From a virus (Duplodnaviria > Heunggongvirae > Uroviricota > Caudoviricetes): 64,000 nt of DNA. Location of the stretch: the IMG/VR virus record IMGVR_UViG_2854395284_000002, positions 27,638-91,637 of that record. One strand, given 5' to 3'. Both the position numbers and the translations under genes were made by a program. Under the pieces are notes generated by a model. That model was not told the DNA's origin. It saw nothing but the letters and a program-made list of their open reading frames with translations, and searched no databases. Below, piece by piece: positions 1 through 64,000 of the stretch (the stretch's first letter is position 1; every line of letters starts with the position of its first letter).

Positions 1-237
1 TTCAGCAACTTTATATACTTGAAATTGATTCCCCTGTGATCCATGCTCTCCTGAGTATAAACACTTTGCACCAAATTCATGTATTCTTTCCGCATATGTT
101 TCTATAGATTCCGCACAGTCCGGTGTTGATGTGTTACTAAAATCTTTGTGACAATGATAGTTCTCTAAATATAAATTCTTTTCATATTCTTCTGGTGAAT
201 AAGGGAATTCAAATGTCAATGTAGGAATAATTTTTTT
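1..237 (-). CDS. DNA polymerase III alpha-type PHP domain, N-terminal fragment (5' partial; gene runs off the window start)
   Basis: Minus-strand translation gives ...LENYHCHKDFSNTSTPDC...GAKCLYSGEHGS, matching the PHP-domain His/Asp motifs (HxH ... D, GEHGS) of PolC/DnaE N-termini. It lies immediately downstream of recJ in the same orientation. The start codon is uncertain (TTG near 237). Confidence 0.45.
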
Positions 238-259
238 TATCAACTCAATATTAGAAATT

Positions 260-1867
260 TTAATCCACCTCCGAAAGTACATCGCATACTGCTTTTAGTA
301 CAAATTTTCTACCTAAAAATCCACTATCCAGACTACATACGGCTTCGAATTCATCATTCATAGTGCTATGATCCTCCATATCATCAAATGAACCGTCGAA
401 GTTCCATTTGATAATCTGCAAGTAATCATTCGGTTTTAGAACTAAATGCTTATAATCACTCATCTGACCAATTTCGTAATCACAAATATTATCCATATAA
501 GCTCTTACTGGTTTAAAATTTGTGCCAGAAATACGATCAATCTTTTTGATATTCTCTATTAATCGTCTGGTAATATCTTCGACATCAATTTGAATATCAA
601 TGTCAATTGTTGGTTCTTTAAACTCTGGAAGGTTTGTTTCGACATAAGACAAGAAATTGTTAAGATCTGATTTTTTGATTTGAATACCCGATGCAAGTTC
701 ATGCCCATCTGCTTTTGCATAACCACTATCATTGCAGATTTTTCGAAAATCATCAACACCTACGGCTCTCATAGAACCTGCGTATTTTGATCCGACATCT
801 TTCAACACTAAGATCGGCTTTTGATACTTTTCTAGTAGCTTATTTCCTAATAAACCAGCAATACCATATTGTGTATCAATATATACAGTGATTACCTTTT
901 GATCCTTTTGTTTCTCACATTGTTCATAAACATTCGGCAGTAAACGCTCCACTTCTTGATTTTGTTCTTCCTTACATTTCTTTAATGCTTTTACATAGGC
1001 AAGCACTTGTTTGTTATTATCTTCTAGAAATGCATTCATAGCAGTTTCATTTTCACCCATACGGTTCGCTGCATTTACAATTGGAGCAATACTAAATGCA
1101 ATTGCCGTACTGTTGAATTCAAATCCGCCGACAATCTTCTTAACTGCTGGATTATAAATCTTCTCAAGTCCTTTCGACACGATATAACGGTTTTCCATAA
1201 CTGTCATATCCATCATATCTCCAACTAGACCACATGCCGCAAGATCTACTAATTCATCTGCATAATCTGTAAGAAATTGTTCATCCAAATATTTACAGAA
1301 TTTCCATACCACCCCTGCTCCAGATAATTGCGAATTATCATAATCTCTTTGAGAAGAAATAAGAATTGTATATGTATCATATGGAATTTCCCGTTTAATT
1401 GCATGATGGTCTAAAATAAGTACATCGATTCCTGCTTCTGACAATTCTTTATACTGAATTTCGTCTTCGTCTAAACTATCTACAACAATCAATAAATCTA
1501 AAGATGCAAACTGCTGCAAATTTTGTCCTTTTAGTCCATGCTGCTTACCGTCATCAATATATGTAAAAATATCGTCTGTAAAATATCTCAAATATCGTGT
1601 CATAATCGTTCCTGCCGCGATTCCATCAGTATCTGTATCAAATAAAATACCAATGTTTTCGTTTTCTTCAATTGCCCGATTAATACGTATGTATGCTTCA
1701 TCAATCCTATATAAAGAATCCAGTGGAAGTAAATCTTCTTCTATTGGATTTAAAAAATGTTTCGCATCTTGAACTCCTCTTTGTTGAAGAATCGTATCAA
1801 ATACTTCATCCTCATACATTCCTCTACAATCGTTTAAAATATTATAATTCTTCTTCGTCCTTATCAT
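260..1867 (-). CDS. recJ: RecJ-like single-stranded-DNA exonuclease (DHH/DHHA1 phosphoesterase)
   Basis: 535 aa. DHH-family motifs DTDTDGIAAG, LILDHH and GAGVVWK, characteristic of RecJ. Confidence 0.8.
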   Translation of the reverse strand: MIRTKKNYNILNDCRGMYEDEVFDTILQQRGVQDAKHFLNPIEEDLLPLDSLYRIDEAYIRINRAIEENENIGILFDTDTDGIAAGTIMTRYLRYFTDDIFTYIDDGKQHGLKGQNLQQFASLDLLIVVDSLDEDEIQYKELSEAGIDVLILDHHAIKREIPYDTYTILISSQRDYDNSQLSGAGVVWKFCKYLDEQFLTDYADELVDLAACGLVGDMMDMTVMENRYIVSKGLEKIYNPAVKKIVGGFEFNSTAIAFSIAPIVNAANRMGENETAMNAFLEDNNKQVLAYVKALKKCKEEQNQEVERLLPNVYEQCEKQKDQKVITVYIDTQYGIAGLLGNKLLEKYQKPILVLKDVGSKYAGSMRAVGVDDFRKICNDSGYAKADGHELASGIQIKKSDLNNFLSYVETNLPEFKEPTIDIDIQIDVEDITRRLIENIKKIDRISGTNFKPVRAYMDNICDYEIGQMSDYKHLVLKPNDYLQIIKWNFDGSFDDMEDHSTMNDEFEAVCSLDSGFLGRKFVLKAVCDVLSEVD

Positions 1868-2870
1868 CTCCTAGTATTAAAATTTCATTATTTATGATAT
1901 ACTCAAATTTTTCTTTACCCATGTCGCTTGCAGAAACCTTTGGAGCATAATATGATTTTGTCCAATCCCAATATCCAATCTCAAATTCCGTAAACTTAGA
2001 ATAATGACGTAAAACTTCTACGTTTCTCTTTATATTGTCCAATTCATATCCTTGATCATGTAGAAAAATTACCTTTGTTGGATGTAGCTCCACAAGCAAC
2101 CGTGCTTGCTGTACACTTAAACTTCCACTCATAAGCGCAACAGCGTTTCTATATCCGTATGAATAACATTGCATGACAAATTTTTCTGCTTCTCCTACAA
2201 AAACAGTATTTTCAACAAGATATTGATAATTTTGAGCATAACCAAATAATGTAGTGCTGCAACGCCCAGGATAAGAATAAAAATATTTCAGCGCACCATC
2301 TGAAATCTCATAATTAAAACGTTCCTTAACCCCAATAAGCTGTCCATATTCATTTCTGATGGGAATAACAATTCCTTGTGATTCGACGTCATATCTTATT
2401 CCAAAATACTGCTGTGCATCTAATGATATATGATCTTTCAAAAATCGAATATTGGGATAGAATTGAAATTCATCTAATATTTTTTCGTCATATATTTTCG
2501 ATTGAATAGTGTTTCTTTGTCTAATCTTTTCATAAAATCCTCCAAAGATTCCTTTTTTCTGAAAGTGTCCAATATAATCTTGTATATGTAACACATTTTT
2601 TATTTCATTTAAGACGTCTACAAATTCTACTTTTCTTTGATTGGTGATATATGAAAAGATATCAGTTTGAATATTTCGAGCATAATCATGTACGTACAGC
2701 CAATTATTATTTTCAAGCTTAATTACAATACTTTTTTTCGAAGATTCTTCATCTCGCCCAAATTGCATGTATGTAGGCCGAATGACTATATTACAGTATC
2801 CAAAATGTTCCAATACCTCTTTTAGTTTTTCTGGATTATTTAATAGCTCTTTTTTAATATCTTCTAACAT
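1842..2870 (-). CDS. DNA primase, TOPRIM-domain (DnaG-like)
   Basis: 342 aa. TOPRIM-like block VFVGEAEKFVMQ...ALMSGSLS...VIFLHDQG. Sits between the helicase and recJ in the replication module. Confidence 0.55.
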   Translation of the reverse strand: MLEDIKKELLNNPEKLKEVLEHFGYCNIVIRPTYMQFGRDEESSKKSIVIKLENNNWLYVHDYARNIQTDIFSYITNQRKVEFVDVLNEIKNVLHIQDYIGHFQKKGIFGGFYEKIRQRNTIQSKIYDEKILDEFQFYPNIRFLKDHISLDAQQYFGIRYDVESQGIVIPIRNEYGQLIGVKERFNYEISDGALKYFYSYPGRCSTTLFGYAQNYQYLVENTVFVGEAEKFVMQCYSYGYRNAVALMSGSLSVQQARLLVELHPTKVIFLHDQGYELDNIKRNVEVLRHYSKFTEFEIGYWDWTKSYYAPKVSASDMGKEKFEYIINNEILILGDDKDEEEL

Positions 2871-2891
2871 ATATCACCACCAAGTTATTTT

Positions 2892-4451
2892 TTATCTTAT
2901 TTCTCCATGTTTCGGACGGCATTGTGCCACTTCTCTGAAGATAGAATGATCACCTGAAAACTTTAAAAGATACGCAATACCAGTATCACTGGAGTTATTA
3001 CCATTCCGAGTTTTTTCTACAAATAACATTCTCCATACTGCATTTGGATCTGCTTTATATTCCTCTTCAATCCATTTATCGTTAATCTTTTTCAGTCTAA
3101 ATGGATGGCAATAATATTTACTTTTTTCATCAAGTTCTTCAGCATAAACAGTTCGCATAAGGAACAAATTCTCAAGAATTTCTTTCGTCTGCTTGGCATT
3201 ACTAAGGCAACTGGCATCCAGGAATAATTTTCCTTTCATATATTCTGCCAACTGGACTGATGCCAACATGATTAAATTATATTTTTTTGCCAACTTATCT
3301 AACTCTCTACTGTCTCTAACTAAAGACAAATCTTGTCTGGAGGATGAAAAATCGCTCTCCTGGATTTTAAACGTATCGTATAGAACTGTATCATATCCAA
3401 ATTTAAGAACATTCTCGCGTACTTTCTTTTTAATAACAGCCATGTCTGCATCGTTCATAGCAATGAACTTTACGCGACCCTTATAATTCTTTCTCCAGAA
3501 TGCTTGCACATCTTTTAATTGCTCACGACTTTCCTTGTTTATATCACCCACAGACATTTTCTTTTTCGTGAGTTTAAAATATCTGTTCCTCTTGCCAAGG
3601 AGCCAAACCATAAATTTAATTTTAAATTTTTTAATATTTTCTTCGTTGGAAATAATAAGAATTTTCCGATCATAATATAGAAGAGCCATGAGAACTGTAA
3701 TCCACCAAGTGGATTTTCCTGCGCTACTGAATCCTCCCATCATTGTGAGAGTTCCTTCTAACAATCCCATTATTTGCCTAGATAAAAAAGGAAAACAATT
3801 AATTTCTTCTCCATTTTTATCATATCCTGCTATATCAAAAGGTACACCATTTTCTTCACCTTCTGCACATGATTCAATAAATTCGTCATCGAAATCTATT
3901 TCTTCTTCTTCCAGGATCTTGCTCGAATATCCGGTACCATAAGTGCTTATTCTTGCCTCATACCAATCCGTTACCTCTTCAGCAGTCATCTTTCGAAATA
4001 ATTTAATAGGAATAACTTTCTTATCCTTGATATTAATCTCTTTTAAAAGATTAAATCCATCATCGCACATGCGAAGCATAACATTTTCTCGATACAAGAT
4101 ATCAATGTATGTATCAAAATTCTGTGTATTGATAATGTCCATCTGATGCTGAATTGAATCCCATCCACCACAATCCTCATATCGATCAATGACTTCTTGT
4201 TTTGAATTTGACAGAATAGTTATTTCATCAAGAGAGTAGAATCCTTTTTTTCGTAAATCTTTCAGTAATGAAAAATAAAACCGACCATCAACAGTGATAA
4301 AATCGTCCTTTTCGAATGTCGTATCATCCAAAAGAAGCATATCCTTAAAGAAACAGCTTACAACGTTTCCTTCATATTCGATTCGTCCTTTTAATAGCTG
4401 CGCAGGATACTTTTCTTTGACACCTGTAATAAATTCAGCTATATTACTCAC
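2892..4451 (-). CDS. DnaB-family replicative DNA helicase
   Basis: 519 aa. Walker A GGFSSAGKST in a RecA-like C-terminal domain, followed by LIISNEE. An N-terminal helical domain is present, as in DnaB. Confidence 0.7.
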   Translation of the reverse strand: MSNIAEFITGVKEKYPAQLLKGRIEYEGNVVSCFFKDMLLLDDTTFEKDDFITVDGRFYFSLLKDLRKKGFYSLDEITILSNSKQEVIDRYEDCGGWDSIQHQMDIINTQNFDTYIDILYRENVMLRMCDDGFNLLKEINIKDKKVIPIKLFRKMTAEEVTDWYEARISTYGTGYSSKILEEEEIDFDDEFIESCAEGEENGVPFDIAGYDKNGEEINCFPFLSRQIMGLLEGTLTMMGGFSSAGKSTWWITVLMALLYYDRKILIISNEENIKKFKIKFMVWLLGKRNRYFKLTKKKMSVGDINKESREQLKDVQAFWRKNYKGRVKFIAMNDADMAVIKKKVRENVLKFGYDTVLYDTFKIQESDFSSSRQDLSLVRDSRELDKLAKKYNLIMLASVQLAEYMKGKLFLDASCLSNAKQTKEILENLFLMRTVYAEELDEKSKYYCHPFRLKKINDKWIEEEYKADPNAVWRMLFVEKTRNGNNSSDTGIAYLLKFSGDHSIFREVAQCRPKHGEIR

Positions 4452-4926
4452 CTACCTGTTCTTCAATATCAGATAAACTTCTTTTCTTCTGTCGTCGTTT
4501 ATAATGACCATCCGGTATATCAACTTCCACCTGTTTAGGTGCTTCTTTTTCTTTTACTTTAAAATCTGCGATACCATTTTTGATCATTGCAGAAAAATAT
4601 CTAATTTTAGCGTATTCACTCGAATAATCTCTTTGCTGAATGACAGATGTCATGTAATCTTTATTCTCTTTTAAATAGGCTAAAATCTGATCATAAGAAT
4701 AAGATCCAAGTATAAAACTTAACTCTTTGAACAATGCAGTATTAATTATTTTATAACCAAAAATCTCATTAATACACTCGTATGTATCGTCTCTTATTTT
4801 TCTGTCATGCAATACAGTTAGATATTCTGCTTCATTGCAGTAGTAGATGTTTTTACCATCCACTACCACTTTGAAAGCATCTTTTCTATCTACCTTGTTA
4901 TTGCAATATCTGCATTTAACAAGCAT
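4444..4926 (-). CDS. hypothetical protein with N-terminal Cys4 zinc-ribbon (CRYCNN...YYCNE)
   Basis: 160 aa ORF translationally coupled to the helicase. CxxC...C motifs. Confidence 0.4.
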   Translation of the reverse strand: MLVKCRYCNNKVDRKDAFKVVVDGKNIYYCNEAEYLTVLHDRKIRDDTYECINEIFGYKIINTALFKELSFILGSYSYDQILAYLKENKDYMTSVIQQRDYSSEYAKIRYFSAMIKNGIADFKVKEKEAPKQVEVDIPDGHYKRRQKKRSLSDIEEQVGE

Positions 4927-4938
4927 ACATGATACTCC

Positions 4939-6081
4939 TTAGTTCATCATATCGTAAATTCGTTTCAGTCCATCTTCATCTACATCATTAAGTTTGCCAT
5001 ATTCTGCAATGACTTTTCTGACGCTTGCTTTCTTATCTTTATCAGTACACTCTTTGAACATTGTGCGAATTACAGCAGCGAGATCTTCTGGATAATCAGA
5101 AGTTTCTGTCGCGGTTTCTTCTTGTGCTACTGTCTCCTCTACTGGAATATCATCAATATCCTCATCTTCTTCAATCGGTTCCGGATCGAGTTCTACTTTT
5201 TTCTTCTCCACAACTGGTTTAGATCTTTTACCAAGAGTAGATTTAGATTTCTCCATACCTTCCTCGACAACTCGAATAAAATCTGCCGCCATATTAGGTT
5301 TATCAAATACCAGATATTCTGGCACAGCGCCATCTGCAAAACGACCACCTGCGTCAATGAGTGTTGTTCCTCTGAAATAAAGTTTGCGAATAGTATCTGT
5401 CGCATATTTTTTGGTCTTATCTCCAACTTTTTTCTCCTCAAGATCACGGTCAATAACACCAGTAAGGGTTACATCAAAAATGTCTCCGAATGCTGCTTCA
5501 TAATCTGCTCCCATGTTTGAAGAAAGCTGCATATAACCATCTTCTTCCAGTCCACCCTTTTCTTTAATTGTTTTGAATTTTGTATGAGCAATAACCCACA
5601 CGCCAAACCCAGCATCTTCAAGACGAGTCATATACGGTTTAATGATGTCATTTGCGGAGAATTTTTCACCTGCTGTATATCCTCCAAATGCAGCCTTAAT
5701 TGATTTACATTTTTTGGTTGGATTCTCTACATTACTCTGACGAATTGTTTCCGCATCTGCAATTAGAGCAAGTTCATCACCGGTATCAAACGCCACCATT
5801 TCGATATCATGCTCTTTACCTTTTTCTTTAATAAGCCAGTCTGCTAACTCCTGAAGATCTTTATATGTCTTGACCTGTGTGGTATTTAAATTGTCAAGCA
5901 TTTTATAACCTTTCTCGTTTCCACATCCGACAAGCAGACCTTTTGCAGGATCTCCATATTTTTCCAGAACTACATCACGGAAAAGTGTCGTCTTACCAAA
6001 TTTCTTAGTACTTCTGAGGTAAATAGAAAGATTTTTGATGTCTGGTTTAATTACATTGATTGTTGGTTTCTGAAATGCCAT
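4939..6081 (-). CDS. AAA_24/Sak4-like RecA-fold ATPase with acidic C-terminal tail
   Basis: 380 aa. P-loop STKKFGKTTL (GxxxxGKT), Walker B-like VAFDTGDE, and an acidic tail EPIEEDEDIDD. Its position next to the SSB-like gene is typical for Sak4. Confidence 0.55.
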   Translation of the reverse strand: MAFQKPTINVIKPDIKNLSIYLRSTKKFGKTTLFRDVVLEKYGDPAKGLLVGCGNEKGYKMLDNLNTTQVKTYKDLQELADWLIKEKGKEHDIEMVAFDTGDELALIADAETIRQSNVENPTKKCKSIKAAFGGYTAGEKFSANDIIKPYMTRLEDAGFGVWVIAHTKFKTIKEKGGLEEDGYMQLSSNMGADYEAAFGDIFDVTLTGVIDRDLEEKKVGDKTKKYATDTIRKLYFRGTTLIDAGGRFADGAVPEYLVFDKPNMAADFIRVVEEGMEKSKSTLGKRSKPVVEKKKVELDPEPIEEDEDIDDIPVEETVAQEETATETSDYPEDLAAVIRTMFKECTDKDKKASVRKVIAEYGKLNDVDEDGLKRIYDMMN

Positions 6082-6149
6082 AAATATATATCTCCTTTAT
6101 ATATGTAGTTTATTATTGAAGAATCAGGAAGGCATAGCCCTTTTAATTC

Positions 6150-7358
6150 TTATAGTTCATCATCCTCGTCGAAAAGATCTTCTGTTCCTTCCGGAAGTTC
6201 TTCCTCAAGTGGTTTGATTGTCATGTCGTCCTCTGTATACACCGTGTCAACTCTTCCATGAGTGAATCCGCGAGCTGGTTTTACAAACTGATACTCCTTG
6301 ATTCTGTCACCATAAACTCCTTTGCTATATTCAGCACGGATATCATCCATAGCGATAAGTCCACAATCAAGGTCATTTTTCTGCTCATCGGTCAACATAT
6401 CTTCTGTAATTTCAATTCTCTGTGCGCCATTCAGCATATTAACAATTACACCATATTCCTTAAAACCATCATCCTCGACGATAAATTTATGTTTAATTGC
6501 TTCGATTCTTTTCTTAGCTTTTTCATCTGCATCTTCTGCTGCTACTGGGATTGCGACCGTAACCGGCACTGGAATATTGGCTTTTCTATTGTTGTCATAC
6601 TCCATCATGTAACCATTAACATAATATTTGCCCTTTTCTTCAACGCTCATATCATCAAAGCTTTCGGAATTGAATAGAATATTAAATGTTGCTGTCGAAG
6701 ATTCTTCTGCATCTTCTGCTGCTAGATAAATTCTATTTGGCATATAAGATTCATAAACAGTTCCTTTATTGTCGGAATACTGATATTCTCCATTTCCTCG
6801 AATAAAGAATTTTTTATCAGCATATTTTCCACTGTCAATTACTTTCTTAATGAAATCGATATAATCCCATTCAGAAATAAACTCATGACGTTTTTTAATA
6901 CTCTTCTCAAGCGCGTCGGATACCTCATCTGAAGATGTCAGTCCAACTTCTTTTAGTTCTTCATCCGTTAGCTCACTACCCTCATGAAGCTTATCTGCCA
7001 TATTCTGCAGTTTGTATCTTCGTCCCGGTTTTTCAAGATCAAAGATGAATTTTTTAAATTCAGCAACTTCTGCTAGTTTTGGAGAAGTCAGACGTTCTTT
7101 AAACGGAATCTGAATACTTTCGCCTTTAGTTTTTTTACCATTTTCATCTGTACCACCTTTGCTGAAGGTATATACAAATCCGTGTTCATCACCGAAAGCT
7201 CCTGCATTTACAGTAAGCATATGACGATTGTCTCCGCATGTCGCATTGAAAAGAAGTTGTTTTCTCACCCAACCAGATTCATACTTATTTTCCGAATATG
7301 GATGAAATTTTTCTGTATCTTTTCCAATACTTAGTTTTCCTGTCATTTCAAAATTCAT
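6150..7358 (-). CDS. putative phage ssDNA-binding / recombination-associated protein (acidic C-terminus)
   Basis: 402 aa. C-terminal EDLFDEDDEL resembles an SSB protein-interaction tail, and the gene is adjacent to the Sak4-like ATPase. No precise family recognised. Confidence 0.35.
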   Translation of the reverse strand: MNFEMTGKLSIGKDTEKFHPYSENKYESGWVRKQLLFNATCGDNRHMLTVNAGAFGDEHGFVYTFSKGGTDENGKKTKGESIQIPFKERLTSPKLAEVAEFKKFIFDLEKPGRRYKLQNMADKLHEGSELTDEELKEVGLTSSDEVSDALEKSIKKRHEFISEWDYIDFIKKVIDSGKYADKKFFIRGNGEYQYSDNKGTVYESYMPNRIYLAAEDAEESSTATFNILFNSESFDDMSVEEKGKYYVNGYMMEYDNNRKANIPVPVTVAIPVAAEDADEKAKKRIEAIKHKFIVEDDGFKEYGVIVNMLNGAQRIEITEDMLTDEQKNDLDCGLIAMDDIRAEYSKGVYGDRIKEYQFVKPARGFTHGRVDTVYTEDDMTIKPLEEELPEGTEDLFDEDDEL

Positions 7359-7568
7359 TAATTTTTGTCCTCCTAAAATTAAAATTTATATTATTGTTAA
7401 ATAAAACAATCTATTTTAACGCCCAATACATGGACGGAACACAGAATTAAATCTATGTTTAACTATGTAAACAGTGATTCAGGGCGCACAAACCCAAGGT
7501 ATGCTGTTAGCCACCCAATTTTATATTCTCTATTGAATTATTTATTTTTTTTGGATTTTTTGACTTGA

Positions 7569-7880
7569 TTAAGTCGGATTTACTATTCGATATGCTAATC
7601 TTTTATCTGTAAATATTTCTTCTCCATTATCTTTTAGTTTTGTTATGTTACAAGACAAATGCATTTCATCATATTTTAGATTCGAAATTTTACAATTAGA
7701 TTGTATACTGTTACCTTTCATAACTTTTGACTTGAAGAAAACTGCTTTACCATCATAATTCTTATGTGCCTCACAATATTCATTCCAACTGTCTGCTTCA
7801 ACTATTCTTGATTGATGATCTCGAATCATATTATTTTCATCAATAATTAGATTTGTTTCAATTACTTCTATGTATATCAT
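7569..7880 (-). CDS. hypothetical protein
   Basis: 103 aa ORF in the co-oriented array. No recognisable motif. Confidence 0.4.
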   Translation of the reverse strand: MIYIEVIETNLIIDENNMIRDHQSRIVEADSWNEYCEAHKNYDGKAVFFKSKVMKGNSIQSNCKISNLKYDEMHLSCNITKLKDNGEEIFTDKRLAYRIVNPT

Positions 7881-7912
7881 CTCCTTCTATATATTCTCTA
7901 CAATCTAATAAT

Positions 7913-8161
7913 TTATTTATTAACCATAACACTTCCATCAGAATTTAATCTTGGAGTCATACCACCCATTCCAGAATATCCTTCCTGATGTGAATAAACC
8001 CAATAATGAACCCCAGTATCAGGATCAACGAATTCATAAATATCATTATTATAGATTTTTGGAGTCGTTCCACTAAGATCCGTTGTAGTTCCTTTCACAC
8101 ATCCTGTCAGTGAAAATAATAGCATTGATGTTATTCCAAATAACACAAATTTCTTCTTCAT
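7913..8161 (-). CDS. putative lipoprotein
   Basis: 82 aa. Signal peptide MKKKFVLFGITSMLLFSLTGC with a lipobox (LTGC). Confidence 0.5.
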   Translation of the reverse strand: MKKKFVLFGITSMLLFSLTGCVKGTTTDLSGTTPKIYNNDIYEFVDPDTGVHYWVYSHQEGYSGMGGMTPRLNSDGSVMVNK

Positions 8162-8190
8162 CTTTTACATATTCTCCATCTTATTCTTTA

Positions 8191-8574
8191 TTATGCTTCA
8201 AAATTGAATTCATCAGATGTGATTTTTGTATTGCTGATTTTCTGATAGATATCCACATATATTTCATCTTTGTCTCTATTATAAGTTACTTCTGCATACT
8301 TATTTCTGCTCTTAGAATCCCATTTAACAAAATCCTCTAAATCATACTCGCCAGATTCTTCTTCGTTGATCTCAGGAACAAATACATTATAATTACCTTC
8401 GTTACGATCATGTTCAATTATCTGCCGCAGCATCTCATATATATTTGTAATTCCTAACTGATATGCTCTCTTTTCACCATCAGTCATTCCATCGCAAACT
8501 TCATCATTCTTACTCTCTAAAAGATCCTTATACTTTTCTAAGCTTTCTACGATTAATAAAAATTGTTCGTTCAT
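8191..8574 (-). CDS. hypothetical protein
   Basis: 127 aa acidic ORF. Confidence 0.45.
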   Translation of the reverse strand: MNEQFLLIVESLEKYKDLLESKNDEVCDGMTDGEKRAYQLGITNIYEMLRQIIEHDRNEGNYNVFVPEINEEESGEYDLEDFVKWDSKSRNKYAEVTYNRDKDEIYVDIYQKISNTKITSDEFNFEA

Positions 8575-8772
8575 TTATTCATTCTCCTTTAACTCTTGAA
8601 ATATTTTAGTTTTCTGCTATAATACCCATACAGGTTATAGCAGCCAAGTTCCACCGCATACTGACTCAACAGCACGGCTATTCCTGGAGTTTATAAAATA
8701 ACTCATGCGGAAGTACTACTTATGTAGTGCGTATAAAACATGAGAAAATAAATCTCAGATTGGAGGTAAATA

Positions 8773-8970
8773 TTGTACATATTAGCAACAATTATATGTG
8801 CAGTTGTTGGACTAATCGCCGTTGGTATGTATTATCATTCCAAAAACCATGCAGTCGATATGATTTGCAGGTACTCATCTGAATTATCAGATAAGAAAGT
8901 GGAATGTATTACCAACATGATTTCCAAACAACATCGGGACATCCCGTTTTTGAAAAAGCTACCAAAATAA
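8773..8970 (+). CDS. small membrane protein (plus-strand, divergent)
   Basis: 65 aa. Hydrophobic N-terminus ILATIICAVVGLIAVGMYY. An RBS GGAGGT lies upstream. It is the only plus-strand gene in the first 50 kb and is bounded by a bidirectional terminator. Confidence 0.4.
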   Translation: MYILATIICAVVGLIAVGMYYHSKNHAVDMICRYSSELSDKKVECITNMISKQHRDIPFLKKLPK

Positions 8971-9022
8971 TCTGTTTATTATTTATTTTCTCCTTTTAAT
9001 CTATAACTTTTTATTATTCATC

Positions 9023-9061
9023 AGGTCGAATTTTGTGTCTAATCACAGATTCGACCTTTTG
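9023..9061. terminator. bidirectional rho-independent terminator hairpin
   Basis: AGGTCGAAT...ATTCGACCT perfect stem followed by TTTT. Placed between convergent genes 8773..8970 (+) and 9085..9570 (-). Confidence 0.5.
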
Positions 9062-9084
9062 TACTTCCACATAAGATTATTTTC

Positions 9085-9570
9085 TTAATCTAAAATTACA
9101 TCCACTGCAGAGATGAATCCATGTACTTTTTTAATTGATTCTTCATCTAACATATATCTTTCGCCCGCTATGTTCATTTCTTTATTAAGGCTATCAATAG
9201 AAAATATTAATTTTTCTTTTGCTATTTCTTTATTCTCTGCACAAACAACAATTCTTTTAAGTGCCAAACTTTTCTTCCATATATTATCAAAGTCATACCA
9301 TTCTCTGTTCGCAATTCCAGTGTAAAAGTCTATTGCCGCTGCATCTTCTTCCTCTTCATCATTTTCTTCTTCCGATTCTCCATACTCACATGTATCGCAA
9401 GTAGAAAAATATTTGTCATGGACTTTACAGCATTCTGGTCTATTATCTTCGTTATAGCGTGTAATAAAATCATAAACTGACGCTTCAAGTTTAATTATTT
9501 TGTCAAATTTTATTCTATCTTTTTCGGATAACTTATTCCACTTTTCTAAAAGTGAATCTACTAATCTCAT
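9085..9570 (-). CDS. hypothetical protein (acidic, Cys cluster CCKVHDKYFSTCDTCEYGE)
   Basis: 161 aa ORF. Confidence 0.45.
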   Translation of the reverse strand: MRLVDSLLEKWNKLSEKDRIKFDKIIKLEASVYDFITRYNEDNRPECCKVHDKYFSTCDTCEYGESEEENDEEEEDAAAIDFYTGIANREWYDFDNIWKKSLALKRIVVCAENKEIAKEKLIFSIDSLNKEMNIAGERYMLDEESIKKVHGFISAVDVILD

Positions 9571-9617
9571 AACTACTTCCTTTCTTAAAAATTTATGAAA
9601 TTTACTTTTCGTTAAGA

Positions 9618-9968
9618 TTATAAACCCAATTCTTCGATTATAGGAAGAACCTTGTCTTTTAACTTAGGATATAATTTATCCAATGTTTCTCTAGCGTTCA
9701 TTTGTTTATTCTGTGTTGTAAGTCTGGCACATTCCCAGTCTATAACCATTTGTACATAATCCGCATGTGTCCTTGCTCTCAAAGCATGATGCCTGGAATG
9801 CCCTCTATGTATCTTGTATACACGTTCGTAATCCATAATCATGTATAGGAATATTTTATCCAAATCATGCAAGTAACCACGAATTGTATTGTGCCCAAGT
9901 AATTGCCTTTCGATTATTCTGAATGCTTTTCTATGTTTTAATGTATATTTGATTTTATCTGTTTGCAT
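9618..9968 (-). CDS. hypothetical His-rich small protein
   Basis: 116 aa. Contains LHDLDK and HRGHSRHH. Family not recognised. Confidence 0.4.
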   Translation of the reverse strand: MQTDKIKYTLKHRKAFRIIERQLLGHNTIRGYLHDLDKIFLYMIMDYERVYKIHRGHSRHHALRARTHADYVQMVIDWECARLTTQNKQMNARETLDKLYPKLKDKVLPIIEELGL

Positions 9969-9994
9969 TGTTTACCCCTTTCTTAAGTTTTAAA

Positions 9995-10067
9995 TGGAGC
10001 TTGCATGACTTGAACATGCGACCGTCCAGTTATGAGCTGGATGCTCTCCCAACTGAGCTAAAGCTCC
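9995..10067 (-). tRNA. tRNA-Met (anticodon CAT; could be initiator/elongator or Ile-lysidine type)
   Basis: Minus-strand sequence GGAGCTTTAGCTCAGTTGGGAGAGCATCCAGCTCATAACTGGACGGTCGCATGTTCAAGTCATGCAAGCTCCA folds as a cloverleaf. It has a 7-bp acceptor stem, an AGCTCAGTTGGGAGAGC D-arm, a CTCATAA anticodon loop and a GTTCAAGTC T-arm. Confidence 0.75.
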
Positions 10068-10223
10068 TGGTTGCACCATAAAGCGAAGCCATGCACGACC
10101 TCCAATGGATTAGTCTTTCATAATACCTTTTCGCTACATTTAGTTGCACAAAACATACGATTTTTGTGTTGCGATATTCTTTTACTTCCAACTAAACAAA
10201 GTTGCATACTTCATGATGCTAAA

Positions 10224-10304
10224 TACTGACGGTGGGACTCGAACCCACATATCTGTGATCCTGGTGTTTGAAGCCAGTGCGTATGCCAATTCCGCCACGC
10301 CAGC
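10224..10304 (-). tRNA. type II tRNA, probably tRNA-Leu (anticodon CAA)
   Basis: Minus strand GCTGGCGTGGCGGAATTGGCATACGCACTGGCTTCAAACACCAGGATCACAGATATGTGGGTTCGAGTCCCACCGTCAGTA. T-arm GTGGGTTCGAGTCCCAC. Anticodon loop TTCAAAC (U33, anticodon CAA, A37) with a C-A mismatch at the stem base. Variable arm has a 3-bp stem ATC/GAT. Acceptor stem has two G-U pairs. Confidence 0.5.
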
Positions 10305-10460
10305 ATGTGTGCGATAGTTACTTCATCCGTTTAAGACATCTTCTAACGAGGATGCTGATCCAAACCCATCGCTTAAGTGATCAGTTTATTACAAGTGGAG
10401 GCTTGTATTGCGATACATGATAAGTTTTATGTCTTTCATGCTTGGACAATTATTTATTCT

Positions 10461-10676
10461 CTAACAAAAAATCACAGCTAACGTGATAAACAAGAAAATT
10501 AAAATGATTCCGCATGATACTCCAAAACTTACATCCTCTCCCCATCGTTTTTCAACATAAGTAATAATTTTATCATAAGATTTTGCGATAAATGTCATTC
10601 CAAATACAGACACAACTGCAATTGCGACAATTTCTAATACTAACGTTAAAAATAACATTAACCAATATTCATTCAT
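10461..10676 (-). CDS. small two-TM membrane protein
   Basis: 71 aa with two hydrophobic helices. Confidence 0.45.
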   Translation of the reverse strand: MNEYWLMLFLTLVLEIVAIAVVSVFGMTFIAKSYDKIITYVEKRWGEDVSFGVSCGIILIFLFITLAVIFC

Positions 10677-10691
10677 ATGTACATTCTCCTT

Positions 10692-11126
10692 CTAATACTG
10701 TCTAAAAGTAAAACCCTCACCACACTCAGTACAGACAACCGATCCAATTTCAACTTCTGCAAATTCTTGAAATTCATACTTGAATTGAACGTTTTTGCAA
10801 TTAAATCTTTTATGTTTATTTACAACGTGCGAATCCATCCATAAATTAATTGTTGATTTTTCATCTTCTGAAATCGGAAATCCTCTCCGTAAATCTTCCT
10901 GCATAGCTTCGCATTTACTTTTCATCATTTGCAGTTCTGAGTCTTTATAAGATTCTTCCATTAATCTTTTATTCTCTTCTCGCAGTCGAGCAATTTCTTC
11001 GTCACGTTTTTTCAATCCATCTTCAACGTTTTTGACAATGTATGAAGTCTGATTTTCTTTATTTACAAGCTGATCTAGAATTTCGTTAATATTCTTACCC
11101 ATGATCTTATTCTCCAATCTCTTCAT
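10692..11126 (-). CDS. coiled-coil protein with C-terminal zinc ribbon
   Basis: 144 aa. Coiled-coil heptads and C-terminal CKNV...CTECGEGF. Confidence 0.45.
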   Translation of the reverse strand: MKRLENKIMGKNINEILDQLVNKENQTSYIVKNVEDGLKKRDEEIARLREENKRLMEESYKDSELQMMKSKCEAMQEDLRRGFPISEDEKSTINLWMDSHVVNKHKRFNCKNVQFKYEFQEFAEVEIGSVVCTECGEGFTFRQY

Positions 11127-11319
11127 TTAGCCATTTAACACAGTCGTTGATCGCATCAGACCTGTAAATAAATTTCTGTCCAGATGGTGACTCCCATACA
11201 AAAGATGATTCAAAAACAAAATAATTAGTTGGAATACCTGCTTTATCTTGTGTCTTTGTAACTAAATATTCCGCTAATCCATCGACCGGCATAATTCTCA
11301 ACCTATCCAAATTTCGCAT
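11107..11319 (-). CDS. hypothetical protein
   Basis: 70 aa ORF overlapping its neighbour by 20 nt. Confidence 0.35.
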   Translation of the reverse strand: MRNLDRLRIMPVDGLAEYLVTKTQDKAGIPTNYFVFESSFVWESPSGQKFIYRSDAINDCVKWLNEEIGE

Positions 11320-11406
11320 CCTTACACCTCCATATTCTCTCTTGTTGTATAATGTTATTTCACTTAATACTCTGCATGGCTATTACACCATACAGAGTAA
11401 AATATA

Positions 11407-12141
11407 TTATTTTTTCTTAGCTGCTTTTAATGAATCTAATTTCTTTTGAAGCTCTTCATCTTTCATCTTTTTATCCAGACGCTTCATCTGAACGTCAATG
11501 GAATTCTTGTAAGCGATTCTTGTACCGTCAGCCTGTTCTTTTGTTTTCTGAACGCCTTCACGAACCTTTTCAAGCATTCTATCTTCTTCTTGACTTGAAG
11601 CGCTTGTGGCAGATTGTAAAGATTTTACGGTTTCTGCAGCCTCGAGTGTGAATACTGCTTTATCCTTTTCTGCTTTTAAAGATTTAATTTCTTCCTGCAG
11701 AGCTGTTAAATTTTCTTTCTGTACATCTCTATTCTCTTTTAATTCTTTCAGAGTTGTCTTAATCGTTTCAATTTTGTCCGTGATTTCCTGCTGTCTTGCA
11801 AGATATACTTTTGCACCTTCGTCATCATTTCTATCAATACAGGATGCAACACTAAGATCCATCTGCATATTCTCTTTCTGCAACTGTCTTAATTGTGTTT
11901 CATAATTCTGGATTTTACCCTCGACCTGGGTATATAAAGAGTTTGTTTTGGTGTAAGTATCTTCCTTCTTCCAAATAATAGAATTATAGTAGGCTTTTGC
12001 TCCATCTGGCGTAGATGCATCATTGCCAATGATTTCATCTGCTGTTCCTGATGCTCTCATTTTTAGTCTCTTACCCGTTTTAGTTGTTGTAAAAAATACA
12101 ACTGCCGCAATCACAAGAATTACGATAATCAATACTGTCAT
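11407..12141 (-). CDS. membrane-anchored coiled-coil protein, PspA/IM30-like (tentative)
   Basis: 244 aa. N-terminal TM helix, then long heptad coiled-coil segments resembling the PspA/Vipp1 layout. Last gene of the Ter-like operon. Confidence 0.35.
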   Translation of the reverse strand: MTVLIIVILVIAAVVFFTTTKTGKRLKMRASGTADEIIGNDASTPDGAKAYYNSIIWKKEDTYTKTNSLYTQVEGKIQNYETQLRQLQKENMQMDLSVASCIDRNDDEGAKVYLARQQEITDKIETIKTTLKELKENRDVQKENLTALQEEIKSLKAEKDKAVFTLEAAETVKSLQSATSASSQEEDRMLEKVREGVQKTKEQADGTRIAYKNSIDVQMKRLDKKMKDEELQKKLDSLKAAKKK

Positions 12142-12143
12142 AG

Positions 12144-12782
12144 TTAATCCCTACCTTCGTCAATATCAAGTCCAAAGTTTTTAAATAGCTCTGTCATGCC
12201 TCCCATATATCCTGATCCAAGAGCCTGGAATTTGAATCCATCACCGTATCTATAAAGTCTACCCATCTCAACGGCATTGAGCTTTTCAAAATTCTCATTT
12301 TCAGAAAGATCATATTCCCACTTTGTTGTCGGATTGTCATAATCACAGATCATCATAGTTGCGTTATTAGCCATTCCAAAATTCTGTAGTCTCTGTACAG
12401 CTCTGAAAATAGTAAGACAAATTGTAAAATCTGTTCTGTCTGACGGAAATGTATCTGCATGAACAATAAAATATTCATCATAATGATGTCCATCAAAAGT
12501 AATTCCCTGAGAATCGTCACCCGTAAGATTGTCTCCAGAATATTCTACCCACGGATATCCACTACCATCACCATATGTATTATAGTTTACAATATCTTTT
12601 GGATAAGCTACTTTTCGATCTGAATTTGTAAGAAATCCGTTAATATCAAAATCAATATCTGATTCACCTGCATAACGATTCTGATCCCAATTCACACCAA
12701 TGAAAAAGTTTTTGATTGCAGTTCCATCTTCTTTTGTCATACTAATTTTCTGATTTTTGCTCATATTAATTACGTTTGCCAT
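12144..12782 (-). CDS. terD: TerD-family stress/tellurite-resistance protein
   Basis: 212 aa. N-terminal MANVINMSKNQKISMTKEDG...IGVNWDQ and DIDFDINGFL match the TerD signature (VSLSKGxNVSLTK ... LGWD ... DLDASAFLL). Confidence 0.75.
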   Translation of the reverse strand: MANVINMSKNQKISMTKEDGTAIKNFFIGVNWDQNRYAGESDIDFDINGFLTNSDRKVAYPKDIVNYNTYGDGSGYPWVEYSGDNLTGDDSQGITFDGHHYDEYFIVHADTFPSDRTDFTICLTIFRAVQRLQNFGMANNATMMICDYDNPTTKWEYDLSENENFEKLNAVEMGRLYRYGDGFKFQALGSGYMGGMTELFKNFGLDIDEGRD

Positions 12783-12801
12783 AATTATGTATTCTCCTTT
12801 T

Positions 12802-13620
12802 TTACTGTTTGTTATTTAGCCAATCTTTGTATGGTCTCAAAAGCTCTGTATATAGTTCTTCGTCAGTCATTCTGTTCATGTTTTTGACTGCGATAAATCC
12901 AGTGTTGTCACATTTTCTACCCTTCATATCATCCAGAGATCTCAGATAACTAAAATTCTCATTTCCAATGCCAACAAACTGTACAAACATATTGTAATTA
13001 GAAAGCTCTTTCACAATTTTATTTGTTTCGTCTGTATCCCAATTTTCACCATCTGTAATAAAAATGATAAATGCTGGAATTGTACTTGGCTCAATATCCT
13101 TATAATAGGAAACAATATCTTTCAAGACTGGAGCGTAATTAGTTCCACCCATACTCATATGAGAATTCATCATAATTTTTCGAACATAGTTCTTATAATT
13201 ATCAATTGTCACTGGTTTCAAAGAATCAAAATCATTTGAAAATAGCCAAGATTCTAACTCCCCATTATCATCAAATTTAAGAGCGATTGGCAAAAGTCTT
13301 GTAATTACATCTTGTACAGATCCGTTTCTAAAAAGATTACCCATACTTCCAGAGTAATCCATAGCGAGCGCAACCCTTGCTTGATGCTTAGTCATATCAA
13401 TTTTGCTTGATTTCGACATATTAATTAGCACATTATTTAAATTTTCTGCTGACTTAGACATATCAATTACAACTTGCTGCGCTGTATTTTCTTCATGTAC
13501 CACAGCGGATGTATTATCCGCCATAGTATTTGTTGTTGTAGTCTTTTTTCCAAAAAGTTTGTCAAATAGTCCCATGATTTTTATTCTCTCCTTTGATAAA
13601 TAATTTTCGAATAACATCAA
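12802..13620 (-). CDS. von Willebrand factor A (vWA) domain protein, TerY-like
   Basis: 272 aa. MIDAS motif AMDYSGSM and TDGE. N-terminal region has a TerD-like strand motif (VIDMSKS..INMSKSSKIDMTK). The true start is possibly the internal Met (MGLFDKLF, about 13575). Confidence 0.65.
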   Translation of the reverse strand: MMLFENYLSKERIKIMGLFDKLFGKKTTTTNTMADNTSAVVHEENTAQQVVIDMSKSAENLNNVLINMSKSSKIDMTKHQARVALAMDYSGSMGNLFRNGSVQDVITRLLPIALKFDDNGELESWLFSNDFDSLKPVTIDNYKNYVRKIMMNSHMSMGGTNYAPVLKDIVSYYKDIEPSTIPAFIIFITDGENWDTDETNKIVKELSNYNMFVQFVGIGNENFSYLRSLDDMKGRKCDNTGFIAVKNMNRMTDEELYTELLRPYKDWLNNKQ

Positions 13621-16177
13621 CCACGATTACAGTGAGTGATAGTCCAATGATTGCGATCCACTGACTCATATTCATTGCTGTTGCCTGGATAAGTCCGCCG
13701 AGTGCATTACATAAAGCAATAGTTCCAAGTACAATACCTGCTGCAATATATACAAATGTTTTATTGTTTTTCAGTCCATTGAGCAAATTAATATGTTCTG
13801 TACGAATACCAAATCCATTGCATACAGACATGATGCAAAGCATTGCAAATCTTGCAGTCATAGCTTCGACATCTGTTGTAAATAATTTTGATACTGGTGA
13901 AAACATAAGAATTCCATATAGTACAATAAATGTTACTGTGCTAATAGTAATTCGTTTCTTTGCACCTCGAATAAACAATCCAGAACCCTTCTTAATTGGA
14001 TTCTCTGTCATATATTCAGCTTTCGGAGGTTCCCCGCCAAATGACAATGAATTAAGTGAATCCATGATAATATTGATAATCAGAATCTGAACGGAAGCTA
14101 GTAATGCTCCGCCAGATAAAATAGGAAATAGAATACTTAAAACCAGAAGTGAAAAGTTGATTGGCAACTGAAACTCCAAAAACATCATGATATCGTGCAT
14201 AAATGTTCTACCAAGTTCCACGCCTCTAATAATACTTGCGAAGTTATTGTCTGTTAGAATAATATCGGATGCTTCTTTTGCAACATCTGTTCCAGCTTCC
14301 ATGCCAAAGCCTACATCCGCTTTCTTTAAAGCAGGAGAATCATTTGTCCCATCTCCCGTCATTCCAACAGATCTACCAAGCTCCTGTGCAAGACTTACAA
14401 GTCTAAGCTTTGTATTAGGAGAGCATCTGGAAATAACTCTAAGAGTTGGAATAATCTTCTTAATTTCATCATCAGACATTGCCTCGAACTGTGCATTTGT
14501 AAGAGCAAGATCCCCTTCTTTATAAATACAAGCTTCTGTCGCTACTGCTACTGCAGTCTCATGGCAATCACCAGTAATTTCAATAACTTGAATACCTGCT
14601 TCATGCGCAATCTGTACAGCCTGTGGAACTTCTTTTCTTACTGGATCAACGACGCCAATAATTCCTAGAAATACCATATCATCTGGTAATGTATTCTCAA
14701 CAATGTTCCCATTCGCCATCGCCAATGCGATGCAGCGCATGGATTTTTTCGTCATTGATTTGATAACATTTAAAAGTCTCTCTTTATCTTGTTTATTAAA
14801 CGCTACAGGCTCTGAAATTAACATTTTAGAACAATGTTCGATAAGTTTCTCTGGCGCACCTTTATAATAGGAAATTCCGCTCTCAGACGTACAGGAAGAG
14901 TACTTATATTCACTTTGAAATACCTGTTTCATAATAATTTTGTTGTTTTTCTGAATGTCAAAAAACTCAGTAAAATCAACGTATTTTAAGATTGCTCTGT
15001 CAATAGAGTTTCCGCCTGTGATATTATTCTCTGCATCATATGTGGCACTATTGTTCAAACAGATATTTTGTTTGATGCAATCCCAAAGATTAGTACCCTG
15101 ATCAACTTCATTGCCATATCCGTCAATGACAGTCGTAGGTGTCATAACTCCTGTTGTAAGAGTTCCTGTTTTGTCAGTACAAATTAGATCTACGTATGCA
15201 AGTTCTGGAATCTTGTTTGGATTTTTTGCAAGAATATTGAATCGTTCCATTGTCTTGACATTCTGTTTTGTAACAAGCTTGATAATTAATGGAAGTCCTT
15301 CTGGAACAGCAGCCACAATGATTGTTAGAGCAACCGAAATATTCTGTGCAATCTTTTGGATAACTTCTAGCACACCACCATTGATATATTCCCTGAATCC
15401 AATATGCGCAATATCCGTTACCATCAGTGCAATAAACGTGACGACTGCAGCAATCGTTCCATATCTCGAAATTGTATCACAAAGTTTATCGATCGCAATC
15501 TGAAGTGCTGTTTTAGGTGGCTCAAGTGTCTGCATTTTTACAAGTGTGTCACCATTTATGGTGTTTACGCCAACTTCGCCTACGATCATCTTTCCTTCGC
15601 CAGACAGAATCGTTGTTCCAGCAAATAAGCTATTTTGATTCGTAAAATCATCGGTGGATGTTGATTTTTTGTATACATAACCATTAATTGGAATTTTCTG
15701 ACATTCTTTACTTTCTCCGTTGATAGCAGCATTGCTTACAGAAATTTTACCCTCAATAATATATCCATCCGCGTAAATTTCCTGTCCAGTTCCAATACAA
15801 ACCACATCACCAACAACTAAATTATCTTTGTTGATTGTCTGAACTTGCCCATCTCTGATAACATCACAATACCTAGTTGATGTCTTTGCTCTTAGTTCTT
15901 GTGTTGATTTTTGAATACCAAGCGCCATTTTTACACCAATATATGTACATAATGAAATAACTAAAATCACCATGATTGGTTCTGAAAATGATGCCAATCC
16001 AAATACTGCAGCGAAAATCCCATATGCAGATAATGCTAATAACAGCATCAGCGTTTTATCACCAAAGATATTTTCAATCGCAAATTCATACCACTTTTTA
16101 AGTTTTGGTTCTGGTAGTTTGTTTGAGCCATATTTTTCCCGACTCATTTTTACTTGTTCGTTTGTTAGTCCTTTCAA
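13562..16177 (-). CDS. P-type cation-transporting ATPase, P2 (Ca2+-ATPase-like)
   Basis: 871 aa. Phosphorylation motif ICTDKTGTLT, plus TGDCHETA and TGDGTNDSPALKKADVGFGM. N-terminal LTNEQV..YGSNKL as in Ca/cation pumps. Ten predicted TM helices. Confidence 0.85.
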   Translation of the reverse strand: MKGLTNEQVKMSREKYGSNKLPEPKLKKWYEFAIENIFGDKTLMLLLALSAYGIFAAVFGLASFSEPIMVILVISLCTYIGVKMALGIQKSTQELRAKTSTRYCDVIRDGQVQTINKDNLVVGDVVCIGTGQEIYADGYIIEGKISVSNAAINGESKECQKIPINGYVYKKSTSTDDFTNQNSLFAGTTILSGEGKMIVGEVGVNTINGDTLVKMQTLEPPKTALQIAIDKLCDTISRYGTIAAVVTFIALMVTDIAHIGFREYINGGVLEVIQKIAQNISVALTIIVAAVPEGLPLIIKLVTKQNVKTMERFNILAKNPNKIPELAYVDLICTDKTGTLTTGVMTPTTVIDGYGNEVDQGTNLWDCIKQNICLNNSATYDAENNITGGNSIDRAILKYVDFTEFFDIQKNNKIIMKQVFQSEYKYSSCTSESGISYYKGAPEKLIEHCSKMLISEPVAFNKQDKERLLNVIKSMTKKSMRCIALAMANGNIVENTLPDDMVFLGIIGVVDPVRKEVPQAVQIAHEAGIQVIEITGDCHETAVAVATEACIYKEGDLALTNAQFEAMSDDEIKKIIPTLRVISRCSPNTKLRLVSLAQELGRSVGMTGDGTNDSPALKKADVGFGMEAGTDVAKEASDIILTDNNFASIIRGVELGRTFMHDIMMFLEFQLPINFSLLVLSILFPILSGGALLASVQILIINIIMDSLNSLSFGGEPPKAEYMTENPIKKGSGLFIRGAKKRITISTVTFIVLYGILMFSPVSKLFTTDVEAMTARFAMLCIMSVCNGFGIRTEHINLLNGLKNNKTFVYIAAGIVLGTIALCNALGGLIQATAMNMSQWIAIIGLSLTVIVVDVIRKLFIKGENKNHGTI

Positions 16178-16267
16178 TTTTACACTCCTTTTCTATTTGT
16201 TTTAGAACATTTATAACAAAGATGAGTCAAAAATAATAATGACCATCTTAGTCATACTTATTTATTC

Positions 16268-16690
16268 TCAATCTATAACCACATTTATCGGATATAAGTG
16301 ATCCTTGCAATATTCCAGAAAATCATCTGCTGTCAAATAATTCTTCATCCCATTTAAAGTCATATTCTCTATAACCTCTGCATCTAACGAATATGAAAAA
16401 CATGGATTTTCTTTATATAATTCAAAACTCTTATGTTCATAATCATCCCAACTTCCATAAAAGGAATTGATAATACTATCTATTTTTGAAACAGGATATC
16501 TTTTTTCGTATAATAATTTTGCTTGTTTTTCTGACTCGGTATAAATGTATTTTTCTCTTCCTGTCACATGATGATAGCAAATTTCCTTTTCATATCTTGT
16601 TCTATTAAGAAATATATCCATAGAAGATGTTTCTTTTCTTTTATGTGCATTGAATCCTTGCGTCAATGTCACTTTGTATATTTTCTTCAT
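16268..16690 (-). CDS. hypothetical protein
   Basis: 140 aa ORF. Confidence 0.45.
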   Translation of the reverse strand: MKKIYKVTLTQGFNAHKRKETSSMDIFLNRTRYEKEICYHHVTGREKYIYTESEKQAKLLYEKRYPVSKIDSIINSFYGSWDDYEHKSFELYKENPCFSYSLDAEVIENMTLNGMKNYLTADDFLEYCKDHLYPINVVID

Positions 16691-16974
16691 TTCTGTATTC
16701 TCCGAACTTCTAACAAACTGTCATCGTTTTCTTCTTTAAGTTGCTCCAAGTCTTTCCAAATCGCATACCCTGAATCATTTTCACCACAGTAATAATGTTT
16801 CTCCCCATTAATTATTCTCCAATATTTCCTATTGGTTTTATAGTAAACTCCATCTTTTGCAAATTCTTCTTTTGTGTACGAAGCAATTATTTTATCATTG
16901 ATAGGAAAACTAATCTCTACGAAATCTATTCCATCAGCATTAATGCTGTCCATATACTCTAACAATTCTTTCAT
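16687..16974 (-). CDS. hypothetical protein
   Basis: 95 aa ORF. Its ATG directly abuts the stop of the frame-broken upstream ORF (TAAATG). Confidence 0.45.
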   Translation of the reverse strand: MKELLEYMDSINADGIDFVEISFPINDKIIASYTKEEFAKDGVYYKTNRKYWRIINGEKHYYCGENDSGYAIWKDLEQLKEENDDSLLEVRRIQK

Positions 16975-17183
16975 TTACTCATTCTCCATCTCATATGGTG
17001 TATATTCATAAGGTTTTCTGTATTCCAAAATCCTATATACCCTGTCAGAAAAATCATGCAGCCAAGTTTCTAAATCTGCATTGCATCCTCATGTATCTCA
17101 CCTCGCTTTATCGCATTCATGAAAATTTAAAAGCATCTGATACTTATATTCTCCAAATCTTTTCTTCCAACGTTCTTTTTGTT
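16975..17183 (-). pseudogene. frame-broken small ORF (possible remnant 3' part of the disrupted Pnk-like gene)
   Basis: A 209-nt ORF-poor segment. Frame 1 gives MNAIKRGEIHEDAMQI-stop. Frame 3 gives ...CNADLETWLHDFSDRVYRILEYRKPYEYTPYEMENE-stop and ends translationally coupled (TAAATG) to gene 16687..16974. Confidence 0.3.
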
Positions 17184-18017
17184 TTAATATTTATACTTCC
17201 ACTTATACCCTTTGCACAAAACATCTTTTTCGCATGATTTTATTATTCCAGACAAACCTTTTAGCCCTACTGATTTTGCCGCATCTGTAATTGATGCAAA
17301 TTCTTCAATAAAATTATTGTTCTCATCACATTTCATAACTGCTTTCTTTTTATTTGCCATCGTCGCTTTATATTCTCCGATATTACCTTTTTTCTCAAAA
17401 CTCCATCTATAATTATTTGCAGATTGTTGAGAGCCATTTAAACATAAACTTATATCTGTATTTCTTGTTCCTGTTTTTCTTCCGGCTTCAGCAATTGACC
17501 AAAATTCATCTATATATTCGCCATCCATTTGATATCTATATACAGTTTTGCCCCTAGTCTTTGAAGCAGACGAAAATCCTCTTCTCTTGCTTTCTTCAGA
17601 TGAGTATTTATCATAACCTTCCAAAATATGAATAATTTGATATTTTCCATGTTTAGTTATTTCATGAATGTCTTTAATAGTTTTTCCTTCATCCCACAGA
17701 CGATATATATTTGCTCTATCAATTGTATTTTTTAATGTATCTCCACCAATTGTTTGATTGTAACCATCGTTGTATGTATCGTAATATTCTATCCAATAAA
17801 TTTCTCGTTCGTTTAATTCTTCTTGTGAACATTCTTCTAAAACAATTAATTCAAAATTACTTTCACCATATTTTCTTATTGCCTTATGAATTGCCATATT
17901 GTAAGCTTTTTTGTTTACTTGTGCATTATATGATTCACTCAAATGATTTCTATATCTATACCATATATCTATACTTTGACCTATATATTTTTTATCGTTT
18001 ATTTTATTGCGTATCAT
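17184..18017 (-). CDS. GIY-YIG homing endonuclease with NUMOD-type DNA-binding modules
   Basis: 277 aa. N-terminal KYIGQSIDIWYRYRNH is a GIY-YIG motif (YIGQS ... R ... H). C-terminal repeats ANNYRWSF and GYKWKYKY are typical of I-TevI/Seg-like enzymes. Confidence 0.75.
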   Translation of the reverse strand: MIRNKINDKKYIGQSIDIWYRYRNHLSESYNAQVNKKAYNMAIHKAIRKYGESNFELIVLEECSQEELNEREIYWIEYYDTYNDGYNQTIGGDTLKNTIDRANIYRLWDEGKTIKDIHEITKHGKYQIIHILEGYDKYSSEESKRRGFSSASKTRGKTVYRYQMDGEYIDEFWSIAEAGRKTGTRNTDISLCLNGSQQSANNYRWSFEKKGNIGEYKATMANKKKAVMKCDENNNFIEEFASITDAAKSVGLKGLSGIIKSCEKDVLCKGYKWKYKY

Positions 18018-18035
18018 ATATATTCCACAATAAAT

Positions 18036-18146
18036 TTTTCTTTTTGTTATTTATTATTCATCTCCTTCTTTGGATTATTTTTTACAATTTCTTTTGCTAC
18101 ACTTGATTTTCCACTTCCACTCAGCCCGCACATAACCCAAAGCGTA
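18036..18146 (-). pseudogene. truncated N-terminal fragment of a polynucleotide-kinase-like P-loop kinase (AAA_33/Pnk-like)
   Basis: 36-codon ORF MNRPTLWVMCGLSGSGKSSVAKEIVKNNPKKEMNNK-stop. Walker A GLSGSGKS, and it resembles the T4 Pnk N-terminus ([20 protein letters not shown]). The start is translationally coupled (TAATG) to the upstream gene. It stops 18 nt before the homing-endonuclease ATG. Confidence 0.45.
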
Positions 18147-18156
18147 GGTCTATTCA

Positions 18157-18681
18157 TTATGCAAAACATTCTTTCGTAAAATCATAACCATCCTTATCAT
18201 GGAAATATAATGGTTCTCTGCTTTCATCAATATATCTTCTTTCGCTATAAGGATCTAATTTATGATACTCTACATGGTCATATGGCATTTTAATGTCATA
18301 ATCATCTTCTGTAGACTCAACAAGATAATCTCTACCACCAAATATATGATTCGGAATACCTTCTGGAATATGTTTCATATACTTTGGTTCTCTATTTACA
18401 TGGCTAGTAAATTCTTCTTTCAGCCCTTCGATAGTATACTGTTTGCCATACTCATCAAAAATTTCAATATCCATTCTATGAAATTCTAAGAACTTCAGCA
18501 TATCTTCTACTGATTTATAAGCATTACCGTGCCACTCAAACAAAGGTTTCCAACCATAACTCAGTTTCATGATATGCACTTCATATCCAAAATAAGGTGA
18601 ATCTGTAAGCTCGTACTCATTGTCAAAATACTTTGTCACAAGTTCCTTATCTTTTATCATCATATAATAATTTGTCCCCAC
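18157..18681 (-). CDS. hypothetical protein
   Basis: 174 aa ORF. Confidence 0.45.
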   Translation of the reverse strand: MGTNYYMMIKDKELVTKYFDNEYELTDSPYFGYEVHIMKLSYGWKPLFEWHGNAYKSVEDMLKFLEFHRMDIEIFDEYGKQYTIEGLKEEFTSHVNREPKYMKHIPEGIPNHIFGGRDYLVESTEDDYDIKMPYDHVEYHKLDPYSERRYIDESREPLYFHDKDGYDFTKECFA

Positions 18682-18774
18682 GTTCTCACCACCCTTTGTA
18701 AACTAATCTCTTATCCAGACTCCAGTAATTGCAAGTCCATTATCAGACTCTACAGTTAAATCAGCTATTCATCA

Positions 18775-19284
18775 TTAACACAATTCCCACCAGAAATCAT
18801 ATAATTTATGAGCCATATTACCTTTATGTAATTCGCCCTTATATCTACGAATCTTTCTATTTGATTGCTGCTTAAAATACTTGCTACGTTTTCCACGATA
18901 CCATCTTTTATAATATGGTTTAGTGTTCTGAACATAACCATGTCCATTAATCCTAATTTCATCCATATATCCAACTGGCGCAGGATAATAACCGCCAGCA
19001 ATTTCATATAGGTGCTTAAGATTATTTTGATGCTTCAAATATCGCTCGCGTTTAGTTCTTCTCTTTTTATTTGATTGAGTTTTAACAACATTTCCCATTC
19101 GAGAATATTCTTCGCAGCATCCCATATATCCTACTTTTCCACCAATCTTATCACACCAAATAGCTCGACAAATTTCCTCTTGTGACAAATCATCAAATAT
19201 TTCAGACACTTTCATATAATCTTCATATCCATAAGGACAATCACAGCACAACATTTTATTCTCCATCATACTTCCATGCAACAA
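18775..19284 (-). CDS. hypothetical basic Cys-rich protein (true start probably ATG at about 19254)
   Basis: 169 aa as listed. N-terminal CCDCPYG...CRAIWCD...GCCEEY, and a very basic C-terminus. The ATG at about 19254 lies 1 nt after the stop of the upstream TGA-interrupted gene. Confidence 0.4.
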   Translation of the reverse strand: MLHGSMMENKMLCCDCPYGYEDYMKVSEIFDDLSQEEICRAIWCDKIGGKVGYMGCCEEYSRMGNVVKTQSNKKRRTKRERYLKHQNNLKHLYEIAGGYYPAPVGYMDEIRINGHGYVQNTKPYYKRWYRGKRSKYFKQQSNRKIRRYKGELHKGNMAHKLYDFWWELC

Positions 19285-19516
19285 CTTTATTTCTTACAGC
19301 CTTTCTTCGTACACCTGTCCCATAGGAATACCACACTTCTTCATCCGTCTTCCATTTAAAATCTCTTGTTCTTGCACATTCAGCAATGAAATAAGCTCCA
19401 TTTTTTGTTTGAACAAGAACTTTTTCAGATAATCATCCTCTTGAACATTGCGAACAATAAGTCTCTTTCATATCAGGATATTTTTCTTTTAATGAAATCC
19501 AATCATTTTTATCCAT
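19256..19516 (-). other. 86-codon gene interrupted by a single in-frame TGA (pseudogene, recoding or selenocysteine candidate)
   Basis: RBS AAAGGGTGAT, then ATG at 19516. 27 codons MDKNDWISLKEKYPDMKETYCSQCSRG, TGA (19433-19435), then 58 sense codons with no Met, ending TAA. That TAA lies 1 nt before the next gene's ATG. Confidence 0.4.
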
Positions 19517-19581
19517 AATGATCACCCTTTAAAATTGTACTTTTGTATAATTGCTTATTCTCCGAAAGAATCTGGACAAGC

Positions 19582-19776
19582 TTACAAAATTTCAAATATT
19601 GCATCTTTCATAGAAGATGGAATCATGAATGTATTTTTCTTATGCGTAACCTCGTACTCTTCCTTACCATCTTCATTTGTTACAACGCTTGCTGTAAGAA
19701 TCTTTTCTTTTTTAATCTTTACACTATCTTCTTTTTGATCTTTGAAGACAACATCTTTAATAAATTTAATTGTCAT
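19582..19776 (-). CDS. hypothetical small protein
   Basis: 64 aa ORF. Confidence 0.35.
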   Translation of the reverse strand: MTIKFIKDVVFKDQKEDSVKIKKEKILTASVVTNEDGKEEYEVTHKKNTFMIPSSMKDAIFEIL

Positions 19777-20006
19777 AATGTTTATTCTCTCCTTCTATTG
19801 AAAGAAATGTCGGATTCATTACTAATCAAATTGCTGAGATTTAATTTTCTCTTTAGAAACATATCCTAAGCAATATCTCTGTTCTTCTCTCATGGCATCA
19901 CAGATTCTCATAATCTGTGAATATCCATCTGACTGACTTTTTGTGCATTTTGCTGCAATTTGTTCAATTCTCTTAATATATTCTTCCATTGATTTATTCT
20001 CCCATA

Positions 20007-20414
20007 CTACTTCAATAAATTTGCAATCTCATCAATCTCAAGTTCAGTTTTCTTATCATCAGATAGCAGCTTATCCAGTTTACCCTCCATCTTCTTCAAA
20101 TCTGCTTCCTCTTTCTTTAGACAAGATACTTCTAACTTTCTTTTAATATCCTTAATCCAAGCCGTTACGCTGTATCCTGAAATTTCAAAATCAGACATTC
20201 CAAGGTCAACTGCCGACATAAGATATGAATTGAGTCTGATAAGTAACAACACTAATGCATCATCTGAACATACATTAAGGTTGATAGTCATTCCATCCAT
20301 ATTGAGAACACAATTTGTCTCAGGAACAAATCTAATCTTCTTCTCAGAGATAGCTTTTCTCTTATCCTCAATTTGTTTCTTTAATTCTAAAATTCTATCA
20401 TCATTCTTACTCAT
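20007..20414 (-). CDS. coiled-coil protein
   Basis: 135 aa with heptad-rich termini. Confidence 0.45.
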   Translation of the reverse strand: MSKNDDRILELKKQIEDKRKAISEKKIRFVPETNCVLNMDGMTINLNVCSDDALVLLLIRLNSYLMSAVDLGMSDFEISGYSVTAWIKDIKRKLEVSCLKKEEADLKKMEGKLDKLLSDDKKTELEIDEIANLLK

Positions 20415-21531
20415 TTGATTTCGTACTCCTTTTATATTCTCTGCCGTTTGCTAAATGTTTCTGAATATACATTGGCTTCATTGTTTCAAAAATCTGTTCA
20501 ATAGTAACAGGAATCATATGTTTTTCTTCTTTATCATTATATGGATATCGGTTTGACTTAACCATTTTAGATGTGGTAGGAAATATGTCAGTTACTTTAA
20601 CACGTTCTTCATATGGACCGTAATGCATATATTCCATTTGTATTTTATAGATAATATATAAATTATCATCCCGTTTATAAGTCTCAAATACATATTTATT
20701 CCCACTATAATATTCGCTTATAAAACGAATTCTTTCCCAGTAATCGCCTTTTTTAAATTCATCAAGTGTAAAGTATTTATATTCGTCTTTGCTACTATCA
20801 TATGGAGAATACTCAGATTCTCCTTCCAATTTATCAAAAATGTCTGCATACTTTTCATTGCACTTATCATCAATACATTTGATAAATTTATTCTTTGGCA
20901 TCGACCTATAATGCTCAAAATAACTACCTTTCCAAAACCAAAAATGTTTACCTTTATTTTTCCAATTTTCATATCTATCATAGACATCAAATTTACCCAT
21001 ATAAATCCAATTCTCATTATCCTTGGTTAAATATGTGGCACCTATAATTAAGTCTTTTGCTTTAACACATTCATTATTATGGATAATCTTATTAAACTCA
21101 CTAATCTCTTTATAATCAGGTGATTCTACTGGCATAAGAACTAAATCTTTGCCGTCCCATCCATATACAAATTCTCCTTCAAGCCCCTTACCCTTGATAC
21201 AATTTGCGTTTTCAAGAATGTATAATAAATTCTCGATAGTAATCTCAAATTCAAAGCCTCGTGGATCGTACACTCTACAATAAGCATGTCTGTGATCCCA
21301 ACCTGTAGAATAATCACCTGCTTTTTTATTAAGCACAAATCCTTCGGTTGGAATATTATCATATTCATTATTTGGAATATTCTCATCTCGCCAACCATTC
21401 CATGAAGCCTCTTTTCGCAACTTACCCTTTTCGTCATAGTAAATTACATAAGCAAGCTTTCCTGTATATGTTCCTGAACGATTCTGATAACCAACATTAA
21501 TTGTTTTAGGGATAAAAATACTACTTCTCAA
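20407..21531 (-). CDS. hypothetical protein
   Basis: 374 aa ORF rich in W, Y and K. No recognised motif. Confidence 0.5.
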   Translation of the reverse strand: MRSSIFIPKTINVGYQNRSGTYTGKLAYVIYYDEKGKLRKEASWNGWRDENIPNNEYDNIPTEGFVLNKKAGDYSTGWDHRHAYCRVYDPRGFEFEITIENLLYILENANCIKGKGLEGEFVYGWDGKDLVLMPVESPDYKEISEFNKIIHNNECVKAKDLIIGATYLTKDNENWIYMGKFDVYDRYENWKNKGKHFWFWKGSYFEHYRSMPKNKFIKCIDDKCNEKYADIFDKLEGESEYSPYDSSKDEYKYFTLDEFKKGDYWERIRFISEYYSGNKYVFETYKRDDNLYIIYKIQMEYMHYGPYEERVKVTDIFPTTSKMVKSNRYPYNDKEEKHMIPVTIEQIFETMKPMYIQKHLANGREYKRSTKSNE

Positions 21532-21571
21532 TCGTTTTCCTCCTTTAGTTATTCTCTATTACAAAGTTACC

Positions 21572-21988
21572 CTACCAATATAATTCTTCATATCTCGGAT
21601 CAACAAACAACTCTTCTTTAGGTCTTGGGTCTTTTAAATTATCATTGCCAATCTTAAACTCACCACCGTAATAACCATTCCAAGAACCACAACCCCAAAG
21701 TTCTAATCGTCCTTTATGAGTAATAGAAACAATTCTATAAGCTGGCTTGTCACAACATTGCCAGTAACTAACGACAAAGCAATTATCTTTTGTTACATTC
21801 TTTAGATATTTCGGCACTTCGGGCCACAAGTGACATTCATTGTTAATTCCTTCCAATGTTTTACCTTCATCCAGCATCATGTTGGCTTTTTCTGATCTCT
21901 TGTGTGCCTTTTCATGTTCCAGGCACCATTCTTCTGAACTGAATAGTTCACCACAATAATCACACTTATATCTAATTACTTTCTCCAT
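21572..21988 (-). CDS. zinc-finger protein (C2H2-like N-terminus)
   Basis: 138 aa. YKCDYCGELFSSEEWCLEHEKAHK. Confidence 0.45.
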   Translation of the reverse strand: MEKVIRYKCDYCGELFSSEEWCLEHEKAHKRSEKANMMLDEGKTLEGINNECHLWPEVPKYLKNVTKDNCFVVSYWQCCDKPAYRIVSITHKGRLELWGCGSWNGYYGGEFKIGNDNLKDPRPKEELFVDPRYEELYW

Positions 21989-21996
21989 AATTACTC

Positions 21997-22380
21997 CTAA
22001 GTCTTATCTAAACACACAATATATCCATTCATTACTTCATAATAATACCAAGCATAAGGACTAATTCCTTCATTCATAATTTCTGCCAGTTCATCTGCTT
22101 TTTCTTGATGGTTATGTGCTTCATTTATTATAACTGTTTTTTGAGAATCAAAATAAAGATTATCAACTTTACGCATACAATATGCACATAATTCCAACTC
22201 ACTGATATATTCCTTTATAACTTTTAGCATCTTTGGAATGTTGTCTTTAAGGATCTGTTCATTTGCTAATTCTGATGGATACAAAACATACAAGTCTTTT
22301 TCACATGGAGATGAAAGGATTCTTTTATACACTATGTCTGATCGTAGACAATATTCACGTATTCTTTCTTCAAACGTCAA
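21997..22380 (-). CDS. hypothetical protein
   Basis: 127 aa ORF. Confidence 0.45.
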   Translation of the reverse strand: MTFEERIREYCLRSDIVYKRILSSPCEKDLYVLYPSELANEQILKDNIPKMLKVIKEYISELELCAYCMRKVDNLYFDSQKTVIINEAHNHQEKADELAEIMNEGISPYAWYYYEVMNGYIVCLDKT

Positions 22381-22386
22381 TTCGCT

Positions 22387-22935
22387 TCACTCCTTTGTAA
22401 TCATATCCAAGAATAACAATCTATCTTTTTTTAATGTGATATCATAATCTTTCCACTTCTCCATTAATTCTCTTATATCAAATTTATGAGGAACCACAAT
22501 CGCATAACCATGTGGAGTTTTATATAATTCATGATTTTCTAGTTCAGAATAAAAGTAAATATCATCGATAAAATCATTTACTTTTTCTTCATCGTCTACA
22601 TCAAAATCAAACAACCACTTGCTTTCATCACGATTCTCTACTTGCTGTGCAACTGAAGCTAATGTACGATTCAGCTTTGTCATACTTGGTTTATCTCTAA
22701 GCAATCTAATAATAAGTTCTTCTCTTATCTTTTCTTCATTTCTAGAATTTACAGACCGATACAATCTTGTCTGTTCGCCTGGAACTCCATCCGCTGCAAA
22801 CTTATGAAATTCTTTGATTACTCTATCTTCGTTTTCTTTATATTCTAAGATAATCTTTATACGCTCTTTGAAATTAAGAAAATCTTTGTTGTCTTTATTT
22901 CTTGAACGAATTAGATACACATATAGATCAGACAT
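22387..22935 (-). CDS. hypothetical protein
   Basis: 182 aa ORF. Confidence 0.45.
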   Translation of the reverse strand: MSDLYVYLIRSRNKDNKDFLNFKERIKIILEYKENEDRVIKEFHKFAADGVPGEQTRLYRSVNSRNEEKIREELIIRLLRDKPSMTKLNRTLASVAQQVENRDESKWLFDFDVDDEEKVNDFIDDIYFYSELENHELYKTPHGYAIVVPHKFDIRELMEKWKDYDITLKKDRLLFLDMITKE

Positions 22936-23354
22936 TATTTTTCACCATCCTTTGCATTGATATAACATGCAACATCTTTGAATTCGTTGCAATCAATGAC
23001 TTCACGAATATCATTAATGATACTTTTTACTGTTGAATAATTGCCACTAAAAGAAGTACCAGTCGTTTTTACTTCATATTTATATACATTTGATAATTTT
23101 ATTGGATAATCTTGGTACAGAACCGTACCCTTTGGAACTGTTATATTAGAATATGCATCATAGTAATCTTCTTTAAGAACCTTTAACCATTTTTGACAAC
23201 CTTTGTTATATGATTTAAGCTTGGCTTTGCTAAAAGATACTCTGAAATATTTATCTTCATCATAGATTATTCTTTTAAATTTATTTACAATAAGCAGCAC
23301 ACCATCTACAATTCTATAAACATCTTGATACTCTGTGTTTGCTAATACTTCCAT
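22935..23354 (-). CDS. hypothetical protein
   Basis: 139 aa ORF whose start overlaps the neighbour (ATGA). Confidence 0.45.
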   Translation of the reverse strand: MEVLANTEYQDVYRIVDGVLLIVNKFKRIIYDEDKYFRVSFSKAKLKSYNKGCQKWLKVLKEDYYDAYSNITVPKGTVLYQDYPIKLSNVYKYEVKTTGTSFSGNYSTVKSIINDIREVIDCNEFKDVACYINAKDGEK

Positions 23355-23546
23355 TTATTCTTCACCATCTTTCCATGCAGAACTTGCATATAACAACGAA
23401 TCATATGGCACAATATATTTCTCAGGTATATTCGCAAATGCTTCTATAACTTTATCGTACTCTTCCTTGTCAACCATGAAATCATCATAAACTTTTAATT
23501 CTGCTCTAAGCCCTCTCGAATTTTTCTTAATATTAGTCGTACTCAT
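23355..23546 (-). CDS. hypothetical small protein
   Basis: 63 aa ORF. Confidence 0.35.
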   Translation of the reverse strand: MSTTNIKKNSRGLRAELKVYDDFMVDKEEYDKVIEAFANIPEKYIVPYDSLLYASSAWKDGEE

Positions 23547-23811
23547 CTCTGTAAAACTCCAATGCTCTAATAGTAATTTCCATCAATTCCTGCTGATTTT
23601 CTGATTTCTTTTGATGTGCTTCTGTGCTACCAAAATTAGCTTTTAACCGATATATCCGGCATTTAGCAGACTCAATCACACGTTCTACTAAATCATATTC
23701 TTTATTATAATTACGACAATCTTTACAAAAATCTGGATGACCGTCAGAGTTACATCTATCTAGTGAAACTAAATTATCTTGAAGTTCGTATCCCATACCA
23801 CATCTGTACAT
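23533..23811 (-). CDS. hypothetical protein
   Basis: 92 aa. CNSDGHPDFCKDC. Confidence 0.4.
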   Translation of the reverse strand: MYRCGMGYELQDNLVSLDRCNSDGHPDFCKDCRNYNKEYDLVERVIESAKCRIYRLKANFGSTEAHQKKSENQQELMEITIRALEFYRDEYD

Positions 23812-23816
23812 AATAC

Positions 23817-24185
23817 CTATTCTCCATCTTCTAAAATCTCAACATCGACACATAACATATCATGCAGATTCTTAATCTGTTCTTCGGTCGGTTTCTTCCA
23901 TGGCATCATATCTGTAACATTAAAAACCATCACTCCACACAGTTTGATTCTTGCAATTGTTTTTGGTGGGCAATATTCTACGACTTTCGGCATCGGAATA
24001 TCGCAACTTGTTTTTGGTAATTGTGATTTTTGTGAATGCTCAAATGCTCTCAATTCATCTTTTCCAAGCCAACGTTGCCATGCTCCACAATCATCACAAT
24101 ATAACCCTGTGTTGTTACCCTTTACTTCCGTATGCAAAGATGTACTTCCACACTTTCTACAGCAATTTTGATACATAATTTTCAC
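23817..24185 (-). CDS. zinc-ribbon protein
   Basis: 122 aa. CCRKCGS...YCDDCGAW. Confidence 0.45.
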   Translation of the reverse strand: MKIMYQNCCRKCGSTSLHTEVKGNNTGLYCDDCGAWQRWLGKDELRAFEHSQKSQLPKTSCDIPMPKVVEYCPPKTIARIKLCGVMVFNVTDMMPWKKPTEEQIKNLHDMLCVDVEILEDGE

Positions 24186-24191
24186 CTCATG

Positions 24192-24698
24192 TTAAATCAA
24201 TTTGTTCTCTGCTAATTCATCAAGATAATAATATCTGTCAATTGATTCCTTATCTCCAAGAATCCATTTGTCACACTCAACTTCTTCCATTTCATTAATC
24301 CATTTATCCCAATTGTCTGCAATGAGCTTACAGAACTTTTCGCCACTTCCACGCAAGAAACATCTGCCAACCCATTCAGCTTTCATGCTTCTATCTGGAT
24401 AAACCAGTGTAAAATAGATTCCATTTTCAATCAGAGCATCTCTTACTTCTTTGTGGCTACTTACAAAGATATAATCAACTTTTCCAATATTCTCTTTAAT
24501 GTGCTTAATATAATTTTTTGGAAATTCAGGATTACGATACTCTTCAATTTGATCTGAAATGGTTGGATCATAATCATAACACCAACTGAACCGACTGCTA
24601 TCGCTATCGAGAATCTTATAACCTTTTTCATTTAATTTTTTAAAAGCATATGTCTTGCCACAAGCAGGAAATGCACTAATAATTTTTGTTTTCTTCAT
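24192..24698 (-). CDS. P-loop NTPase / putative nucleotide kinase
   Basis: 168 aa. Walker A ISAFPACGKTYA at the N-terminus. Small kinase-like size. Confidence 0.5.
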   Translation of the reverse strand: MKKTKIISAFPACGKTYAFKKLNEKGYKILDSDSSRFSWCYDYDPTISDQIEEYRNPEFPKNYIKHIKENIGKVDYIFVSSHKEVRDALIENGIYFTLVYPDRSMKAEWVGRCFLRGSGEKFCKLIADNWDKWINEMEEVECDKWILGDKESIDRYYYLDELAENKLI

Positions 24699-24924
24699 AA
24701 TATTCTCCTTCCTAAGAAATCATTTCAGGATAGAAATCATATAAATAATCTCCAAAGTCTCCGCCAGTATCAGAACCAATTATCTTCTGCCAATGATTTA
24801 TCCATTCCTTACCTTCTTTTGTTAGTATGAATTTTTCGTATTCCTCTTTAAGTTCTTTTTCTTTTGTATTCATTATTTATTTTTTACCCTCCAAATGAAA
24901 CAAATCTTCTTCCATACCTATCTC

Positions 24925-25791
24925 CTATTGTTCGAAATATCTTACAATCTGTTCTCCAATCCATCTACCCATAGGTACCGCCACTGCATTACCAATTTGA
25001 CGATAAGCATCATTATCAGTTCCGCAAAACTGAAACCAATCAGGAAATCCTTGTAGTCTCGCATATTCTCTAACCGTATATGGTCTTATTCTCTTTCCAT
25101 CCTTAATTAATCTTGTCCCTTTATCCTTTGCATAGTGAGCAACACATGTTGGTGCAAGATCATCATTTTCTGGATCAGATACAATTGGGTTGTCCCTGTA
25201 TTTTCCATTAATACGATTCAAAACATATTGCGGAATATCTACTTCACTATCTTTTTCCAGAATATCTTTCAATCTCAATGGTTTTCTTTCTGGATATTCA
25301 AAACGACTAAAAGGCTTTTTACTGCCAATTAGAATCAGTCGCTTTCTTTCCTGTGGCAACCACATATTCGCATTAACTGGACATTCAATTCGAACGTAAT
25401 AATCCGGAAGTTTTGTCAGTGCTTCCATAACAACTCTAAACTTAAGCATTCCAGGCACATTCTCAACAACATACATTTCTGGTTTTGCTAATACAATATG
25501 TCGAAAGAAATGTAAAAACAAATCATCGCCTGTTCGTGTTCCATTAATGTCTGCAGCAGTTGAATATTTAGTACACGGAAATGTCCCAATGTAAACGTCC
25601 GCATCCTGCTGATCTAATACTGTTATTTTGGCAATATCACATTCGTTAACCTTATGATTAAAATTCTTTCGCAAAGTATCACAACATTTCTTGTCAATTT
25701 CAAATGACTCTAAAATGTTGATACCGGCTTCTTTAATCCCAAGATCCATGCCACCAGCTCCACTAAAATAACTCTTTGCTGTAATTCCCAT
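24925..25791 (-). CDS. DNA (cytosine-5)-methyltransferase (short form)
   Basis: 288 aa. Motif I FSGAGGMDLG, motif IV FPCTKYS (PC), motif VI VVENVPGM (ENV). Confidence 0.75.
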   Translation of the reverse strand: MGITAKSYFSGAGGMDLGIKEAGINILESFEIDKKCCDTLRKNFNHKVNECDIAKITVLDQQDADVYIGTFPCTKYSTAADINGTRTGDDLFLHFFRHIVLAKPEMYVVENVPGMLKFRVVMEALTKLPDYYVRIECPVNANMWLPQERKRLILIGSKKPFSRFEYPERKPLRLKDILEKDSEVDIPQYVLNRINGKYRDNPIVSDPENDDLAPTCVAHYAKDKGTRLIKDGKRIRPYTVREYARLQGFPDWFQFCGTDNDAYRQIGNAVAVPMGRWIGEQIVRYFEQ

Positions 25792-25838
25792 ATTTAATTT
25801 TCCTATTCTGTGAAATTATTTGAGCGAACACTCATAAA

Positions 25839-26060
25839 TTATTTATTTCTATCTAAGACCTGTTTAATATCATAACATATTAACGAATTTATATCCCAAG
25901 CACAATTTGTACATAAATCTACTTCCGTTGGTTTTACCACATCAAAACACAAGATTGTATTGTTAAATTTATCATTCGCTTTTTCTTTGTACCGAAAAGG
26001 TAGTACGTACTTCGTGGTTTTCGCTTTTTTACCACAAATATCACAATATTCTTTGACCAT
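25839..26060 (-). CDS. small zinc-ribbon protein
   Basis: 73 aa. CDICGKK...CTNC. Confidence 0.35.
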   Translation of the reverse strand: MVKEYCDICGKKAKTTKYVLPFRYKEKANDKFNNTILCFDVVKPTEVDLCTNCAWDINSLICYDIKQVLDRNK

Positions 26061-26090
26061 ATTTTCTCCTATGAAAGTGCAATTTCTTAG

Positions 26091-26351
26091 TTAAAATTTT
26101 TCATCTGAATTGAAATTCAAATTCTTCTTTGTGTATTTCATTTCAGCTTCTTTATAAGAAATATGTTTTTTCATAAAATATCTGATACATTCAGCACAAA
26201 AATCCACATCTGCTTCCTCAAAATCCGAATGTTGCGTTGTCTCATCATATATCAATTTTTGACACCTATCACATGTTTCTCTCCATACCCACCAATTCCC
26301 ATTCGTGTTTGGAGTTCCATCGTAATTTACTTTATGTATATTGGTTTTCAT
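26091..26351 (-). CDS. hypothetical Cys-rich protein
   Basis: 86 aa. CDRCQ...CAEC. Confidence 0.4.
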   Translation of the reverse strand: MKTNIHKVNYDGTPNTNGNWWVWRETCDRCQKLIYDETTQHSDFEEADVDFCAECIRYFMKKHISYKEAEMKYTKKNLNFNSDEKF

Positions 26352-26353
26352 TG

Positions 26354-26680
26354 TTAAAACATGTCTCCAATCGTCTTACTTAAAGCTTCCTTCGCAGCTT
26401 TCGTTCTTGATAATTTTTCTGCTAACTGATTCACTGCTTCTTTAATAATAGTTTCCTTATTTTCTTCTAAAAATGACTTGATGTTATCATTTACCATGTC
26501 TTTAATTTTCTGAGAATATTGATAAGCACTTGCATTGTCATTTCCAATTAATTGTTTCATACAATCTTTTTTAATTTCCGCTACAACTTGAGATCTAACA
26601 TTGTTCTCTATCGTTTTCTTAATTTGATCATCATCAATACTGATCCCAAACTGAACTATATGTTCCATAATTACCTCCAC
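26354..26680 (-). CDS. hypothetical protein
   Basis: 108 aa helical ORF. Confidence 0.4.
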   Translation of the reverse strand: MEVIMEHIVQFGISIDDDQIKKTIENNVRSQVVAEIKKDCMKQLIGNDNASAYQYSQKIKDMVNDNIKSFLEENKETIIKEAVNQLAEKLSRTKAAKEALSKTIGDMF

Positions 26681-27087
26681 TCTTTTCTACAACCACAATC
26701 TGGAAAGAAGTTTTCTACATCTACAATGAATTCATCGTAAAAACACATTCCGTGTTCTAAATCATTCATCCAGTTAATTAATTCTATTAGAACCTGTGTA
26801 AAGTTTTCTTCTCTGCAATAGTAAATTTGTCCAATATCATAATCATCCTGATCACAAATAGTCACAGTAATGGTATATGGCTTATGCCAATCATCGCCTT
26901 TACTTGCCGTCAGAAGAACCCATGATCTACCACAGAAACACTCATTACAATCAAAATGCACGGTTCCATATACATTTAAATATTCAATATAAAGTTTCTC
27001 ACTCTTATGATAATGTCTTTCAAATTCCATATCTACCCCATTTATTTGGATATACGACAAAATAACATATCCGTTTTCTTCTAACAA
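26671..27087 (-). CDS. hypothetical protein
   Basis: 138 aa ORF. Confidence 0.4.
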   Translation of the reverse strand: MLEENGYVILSYIQINGVDMEFERHYHKSEKLYIEYLNVYGTVHFDCNECFCGRSWVLLTASKGDDWHKPYTITVTICDQDDYDIGQIYYCREENFTQVLIELINWMNDLEHGMCFYDEFIVDVENFFPDCGCRKEWR

Positions 27088-27524
27088 CTTAATTCATCTA
27101 TCGTATCTGGCCACCATACTTCTTTAACCCTCTCTTTAACAGCGTCCCATGTTTCGTAGTCATATTCTCCGTTCATAGTAAATGTCCTAGGAATTATTCG
27201 AGCATACACCAAAATTTCTTTTAATTCCTGTGGCATTTCTTTGTCGATGATGCATCCATTGCACTTATAACCTCGATTAGTTTTTAAATCCGACAAATTG
27301 AAAACTCTCAAGACACTTGAATTTGAAAAGAATAAAACAGATGTGTTATCACGCCGAGAAAGAAATAAATGTGATTCTTTTGGAATGTTTTCTAAAATCT
27401 TATCTAATGATTTTTCTACAATTATTTTTTTCTCCTGTGTAGAACAGAAAACTGCACTATGGAAATGTTCCATCTTTACACAATAATCAATTTGCTCTCT
27501 CAATGCCTCTTCCAATTGATTCAT
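27081..27524 (-). CDS. hypothetical protein
   Basis: 147 aa ORF. Confidence 0.4.
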   Translation of the reverse strand: MNQLEEALREQIDYCVKMEHFHSAVFCSTQEKKIIVEKSLDKILENIPKESHLFLSRRDNTSVLFFSNSSVLRVFNLSDLKTNRGYKCNGCIIDKEMPQELKEILVYARIIPRTFTMNGEYDYETWDAVKERVKEVWWPDTIDELSC

Positions 27525-27526
27525 AA

Positions 27527-27766
27527 TTATATTCTCTCATTCCATTTTCGAATTGCTTCGCATTTTGTTTTATCGTGTTCCTCTTCTTTTCTATAAGTAT
27601 CTACACTACACGTTCCGCCTCTAGCATGACACTTATTGCAAATCACAAAATATGCAACTTTCGAATATCTTGTCTTTTGACCAATTCTTAATTTAGTCCA
27701 CCCGCAGAACGGGCATGGTTTTAATTCTTTTTCTTTGATATTAATCATGTTTATCACTCCTATCAA
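27527..27766 (-). CDS. Lar-family restriction alleviation protein (zinc ribbon)
   Basis: 79 aa. LKPCPFCGW...CNKCHARG...AIRKWNER matches the Lar consensus (PCPFCG ... AWN-R). Confidence 0.55.
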   Translation of the reverse strand: MIGVINMINIKEKELKPCPFCGWTKLRIGQKTRYSKVAYFVICNKCHARGGTCSVDTYRKEEEHDKTKCEAIRKWNERI

Positions 27767-27808
27767 TTATTAAACACTATAACGTATTCATATTTTTTTG
27801 ATTCATAT

Positions 27809-28234
27809 TTATACCTTTCTGTATTTTTCAATGTCTTCTTCTCTCGCAAATTTACAATATGGATAACAATAACTGTCTCCTTTAGAAGACCAAGATGTTC
27901 TACCTTCAGAAAAAACTTCGAATTTATAATCATTAGCTAAATTACAATATTTACAAAAGTATCTTCGAATCCATAGATCATTTTTGTCATTTCCTACCAA
28001 CACGGGCGTATCTACAGGTACCATGCTCCAGTCAATTTCTGGTTCCTTATATCCAGAATTTGCCCATTTTTGAAAATCCATATCGCAATGATCTGAACTA
28101 TAAAAATCACAATCATAACAACTTAATTCTCCACATGAACGCACTTCTCCATTTTTGACTCCACATGTATCATGATTAACAGCGATCTCAAAAATCTTAT
28201 CTTTATATTTTTCTTTATTTAGCATTTTCTTCAC
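27809..28234 (-). CDS. hypothetical Cys-rich protein
   Basis: 141 aa ORF. Confidence 0.4.
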   Translation of the reverse strand: MKKMLNKEKYKDKIFEIAVNHDTCGVKNGEVRSCGELSCYDCDFYSSDHCDMDFQKWANSGYKEPEIDWSMVPVDTPVLVGNDKNDLWIRRYFCKYCNLANDYKFEVFSEGRTSWSSKGDSYCYPYCKFAREEDIEKYRKV

Positions 28235-28418
28235 CTCTTATACTTCATCCTCTATCACGTCTACACTAACTACTACCAGAAATCCATTTTCAATTTCTTG
28301 TTCTGGATTGTTCCACTCCCAAGATTCAATAACCTCTTCTTCGAGACTATAGTTATCCACATTCAACGGAACAATTCTTCCATACCATTGTTATTCTCCT
28401 AACGAAATATCGCTTTCA

Positions 28419-28829
28419 TTATATAATCCCAAGTGTTTCATCTTCATAATTACACTCTTTTGCTGCGTCAAACATTTCTTCGTATTCTGACAGATTGAAT
28501 GTTCCAATGGTACATTGAATAATCATATGTATAATTCGCCTATACATGACATTAACAAATAATTGATTATTTTCTCCGAATGTCACGTCCATAAAAAGAA
28601 ATTTTGCTTTATCAGGATCTCTTTTTATAATTTCTAATGTTAAAGGATCAAGAAACAAATGAAGTGCAAACGGTACGTCAACTGTAATATCATCGCATCC
28701 ATAGTGTTTATGATAATATGAATTCATTGCTTCTAGTTCGTTTTTATGTAGACTCTTGTTATACCAACCCTTACAAATCAGATAGATATCCGTCAATGTC
28801 TTGTTCTCCATCGTTATTCCTCCAATCAA
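28419..28829 (-). CDS. hypothetical protein
   Basis: 136 aa ORF. Confidence 0.4.
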   Translation of the reverse strand: MIGGITMENKTLTDIYLICKGWYNKSLHKNELEAMNSYYHKHYGCDDITVDVPFALHLFLDPLTLEIIKRDPDKAKFLFMDVTFGENNQLFVNVMYRRIIHMIIQCTIGTFNLSEYEEMFDAAKECNYEDETLGII

Positions 28830-29188
28830 TTCACATCCATTTTCGCTCCACAGTTCGGACAGAAGTTTGATTTTACTTTCTGATTCGCATAATCAGACCT
28901 GTACACTTTCTTTCCGCATTCAGAACAATACACACCTGCATTACTATAATTATCTAAAACATTCCATTTACCATGTTTATAATGTTCCAAACATGAATGA
29001 CAAATCCATGGATCGTAAATTTTCCTGTCTTTTAATCTCATCCAACCGCATTCTTTTGGACTATACTTATCTTTCTTAGAATCCAAAACTTTGCCGCATA
29101 CATGACATCTACATTTATGTCTGCCATTTCTCCATCTTTTACCGTCTATGTTTATGATTTTATTTTCAATTCTGCAATACAACTTCAA
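28826..29188 (-). CDS. multi-zinc-ribbon protein
   Basis: 120 aa with four CxxC pairs. Confidence 0.4.
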   Translation of the reverse strand: MKLYCRIENKIINIDGKRWRNGRHKCRCHVCGKVLDSKKDKYSPKECGWMRLKDRKIYDPWICHSCLEHYKHGKWNVLDNYSNAGVYCSECGKKVYRSDYANQKVKSNFCPNCGAKMDVN

Positions 29189-29260
29189 AAAAGATGTTTC
29201 TGCTAAAACTAACTACCATATTTTATTCTCCATCAAAATAAACATTAACTGAATAGAACA

Positions 29261-29548
29261 TTATAATCTCCCCTCTTCTAGTAACTTAATTAACCATTTA
29301 GAAAATGAATACGTTGAAAATAACATAACAATCGCTAAGATAAAGAACCATTTATGTATCACTGGAATCAGCGCAACAGATATAATAATAGGAATAAAAT
29401 ATACTGATAATGTTATTTTGACCACATTGCCCGTTTTTCTAGCTGCATTCTTAAATGGTTTTGATTCTATAATCTTATTTAATCTCTCAAGCATAATTCT
29501 TCTAACAGATTCCAGCTTCTTCAGCTTCAAATTTTGCGACCGCATCAT
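29261..29548 (-). CDS. small membrane protein
   Basis: 95 aa with two hydrophobic helices. Confidence 0.35.
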   Translation of the reverse strand: MMRSQNLKLKKLESVRRIMLERLNKIIESKPFKNAARKTGNVVKITLSVYFIPIIISVALIPVIHKWFFILAIVMLFSTYSFSKWLIKLLEEGRL

Positions 29549-29927
29549 ATACGATTTTCTTTACAACATCTTTATCTTTAAAAATATTTCTATTGGATAA
29601 CGGCAATGTACCATCGTAACTTTTTAAATAGTTATGTTTAGATCTATTAATATTTGTTTTAATAGGTTTGTTGTCGTATACAATATCAAAAAATTTGATT
29701 CCATTTTCACGCATAATAAAATAAATACCGTAATGAACTTTTACATTTTTTAATTCTGCATTTTTGTAAATATCATATTCTTCTACACGCATATCCAAAC
29801 AACCGTCATTGTCGTGTAAACAAATATATCTTTCTGCATCTTCACGATTGTCAAACACTTTTTCAATTGCGTAATCTGAATACGTTCCAGATGTAACAAT
29901 ATATACTTTATTCATTTCGCCCTTCAA
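29502..29927 (-). CDS. hypothetical protein
   Basis: 141 aa ORF. Confidence 0.4.
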   Translation of the reverse strand: MKGEMNKVYIVTSGTYSDYAIEKVFDNREDAERYICLHDNDGCLDMRVEEYDIYKNAELKNVKVHYGIYFIMRENGIKFFDIVYDNKPIKTNINRSKHNYLKSYDGTLPLSNRNIFKDKDVVKKIVYDAVAKFEAEEAGIC

Positions 29928-30537
29928 CCTTTCTTACAAATATTTGATCTTTTTTAATTTCTTCCCATGTTCTAGGGCAATAATTGATCCAACCCATCAT
30001 TGCACCAACGTTATAAGCATAAGGAAGGTTTTTGAATTTCTTCACTTCTTTATTCTCTATATTTAATTGTCTTACTTTATATCTGAGTTTTTCCAGAGAA
30101 TCCTGATAGATAGTGTCATCGAAATTACCATGTGTATGACCATAAAGAAGAACTGTATCTTTATAACAACCATTCCACGAGAAGATAGGATAATGAGAAA
30201 GCACAAGTTTTTGATTAATACCATTGTAATTATCAGTAAGTTCAAAATAATCAACCACAGTTTCAAATAACTGTTTTACCCTATAATCTTTCAATCCTGA
30301 CTCATCATGATTTCCGACCACTAAAATTTTTTTAGATTTGAGTCTTGAAATGACAGAACATAAATATTCATTATCTTTATTATTGCCACATCTACCAATA
30401 TCTCCTAAAATGAATGTTGTATCATTATTATTGACAACAGAATTCCAATTCTTCACAAGAATCTCATCATGCTCCAATGTACGATGCTCAAAAGAATTCG
30501 TACATCCTATGTGTAAATCTGCAATATATCTATACAT
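29908..30537 (-). CDS. calcineurin-like metallophosphoesterase
   Basis: 209 aa. Motifs ADLHIG, GDIG, GNHD and GHTH. Confidence 0.7.
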   Translation of the reverse strand: MYRYIADLHIGCTNSFEHRTLEHDEILVKNWNSVVNNNDTTFILGDIGRCGNNKDNEYLCSVISRLKSKKILVVGNHDESGLKDYRVKQLFETVVDYFELTDNYNGINQKLVLSHYPIFSWNGCYKDTVLLYGHTHGNFDDTIYQDSLEKLRYKVRQLNIENKEVKKFKNLPYAYNVGAMMGWINYCPRTWEEIKKDQIFVRKVEGRNE

Positions 30538-30830
30538 TACTTTTCTCCATTAATTCTTTGCAGACATGTATTAAAACCTGCTGTCCAACCACGATCGAAA
30601 CTACAAAGATCTTCATCTCCGTTTTCTTCTTTTGGTAGTTCCTTTAATGGACACCATTCTGGTTTATTGTTACAATAACCATTTTCACAGATAATTTCTT
30701 TACATAAACTTTTATCTTCCTCGTCTGCTGTCACAGAACAGCAAGCTTCAATTCCTTCATCTAATTCGAAACAAAACATACAGTCTAAACATGTTTTAGG
30801 TGTATCCATTATTAATACTGATTTATCCAT
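30537..30830 (-). CDS. hypothetical Cys-rich protein
   Basis: 97 aa with 10 Cys. Confidence 0.4.
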   Translation of the reverse strand: MDKSVLIMDTPKTCLDCMFCFELDEGIEACCSVTADEEDKSLCKEIICENGYCNNKPEWCPLKELPKEENGDEDLCSFDRGWTAGFNTCLQRINGEK

Positions 30831-30843
30831 ATTATGTTCTCCC

Positions 30844-31506
30844 TCAATTCAATAATTCTTTGTCAATAATCTGGAAGTTAGCTCTATGAATATATAATGC
30901 TTTTCCGTCGATCATTAATTTTGTCGTTTTCGGCAGATCTTCACATACTTCATAATACACACTATCACCAGAATAGGCACAAATCGGATCACCAAGTTGA
31001 GACTGGATGACGACCACACGAGCTTTCCCAAAATAATTCTTAAATCTATTGACAACGCTTGCAATGATAACATTCTCTCCAAGACTACCATCGGTTTTAC
31101 TATTAATTACTTCTGGACTTTGAAAATCCACATCAGGATTTAGTCCTTTTTCCGCAAAAATCATTGTAGTTCCACAGTTCTCCACTTCTTTGCCATCAAT
31201 TGTGACCGTAACTACGCTGGACAATTTTTTCGTATACCCCCAACTGCCATCTGAATACGTTTCTTCTTCTACAATATTGGAATCCAGGTCAATTTTCTGT
31301 CCACTCATATCCATGAACTTTTCACCTTCATTCGTATAGAACGAAGCATTATATGTATTACCCGTGATGGAACCATTGAGATCGTTTACTTCGCTATTCA
31401 ACCCTTCACATCCAGTAAGGCATGATACCGCAAGTGCTGCCATTAGAATTCCTGCTACTAATTTTTTCTTCATATGTATTTTCTCCTTTATTTTTATAAA
31501 TGTCAC
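30844..31506 (-). CDS. lipoprotein
   Basis: 220 aa. Signal peptide and lipobox LAVSCLTGC. Confidence 0.55.
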   Translation of the reverse strand: MTFIKIKEKIHMKKKLVAGILMAALAVSCLTGCEGLNSEVNDLNGSITGNTYNASFYTNEGEKFMDMSGQKIDLDSNIVEEETYSDGSWGYTKKLSSVVTVTIDGKEVENCGTTMIFAEKGLNPDVDFQSPEVINSKTDGSLGENVIIASVVNRFKNYFGKARVVVIQSQLGDPICAYSGDSVYYEVCEDLPKTTKLMIDGKALYIHRANFQIIDKELLN

Positions 31507-31537
31507 CCGTAGCTATGACACCACGGATGACAAAATA

Positions 31538-32422
31538 TTATTCTCCAATACTTACGATAGGAGTATTACTTCCCTGTACCTGTGGAACCTCGCCGCTCCA
31601 CTTTTCAATCTTCTGCTTTTCAATAAGCTCTGGAGTAAGAGATTCTGCAATCTTTTTATTCGCTTCGGCTTCCGCCTCTGCTTTAATCCTTGTTGCTTCC
31701 GCTTCACCTTCAGCCTGGATCTTCTTCTGTTCAGCTTCAATTGTGGCTTTTTCTTTTTCCTGTTCTGCAGCAATAAGTGCTACTTCTTTATCCTTATCAG
31801 CCTGTACCTTTGCAGTTTTGGCTTCAATGTTAGCCAGCTCAAGTTCCTGCTGTGCAGTTACTTTTCTCTGAATCGCTGCTGATGTTTCAGAATCGGTTAC
31901 AATATTGGTGAAATTTGCTGTGTCAATAATGATACCGTATGGCTCAAATTTCTGTTTCATATATACGTCAAGAGCTTCATTAAGTTCCTGACGTTTGTCT
32001 CCAAATACATCCGTAACAGGGAATTTTGCAGTAACTTCCTGCGTCCAAGCTCTCATTTTAGGCTTGATAAACGTATTCTTCACCGTCTCACCAGACTGAA
32101 CTTTAAACATTGTAAAAGTTTTAGTAATTCTATCTGGATCAAATTTGTAAGAGAACTCAAGATCTACAGTAAGAGATTTTCCGTCAGATGTTGGTGTAGA
32201 AAAACTCTCATCTTTTGGAGAATCTCCCTTATCTTCGGATGTAAGGTATGACTGCTCAATACCAACCGAATATGTAGTTACTTTTTTCGTAGGAGATACA
32301 AAATGCCATCCCTGTGTCAGCACCTGATCAGAAATTCCGCCTGAGAAGTTATACACAACTCCTACATATCCTGCTGGCACTCTCTCCATACATTTGATGC
32401 CTACAATTAGTCCTGCAGCCAA
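31538..32422 (-). CDS. SPFH/band-7 (stomatin/HflC-like) domain membrane protein
   Basis: 294 aa. N-terminal TM, an SPFH core (VPAGYVGVV...QGWHFV), and a C-terminal Ala/Glu-rich coiled coil. Confidence 0.7.
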   Translation of the reverse strand: MAAGLIVGIKCMERVPAGYVGVVYNFSGGISDQVLTQGWHFVSPTKKVTTYSVGIEQSYLTSEDKGDSPKDESFSTPTSDGKSLTVDLEFSYKFDPDRITKTFTMFKVQSGETVKNTFIKPKMRAWTQEVTAKFPVTDVFGDKRQELNEALDVYMKQKFEPYGIIIDTANFTNIVTDSETSAAIQRKVTAQQELELANIEAKTAKVQADKDKEVALIAAEQEKEKATIEAEQKKIQAEGEAEATRIKAEAEAEANKKIAESLTPELIEKQKIEKWSGEVPQVQGSNTPIVSIGE

Positions 32423-32445
32423 TACTACTCCTAAAACAATTCCAC

Positions 32446-32631
32446 CTAATTTACCGTTTTTTCATTTTTCTTCTTCTCCTTTTCTTTGTGTTTGTCTTCC
32501 TCTTCCATTGCTTCCAATGTGTCGTCTATAATATGAAGCAGGAATTTTCCCAATGGCTGGAACAGAAAAGTCAACAGAAACCATAAAATTACTGTAACTA
32601 ATACTGCTCCAAGGATCAAAATTGGATTCAC
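32446..32631 (-). CDS. small single-TM protein with Lys/Glu-rich tail
   Basis: 61 aa ORF immediately upstream of the SPFH gene. Confidence 0.4.
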   Translation of the reverse strand: MNPILILGAVLVTVILWFLLTFLFQPLGKFLLHIIDDTLEAMEEEDKHKEKEKKKNEKTVN

Positions 32632-32677
32632 ATCATCACCTCCTCGAATATTTATTCTTTCCTGTGAAAGACATATT

Positions 32678-32908
32678 TCATCCGACTGCTCCGAACACGG
32701 TCATATCTATATATACCGGTTCTTCAGGATGATAACCTTTAGATATCTCGTCTTCATATTTATTCTTCAGTCTTGTGTTTTTCTTTTCTGCATATTCTCG
32801 CATTTCTGCAATCGTTTCATTATCATATTCTGTATGATTATAGATATAATTATTTATATTCTTTCTCTGGATCTTTTCCAACTTCTTTACAAAACTCCAG
32901 ATAATCAT
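32678..32908 (-). CDS. hypothetical protein (overlaps upstream ORF by 59 nt; start uncertain)
   Basis: 76 aa ORF in a different frame from 32850..33068. Confidence 0.3.
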   Translation of the reverse strand: MIIWSFVKKLEKIQRKNINNYIYNHTEYDNETIAEMREYAEKKNTRLKNKYEDEISKGYHPEEPVYIDMTVFGAVG

Positions 32909-33068
32909 CTACCGCAGAATGAAACTCAACTTCAATGCTAGAAATGTCCCCAGCTTCAAAGTCAACATAATCATTAATTCCCTCTATTTTTCCTCTTAGA
33001 GTCATCGATTCCGCATCAAATTCAATTTTTGTATGATAACCATTATACTCCATCATATTGTTCATCAT
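32850..33068 (-). CDS. HicB-like antitoxin N-terminal domain protein
   Basis: 72 aa. YNGYHTKIEFDAESMTLRGKIEGINDYVDFEAGDISSIEVEFHSAVDDYLEFCKEVGKDPEKEY closely follows the HicB/DUF1902 pattern (YKGY.G.VEFD.ED..L.GKV.GI.D....EG.T..EL...F...VDDYLE.C...G..P). Confidence 0.5.
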   Translation of the reverse strand: MMNNMMEYNGYHTKIEFDAESMTLRGKIEGINDYVDFEAGDISSIEVEFHSAVDDYLEFCKEVGKDPEKEYK

Positions 33069-33102
33069 AATTCACCCATCTCCTCTAAACGAGTTCCTCA
33101 AT

Positions 33103-33486
33103 TTAATACGCATAGTCATAAGATAAATAATATCCTTGATCAGATAGCTTTTTAAACCATTCAATGCGAGATCTCATATTAACATTATCTACCTCGCTTC
33201 CGTCTAAAATTCTCTGGCAAATCTCAGTCATCGCTTTTGGATCAATCAAATGTAAGTCCTGATCTTCTGATTCGAGCCATTTTCCTTGTATAATAGATAT
33301 TCTCTTTCCACTATATTTTTCGATCAAATCTTGTACCAATCCAATATTATATCCAGAATATGATGTGCTACCTCCACCAATATATTCGATATCTGAATCA
33401 TCGTAATCAAACATTGTAGTTCCTTTATGGATATGTATTTTGTACGATTTGAACCAATTAAATCCTACTGACATCTTTATACCCAT
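33103..33486 (-). CDS. hypothetical protein
   Basis: 127 aa ORF. Confidence 0.4.
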   Translation of the reverse strand: MGIKMSVGFNWFKSYKIHIHKGTTMFDYDDSDIEYIGGGSTSYSGYNIGLVQDLIEKYSGKRISIIQGKWLESEDQDLHLIDPKAMTEICQRILDGSEVDNVNMRSRIEWFKKLSDQGYYLSYDYAY

Positions 33487-33789
33487 TTACTTATTTTCCC
33501 ACATATATGTAAGAAAATTATTCTTATTATCATCTTTTTTAAATTCCATATTATAATTTAAGCATTCAATAGATATTTTCTTTTTTATTTCATTCCTCAT
33601 TTTTTTGATATTCAATTCTTCCCATTTATCTATAGTGATTGCTGCATCATGACAATTTGTAATATCGATTTGTATTTCACTTTCTTCACCTGTTTTAACG
33701 TCTTTTATAGTTGTGTATAATACAATTTTATCTATATCTTTAATTATCAAATTTTCTAATTCTTCTTTATTTGCGACCGTTTTTAACAT
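33487..33789 (-). CDS. hypothetical protein
   Basis: 100 aa ORF. Confidence 0.4.
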   Translation of the reverse strand: MLKTVANKEELENLIIKDIDKIVLYTTIKDVKTGEESEIQIDITNCHDAAITIDKWEELNIKKMRNEIKKKISIECLNYNMEFKKDDNKNNFLTYMWENK

Positions 33790-33793
33790 ATAA

Positions 33794-34300
33794 TTAACCC
33801 TCTAATACTTCTTTAGGACAATACACAATCTGTTTACCAGCCTTTTGCGCTTTGCGAATCGTAGACCATACACCACCAGATTTTTTACCATCCCAAATTG
33901 CCAACAATACATCACAGTGGTCAACCATATATTGATCTCTTGCATTGTCGCAACCTTTGTAAAATTCATCAGATAATTCAATCCATTCGTCTGCATATTT
34001 TTTCATGTCATCATATAATGCATGTGACGAATTATAATCTTTACATGGTAGAACACAATGCAATCGCAACGGAATGATTTCGTACACCTTCACTAACATA
34101 GCTACTGTTCCAAATGCAAAATCGCTTCCTGAAGCCATACCACAATAGGTATCTAAATTCTCTCTCTCCAAATAACAAACTTCATACATTTTAAAGAGCT
34201 GTTTTACAATCCATTCTTCAATCTTTTCCCAAGCATCATCCGCTTCGTTTTCTGGAAGTCCAAGTCTTTCAGATCTATGTCCTGTTAATGCTACTTTCAT
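33794..34300 (-). CDS. SLOG-fold protein, YpsA/DUF1273-like (tentative)
   Basis: Likely start MKVALTGHRSERLG (internal Met of the listed 193-aa ORF). Contains GMASGSDFAFG, resembling YpsA N-terminal MKxLxITGYK and the Rossmann-like glycine loop. Confidence 0.4.
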   Translation of the reverse strand: MKVALTGHRSERLGLPENEADDAWEKIEEWIVKQLFKMYEVCYLERENLDTYCGMASGSDFAFGTVAMLVKVYEIIPLRLHCVLPCKDYNSSHALYDDMKKYADEWIELSDEFYKGCDNARDQYMVDHCDVLLAIWDGKKSGGVWSTIRKAQKAGKQIVYCPKEVLEG

Positions 34301-34313
34301 ATATTTTCTCCAA

Positions 34314-35414
34314 TTATAGTTCATAAATATCATTTCTTGTTTCACCGTCAGAATAATAAATATTCCATTCGTCAAATAATTCTTCTAACAATTTCATATC
34401 AACCGAATATTCATTACCGTGTGTGATAGCAATTGATTTCTTATCTCCGAATGTTCCAACATCTTTTTCACATCTATCGTATAATTCTTTTAAGTCTAAC
34501 ATTCCATATCTTAATGTATCCTGATGCGGATTTGGAATATTTGTTTTATCAAACATGTACGGATTGATTAAATATTTGTCGCATTCGCTAGGAAATTTTC
34601 CTGCTCCATGTCTTGTTAAATATGTACGAGATACATAACAGGTTTCAATATTGATATCATCAGCCCAGTTAGTATTTTCAATAATTTTCTTTGGATTTTT
34701 GATACCAGTATTTGATGGTGTAAGATGTGGAAAATAATCTGTATTATTCTGATCCAAAAGAAGCCCTTGTGCTGCTTCAAAGATAATATTATCAAAAACA
34801 TTTAAAAAATCATTTGTTTCCATTTCAACACTATGAATGTTCATAAAATCCCAGTCGTTCCAAAAATGATGAAAAATTCCATCGTCAAGAAATAACTTTT
34901 CCCACTTATAAGACAATGATATCTTCTCTTTTTCAAACTGCTTTATATAATAGTCTCTGATAGAAAAATTAACATTTATTACACCAGCTTTATATCTTTT
35001 TATTGTCTCAAAAATTCCAAGCCCACAGCTACCATGCTTGTCCTTTCCACGGCTTTCTTCAATGATCTGATTCGCCATCATATCCCAAGGTGTCGTAATC
35101 ATACAGTTTTTGTTGATATAAACTTCTGGTCGATATCCTAGATTGGTCAACTCATCATATTCCTGTTTGAAAATAATAGGATTTAAAATAAAATCTTCTG
35201 GCAGATATGTAGCTGCTCCATTAAATGTGCCAGATCCAAAATGATGAAAGACATGTCGAATGCCATCTGGTGACGTAACCGTATGTCCTCGTTGCGCTCC
35301 ACCATTAGAACATATAACAATACTATTTTTCTTTTGAGAAAAATAATTTGTTATCAACCCTTTTCCCTCGTCGCCAAACGATCCACCAATCACAATCTTA
35401 ATGTCTTTCATCAT
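34314..35414 (-). CDS. adenylosuccinate synthetase (PurA) family enzyme, short form; PurZ candidate
   Basis: 366 aa. IVIGGSFGDEGKGLITNYF (PurA P-loop GDEGKGK), NGGAQRGHTV (GGHNAGHT), FHHFGSG. It is about 60-70 aa shorter than canonical PurA. Confidence 0.7.
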   Translation of the reverse strand: MMKDIKIVIGGSFGDEGKGLITNYFSQKKNSIVICSNGGAQRGHTVTSPDGIRHVFHHFGSGTFNGAATYLPEDFILNPIIFKQEYDELTNLGYRPEVYINKNCMITTPWDMMANQIIEESRGKDKHGSCGLGIFETIKRYKAGVINVNFSIRDYYIKQFEKEKISLSYKWEKLFLDDGIFHHFWNDWDFMNIHSVEMETNDFLNVFDNIIFEAAQGLLLDQNNTDYFPHLTPSNTGIKNPKKIIENTNWADDINIETCYVSRTYLTRHGAGKFPSECDKYLINPYMFDKTNIPNPHQDTLRYGMLDLKELYDRCEKDVGTFGDKKSIAITHGNEYSVDMKLLEELFDEWNIYYSDGETRNDIYEL

Positions 35415-35427
35415 TTTGTCTCCTATT

Positions 35428-36309
35428 CTACCAAACGATTTCTCCAGAAGTAGAAATCATTACATTCGTATTTGTCTCATTATTTTCTACTTCACCAACA
35501 ATAATATCAACAATAGCATCTGCGATATTATTCATATTTACATTTCTAAAATGTTTATCATCCATATATTCTTTGAACGAATTTTCAATTGACTCCTGCC
35601 GATAATTATATCCGCCATGTTCAACATTGAGATGATAGAGATTGAATTTCTCCGATGTTTCTTTATACAAATCTCTTGTCTCTACATCTGCCTGTAAACT
35701 ATCCCCTGTAATACTTTTCATACTACATCTAAGGCCTTCTAAAGGAAGATATGGGTTAAGCATTTCGTCTCCCATGGTGATAATGATGCCTTTCCTATTG
35801 CGATTTAAACAATCGAGTTTTGTATGATGAAGACCAAAATACCATGCAGCAGTATAGGATTCAAATCTATTTCCGCCACCGCCAAATTCAAAATACAATT
35901 TATCAAGCTGCTCTGCGATTCTAATGTCAGACTCAAATTGAGACGCCTGGATCGGATATCTATCGTAAGCTAAATCTCCAATACCCATAATCATAAACTC
36001 AACATCTGCAATTTTCTCATACAGCTTTGTCATTACTTCATTTAACGTTTTAGATACTTCAACTGCTGCGTCGCCCATACTACCCGTAACGTCTAGCGCC
36101 AAGATAACAGGTAAAGTATTCGGGTGTTCTGCAGAATCACAGCACTCTCTAATTACATTCTTAGGATCTAAAGCATGATCAAGCGTTACTGCCTTAAACA
36201 TATCCTGGTTAGAATATAAACCTCTGATTTTACCATCGTCTGATACATCAAGACCTTTCGTTGCTGAATAACTTACAAAATCATCTGACTTCCAACTTCC
36301 GCATCCCAT
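35428..36309 (-). CDS. vWA-domain protein (second copy in window)
   Basis: 293 aa. MIDAS LALDVTGSMGD, and ITMGDE later. Confidence 0.65.
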   Translation of the reverse strand: MGCGSWKSDDFVSYSATKGLDVSDDGKIRGLYSNQDMFKAVTLDHALDPKNVIRECCDSAEHPNTLPVILALDVTGSMGDAAVEVSKTLNEVMTKLYEKIADVEFMIMGIGDLAYDRYPIQASQFESDIRIAEQLDKLYFEFGGGGNRFESYTAAWYFGLHHTKLDCLNRNRKGIIITMGDEMLNPYLPLEGLRCSMKSITGDSLQADVETRDLYKETSEKFNLYHLNVEHGGYNYRQESIENSFKEYMDDKHFRNVNMNNIADAIVDIIVGEVENNETNTNVMISTSGEIVW

Positions 36310-36311
36310 AA

Positions 36312-36938
36312 TTATTCTTCCTCCTCTGCTTCATCTGTATCATCTTCGTCACTCATATCAAAATCAAACATTCCATCAAACATTTCAGACATGCCGTTTC
36401 CTCCACCCATCATCATAAAAGGAAGCATTGAGCTCATATTACCAAATGTCATAGAACCATTTGTCCCATCGTTACCATTCATCATCTGAGAAAGCATCAT
36501 ATATTTAAAAATGTTATTTGTTCCTTTTTTACTCTTAAACATATCGTTTCCAAACATGGAAACAATTTTTCCATAAAAATATGTATTTCCCATAAATACA
36601 TGACGTTCTGGAAGAATCATATCTACCGCAGAGTCTTCATAATTAACGACTGTAATTTTATTTTTATCCGCTTCGATGACACACTTTGGTTTACCATTAA
36701 CAAGAATGATGTCCCCTTTTTCAACTTTGTTAGTTGGAATAACAAAGAAAAACTCTTCTCCGATGTCGAATACAAAGTTGTTACAATTTGTAAGTTTTCC
36801 TGTCTTTACGTTATAGGTTTTGTATCCAGTGCTTGTCTTAACAGCGATATCACCATTCATAGACAATCTGCACATTCCGTTTCCTACCTTGCCAAACATA
36901 CCATTTAAAAAATTGTTCATCATATTACTTTTCCTCAT
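36312..36938 (-). CDS. Met/Gly/Asn-rich protein with poly-acidic C-terminus
   Basis: 208 aa. Low-complexity GNGM/MMMGGGNGM segments and a tail DEDDTDEAEEEE. Translationally coupled to the vWA gene. Confidence 0.45.
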   Translation of the reverse strand: MRKSNMMNNFLNGMFGKVGNGMCRLSMNGDIAVKTSTGYKTYNVKTGKLTNCNNFVFDIGEEFFFVIPTNKVEKGDIILVNGKPKCVIEADKNKITVVNYEDSAVDMILPERHVFMGNTYFYGKIVSMFGNDMFKSKKGTNNIFKYMMLSQMMNGNDGTNGSMTFGNMSSMLPFMMMGGGNGMSEMFDGMFDFDMSDEDDTDEAEEEE

Positions 36939-36993
36939 AAAATTTTATTTGTTTTTATATTGTTCTCTCCTATGAAAACAACATTCTATCGGA

Positions 36994-37458
36994 TTATTTT
37001 CGATCTTCCAACGGAATAACCATGTCTATATTCTTTAGAATTTGCATGATATTCCAAGGTTTTCCAGTGAATTCCTTGTCTACATCAATAAATCTTTCTA
37101 CTAAATCTCTAATTGGAACTGTTTTATTTTCGTCAAGCATTTTCTTTTCGTAATACATATCACTTTCAGTGTTTTTGTATAATCCAGTTGATGCCAAATA
37201 CTCTATGATTTCTTGTTTTGTCATAGGCTCTTTATTTTCGTCGTCTTCTGTACTATTTTCATCTTCATTTATTTTTTCGATAAAATTTTGATACTTTTGA
37301 GCGATACCAAAGCATCTATTGCTTAATATGTTTGTTTCATTAAGGTGAGGCTTATATCCATTCTGCTCAAGATCCATAAGGATTTTATTCTGATTTCGTA
37401 ATACTCTGCTTAATGATTCAAACAATGTTTGTATTTCGTATTCTTCTAAATTTCTCAT
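36994..37458 (-). CDS. hypothetical protein
   Basis: 154 aa ORF. Confidence 0.4.
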   Translation of the reverse strand: MRNLEEYEIQTLFESLSRVLRNQNKILMDLEQNGYKPHLNETNILSNRCFGIAQKYQNFIEKINEDENSTEDDENKEPMTKQEIIEYLASTGLYKNTESDMYYEKKMLDENKTVPIRDLVERFIDVDKEFTGKPWNIMQILKNIDMVIPLEDRK

Positions 37459-37472
37459 GCCTTACCTCTTCC

Positions 37473-37673
37473 TTATGCTCCTGTATTTGCAATCAATACG
37501 ACCTGTTCTTGATCTAAATTTATTTTTTGCACCACAACGTCCGTAGCTTTTCGAAAATCATCAGAACTCCATCTTGCTTTTCTTTCTGCATATTTTTCGT
37601 CTTCTGCTATAACAACCATAGCGTAATCCTGACACCAACTTTTTCGCTTAATACTTACTAAATATACATTCAA
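37473..37673 (-). CDS. hypothetical small protein
   Basis: 66 aa ORF. Confidence 0.35.
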   Translation of the reverse strand: MNVYLVSIKRKSWCQDYAMVVIAEDEKYAERKARWSSDDFRKATDVVVQKINLDQEQVVLIANTGA

Positions 37674-37676
37674 AGT

Positions 37677-38024
37677 TTATTTTCCCTTTTCCTTACTATC
37701 AAAGATGTACTTTTGTTTGCAGCTGCCGTCTGAAGATCTTACAGGATTTTCTACCGTTTTCATACATCTGCAAAAGTATTTACATTTATTACATTCGCAA
37801 TTTTTATCGAACTTATGTTTTTTGTAATAGTTATTGCCCCAATTATTCTCTCTTTCAGTTAAATGCAAACACAATTCTTCAGAATATAAGCTATCAAATT
37901 TTTCCATAAATTTATCAATTGCTTTTTTATATTCAATAACACCAGCCATTTTCATGAAGTAATCTATATTAATCTTCTTTTCTGCTAAATATGATCTTAA
38001 ACATTCATCTTTTAATTTATCCAT
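37677..38024 (-). CDS. hypothetical Cys-rich protein
   Basis: 115 aa. CECNKCKYFCRC. Confidence 0.4.
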   Translation of the reverse strand: MDKLKDECLRSYLAEKKINIDYFMKMAGVIEYKKAIDKFMEKFDSLYSEELCLHLTERENNWGNNYYKKHKFDKNCECNKCKYFCRCMKTVENPVRSSDGSCKQKYIFDSKEKGK

Positions 38025-38051
38025 AAAAATTACTCCTTTGCAAGAACGATC

Positions 38052-38342
38052 CTATCTCTTTTTAATCCCGTACACTTCACATAAATCATCACTCATGTTT
38101 ACAATTTTAAAAAATCGTTTAGCAATTTCGTTAAACATATGTCCCTCGCAAATTGCATCTGCCATTTTGGGATTATATTCATATCCAATAAGTTTTTGAC
38201 ATTTTTTTACCATATCTTTATAAGGCTCATAATCCTCATTGGTTTTATTTAAAATTCTAATTCGACTCCGATAACATTTCTCTAATTCGCTATCTGTAAA
38301 ATCGCAAAATAAGTTTTTAAATTCTTTTTGTATATTCCTCAC
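38052..38342 (-). CDS. hypothetical protein
   Basis: 96 aa ORF. Confidence 0.4.
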   Translation of the reverse strand: MRNIQKEFKNLFCDFTDSELEKCYRSRIRILNKTNEDYEPYKDMVKKCQKLIGYEYNPKMADAICEGHMFNEIAKRFFKIVNMSDDLCEVYGIKKR

Positions 38343-38364
38343 TCCTCTGAAATTTCGATTTCAT

Positions 38365-39261
38365 TTATTTATTCTCTGTCACAATTCGCCTAAACGTCTC
38401 ATCTGTAGAATCTATCAGATCATATCTTTTATCCATTGGCGCTGTTGAACTTTTTGCAAATTTTCTTTCTACCATGTCAATATAATAAGTAAATTTTCCG
38501 TCATCGCCCATGTAAAATTCTTCCCATTCTTTGTCCGTAAAGAAACGTCGCATATTAAGCTGTTCGATGGCTAGATTGTCAAATGACACAACTTTGAATT
38601 TGTCGTAAATGTTACAGATGTTCTCTTTCAACCACATCTGTCTTACTACAATATTTTCATGATCTTCTGTATACCAATCAGTCCCTCTACGAAGCTGCTT
38701 ATAGCCAAGGATCAGCATCTTCAGATTATTATTCCCTAATGCTTCGATATCAGATGGTTTTAAGATACCATTAATGACATGAATTACTGCATTTGGATAT
38801 TGCTTAATTAGAGAAATAAATTTTTCCGTTGGATTGACAAGTGATACACCAAGACCGTAGATCAGTTTTTCATTAACTAATCTTTTTATCAGATCCTGTT
38901 TTTGTTCAAAATGAATCTGATTTACAGTAATATTCGCAATTACTTTTCGTTCTTTAAGTTTTTGTAGGAATGGAATTAAATCAGGATGTGTAGTGATATC
39001 ACCGCCACCGATTGCTACCTCCTGATATGGATGTAAAGTATCAATAAACTTTTCGTTCATAATATCTCCATGTTTCCCATCAGGAATACTATCTTCATGA
39101 CACATAAGACAATTTCGATCGCAACAATTTGTTATTTTGATATCCATATTTTCTGCAAAATCCGGAATAAACTCATCATCATTTGTTTTTCTGATCTTTG
39201 TCCCATCACTCAATATAAGAGTACGATAATTGCCATTTTTATAAGCTCCTAATAATTCCAT
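38365..39261 (-). CDS. radical SAM domain enzyme
   Basis: 298 aa. CDRNCLMC is a CxxxCxxC 4Fe-4S/SAM motif about 40 aa from the N-terminus. Glycine-rich AIGGGDITTHPD is a SAM-binding-like motif. Confidence 0.6.
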   Translation of the reverse strand: MELLGAYKNGNYRTLILSDGTKIRKTNDDEFIPDFAENMDIKITNCCDRNCLMCHEDSIPDGKHGDIMNEKFIDTLHPYQEVAIGGGDITTHPDLIPFLQKLKERKVIANITVNQIHFEQKQDLIKRLVNEKLIYGLGVSLVNPTEKFISLIKQYPNAVIHVINGILKPSDIEALGNNNLKMLILGYKQLRRGTDWYTEDHENIVVRQMWLKENICNIYDKFKVVSFDNLAIEQLNMRRFFTDKEWEEFYMGDDGKFTYYIDMVERKFAKSSTAPMDKRYDLIDSTDETFRRIVTENK

Positions 39262-39284
39262 TCCTATAATCCTCCTAAATTTTA

Positions 39285-39695
39285 TCAGCCGTCATATCCA
39301 TCATAGCCAAACGCAATAACAGTATCACCATTCTCTGTTGTGAATGATTCTTCAAAAGTTTCCCAATCTTCGCACCATTCATTCCAAAAATAGTCATAAT
39401 CATACCATTTATTTTCATGAAGAAAATCCAAAAGATCTCCTTCTGTGTCGTATGTAAAATTTGGATGATACTTGCTAGATTTTTCAAAGGTGATTGCTTC
39501 TTCTTTTGTATAAAAATGATTTTCTTGAGGTTTGTTGCCATCTGGATAAGCATAGCCACTTCCTCTAAATAGAAATACTTTTCCTTGTTCCCATTTATCA
39601 TAATCGCTTTTATTACACATCACGAGCGAGTGAACCGAGCTACTATTTGTTTCAAATGTTCCTTTTCTAATTTGTGTTTTCATCTTTCCCACCAT
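39285..39695 (-). CDS. hypothetical protein, paralog A (MKTQIRKGTFETNSSSVHSL family)
   Basis: 136 aa. Its N-terminal 25 residues are near-identical to the adjacent gene. Confidence 0.45.
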   Translation of the reverse strand: MVGKMKTQIRKGTFETNSSSVHSLVMCNKSDYDKWEQGKVFLFRGSGYAYPDGNKPQENHFYTKEEAITFEKSSKYHPNFTYDTEGDLLDFLHENKWYDYDYFWNEWCEDWETFEESFTTENGDTVIAFGYDGYDG

Positions 39696-40426
39696 TCCCC
39701 TTCTGGATATTCATGATCAATTGCATTCATATTGATTAAACCTGCTTCTTTCATTCCAGAAAAATAGCATGTTTCATCTCCATCCTGAATTACTACATAT
39801 TTTTTGTTAGAAATAAACTCTTCTAATGTGATATTCTCTTTTTTTAAAAATCCACTAAGGATATCTTCATCCACAGAACCAGTATCTGGAATATTGAATC
39901 TCCAGGATTCATTTTCTGAATCAGTCCAATAATTAATTTCAATTCCATATTGTTCTTCTTTGTCAGAAAGAAACTTGTTTAACTCTTCTTCCGTCATTCC
40001 TTCCTGGTAATAATTGTCTGCATTATATTCTTCGTTATCTTTATTCGGAATATATTTACATTTTTTTGGAAGTTCAATTTTCTTTAATGTCGGCACATAT
40101 TTCTTAACAATTCGTAATAATTCTTTATATGTATCATCATTATATTCTTCAACCAACGAAGCACAAGCATATAGCCATTTATCAGAAAAACTTGCTAATG
40201 CCCTAAATGGAGATCTTCCAAAATATAAATCTTCCTCATATGGTATCCAAATACAATTTTTCTCTCCTGTTTTTGAATCATCCCATAACCACATATCATG
40301 AGTAATTTCTTGTGGAGTATATTTACCTTCATTTTTCATCACGCAAAGCGAATGCATACTTGATGAATTTGATTCAAACACACCCATTCTAATTTGAGTT
40401 TTCATATTTTCTTTTCTCCTATTCAA
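39680..40426 (-). CDS. hypothetical protein, paralog B (MKTQIRMGVFESNSSSMHSL family)
   Basis: 248 aa. Shares the conserved N-terminal block with 39285..39695. Its C-terminus is divergent. Confidence 0.45.
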   Translation of the reverse strand: MNRRKENMKTQIRMGVFESNSSSMHSLCVMKNEGKYTPQEITHDMWLWDDSKTGEKNCIWIPYEEDLYFGRSPFRALASFSDKWLYACASLVEEYNDDTYKELLRIVKKYVPTLKKIELPKKCKYIPNKDNEEYNADNYYQEGMTEEELNKFLSDKEEQYGIEINYWTDSENESWRFNIPDTGSVDEDILSGFLKKENITLEEFISNKKYVVIQDGDETCYFSGMKEAGLINMNAIDHEYPEGEWWER

Positions 40427-40730
40427 AAATACAAATCATACCATTATTATCGACACCTGAAGTCTCATCAAAATAAATATAGGGCCATGAAATCCCTGAA
40501 ATAACGTCAAAATTCATATCATGTATAGCAATTTCTTTATCACCATATTTCTCCATCGCTTTCTGTAGTAGTTCGATAAAATCCGAAATTTTATATACAT
40601 TGTCTTTATCGAATGTCAACGCTTTTGTTATATGTCCATCAAGACATTCGAAATCTTCCTCGATAATCTTATTCATCCATATCTCCTCTACAAATTTTAT
40701 TAGCATTTTCTTTACCGTACACAACTTCAT
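40419..40730 (-). CDS. hypothetical protein
   Basis: 103 aa ORF. The start probably lies at an internal Met. Confidence 0.35.
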   Translation of the reverse strand: MKLCTVKKMLIKFVEEIWMNKIIEEDFECLDGHITKALTFDKDNVYKISDFIELLQKAMEKYGDKEIAIHDMNFDVISGISWPYIYFDETSGVDNNGMICIFE

Positions 40731-40947
40731 CGGCCAGTTTTCGAGAAATACGACTAACCTGCTTTAATCCCTCTCTGATAATTGTTCCGCTTGGCTGCTG
40801 ATGATCTTTGATAAATCCGATCCACTGATCTTCGTTTAGAATGTTTCTTTCACTTTCATATACTACTGCATAGCCTAGTTCCCGTTTTGCAAGGCAAAGT
40901 GTGTTGATCATGCAGTCGATATCATCTAATACATCTTTAATCGGCAT
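40669..40947 (-). CDS. hypothetical protein
   Basis: 92 aa ORF. Confidence 0.4.
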   Translation of the reverse strand: MPIKDVLDDIDCMINTLCLAKRELGYAVVYESERNILNEDQWIGFIKDHQQPSGTIIREGLKQVSRISRKLADEVVYGKENANKICRGDMDE

Positions 40948-41112
40948 TGGTTTTTGTCCTCTCTTTATGTAAATAGTTATATGTTTCTATGTAAGATTAT
41001 TCTCCTATGATCCGTTTATAAAAAGCGTTCTACAATTTATATTCTTAATAGGTTAGAATTGATTGTAGAACGCTCATGATGGTGAATTGTTGTGGTTATT
41101 TTAGAATGCAAA

Positions 41113-41907
41113 TCAGTCTAAATATGATTTCAGACCACTTTCAAAATATGGAATTGGTCTTCTCTTGAATCTGTATTTTTCAACCCTTGCATCGATAATA
41201 GCTTTTACTGCAGCATCATCAATTTCACCTGTTCTTGCATACCGATCGAATACAGAATATTTAAATCCAAGAGCGCTTTCATCAGAAGATCCACATAATC
41301 CGTCTGACGGCGTTTTGTCAACCATCTTTTTCAGTAGAATCGTCTCATATCCAATAGCTTTTACTTCCTGTACTGTGAAATCCTTTAATGGTGCAAAGTC
41401 TCCTACTGCATCGCCCCAGCGAGTTTCCCAAGATAAGAGTGTTTCCGAAAGATTGCATGTATTAGCAACTCGTCCATTCATACTCTGTGAAATTGCATAA
41501 AGTGTTGCCATTCTGATTCGAGGAGGCAGATTAATTGATGTCTGTTTTGACCAATGATCACCAATTTGTGGTCTGATTTCGTGCTTTAGCGCAAGAATTG
41601 CTGGATGAATATCTACAGTACAGTATTCAATACCTAAATGTTTAGCAACTTCATAGGCATCTTCAATATCTGTCTGTTCTCCGTCTGGCATGAGCACACC
41701 TAAAACTCTATTCTTTCCAAGAGCTTCCACACAGAGAGCCGCAACAATGCTTGAATCTTTACCCCCTGAAAGACCTACTGTGGCAATACAATCTTTCCCA
41801 TTCTGCTCAAAGAACATTTTAATCCACTCGACAATCTTATTTTTTGTTTCTTTTGCATCAAAAGTATACATATCTATTCTCCTCTCCTTTACTGATTTAA
41901 TTTCCAC
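41113..41907 (-). CDS. nadE: NH3-dependent NAD+ synthetase (PP-loop ATP pyrophosphatase)
   Basis: 264 aa. PP-loop VGLSGGKDSS (SGGxDS). The size and layout match single-domain NadE. Confidence 0.8.
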   Translation of the reverse strand: MEIKSVKERRIDMYTFDAKETKNKIVEWIKMFFEQNGKDCIATVGLSGGKDSSIVAALCVEALGKNRVLGVLMPDGEQTDIEDAYEVAKHLGIEYCTVDIHPAILALKHEIRPQIGDHWSKQTSINLPPRIRMATLYAISQSMNGRVANTCNLSETLLSWETRWGDAVGDFAPLKDFTVQEVKAIGYETILLKKMVDKTPSDGLCGSSDESALGFKYSVFDRYARTGEIDDAAVKAIIDARVEKYRFKRRPIPYFESGLKSYLD

Positions 41908-42407
41908 AGTTCAACATGAGTATCAAGTTCATTAAAAATCTTCTGTATCATTGAATATACTTCGTCCCAATCTGCTCCACCACGATCACAGCCGATCTTA
42001 TATGGCATAGCAATTGTTGCACTAAAATTATTGTTCCTTTCATGTGCTTTCCAACACATAGTTCTAAAACACTTTTCTAATGCTTCCAGAGAAGTATATT
42101 GTTTTCCGTCATATCCATAGTTATCTTGTGCAAAGAAATTACAAATCCACTGTTCATTACTTGGAATTGCAATCGATCCACAGTCGTATCCAATATATTT
42201 TGGCTTGACTGGTACAATTTGTACTTTCCCCAGCATATCCGATGATGCTACCTTTTTATATTCTTCGTATACATGTGGAAATCGCTGTCTGACCTGCAAA
42301 GCCACGCCAGATCCCATCTTTCCCATACAATTTACCTGATGACAAATAAATTTTGCATCCGTATCAAATAAATTTCCTTCGATAATTTCAATCATGATTT
42401 TCTCCAT
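41889..42407 (-). CDS. macro domain protein (ADP-ribose / Appr-1-pp binding or hydrolase)
   Basis: 172 aa. N-terminal IIEGNLFDTDAKFICHQVNCMGKMGSGVALQV matches the macro-domain binding-loop pattern (vNaaN...G.GGGVa.aI). Confidence 0.65.
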   Translation of the reverse strand: MEKIMIEIIEGNLFDTDAKFICHQVNCMGKMGSGVALQVRQRFPHVYEEYKKVASSDMLGKVQIVPVKPKYIGYDCGSIAIPSNEQWICNFFAQDNYGYDGKQYTSLEALEKCFRTMCWKAHERNNNFSATIAMPYKIGCDRGGADWDEVYSMIQKIFNELDTHVELWKLNQ

Positions 42408-43860
42408 TTAGTCTTTCACGAATCTCTTCAAAAGTCTGTTCTTTTACTAATTCTCCATCTTTAAAGACGAGTTTCAGTTCATTTTCTTCTGGCATTGTAT
42501 CTTCTGCATAACCATCATGACACACGAATTTATTTTCTTCTTTTACTACACAGCAAAGTCCTTTATGAGATTTCTTCAGATTATTTTTATCTGTTTTTGG
42601 ATTCTTCTGAATGGTATATTCTTTGCCATCAATTACACAATAAGTGCTCTTCATTGCAAATCCAAAAGTATCTCTTGTTAAGCAAACCATTCCATCTTCT
42701 GGCGTACACATTGCAGAGAAAGAAAACGCACCTACTCCAAAAAGAATCGCATCTGCTGCAAATCCTAATCCTTCAAGCTGTGTCCAAATCTCTTTGATCT
42801 TACTGTACTGACAACCATCTCCGTAAATGATTCCAATCTTTGGATTTAACTCCTTATAACCTTTTGAGTTTACAGTTCCACCAAAAATCTGATATAATTT
42901 CTGAACAGTTTTTACTGAAATTTCAACGATATCGCCGCTATCAGGACGTACAAGGAATTTGCCATTATGCTCTTCGATTTCTTTTCTCAGTTTTGGAAGT
43001 GTTTCGTCAATAAGGTTCCAGTAATCAAATGTATCAGAGACATAACTGAAAGATGTATTCTTATATGTATCAGTCAGTAATCTTCTTAACAGATTTTCTT
43101 CTGTCTCGCATACAGCCAGATTACTGCATACGGTTGCATGTTCCAGGCTAACTGCTCCAATACCAATATGGTTCTTAGCACAATCAGCATCGTACATTTT
43201 ATCAATATACTGAGTTGCAGGAATTGTAGAAGTTTTATTGAAAGATAGCAGCCATGAAGAACTTGCATGAACTCCGTTCTCAATGCCGAGTCCTCTGAAT
43301 CCAAAATCCGCCATAGCCATTGCAGGATTAGCACCATCTGTAGTTTTCTCGTAAAATTCATTTGCAAGTGTTTTATATTTATGACCTACAGTTGCCCAGT
43401 TGCATGTCCCAAAAATAAAAGACTGCATAATGCATTCCAGCCATTGTACCGTCCATGCGAAATCTGGATGTGCGTTACTCATCTCGATACACGGGACTCC
43501 CATTGTTACAACAGATCCTTCTGGAAGAGCTTTGATCTCTACAGGTAAATACTGCAGATCCCATAATTTTTCGATACGTCCAAGATCATAACTCTGAGAA
43601 CCGATCTGATTATCCAGATATTCTTTATATTCTGCAATAACTTCTTTTTTTGGTCTTTTGAAGAAAGTTTCATTTGCTAAATCAATCATATATTCCTTAA
43701 TAAAACCCTGTAATCCAAAGAATACAACTTCATTCAGATTTTTGAACATTGATTTTCTAGGAGTAATATAAGAAGTTAATTTTGTAAGACCCTTTGGAAG
43801 AGCATCAGGATTTGTATTTTTATATGTATCTGCCATCAGCATAAAAGAAATGTTTCTCAT
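42388..43860 (-). CDS. Nampt/NAPRT-family phosphoribosyltransferase (Nampt or Namat-type)
   Basis: About 490 aa from the ATG at 43860 (RBS GGAGGTC; the listed ORF starts further upstream at 43947 and overlaps prs). LMADTYKNTNP and ADFGFRGLGIENG match the Nampt N-terminal TDSYK motif and the FGFRGVSS motif. Confidence 0.75.
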   Translation of the reverse strand: MRNISFMLMADTYKNTNPDALPKGLTKLTSYITPRKSMFKNLNEVVFFGLQGFIKEYMIDLANETFFKRPKKEVIAEYKEYLDNQIGSQSYDLGRIEKLWDLQYLPVEIKALPEGSVVTMGVPCIEMSNAHPDFAWTVQWLECIMQSFIFGTCNWATVGHKYKTLANEFYEKTTDGANPAMAMADFGFRGLGIENGVHASSSWLLSFNKTSTIPATQYIDKMYDADCAKNHIGIGAVSLEHATVCSNLAVCETEENLLRRLLTDTYKNTSFSYVSDTFDYWNLIDETLPKLRKEIEEHNGKFLVRPDSGDIVEISVKTVQKLYQIFGGTVNSKGYKELNPKIGIIYGDGCQYSKIKEIWTQLEGLGFAADAILFGVGAFSFSAMCTPEDGMVCLTRDTFGFAMKSTYCVIDGKEYTIQKNPKTDKNNLKKSHKGLCCVVKEENKFVCHDGYAEDTMPEENELKLVFKDGELVKEQTFEEIRERLNGENHD

Positions 43861-43861
43861 T

Positions 43862-44692
43862 TTAGACCTCCATAACTGTGATTTTATCGTGTTTTCCTGT
43901 GAAAAGACTGTCTGTTGTAAATAATCTTTCAACTGTTCCATCTTCAAGTGATTTGATTAATGTTCCTTTTTCTCTATCAAGAACTGAATTTTCGGTATGT
44001 GATGCATAAGCATAAATTCTATCTACACCACGTTCTTTCAACGCTTTTGCACTATAATATAAAGAACCGCCATATGAAATGATGTCATCAATCATCAAAA
44101 CTTTTTTACCTTTAAGATCAATATCGTTATCTCTGATTTTGAGTCCAAGAATTTTTCCTGTATTCCAATCTCGATTTTTCTCACCATAGCAATACGGAAT
44201 GTCAGAAAACAATCCAGAATATCTTTTCGAACTGCCGGCATCCGGAAAATAAAGAATAAGATTTTCTTTACTAATCTGCTCAATTACTTCATCAATATAT
44301 TCTCTTGGATTAAAAACATATACTCTATTCAAAAGCGCTGCTCCAACATTACTATGAACATCAAGTACCTCTACTCTATCAAATTCGAGCCAATTAATAA
44401 CATCAGAGAACCCTTTTAATGTAAAAACCTCGCCCTGATCATGGATTCTGTCCATTCTGGCATTCGGAAGATAAAACATTGTAAGATCAATTGATTTAAT
44501 ATATGGAAAATTTTTTAAATGTTTTGTAATATAAATCAGCGCTGAAAGTTCTTCTTCTTTCTCATACTTCCATGTAATGTTGTTATATTTCTGATAAAAA
44601 CAATCGTCTAATACGATTCTCTGTGTTCCATCTGGAAAGTGTTCTACTTTTACTTCTTTCCCATTTAAAATGATCATATCTTTATTCTCCAA
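43862..44692 (-). CDS. ribose-phosphate pyrophosphokinase family enzyme (Prs or ADPR-pyrophosphate synthetase Adps type)
   Basis: 276 aa. HFPDGTQ (Prs FSDGE) and the PRPP-binding loop GKKVLMIDDIISYGGSLYYSAKALKERG. Its stop lies 1 nt before the ATG of the Nampt-family gene. Confidence 0.8.
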   Translation of the reverse strand: MENKDMIILNGKEVKVEHFPDGTQRIVLDDCFYQKYNNITWKYEKEEELSALIYITKHLKNFPYIKSIDLTMFYLPNARMDRIHDQGEVFTLKGFSDVINWLEFDRVEVLDVHSNVGAALLNRVYVFNPREYIDEVIEQISKENLILYFPDAGSSKRYSGLFSDIPYCYGEKNRDWNTGKILGLKIRDNDIDLKGKKVLMIDDIISYGGSLYYSAKALKERGVDRIYAYASHTENSVLDREKGTLIKSLEDGTVERLFTTDSLFTGKHDKITVMEV

Positions 44693-45194
44693 TCACATTA
44701 ATCTGGCAGCTTTTCATGGCTTCGAGTGCCGCCTTATGTTTTTCTGGTGTAGATCCCGCGCAACAGCCTGCGTCTACTGTAATTTCCGTATTTGGAAACA
44801 TAGCTTTAAGGACTAATGCATTTGAAATTACACATATATCCGTACACAAACCGACCAGATCGATATCACCATCTCCAATCCATGTCATATTTCTCCACTG
44901 CAAAGTTCCAAAAGTACTTTTGTTTACATATTTGCAGTTAGGAACCTCAATGTCGCTCACAACCTTCCATCCTCTTGTTCCAAAAACACAATGTTTTACT
45001 GGAAGTTTTCTTCCCTCCAGAGTATTTAAGTAATCGTCATAATGCGTATCTCTTGTAAAAATAATTTGATCTCCACGATTATAATACTCTTCAATTTTCT
45101 TTTTCACATTCGGAATAATCGCCTGTGCTTCTTCCGATCCAAGGCTACCATTTACGAAATCATTCTGCACATCTACTACAATTAAAGTTCTCAT
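44682..45194 (-). CDS. isochorismatase-family hydrolase, nicotinamidase (PncA)-like
   Basis: 170 aa. LIVVDVQNDF and GLCTDICV are the catalytic Asp and Cys blocks of PncA-type enzymes. Confidence 0.65.
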   Translation of the reverse strand: MRTLIVVDVQNDFVNGSLGSEEAQAIIPNVKKKIEEYYNRGDQIIFTRDTHYDDYLNTLEGRKLPVKHCVFGTRGWKVVSDIEVPNCKYVNKSTFGTLQWRNMTWIGDGDIDLVGLCTDICVISNALVLKAMFPNTEITVDAGCCAGSTPEKHKAALEAMKSCQINVIGE

Positions 45195-45397
45195 TGTTTA
45201 TTCTCCTCTCTTACTTCGTCAAATCTCTTTACCCAGTCCTCAAATGACACATCGTCTCCCACTGTGCCATCGTATTTACACATCCAATATAGAGTTTTCT
45301 TTCTCTCGTATTCCAAGTCATCTCTTAAATTATGAATAATTGACTGAGCAAAATCTTTCATGTGATTGTATTCGCTTTTTAAGACTAATCCAAACAT
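45191..45397 (-). CDS. hypothetical small protein
   Basis: 68 aa ORF. Confidence 0.35.
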   Translation of the reverse strand: MFGLVLKSEYNHMKDFAQSIIHNLRDDLEYERKKTLYWMCKYDGTVGDDVSFEDWVKRFDEVREENKQ

Positions 45398-45777
45398 TAA
45401 ATTTCCTCTTTATCTTCTGCAAGTTTATTCCAGACACTTGCAATTTCTGACATCACTTCTTCTACGGTTTTGCCATCCGTTGAAATTCCTAATCTATCAA
45501 GATATTCCTTTAATTCAGACATCGTGTTTTCCATTATTTTTTTCTCACTTTCCAAAATTTTAGTAATCGTTACTAATTTCTAATTTCGATTCTTTTTCGA
45601 ATCTATCTACATATTCTCTGACACGTTCGTATGCTGCAGGAACACTAATATGTTCTTTCAGTAAAAGTTCTTCTACAGCTGCTCGTTCAATAAGAATTTT
45701 TCGATCGTGTTCTTCTTGCGTCATAATAATCACCTTATAAGTTTGGCTGACCAGTTTTATACCAGCCAGCCATTTTT

Positions 45778-46158
45778 TTAATCTAATTCACCAAGCATTT
45801 TCTGCAAATCTTCAACGGACGCATTTCGAAGTGCCTCGTCCTGCTTAGTAGCAATGATCTGCATAATTTTCTGTTTCTTCTCTTTACGTTCTGCAGCTTC
45901 CTGCCGATTCTTTTTCTCTTCCAGTTTCTCATTAAAGATATATTTTACAATCTCAATCTTGGTCGCAAGAATATCATCTTCCTCGGATTTGGTCTGAAGC
46001 AGACTTTCTTCATCCGTCTTCTTTACTTCTGCATTCAGCGTCTTAAACACTGTATCCAGCGATCCAAGCGGAAGATCATATAAATCTTCTACTACAATCT
46101 GTCCCTTATACGGGAAACGATATTTACCTTTTACTGCTTTTTCAAACATATTACTCAT
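45778..46158 (-). CDS. hypothetical coiled-coil protein
   Basis: 126 aa ORF. Confidence 0.4.
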   Translation of the reverse strand: MSNMFEKAVKGKYRFPYKGQIVVEDLYDLPLGSLDTVFKTLNAEVKKTDEESLLQTKSEEDDILATKIEIVKYIFNEKLEEKKNRQEAAERKEKKQKIMQIIATKQDEALRNASVEDLQKMLGELD

Positions 46159-46176
46159 AATATTATTCTCCTTTCT

Positions 46177-47679
46177 TTACGCTGCATTTCCATTTTTAAC
46201 AAGATAATTCTCAAAATCACGCTTCATGAATCTGAAATTCACCCCCTGGTTGGAACTATATTCATCATCAGCACTCTGATATTCTCCGATCCACTGTTCA
46301 AATTCCTGATCTTGATTGTTCTGTGCTGCGTAAACCATAAGTGCAATTAATGCAGTTTTACACTGCTGATATACATTCACTGATACTTTTGTATCCTGAA
46401 GACATTCGTTATAAAATTCGATATCTTGCGGATCTACTTTTTCGTTTACATGCGTATGTACAAAATCAATATCATTTTGATCAATACTATCGTCAACGCC
46501 AATAATCTCAGGTTCTTCGTTTGCGGAAATTTCCGATGATTCTTTAGTACTTTCACACTCAATATCTTCATTAGTATTATTCTCTTCGATATGTAAAAAT
46601 TTCACTAACAATGTATGTAAATAGTCAATTTTCTGCCGAATCACTTTTTTATCTTTTGTATGCTTGTCTTGCTCAATCTCGATCCAGTCCGTATCATTTA
46701 CTTTGACTTCTTTCATATCATTAAAAGCTAACAGGAATTTTCCAAAATCTTCTACTGAAATTCCTTCATCCAAAGCTTTTTTCATGAGTGCTAACCATGC
46801 CATAAAATCTTTTGATACAAACAATTCTGCAACCTCTGTATGATCGAGTTTATCTGCATAAGGAATTAACATATTAAAATATTTATCCAGTGTATCAAAT
46901 TCTTCCGTCATTGCATTTTCATTGAGGAATTTACATATATCTCTTGGAGCCTTCTTCCATTCTTCCAAATGAAACATAGCCATGACACATTCGATAATTA
47001 CTCTTTCCCAAATTCCTTTCTTTTTATCTAATTCATTCAGCATTGTGCAATCTTTAAGAAAGCGATTTTTGTCTTTGATCTGTTTAACTCTATCAGCAAA
47101 TGTGCCAATATAAGTAAAAGCTTTCTGACTTACGTTCATTGGAATGGTTGAGTTGTATAACATAACCAAATCGCAAGTATCTTCTGGTGTACATTCCTGG
47201 TAAATTGCGGCAGATAACTGACATGATCTCATTCTCTTTTTTAACTCAGGAGGGAAATCATTGTACGTTTTGTTTACCAAATCAAATGTTTTTATTTCTT
47301 TAATCAGTTTCCCATTTTCATCTCTTATTGGCTTCCCGTTTTTGTCCAATTTATTTCCCTGATATGTTACGTATCTGTTCCGGATTGATTTAGAAATTTT
47401 ATGTCCATCAAAGATAAATCGTCTTAAGGCTTCTGTTCTCTGTCCACCATCTACCACATATGTGACAGTAATTCCATCCTCTCTTTTTTCTTCTGCAAGA
47501 ATAATATTTGGAATATAAATCCGTTTCTGAGATACAGTGCTGTAAATCAAATTATTGATCATCTCATTTGACCAGCAAAATGCTCTCTGAACCGCCTGAT
47601 CAACAGTGATGGTTTCTTCATCAACACTATCAACATAAGCTCCTACACCCATCTGTTCGATTCTGTATTCGTCTAACAT
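46177..47679 (-). CDS. DUF262 (ParB/sulfiredoxin-fold, GmrSD N-terminal-like) domain protein
   Basis: 500 aa. AVQRAFCWSNEMINNLIYST...YIPNIIL...YVVDGGQRTEAL matches the DUF262 DGQQR core. Acidic C-terminus. No HNH/DUF1524 module seen. Confidence 0.55.
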   Translation of the reverse strand: MLDEYRIEQMGVGAYVDSVDEETITVDQAVQRAFCWSNEMINNLIYSTVSQKRIYIPNIILAEEKREDGITVTYVVDGGQRTEALRRFIFDGHKISKSIRNRYVTYQGNKLDKNGKPIRDENGKLIKEIKTFDLVNKTYNDFPPELKKRMRSCQLSAAIYQECTPEDTCDLVMLYNSTIPMNVSQKAFTYIGTFADRVKQIKDKNRFLKDCTMLNELDKKKGIWERVIIECVMAMFHLEEWKKAPRDICKFLNENAMTEEFDTLDKYFNMLIPYADKLDHTEVAELFVSKDFMAWLALMKKALDEGISVEDFGKFLLAFNDMKEVKVNDTDWIEIEQDKHTKDKKVIRQKIDYLHTLLVKFLHIEENNTNEDIECESTKESSEISANEEPEIIGVDDSIDQNDIDFVHTHVNEKVDPQDIEFYNECLQDTKVSVNVYQQCKTALIALMVYAAQNNQDQEFEQWIGEYQSADDEYSSNQGVNFRFMKRDFENYLVKNGNAA

Positions 47680-56384: not shown

Positions 56385-56449
56385 AACATCACGTATAATC
56401 CAATTATCTTAGATGGTAATTGGATTTTTCCTTTCTCCCAGTTAACACT

Positions 56450-57890
56450 GGGTATTTATTTCCATCTCTGATATATTTTGAAAAGGCACTGTGGATCTGT
56501 ATCTATAACTTTACAGCTTTGACTGGTATGAGGTGACTCAGACCACAGCTTTTCGTCTATTACTGTTAATCAGTTTGTTAACGCATCGACGTTTTTATTT
56601 ACGTGATTACACAGCCGAATTCTCTGTGGAAGACAGCAGTGCTCAAAATATTTATCAGGAGGTATAAACCTATGTCAATGTACTTTATTGGAATTGATAT
56701 TTCCAAGTACAAACATGATTGCTGCATCATTTCTGCAGCTGATCAAAAAGTAGTTTCTAAAGTCACAATCAAAAACAATAAAGCCGGCTTTAATGAACTG
56801 CTTACAATCATTCATTCTCTCGCAAATCCTGCAGACATAAGAATAGGGTTTGAATCAACTGCCCATTATGCTCTCAATCTTGAACTCTTCCTTGAAAATT
56901 CTCTCCTAACCTTCATGGAAGTAAATCCTGTTCTCATCAGTGAATACAAGAAATCAAAAACACTTAGGCGTACAAAAACCGACTCTGTTGACTGCGAATC
57001 AATAGCTCGTTGGTTAATGACTGTTGAATACAAACCCCATTCAAAAGGATTTTACCACGCTTACTCTTTAAAGTCATTAACTCGTTTACGCGATAAACTT
57101 ATCCGACAGCGTTCTTTCTATCTTATTAAAATCACAAATGTGTTAGATCATACATTCCCTGAGTTTAAACCATTCTTTAATGAACGCTTATCCAAAACTG
57201 CTCTTTATCTGCTTGAAAACTATGGTTCTGCTGAAAAGATGGCTCGTATGAACTCAGCCTCTTATGAAAAGCTACGTTCCTTATCCCGGGGGAAGTTTTC
57301 ACCACAGCAATTTCTACGACTAAAAGAACTTGCTGCCAATACTGTTGGTGTAAATAACTCTATTTTTGATGTAGAGCTGAACAGTCTTTTATCTTTATAC
57401 AAATCCCTTGTAAAAGAGATTAATACCATTGAAAAAGAAATCAACAAACTAATTGAAGAAGTACATCCTCACTATATGTCAGTTCCTGGAATCGGACCAT
57501 TATCAGCAGCTGTAATCTATTCTGAATACGGCGATATATCTAACTTCACTAATCCAGGACAAATGCTTGCATTTGCTGGAATAGAACCAGGAATCAACGA
57601 ATCTGGTACTGAATCTCACGGAGGTAAGATGGTTAAGCGTGGATCATCCCAGCTCCGCTACACACTTATCAATTGTTGTCTACCGTTAATCCGCTTTGAC
57701 ATGACATTTGCAACTTACTATGCCAAGAAACGCGGAGAAGGCAAACCACATCGAGTAGCCATTACTCATGTAGCCAAAAAGCTTATTAGAGTCATCTACG
57801 CATTGGAGAGGCAAGATATCGACTTTAATGCACAGAAACTTCGTTAATCTCTAGTGGATTAATACTAATTTCTCCCATCTGAAATACGAT
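56450..57890 (+). mobile_element. IS110-family insertion sequence, copy 2 (IS110-group layout; boundaries approximate)
   Basis: Higher-GC block of about 1.4 kb. Roughly 220-nt 5' non-coding region, then the transposase. Palindrome CCATCTGAAATACGATGTATTCAGATGG right after the stop. TTTCTCCCA occurs at both flanks. Confidence 0.55.
56672..57847 (+). CDS. IS110-family transposase/recombinase
   Basis: Start MSMYFIGIDISKYKHDCC with RBS AGGAGG (the listed ORF begins at an upstream GTG, 56603). Typical IS110 N-terminal GIDISK and C-terminal domain. Confidence 0.8.
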   Translation: MSMYFIGIDISKYKHDCCIISAADQKVVSKVTIKNNKAGFNELLTIIHSLANPADIRIGFESTAHYALNLELFLENSLLTFMEVNPVLISEYKKSKTLRRTKTDSVDCESIARWLMTVEYKPHSKGFYHAYSLKSLTRLRDKLIRQRSFYLIKITNVLDHTFPEFKPFFNERLSKTALYLLENYGSAEKMARMNSASYEKLRSLSRGKFSPQQFLRLKELAANTVGVNNSIFDVELNSLLSLYKSLVKEINTIEKEINKLIEEVHPHYMSVPGIGPLSAAVIYSEYGDISNFTNPGQMLAFAGIEPGINESGTESHGGKMVKRGSSQLRYTLINCCLPLIRFDMTFATYYAKKRGEGKPHRVAITHVAKKLIRVIYALERQDIDFNAQKLR

Positions 57891-57982
57891 GTATTCAGAT
57901 GGCTTATTAAAGTTACCCATTTTTACAATTCAAAAAAATTTCAAAATTCTCTTGACTGTTTATAGTTTGTCACCTCGATCTT

Positions 57983-58249
57983 TCATAACTTTCTTCCGCA
58001 CTTAGGGCAGTAGTTAATATTTGCAACTGCTTCACTTTCTCCACCTGCGTATAACCCAAATTTATTTGTTTTAGAATTCCACAACATGGACAAACGTGTA
58101 TAATCGTCTTCTTCTATTGGTTGTTCCATATCAAAGGCTGCGTCTCCATAATATTCTTCTTTGTATAGTTCTGTATTGCACCATTTACATTTATCCATTA
58201 AATACCTCCTGAAACTTAGATTTCCTCGTATCCTAAAACTTTTAGACAA
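57983..58249 (-). CDS. zinc-ribbon protein
   Basis: 88 aa. CKWCN...YCPKCGRKL. Confidence 0.4.
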   Translation of the reverse strand: MSKSFRIRGNLSFRRYLMDKCKWCNTELYKEEYYGDAAFDMEQPIEEDDYTRLSMLWNSKTNKFGLYAGGESEAVANINYCPKCGRKL

Positions 58250-58449
58250 TGTATAAATCCATCAATTTCATCTTCTTGAACCATTTCTTTTTGTTCATAT
58301 CCATCATCATTTATATAAACTGTATAATAATCGCAAATTTTCATTCCAATATAAAAAGTTTGTTCCATATCAACTATTCCTTCCGTAGTAAACCTAGATT
58401 TCCTCTTGTTTTTTACAAATTTTATCCAACGATTCATATATTTTTCCAT
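58216..58449 (-). CDS. hypothetical protein
   Basis: 77 aa ORF. Confidence 0.35.
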   Translation of the reverse strand: MEKYMNRWIKFVKNKRKSRFTTEGIVDMEQTFYIGMKICDYYTVYINDDGYEQKEMVQEDEIDGFIHCLKVLGYEEI

Positions 58450-58795
58450 TAATATATATGTTTTCAGTAATCATTTTCAAGATTTGTTTTGCTTCGTCTA
58501 AAGTATTTATTTTGTCAATTGCATCTGGCTTATTTTTTATTATCTGTTTGTATAAACCATATATATTGTTTTTATTATTCCAATCGGCAGAATATCCACC
58601 TAAAATATTTATATTTCGTATTCCAATTTGTTCATTAACTCTTACTTGTTCTTTTCTTTCGATATTCCATATAGAATACCCTTTTTCTCTAAACATTTCT
58701 ATTACCTTAACAATATCATCCGATACACAAGTACCGCTAAATAATGAGCCGTCCATTTGAAAAACTCCATATACGCTATATTTATGCTTTGTCAT
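58394..58795 (-). CDS. hypothetical protein
   Basis: 133 aa ORF. Confidence 0.4.
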   Translation of the reverse strand: MTKHKYSVYGVFQMDGSLFSGTCVSDDIVKVIEMFREKGYSIWNIERKEQVRVNEQIGIRNINILGGYSADWNNKNNIYGLYKQIIKNKPDAIDKINTLDEAKQILKMITENIYINGKIYESLDKICKKQEEI

Positions 58796-58839
58796 TTTTA
58801 ATTATCCTTTCCGTCCAAAGAAAACTTGGTTTCATTTTA

Positions 58840-59061
58840 TTATTCTTCAAATTTTCTGTTATTTATAATGTCATATTTTCCATAATTTTGTTCAATTCCA
58901 TTCCATAAAAATGTAAGTTTTCCATCTGGATATAGACTTATACAAGTATTCGTAACTAGATCTGGATTTTCTTTTGAATGATAATACATTCCACCTTTTT
59001 CATGTTCGTACATTTGTACATATGTATAACCGTCCAAATATATTTCTTTTGGATATTTCAT
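58840..59061 (-). CDS. hypothetical protein
   Basis: 73 aa ORF. Confidence 0.4.
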   Translation of the reverse strand: MKYPKEIYLDGYTYVQMYEHEKGGMYYHSKENPDLVTNTCISLYPDGKLTFLWNGIEQNYGKYDIINNRKFEE

Positions 59062-59139
59062 ATAATCACCTCAATATTATATTCTCCATTATGACGAAAA
59101 TGGGACTGTCTTTGTAACAATCCCATTTCTCTTTTAAAA

Positions 59140-59322
59140 CTATCGTTTGCATTCCATACAAACGTCTTTTCCATCATAATCATCAGGTCGCTCATAATGT
59201 CCAGGAAAACAATGCACACAACTATAACATGATTGATCCCATCCCATTGGACATTTCTTTGTCTCTTTTGCTTCATGCGTATAAATATGTTTTTCTTCAT
59301 AATAACCCATAGTTTTTAACAT
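59140..59322 (-). CDS. hypothetical Cys-rich small protein
   Basis: 60 aa with 7 Cys. Confidence 0.35.
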   Translation of the reverse strand: MLKTMGYYEEKHIYTHEAKETKKCPMGWDQSCYSCVHCFPGHYERPDDYDGKDVCMECKR

Positions 59323-59332
59323 ATTATACTTC

Positions 59333-59647
59333 CTATTTTTCCGCTAAATCGTAATCTGAACCATTCACAAATTCTCCATCTGTATTTATGTCACAATATT
59401 CAAGTGCATATTCTTCTACATCAACGCAATCAGGATGCTCGTCATATGTACATTTATATTTTGCCAATTCTGCTTTTGCTTCATTGAGCTGATCGTATGT
59501 CCATCGTTTTAATTCTTCTGGATCAGTATTGGGTCCATAAATACAATCTCCTTCAGAGTAATTTTTGAACTGTTTTTTCGTATAAGATCCTTCAGCATGT
59601 CTTAAAATAATTGTATTATAATATTCTCCCATTCTATTTTCCTCCAA
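59333..59647 (-). CDS. hypothetical protein
   Basis: 104 aa ORF. Confidence 0.4.
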   Translation of the reverse strand: MEENRMGEYYNTIILRHAEGSYTKKQFKNYSEGDCIYGPNTDPEELKRWTYDQLNEAKAELAKYKCTYDEHPDCVDVEEYALEYCDINTDGEFVNGSDYDLAEK

Positions 59648-59701
59648 CTTTTATATAATTATTTATATTATATCATATTCCTCAGCAATAACATAGTTTT
59701 T

Positions 59702-60667
59702 CTATGCAGTTTCACCCAACAAAATTTTTCTAAACAAACTTTCAAATATCGGAACACAAATACTATTGCCAGCCTGTTTATATAATGCCATTCTATATCT
59801 TCCTCGTTTCTGTTGGACAGATGCAGCTGCTTCATAATCCTGATCCGTATATCCCATAAGTCGCCAGCATTCTCTTTCTGTAAGATACCTATACTTTCCG
59901 TTATGTAAGTCAATCACCTGCGCCGGTGTCCGATCCTGGCGAGTAGTGATTGTATAAGCATAATCATTGATAACTGTCGCTCTTCTAATTCCAGTTGCAC
60001 CAATGCATTCCAAAATGCTAGGCTGTGTCACTTCATATACTGGGTCAACTTTCTTTTCCAGAAAGCTATGTATATCTCTCATCGGCATCCGGATTAGATC
60101 AGAAAAATCAAATTTCTTTCCGTCCAAACAGCTTACTGTAAAGTAGCGTTCCCTTGCTTGTGGAAGACCAAATTCTCTTGCGTCTAATAGTTCATATGTA
60201 CTTGTATATCCAAGTTTACTTAATTCTTCCATATATCTGTCGTGATTATGTACCATATATTTACTTCTGACATTTTTAACATTTTCCCAAATCACATATT
60301 TTGGTTTCCATTCTCCCATCTGTTTAATAATATTAATTGTTTCCCACATAAGACTCGATCTTGTTCCAGACCCTTCTTCTGCGCCAGCTCCATGATTTAT
60401 TCTTCCATTTCTGGTAGCTGTGCCTTGATGTCCAGCAACAGACATATCATTGCAAGGAGAACCATGTATCAGAATATCTGGACGAAGATTGTATCCGACC
60501 ACTGTTTGCGTTTTATACGGAAGATCTTTTGCGAACATTGCATTATATGATCTGACTGCTGCTTCGTCAATCTCGACATAATCAATTGATTTAACAGGAA
60601 TACCGATATTCCGTAATGCGCACCGTGGGCTTCCAATTCCACCGAATAGTTCTAAAATTTGTACCAT
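59702..60667 (-). CDS. DNA (cytosine-5)-methyltransferase
   Basis: 321 aa. Motif I ELFGGIGSPR, motif IV IHGSPCNDMSVAG, motif VI YVIWENVKNV. Confidence 0.75.
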   Translation of the reverse strand: MVQILELFGGIGSPRCALRNIGIPVKSIDYVEIDEAAVRSYNAMFAKDLPYKTQTVVGYNLRPDILIHGSPCNDMSVAGHQGTATRNGRINHGAGAEEGSGTRSSLMWETINIIKQMGEWKPKYVIWENVKNVRSKYMVHNHDRYMEELSKLGYTSTYELLDAREFGLPQARERYFTVSCLDGKKFDFSDLIRMPMRDIHSFLEKKVDPVYEVTQPSILECIGATGIRRATVINDYAYTITTRQDRTPAQVIDLHNGKYRYLTERECWRLMGYTDQDYEAAASVQQKRGRYRMALYKQAGNSICVPIFESLFRKILLGETA

Positions 60668-60724
60668 AATAATTTCCTTTCTTATATGAGGCGGTAAACA
60701 GGAAGTCTACCGCCTCGTTGATGA

Positions 60725-61765
60725 TTAGATAATATTTTTCATGATTTCTACAGATTCTTTTTGTGCTTTTTCTTCCATTCCTCTTACATATAACAGCGTT
60801 GTATTAATTGATGCATGATGTAAATTTTTCTGTACAAGCACAATATCACCCGTTGCGTTGTACAATGTAGTACCATATGTTGCCCTTAGTTTATGTGGAC
60901 TAATTGTTTTTCCTTTTATATTACAAGCATATTTTTTTGTAATATCTGAAATTGCACTTGTTGACAATCTCTTTCCGGTTTTCCCAAGAAATAGAGCAGG
61001 TGTATCGCGTACTGTTACAAGTTGATCTCTGTATGCCAACCATTTCTGCAATTCATCTAAAACTTTTGGAATTAAAATGAATGTATGAACTTTCTTTCCC
61101 TTATCTGTTACAATCAGAGTTCCTTTATCCATATTTAAGTTCTCTATATCCATATTGGATAATGCTGCACAACGTACACCTGTAGAAAGGAAAAGTTTTA
61201 TAACTGCAATATCCCTTTGTGACCAAATGGCTGATGGTTTCCTTGTTTTCCCTGTTAGCTTATGGTCTACATTATAAAGATACGTTTGTGTTTCTTCTGG
61301 AGTCAAATAACTCTTTTCTCTTCTTTCTATTGTTCTCTGTTGCTCTCTCTTTTTTGGCTTCGTAATTTCTTCCATATAATTTTTCGAAAAAATTTTATAT
61401 GCAAACATACATTTTGAAAAAAGTTTTAGTGCAGAATAAACTGCAATTTGATAAGAAGAAACTGTTTCTAATCCATTGTCTTTATCTTGTATTTTTGCCA
61501 TATAGGATACAAAATCTCTCAGTTCAAGATCTTCTTCTTTTTCTTTTCCTGTGAACTGTAGAAATTTTAATACATCACACATGTAAACATATTTTGTCTT
61601 TTCTGATAAATCATGCATATATAAAAGGAAGTCTTGTAGATTCTTAGACTTCCCTTTCATAATGTTTTCGATTTTTCGTTTATATTTAAGTTTTTCTTCC
61701 TCTAAGCCTGTCTGGACTTTTTCATTCATTTTATTCCTCCAATTATAAATCGGCAATCGCAGCAA
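60725..61765 (-). CDS. tyrosine site-specific recombinase/integrase
   Basis: 346 aa. C-terminal catalytic region ISPHKLRATYGTTLYNATGD...LHHASINTTLLYV shows the R...HxxR...Y pattern of XerC/D-type integrases. Confidence 0.75.
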   Translation of the reverse strand: MLRLPIYNWRNKMNEKVQTGLEEEKLKYKRKIENIMKGKSKNLQDFLLYMHDLSEKTKYVYMCDVLKFLQFTGKEKEEDLELRDFVSYMAKIQDKDNGLETVSSYQIAVYSALKLFSKCMFAYKIFSKNYMEEITKPKKREQQRTIERREKSYLTPEETQTYLYNVDHKLTGKTRKPSAIWSQRDIAVIKLFLSTGVRCAALSNMDIENLNMDKGTLIVTDKGKKVHTFILIPKVLDELQKWLAYRDQLVTVRDTPALFLGKTGKRLSTSAISDITKKYACNIKGKTISPHKLRATYGTTLYNATGDIVLVQKNLHHASINTTLLYVRGMEEKAQKESVEIMKNII

Positions 61766-61858
61766 TAATTATAATAATAATGACCCCAATTGCAACAAAT
61801 GTTCCATAGTATCCCACGGCATATTCAAGTGACATAATATCTTCCTCCTAAAATTTAA

Positions 61859-62197
61859 CTACTCAAAAATGTATGACGGAAACATCAGCTCTAACTCCTC
61901 TTTTGAAATTTCCATATTTTTGTTTTGGCTTTTAAATTCTTCATCGAATTGATGATTTAATTTCAAAACATTGTAAGCACTTTCAATCACCCACTCCCTG
62001 ATAAACTCCATATCTGATTCCGACAAATCATATCCATATAGTTCTACATACCTAATCAACTTCTTTCTTATATTTGTTTGTGCTGGGTTCCATTTCTTTT
62101 CCAAATTCTCGAACTTACACACATCCGTTTGACAATATTCCTTGAACGTTTTTCTTTTCATATATTCTCCTTTCTTTGCAACAAAAAACCGGCACAT
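61859..62197 (-). CDS. hypothetical protein
   Basis: 112 aa ORF. Confidence 0.4.
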   Translation of the reverse strand: MCRFFVAKKGEYMKRKTFKEYCQTDVCKFENLEKKWNPAQTNIRKKLIRYVELYGYDLSESDMEFIREWVIESAYNVLKLNHQFDEEFKSQNKNMEISKEELELMFPSYIFE

Positions 62198-62208
62198 TTT
62201 TGTACCGG

Positions 62209-62394
62209 TTAATAACGTTCCTCTTTTTTGATTTTATCCAATTTCTCTTTCTTTTGATTGATGTGTCGGACTTTTGCTCGTGGCCTATATTTATCACAGT
62301 GTTGACAATAATGATGGTGATCTGCTTCTCTCCCCTTACTACATTGTCCTGCGCAAATATAGTATAAACATGGTGTTTCTCTTGTCTTACTCAT
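62209..62394 (-). CDS. small Cys/His-rich protein
   Basis: 61 aa. CLYYICAGQCSKGREADHHHYCQHCDKY. Confidence 0.35.
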   Translation of the reverse strand: MSKTRETPCLYYICAGQCSKGREADHHHYCQHCDKYRPRAKVRHINQKKEKLDKIKKEERY

Positions 62395-62654
62395 CTTTTA
62401 TCTACTCCTATCGGCATGATAATATAACCAGAAATACGGAACCCTCTGGACGCAAGTTCTTTTAAATCTGTTGCAATTCTACCTTCTTTCAATAATTTAT
62501 GCATATTACAATGGATAGTGCCTTTGCTTTTAATTCCAACACCTTTTCCAATCTCGTCATAAGACGGAGCATAACCATGCTCAAAAATGTAGTCTTTGCA
62601 AAATTCATAGATTTTATCTGTTGTGTCCTGTATGTTATCATATTTATTTACCAT
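62391..62654 (-). CDS. LexA-type winged-helix DNA-binding domain protein (repressor-like)
   Basis: 87 aa. GYAPSYDEIGKGVGIKSKGTIHCNMHKLLKEGRI resembles the LexA N-terminal DNA-binding domain (GYPPT..EIA..LG..S...V..HL.AL..KG.I). No peptidase domain. Confidence 0.5.
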   Translation of the reverse strand: MVNKYDNIQDTTDKIYEFCKDYIFEHGYAPSYDEIGKGVGIKSKGTIHCNMHKLLKEGRIATDLKELASRGFRISGYIIMPIGVDKR

Positions 62655-62656
62655 AA

Positions 62657-63193
62657 TTATTCTCCCTTCTTTTTAAAAACATCACTAACCTGCCACGAAA
62701 TCATCTCATTTCCAAGCTCAATAACTCTATCATTGAAATTTTGAACAAAATCCGCTGTAATAACTTTTGCAATATTTACATTGGTTGGTTCTATATCACC
62801 TTCGACCAATGCATTTATAATATCATCTTTTGTCCAGGTAGTGTTCATATCTTTGCATTTTTCTAGTTCAGATATCGAAATTGTTTCTTCGATGGCGTCA
62901 AAATCAATACATCCATAACCAATTCTCTCTCCGTTTTCAGCTAAATATAACATATAAAACATTCCTTCATTTTCGCCATTACCCCGTAACTCATCAATGT
63001 TGTTGCCATATACAATATCAATTAAATTCCCTTCCCATGGATGATCTGCATAAAAGTCACAATCATAACCATCTTCTGCATCGTATCTGTCATCTTCTTC
63101 TGTTACAATCATCATGTACTTCTTATCTGTTCTCATATTCTTTACCTCCACTTTTATATATTGAACCTCTTCTGTCTTATACTTCATAATCAA
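62657..63193 (-). CDS. hypothetical acidic protein
   Basis: 178 aa ORF. Confidence 0.4.
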   Translation of the reverse strand: MIMKYKTEEVQYIKVEVKNMRTDKKYMMIVTEEDDRYDAEDGYDCDFYADHPWEGNLIDIVYGNNIDELRGNGENEGMFYMLYLAENGERIGYGCIDFDAIEETISISELEKCKDMNTTWTKDDIINALVEGDIEPTNVNIAKVITADFVQNFNDRVIELGNEMISWQVSDVFKKKGE

Positions 63194-63503
63194 ACTCGCT
63201 TAGACCGCCACTATCCATTACGTAAGCTTGTGCTGCTTCTGTATACGTTCCATCAAAATTTCCATTTTCAGTATCGTAATCACTAACATGATTTTCAATT
63301 TCAGATTCATAGAACGAAAAAATATTTGTAATTAAATTTTCCATTTCAGTTCTAGGTTCATATCCCTGTTTTCTGATCCATACTGCCATTCGATCATAAT
63401 CACACCATTTCTCTTTCGGATATTGTGAGTAATCCTTTTCCTCTGTCCATCGTCCAAACCAATCAACCATATTTATACCGCCTTTCTGATAATTATTTTT
63501 CAA
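63177..63503 (-). CDS. hypothetical protein
   Basis: 108 aa ORF. Confidence 0.4.
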   Translation of the reverse strand: MKNNYQKGGINMVDWFGRWTEEKDYSQYPKEKWCDYDRMAVWIRKQGYEPRTEMENLITNIFSFYESEIENHVSDYDTENGNFDGTYTEAAQAYVMDSGGLSEFDYEV

Positions 63504-63573
63504 CTTTTTTCATAGCAATTTCAATCCGTGAACCGTCTGGAAGATTCCACATTCTTTTCATATTATTCACCAC

Positions 63574-63792
63574 CTAACAAATTCCGTTTTCTCTAAATTC
63601 TACAAGCAGCCCATACATCCGTCCTTTCTTTTCAAAGAAATCGTTCCAATTAGATAATTCTTCGATCGAATAATTCTGATTGTACATATCTGCTTGCCAT
63701 TCAATTGCTTTATCTCTCCACTTTACTTTTTGTTTTACATAACTTTCATGTCGTGATAACGCTCTATGTTTTGTATAATCTGACTGTCTCAT
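63574..63792 (-). CDS. hypothetical protein
   Basis: 72 aa ORF. Confidence 0.4.
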   Translation of the reverse strand: MRQSDYTKHRALSRHESYVKQKVKWRDKAIEWQADMYNQNYSIEELSNWNDFFEKKGRMYGLLVEFRENGIC

Positions 63793-63847
63793 AATCTATT
63801 CTCCTTTTCTGCAATTAAAAAACAGACAACATATAGTTATCTGTTTC

Positions 63848-64000
63848 TACACATCAAAATTATATTCTGGATAAAGATATTCCAAATTCAAATCTTCCTC
63901 GAACCAGCAATGATCTGAAATATCCGGAATATCTACAATTACATGATCTGAGTGTGTTTCTTTTATTTCTCCATTATGCCATTTACCTGTGTCTGGATCA
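63848..64000 (-). CDS. hypothetical protein, 3' partial (5' end beyond window)
   Basis: Open minus-strand frame ...DPDTGKWHNGEIKETHSDHVIVDIPDISDHCWFEEDLNLEYLYPEYNFDV ending at TAG 63848..63850. Confidence 0.35.

Follow-up and report, generated by a model that had tools for sequence, protein, structure and literature searches.

The NARP1 pathway, known from SPbetaL1, ICP1 and Bas63, consists of Adps and Namat (bioRxiv 10.1101/2024.02.11.579819; PMC12774641; PMC13586617). In NARP1-AP of Vibrio phage Gary, the order is Adps, the macro phosphatase Adpp and Namat; in such operons, Adpp dephosphorylates ADPR-1''-phosphate and so opposes aRES (Osterman et al., bioRxiv 10.64898/2026.01.28.702374). 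Preiss-Handler enzymes are encoded in the Clostridium acetobutylicum operon nrtR-pncA-pncB-nadD-nadE (PMC2330246).

Here, we analyzed a 64,000-nucleotide window of the IMG/VR record IMGVR_UViG_2854395284_000002, the source of which is a ~200-kb gut phage (jumbo phage) with Clostridia as probable hosts. The first-pass annotation had described five contiguous, translationally coupled NAD+ genes at 41113-45194. All five ORFs, their domains and their junctions were confirmed, co-directional on the minus strand, and are listed with their predicted products:

44682..45194, minus strand: PncA-type nicotinamidase, the module's first gene, 170 aa (Isochorismatase PF00857, 2e-27)
43862..44677, minus strand: Adps-type PRPS-like kinase, 271 aa from ATG 44677 (phrog_619 'ribose-phosphate pyrophosphokinase', 4e-61, for the ORF 43862-44692)
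42388..43860, minus strand: Namat-like transferase of a variant clade, 490 aa (NAPRTase and NAMPT_N; phrog_448, 3e-147)
41889..42395, minus strand: macro domain protein, probable Adpp, 168 aa from ATG 42395 (Macro PF01661; phrog_335 'phosphatase', 7e-45, hit range 41889-42407)
41113..41871, minus strand: NH3-dependent single-domain NadE, 252 aa from ATG 41871 (NAD_synthase PF02540, 5e-46; TIGR00552, 151 bits against a cut-off of 64)

The PncA stop, TAA (44684-44682), is read 4 nt before the Adps ATG at 44677, which is likely the true start (TTG 44692 less so) because homologues open with MI(K/L)xNG. As had been noted earlier, a single nucleotide separates the Adps stop from the Namat ATG at 43860. 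The Namat stop TGA (42390-42388) is overlapped by the macro ATG at 42395 (ATGATTGA), and the macro ORF has a second possible ATG at 42407. Its stop TAA is followed by AAGGAGAGGAG, a strong ribosome-binding site, and the ATG at 41871, which on sequence grounds is the NadE start, not GTG 41907. A GGAG-type ribosome-binding site accompanies each start, within or just past the preceding gene.

By profile comparison, the Prs-like protein lies inside the range set by the verified Adps proteins but outside that of curated PRPS. It scores under every curated PRPS cut-off, as does the verified SPbetaL1 Adps (TIGR01251: 89.6 and 106 against 113), and it matches SPbetaL1 Adps at 150-162 bits and E. coli Prs at 62. 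Two verified Adps proteins match each other at only 89-96 bits. The ICP1 Adps residues F18, R87, H121, D161, K185, D212 and D213 are kept, the hairpin reads K-x-R-D-x-x-T-G-x-I, and the C-terminus is truncated relative to Prs. The first-pass annotation had preferred the Adps/Namat (NARP1) type over Nampt plus an NMN adenylyltransferase, and the searches agree: domain searches of the window module found no adenylyltransferase, and the NadD model matched none of ~160 related loci, including every locus that pairs Adps with the variant Namat described below.

The transferase, which had been left between Nampt and Namat, resembles the Namat crystal structure most, in sequence as well as in predicted fold. 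Its best PDB sequence match is SPbetaL1 Namat 9W5X (2e-98; human NAMPT, ~1e-40), and its predicted structure (pLDDT 84) has 9W5X/9W5W as top fold matches (TM 0.88). Judged by its residues, it belongs to a distinct clade within the Namat-like enzymes, here called variant Namat, which is the novel element of the module. The catalytic core (D13, Y15, F189, R192, H245, R306, D308, R399 and D400) is invariant across 87 variant and 82 canonical sequences. The window enzyme has Ser211 where the nicotinamide-binding Asp stands, together with Lys209, Ser238 and Ala183; this K/S/S set is present in 117/117 of its closest full-length database relatives. Across the clade, the switches are D215 to S/A, A242 to S, G213 to K/N and H187 to A/S/G (SPbetaL1 numbering). 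They are categorical between variant (n = 87) and canonical (n = 82) unique sequences, the latter collected by pattern searches in which A242 (ATEHSVM) and the DFS[MY]RGM motif were fixed and D215 was free. Furthermore, the window enzyme carries a 10-aa insertion, partly of low confidence in the predicted structure, within the SCH clamp motif, and does not match this motif as published.

In the SPbetaL1 enzyme, D215 forms a hydrogen bond with nicotinamide, and the D215A mutant yields 8.1-fold less NAD+ (PMC12774641). The equivalent D219 of human NAMPT is described as a substrate-specificity determinant, and a review table lists D219S with the words 'switch the substrate affinity', no direction given (PMC7096376, PMC9322656, PMC4919578). 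Mutations at human H191, G217 and A244 confer inhibitor resistance (PMC4919578), so the equivalent switched residues fit the same pocket region. We count it against a nicotinate route that the Ala215 subfamily resembles the D219A/D215A mutants, which lose nicotinamide activity. Work by Khan et al. in 2006 is said to have found that D219S shifts human NAMPT towards nicotinic acid. In a profile alignment, the Ser of PncB 'FVGTSN' falls on D215 (probability 79%, moderate confidence), with the equivalent of A242 not resolved. Nicotinate is probably the pyridine substrate of variant Namat rather than nicotinamide. The earlier proposal of NAD+ rebuilding by Adps and Namat thus stands as to the type of module; the reaction of ADPR-PP with nicotinamide to NAD+ is probably not that of the variant enzyme, because the nicotinamide-binding Asp is absent and the SCH motif is mismatched.

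The flanking enzymes were examined in the same way. The best solved relative of PncA is the P. horikoshii pyrazinamidase/nicotinamidase 1IM5 (4e-13), and the aligned Asp8 (VVDVQNDF), D49-x-H51, xHC (His67), Lys and Cys (LCTDICV) motifs are all kept; we take these to be the nicotinamidase Asp/Lys/Cys triad and Asp/His/His metal site. The protein scores under the NCBIfam equivalog cut-off (30.6 against 174). For NadE, the domain search found no glutaminase domain, and the best PDB match is P. horikoshii NadE (2E18, 2e-31), followed by 3FIU (1e-22). The PncA reaction yields NH3, which an NH3-type NadE requires; we count this ammonia balance in favor of a nicotinate route.

Counting only loci flanked by 4.5 kb or more, PncA, Adps and NadE lie beside variant Namat in 57/57 viral (IMG/VR) and 39/43 bacterial-genome loci. 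Because the gene set recurs in every one of these viral loci, with protein identities of 44-100% and varying gene order, the five-gene arrangement is not due to chance. The association persists through four or more gene orders, whether or not the macro gene or the SCH insertion is present; viral loci without NadE are interrupted by the contig end, and a few bacterial loci are without Adps or NadE nearby. On the other hand, PncA or NadE was found at 0/55 canonical, Asp-type viral Namat loci, in keeping with the earlier remark that these two enzymes exceed the minimal two-gene pathway. The variant clade looks monophyletic, and the perfect co-variation may consequently stem from a single ancestral event, or a few, together with linkage, and not from repeated selection.

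Could the module rebuild NAD+ by way of nicotinic acid? The remodelled pocket, together with the flanking nicotinamidase and NAD synthetase, suggests such a route instead of one via nicotinamide, and it would be an undescribed one. The module belongs to the NARP1 type of NAD+ reconstitution operon, in an extended form, and we lean slightly towards the view that it works through deamidated intermediates. We infer the following substrates, products and counter-defense role for the window phage. A host NADase effector of the TIR, SIR2 or SEFIR type would cleave NAD+ to ADPR and nicotinamide, and PncA would convert the nicotinamide to nicotinate and NH3. Adps would use ATP to convert ADPR to ADPR-PP, with which variant Namat, whose pyridine pocket has acquired two Ser and a Lys and no longer has the amide-binding Asp, would join nicotinate, giving nicotinate adenine dinucleotide (NaAD) directly. 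The NH3-dependent NadE would then turn NaAD into NAD+. The macro protein (Adpp) would convert ADPR-1''-phosphate from RES-type NAD+ phosphorylases to ADPR, which would enter at the Adps step. Such a route would take one more ATP than NARP1, and its advantages are speculative only.

Adps and variant Namat would in this scheme stand in for PncB and NadD of the Preiss-Handler pathway, and six related phage loci have PncA-PncB-NadD-NadE in place of the Adps and variant Namat pair. Their PncB is bona fide (TIGR01514, 408 bits against 270), the accompanying gene is NadD-like, and PncA and NadE, at the same flanking positions, are 64% and 55% identical to those of the window. These sister phages, which do boost Preiss-Handler flux, also lend something to an alternative that we regard as unlikely: an ordinary NARP1-AP with two helpers. 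Here, variant Namat would join nicotinamide to ADPR-PP, yielding NAD+ directly, and PncA and NadE would be independent additions that pass leftover nicotinamide through host PncB/NadD as a parallel NAD+ supply. Hosts generally possess NadD and often PncB, the catalytic core of variant Namat is intact, and the Adps, macro and Namat-like genes agree with the published three-gene pathway. However, the loss of the Asp in every PncA/NadE-associated member, and in no other, is left unexplained; the Asp replacement in a verified Namat (D215A) drops nicotinamide-dependent NAD+ synthesis 8-fold; and a phage PncA would consume the substrate of a nicotinamide-dependent Namat two genes downstream.

The nicotinate route could also run on another ribosyl donor. 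NadD is, to our knowledge, universal among bacteria, and a Preiss-Handler pathway of non-orthologous parts would have the Prs-like protein make PRPP, variant Namat, as a Nampt-family enzyme turned nicotinate phosphoribosyltransferase, make NaMN, host NadD adenylate the NaMN and NadE come last. The pocket changes favor nicotinate and are silent on the donor, which could differ too, given the altered adenine clamp: R40 is M in most members, Y396 is V/C, and 9-11 aa are inserted. A verified Namat keeps PRPP activity (PMC12774641), and nrtR-prs-nadV operons have long been interpreted in this way (PMC2330246). We nevertheless consider this pathway distinctly unlikely. Clamp Phe392 and an aromatic residue at position 394 are invariant in the clade, and the Prs-like protein is Adps-like by curated cut-offs, bit-score bracketing, hairpin and C-terminus. 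Moreover, a macro protein of the ADPR-1''P-phosphatase type, present in 46/57 well-flanked viral modules, would supply ADPR, not ribose 5-phosphate, and a NadD-like gene accompanies the true-PncB phage modules but no module of Adps and variant Namat.

The macro protein is of the Poa1p/TARG1 class and probably an Adpp. Its top solved match is the DarG macrodomain (5M31, 9e-12), ahead of Poa1p (8e-5) and TARG1 (1e-4), and its top NCBIfam match is the DarG model NF048014 (1.8e-21). A DarG-like DNA ADP-ribosyl glycohydrolase reversing DarT-type DNA ADP-ribosylation, in the operon incidentally, is nevertheless improbable: the match spans the macro domain only and, at 76.8, is well under the DarG cut-off of 250, the gene lies inside NAD modules in those 46 viral loci, and the protein is homologous (28.5% identity, E 4e-18) to the Vibrio phage K406 'phosphatase' encoded between Adps and Namat, the published NARP1-AP layout. 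The first-pass annotation had suggested that it could remove ADPR-derived immune signals or process Appr>p; the role published for such operons, ADPR-1''-phosphate phosphatase, is a different one (bioRxiv 10.64898/2026.01.28.702374).

Francisella NadE is an NMN synthetase that converts NaMN to NMN. That the window NadE, of the short ~250-aa type and with 3FIU (presumably the Francisella enzyme preferring NaMN) as second-best solved relative, acts likewise and not on NaAD is very improbable, since its top relative is P. horikoshii NadE, it passes the general nadE model, no NMN adenylyltransferase accompanies any module examined, and a pathway ending in NMN would need that of the host and would be left open-ended within the phage.

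The module is not phage-specific, because Clostridia carry chromosomal PncA-Adps-variant Namat-NadE next to an NrtR-family regulator. The Prs-Nampt pairing, taken earlier as a phage signature, is thus retained as a phage NAD+ reconstitution module and not as one restricted to phages. In Lachnotalea glycerini, the operon PncA-Adps-variant Namat-NadE-NrtR lies amid ordinary chromosomal genes, and an NrtR homologue adjoins ~30/76 bacterial loci. ADPR was the strongest anti-repressor for both NrtR proteins tested (PMC2330246), which fits an ADPR-consuming operon.

Gamma-proteobacterial nrtR-prs-nadV operons (Shewanella, Acinetobacter; PMC2330246) likewise combine a Prs paralogue, a Nampt-family gene and an ADPR-responsive NrtR but, by their published description, are without pncA and nadE. 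NARP2 (Nampt/NadV and NMN adenylyltransferase; Vibrio phage KVP40) also restores NAD+ with a Nampt-family enzyme, whereas the window is without the adenylyltransferase, its Prs-like partner is Adps-type and its transferase resembles Namat more than NadV/NAMPT. With the C. acetobutylicum operon, the module shares PncA as the first enzyme, NadE as the last and, in its bacterial copies, an adjoining NrtR; it differs in having Adps and variant Namat (in some copies also the macro gene) instead of PncB and NadD, so that the ribosyl-adenylate part would derive from ADPR, not from PRPP and ATP. As in NARP1, the Adps and Namat-like genes are adjacent and translationally coupled, and the Adps catalytic Lys and acceptor residues and the Namat core are kept; the proteins are 39% (Namat) and 38% (Adps) identical to those of SPbetaL1, both the pyridine pocket and the adenine clamp have been reshaped, and three additional enzymes are present. 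Unlike NARP1-AP, the window has Ser211 for Asp, Lys/Ser/Ala at three adjacent pocket positions, an SCH clamp motif lengthened by 10 inserted aa, and a flanking nicotinamidase and NAD synthetase. Like NARP1-AP, it unites a PRPS-like Adps, a Nampt-like transferase nearest Namat and a Poa1p/TARG1-class macro protein in one operon, the expected role of which would be the same: NAD+ from ADPR or ADPR-1''P after immune NAD+ cleavage.

The first-pass annotation described five contiguous, coupled genes and favoured an Adps/Namat-type NAD+ reconstitution module. The coupling is real: we read the junctions and found that a GGAG-type ribosome-binding site precedes each start, and that the successive genes are separated by gaps of 4 nt and 1 nt, then overlap by 8 nt, and finally leave a gap of 17 nt. 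The Prs-like stop 1 nt from the Nampt-like ATG was likewise borne out, together with a GGAGG ribosome-binding site. Homologue alignments and ribosome-binding sites led us to reassign three starts (Adps ATG 44677, macro ATG 42395 and NadE ATG 41871). Promoter and terminator scans of 40400-46300 gave no enrichment over shuffled sequences; therefore, the operon boundaries are not callable. The functional reading of the module is also supported, and three of its five genes belong to a system already described.

Genes of the module, in order of transcription
44682-45194, minus strand: isochorismatase-family protein (PncA-type), transcribed first
43862-44677/44692, minus strand: PRPS-like protein (Adps-type), transcribed second
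42388-43860, minus strand: Nampt-family protein (the variant, Namat-like transferase), transcribed third
41889-42395/42407, minus strand: macro domain protein, transcribed fourth, between the transferase and NadE
41113-41871, minus strand: single-domain NAD synthetase (NadE), transcribed last

In the published pathway, Adps makes ADPR-PP from ADPR and ATP, and Namat makes NAD+ from ADPR-PP and nicotinamide (bioRxiv 10.1101/2024.02.11.579819; PMC12774641; PMC13586617). The Prs versus Adps comparison proposed for the window kinase came out as Adps-type by bit scores, cut-offs, residues and hairpin. The protein scored 150-162 bits against SPbetaL1 Adps and 62 against E. coli Prs, while the verified SPbetaL1 and ICP1 Adps proteins scored 89-96 bits mutually and ~60 each against E. 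coli Prs. It fell under all curated PRPS cut-offs (TIGR01251, 89.6 against 113; NF002095, 85 against 296; Pfam Pribosyl_synth, 22.7 against 27), as did the verified SPbetaL1 Adps. The ICP1 Adps residues F18, R87, H121, D161, catalytic K185, D212 and D213 are all present, the hairpin is of the Adps type (K-x-R-D-x-x-T-G-x-I), and the C-terminal module is lost. An assignment as PRPS was rejected on the curated cut-offs and the bracketing by verified Adps; by sequence, the protein fits Adps rather than a PRPP synthetase.

The companion comparison, Nampt versus Namat for the 490-aa protein, placed it nearest to Namat by both sequence and fold. Its best solved relative by sequence is Namat 9W5X (2e-98; human NAMPT, about 1e-40), and its structure model (pLDDT 84) best matches 9W5X/9W5W (TM 0.88), with NadV and NAMPT next. 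The window protein keeps the core residues D13, Y15, F189, R192, H245, R306, D308, R399 and D400 (SPbetaL1 numbering, used throughout), as do 86-87 of the 87 members of its clade.

The pyridine pocket is different. In SPbetaL1 Namat, Asp215 hydrogen-bonds the nicotinamide amide, and D215A cuts NAD+ production 8.1-fold (PMC12774641). This residue corresponds to human NAMPT Asp219, a substrate-specificity determinant according to reviews, which list D219S as altering substrate affinity and D219A as inactivating (PMC7096376, PMC9322656, PMC4919578). The window protein has Ser211 in place of the Asp. The affinity switch of D219S reportedly goes towards nicotinic acid (Khan et al. 2006). We compared the pockets of Namat-like proteins drawn from IMG/VR and GenBank (169 unique sequences), and they split into two classes with no intermediates; the catalytic core does not vary in either.

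Pocket residues of the two classes
Canonical class (n = 82; set retrieved by motifs that include A242): H187, G213, D215 (one Glu), A242
Variant class, window included (n = 87): A/S/G187, K/N213, S/A215, S242

At position 215, the variant clade has Ser in 81/87 and Ala in 6/87, and the canonical proteins have Asp in 81/82, the remaining one being Glu. The four switched residues are consistent with a change lining one part of the pocket; mutations at H191, G217 and A244, the human counterparts of H187, G213 and A242, block inhibitor binding (PMC4919578). All 117 of the closest full-length relatives in a 5.8-billion-protein collection read K/S/S (213/215/242), and one 90%-identity cluster of the clade holds 684 member sequences. 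In a profile alignment, the Ser of the conserved FVGTSN of PncB fell on Namat D215 at 79% probability, using a richer profile and greedy alignment and leaving the A242 equivalent unplaced; an earlier hhalign comparison of the variant profile with PncB aligned the C-terminus only (17% probability). The variant clade is probably monophyletic, which means that only a small number of events in its evolution may underlie the co-variation.

The adenine clamp is altered as well. The published Namat SCH motif is unmatched in the window protein, which has G-A-F-S-F-S-[AMCTPEDGMV]-C-L-T-R-D, 21 residues against 11; the position-3 aromatic (F392 equivalent) is retained, and the Y396 equivalent is Val or Cys. 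Across the variant class, Phe392 is invariant, R40 is replaced by Met in most members, Y396 by Val or Cys, and most carry a 9-11 residue SCH insertion. The members from Phage Phass-1 and C. tagluense have no such insertion. Since both of these loci have D215A/A242S, PncA and NadE, we rejected the clamp insertion as the trait tied to PncA and NadE; what goes along with these genes is the pyridine-pocket switch instead.

How tightly the pocket class follows gene neighbourhood can be seen from counts over unique proteins whose genes are flanked on each side by at least 4.5 kb.

Gene neighbourhoods by transferase class
Variant, IMG/VR: PncA, Adps and NadE in 57/57; macro in 46/57; NadD or PncB in 0
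Variant, bacterial or archaeal genomes: PncA, Adps and NadE in 39/43; macro in 11/43; NadD or PncB in 0
Canonical, IMG/VR: PncA, Adps and NadE in 0/55 (Adps in 55/55); macro in 8/55; NadD or PncB in 0

Where a viral variant locus seemingly lacks NadE, the contig stops just short of the position at which its close relatives carry the gene, and a handful of bacterial loci have Adps or NadE missing nearby. The association spans 44-100% identity in the viral set and, among the genome loci, still holds when identity to the window protein is as low as 35-40%. It also spans several gene orders: PncA first, PncA last, Namat-NadE-PncA-Adps, Adps-PncA-Namat-NadE, and genes dispersed among others.

The flanking enzymes themselves are recognizable. 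The PncA-type protein matches PF00857 at 96.8 bits and, aligned to P. horikoshii PncA 1IM5, keeps the conserved motifs, which we take to be the Asp/Lys/Cys triad and the Asp/His/His metal site; it scores 30.6 against the cut-off of 174 for the NCBIfam equivalog NF008623 and is therefore a divergent member. NadE scores 151.4 against the TIGR00552 cut-off of 63.65 and consists of one N-type ATP pyrophosphatase domain (252 aa), the glutaminase domain being absent.

Could the remodelled transferase take nicotinate rather than nicotinamide? From the observed gene identities, residue switches and co-occurrence, we infer all substrates of the following, deamidated version of NARP1. PncA would convert nicotinamide to nicotinate, and Adps would convert ADPR to ADPR-PP; the variant transferase would then join nicotinate and ADPR-PP into NaAD, which NadE would turn into NAD+ with ammonia from PncA, while the macro domain would recover ADPR from ADPR-1''-phosphate. 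We see roughly an even chance that the whole picture holds, namely that the transferase is a new nicotinate:ADPR-PP ADP-ribosyltransferase making NaAD in one step, that PncA, Adps, the transferase and NadE form a fourth, deamidated NAD+ reconstitution pathway, that in Clostridia and other gut anaerobes this pathway serves as a housekeeping operon for ADPR/nicotinamide recycling located beside NrtR-family regulators, and that gut phages captured it, often adding Adpp, against NAD+-depleting immunity. Why such a route should spend extra ATP is a matter of speculation: gut Clostridia may depend on the deamidated route, making nicotinate the available pyridine; charged nicotinate may stay in the cell better than nicotinamide; or NaAD may serve immune NADases less well.

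Alternatively, the transferase would still use nicotinamide, with PncA and NadE feeding the Preiss-Handler enzymes of the host. The categorical loss of the amide-binding Asp is left unexplained by this reading, and the phage PncA would compete for the Namat substrate. A second alternative, in which the pair would be a PRPP synthase and a nicotinate phosphoribosyltransferase with NadD supplied by the host, agrees with the pocket change and the degraded clamp; however, it clashes with the Adps-like kinase and the frequent macro partner, and NadD is absent here, yet PncB-based phage modules carry one. Thirdly, NadE would act on NaMN. Its second-best solved relative, 3FIU, is presumably the Francisella NMN synthetase, which agrees with such a role, but the pathway would then be left open-ended.

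The proposed formation of NaAD by the variant transferase and Adps draws in part on phages closely related at this locus, in which a bona fide PncB and a NadD-like adenylyltransferase lie between PncA (64% identical) and NadE (55%). By its sequences, this PncA-PncB-NadD-NadE set is a predicted complete Preiss-Handler pathway. A near-identical phage (L018:6001-9234) also has PncA, but a split PncB and a zinc-finger-rich protein of 493 aa take the place of the other four module genes. The cassette swap thus puts Adps and the variant transferase in the slot of PncB and NadD, whose joint product is NaAD. The PncA-(two unknown genes)-PncB-NadD-NadE arrangement occurs at L019:5995-10279 and also in loci L021 and L026-L029; it may itself be an undescribed phage route of NAD+ restoration.

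The module is not restricted to viral DNA. Many genomes of gut anaerobes, Lachnospiraceae and Oscillospiraceae among them, carry it, and an NrtR regulator is directly adjacent in about 30 of 76 genome loci and in 0 viral loci. In Lachnotalea glycerini DSM 28816 (L305:5629-11375), the order is PncA-Adps-variant transferase-NadE (glutamine type)-NrtR, among ordinary chromosomal genes and flanked by cellulose-binding and protease genes. NrtR represses NAD genes, with ADPR the best anti-repressor of two members tested, and known NrtR operons include nrtR-pncA-pncB-nadD-nadE (C. acetobutylicum) and nrtR-prs-nadV (gamma-proteobacteria) (PMC2330246). In Clostridia, the pathway thus seems to act as a cellular operon for NAD/ADPR recycling and not as a phage tool alone. 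A termite-gut Peptococcaceae MAG (L289:3426-8578) carries NrtR, a Tpt1/KptA-like protein (called by eye from its N-terminus), a MacroD-like macro domain, PncA, Adps and the variant transferase; this operon would join an ADP-ribose 1''-2'' cyclic phosphate-making enzyme to the recycling module. Among gut phages, Phass-1 (OQ749652.1: 96860-101298, locus L230), which uses genetic code 15 and has a published genome and a predicted Clostridia host, carries the same module, with Arg213/Ala215/Ser242 and no SCH insertion; the genes are annotated there in generic terms, as nicotinamidase, ribose-phosphate pyrophosphokinase, nicotinamide phosphoribosyltransferase and two hypothetical proteins.

The window has a GC content of about 33%, is coded almost wholly on the minus strand, and carries phage replication genes (RecJ-like exonuclease, primase, DnaB-like helicase and Sak4-like protein). 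It is near-identical to IMG/VR viral contigs of 100-216 kb, and its source is therefore a large uncultured phage; a DNA-level search of GenBank phages gave three weak matches and no close cultured relative. The following features were seen outside the module.

Other features of the window
9995-10067 and 10223-10305, minus strand: tRNA-Met(CAT) and tRNA-Leu(CAA)
13562-16177, minus strand: 871-aa P-type cation-transporting ATPase (E1-E2_ATPase, Cation_ATPase_N and _C; phrog_12316), an unusual phage cargo
33794-34375, minus strand: YpsA/SLOG-family protein adjoining the PurZ-like gene
34314-35414, minus strand: PurZ-like adenylosuccinate synthetase homologue (phrog_1211 '2-aminooxy adenylosuccinate synthetase', 1.6e-66; PF00709, 4e-33)
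38365-39261, minus strand: radical SAM protein (phrog_16999 'Fe-S oxidoreductase'), downstream of the module
46177-47679, minus strand: protein of 500 aa whose N-terminal domain is of the GmrSD_N (DUF262) nuclease type, about 1 kb upstream of the module
50283-51560, minus strand: IS110-family transposase (DEDD_Tnp_IS110 and Transposase_20), inside the sole GC-rich bin of the window (44% against about 33%)

Judging from the PurZ-like gene, the phage DNA might contain 2-aminoadenine (Z base). The IS110 element has the look of an insertion sequence acquired by the phage.

If true, the proposal would add a new reaction, in which ADPR-PP and nicotinate give NaAD directly, and would open a new branch of the phage-bacteria NAD+ arms race. 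NARP1-type chemistry would also gain a cellular counterpart in Clostridia beside NrtR-family regulators, whose tested members are ADPR-responsive. A literature search of incomplete coverage found no report in which NARP1, Namat or ADPR-PP is connected to nicotinate, NaAD, NadE or nicotinamidase, and prior publication is possible. A sequence rule follows the two classes: Asp/Glu215 with Ala242 marks the nicotinamide type, and Ser/Ala215 with Ser242 the type linked to PncA and NadE. It would be useful for genes now annotated as nicotinamide or nicotinate phosphoribosyltransferases, such as that of Phage Phass-1. The clade is common in gut metagenomes and may therefore affect how gut phages handle Thoeris-, SIR2- and RES-type defences.

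Among known systems, NARP2 (Nampt and NMN adenylyltransferase) was rejected because the adenylyltransferase, which the first-pass annotation had not recognised either, is absent; the five genes and their neighbours hold no cytidylyltransferase- or NadM/NadR-type match, and a NadD model matched none of the loci that pair Adps with the variant transferase. NARP3 was rejected since neither of its families (PnuC and NadR) is present, and PncB and NadD of the Preiss-Handler pathway are absent from the window module. The closest layout is NARP1-AP. According to a 2026 preprint, which gives this name to the three-gene form, a Poa1p-like macro domain, Adpp, accompanies the pair in 15% of NARP1 phages and removes the phosphate from the ADPR-1''-phosphate that the RES-domain defence aRES produces (bioRxiv 10.64898/2026.01.28.702374). 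The window macro protein belongs to the Poa1p/TARG1/DarG class (Poa1p 6LFQ, 8e-5; TARG1, 1e-4) and is homologous, at E 4e-18, to the 'phosphatase' that Vibrio phage K406, with its NARP1-AP layout, carries between its Adps and Namat genes. That the protein is instead a DarG-type DNA de-ADP-ribosylase is possible but poorly supported and unlikely, as it scores 76.8 against the DarG cut-off of 250 and aligns to model positions 1-147 of 338 only, leaving the DarT-binding C-terminal domain uncovered. The window module thus shares with NARP1-AP a Poa1p-like macro gene inside the operon; the NadE and PncA flanks and the remodelled transferase set it apart from the described NARP1-type systems.
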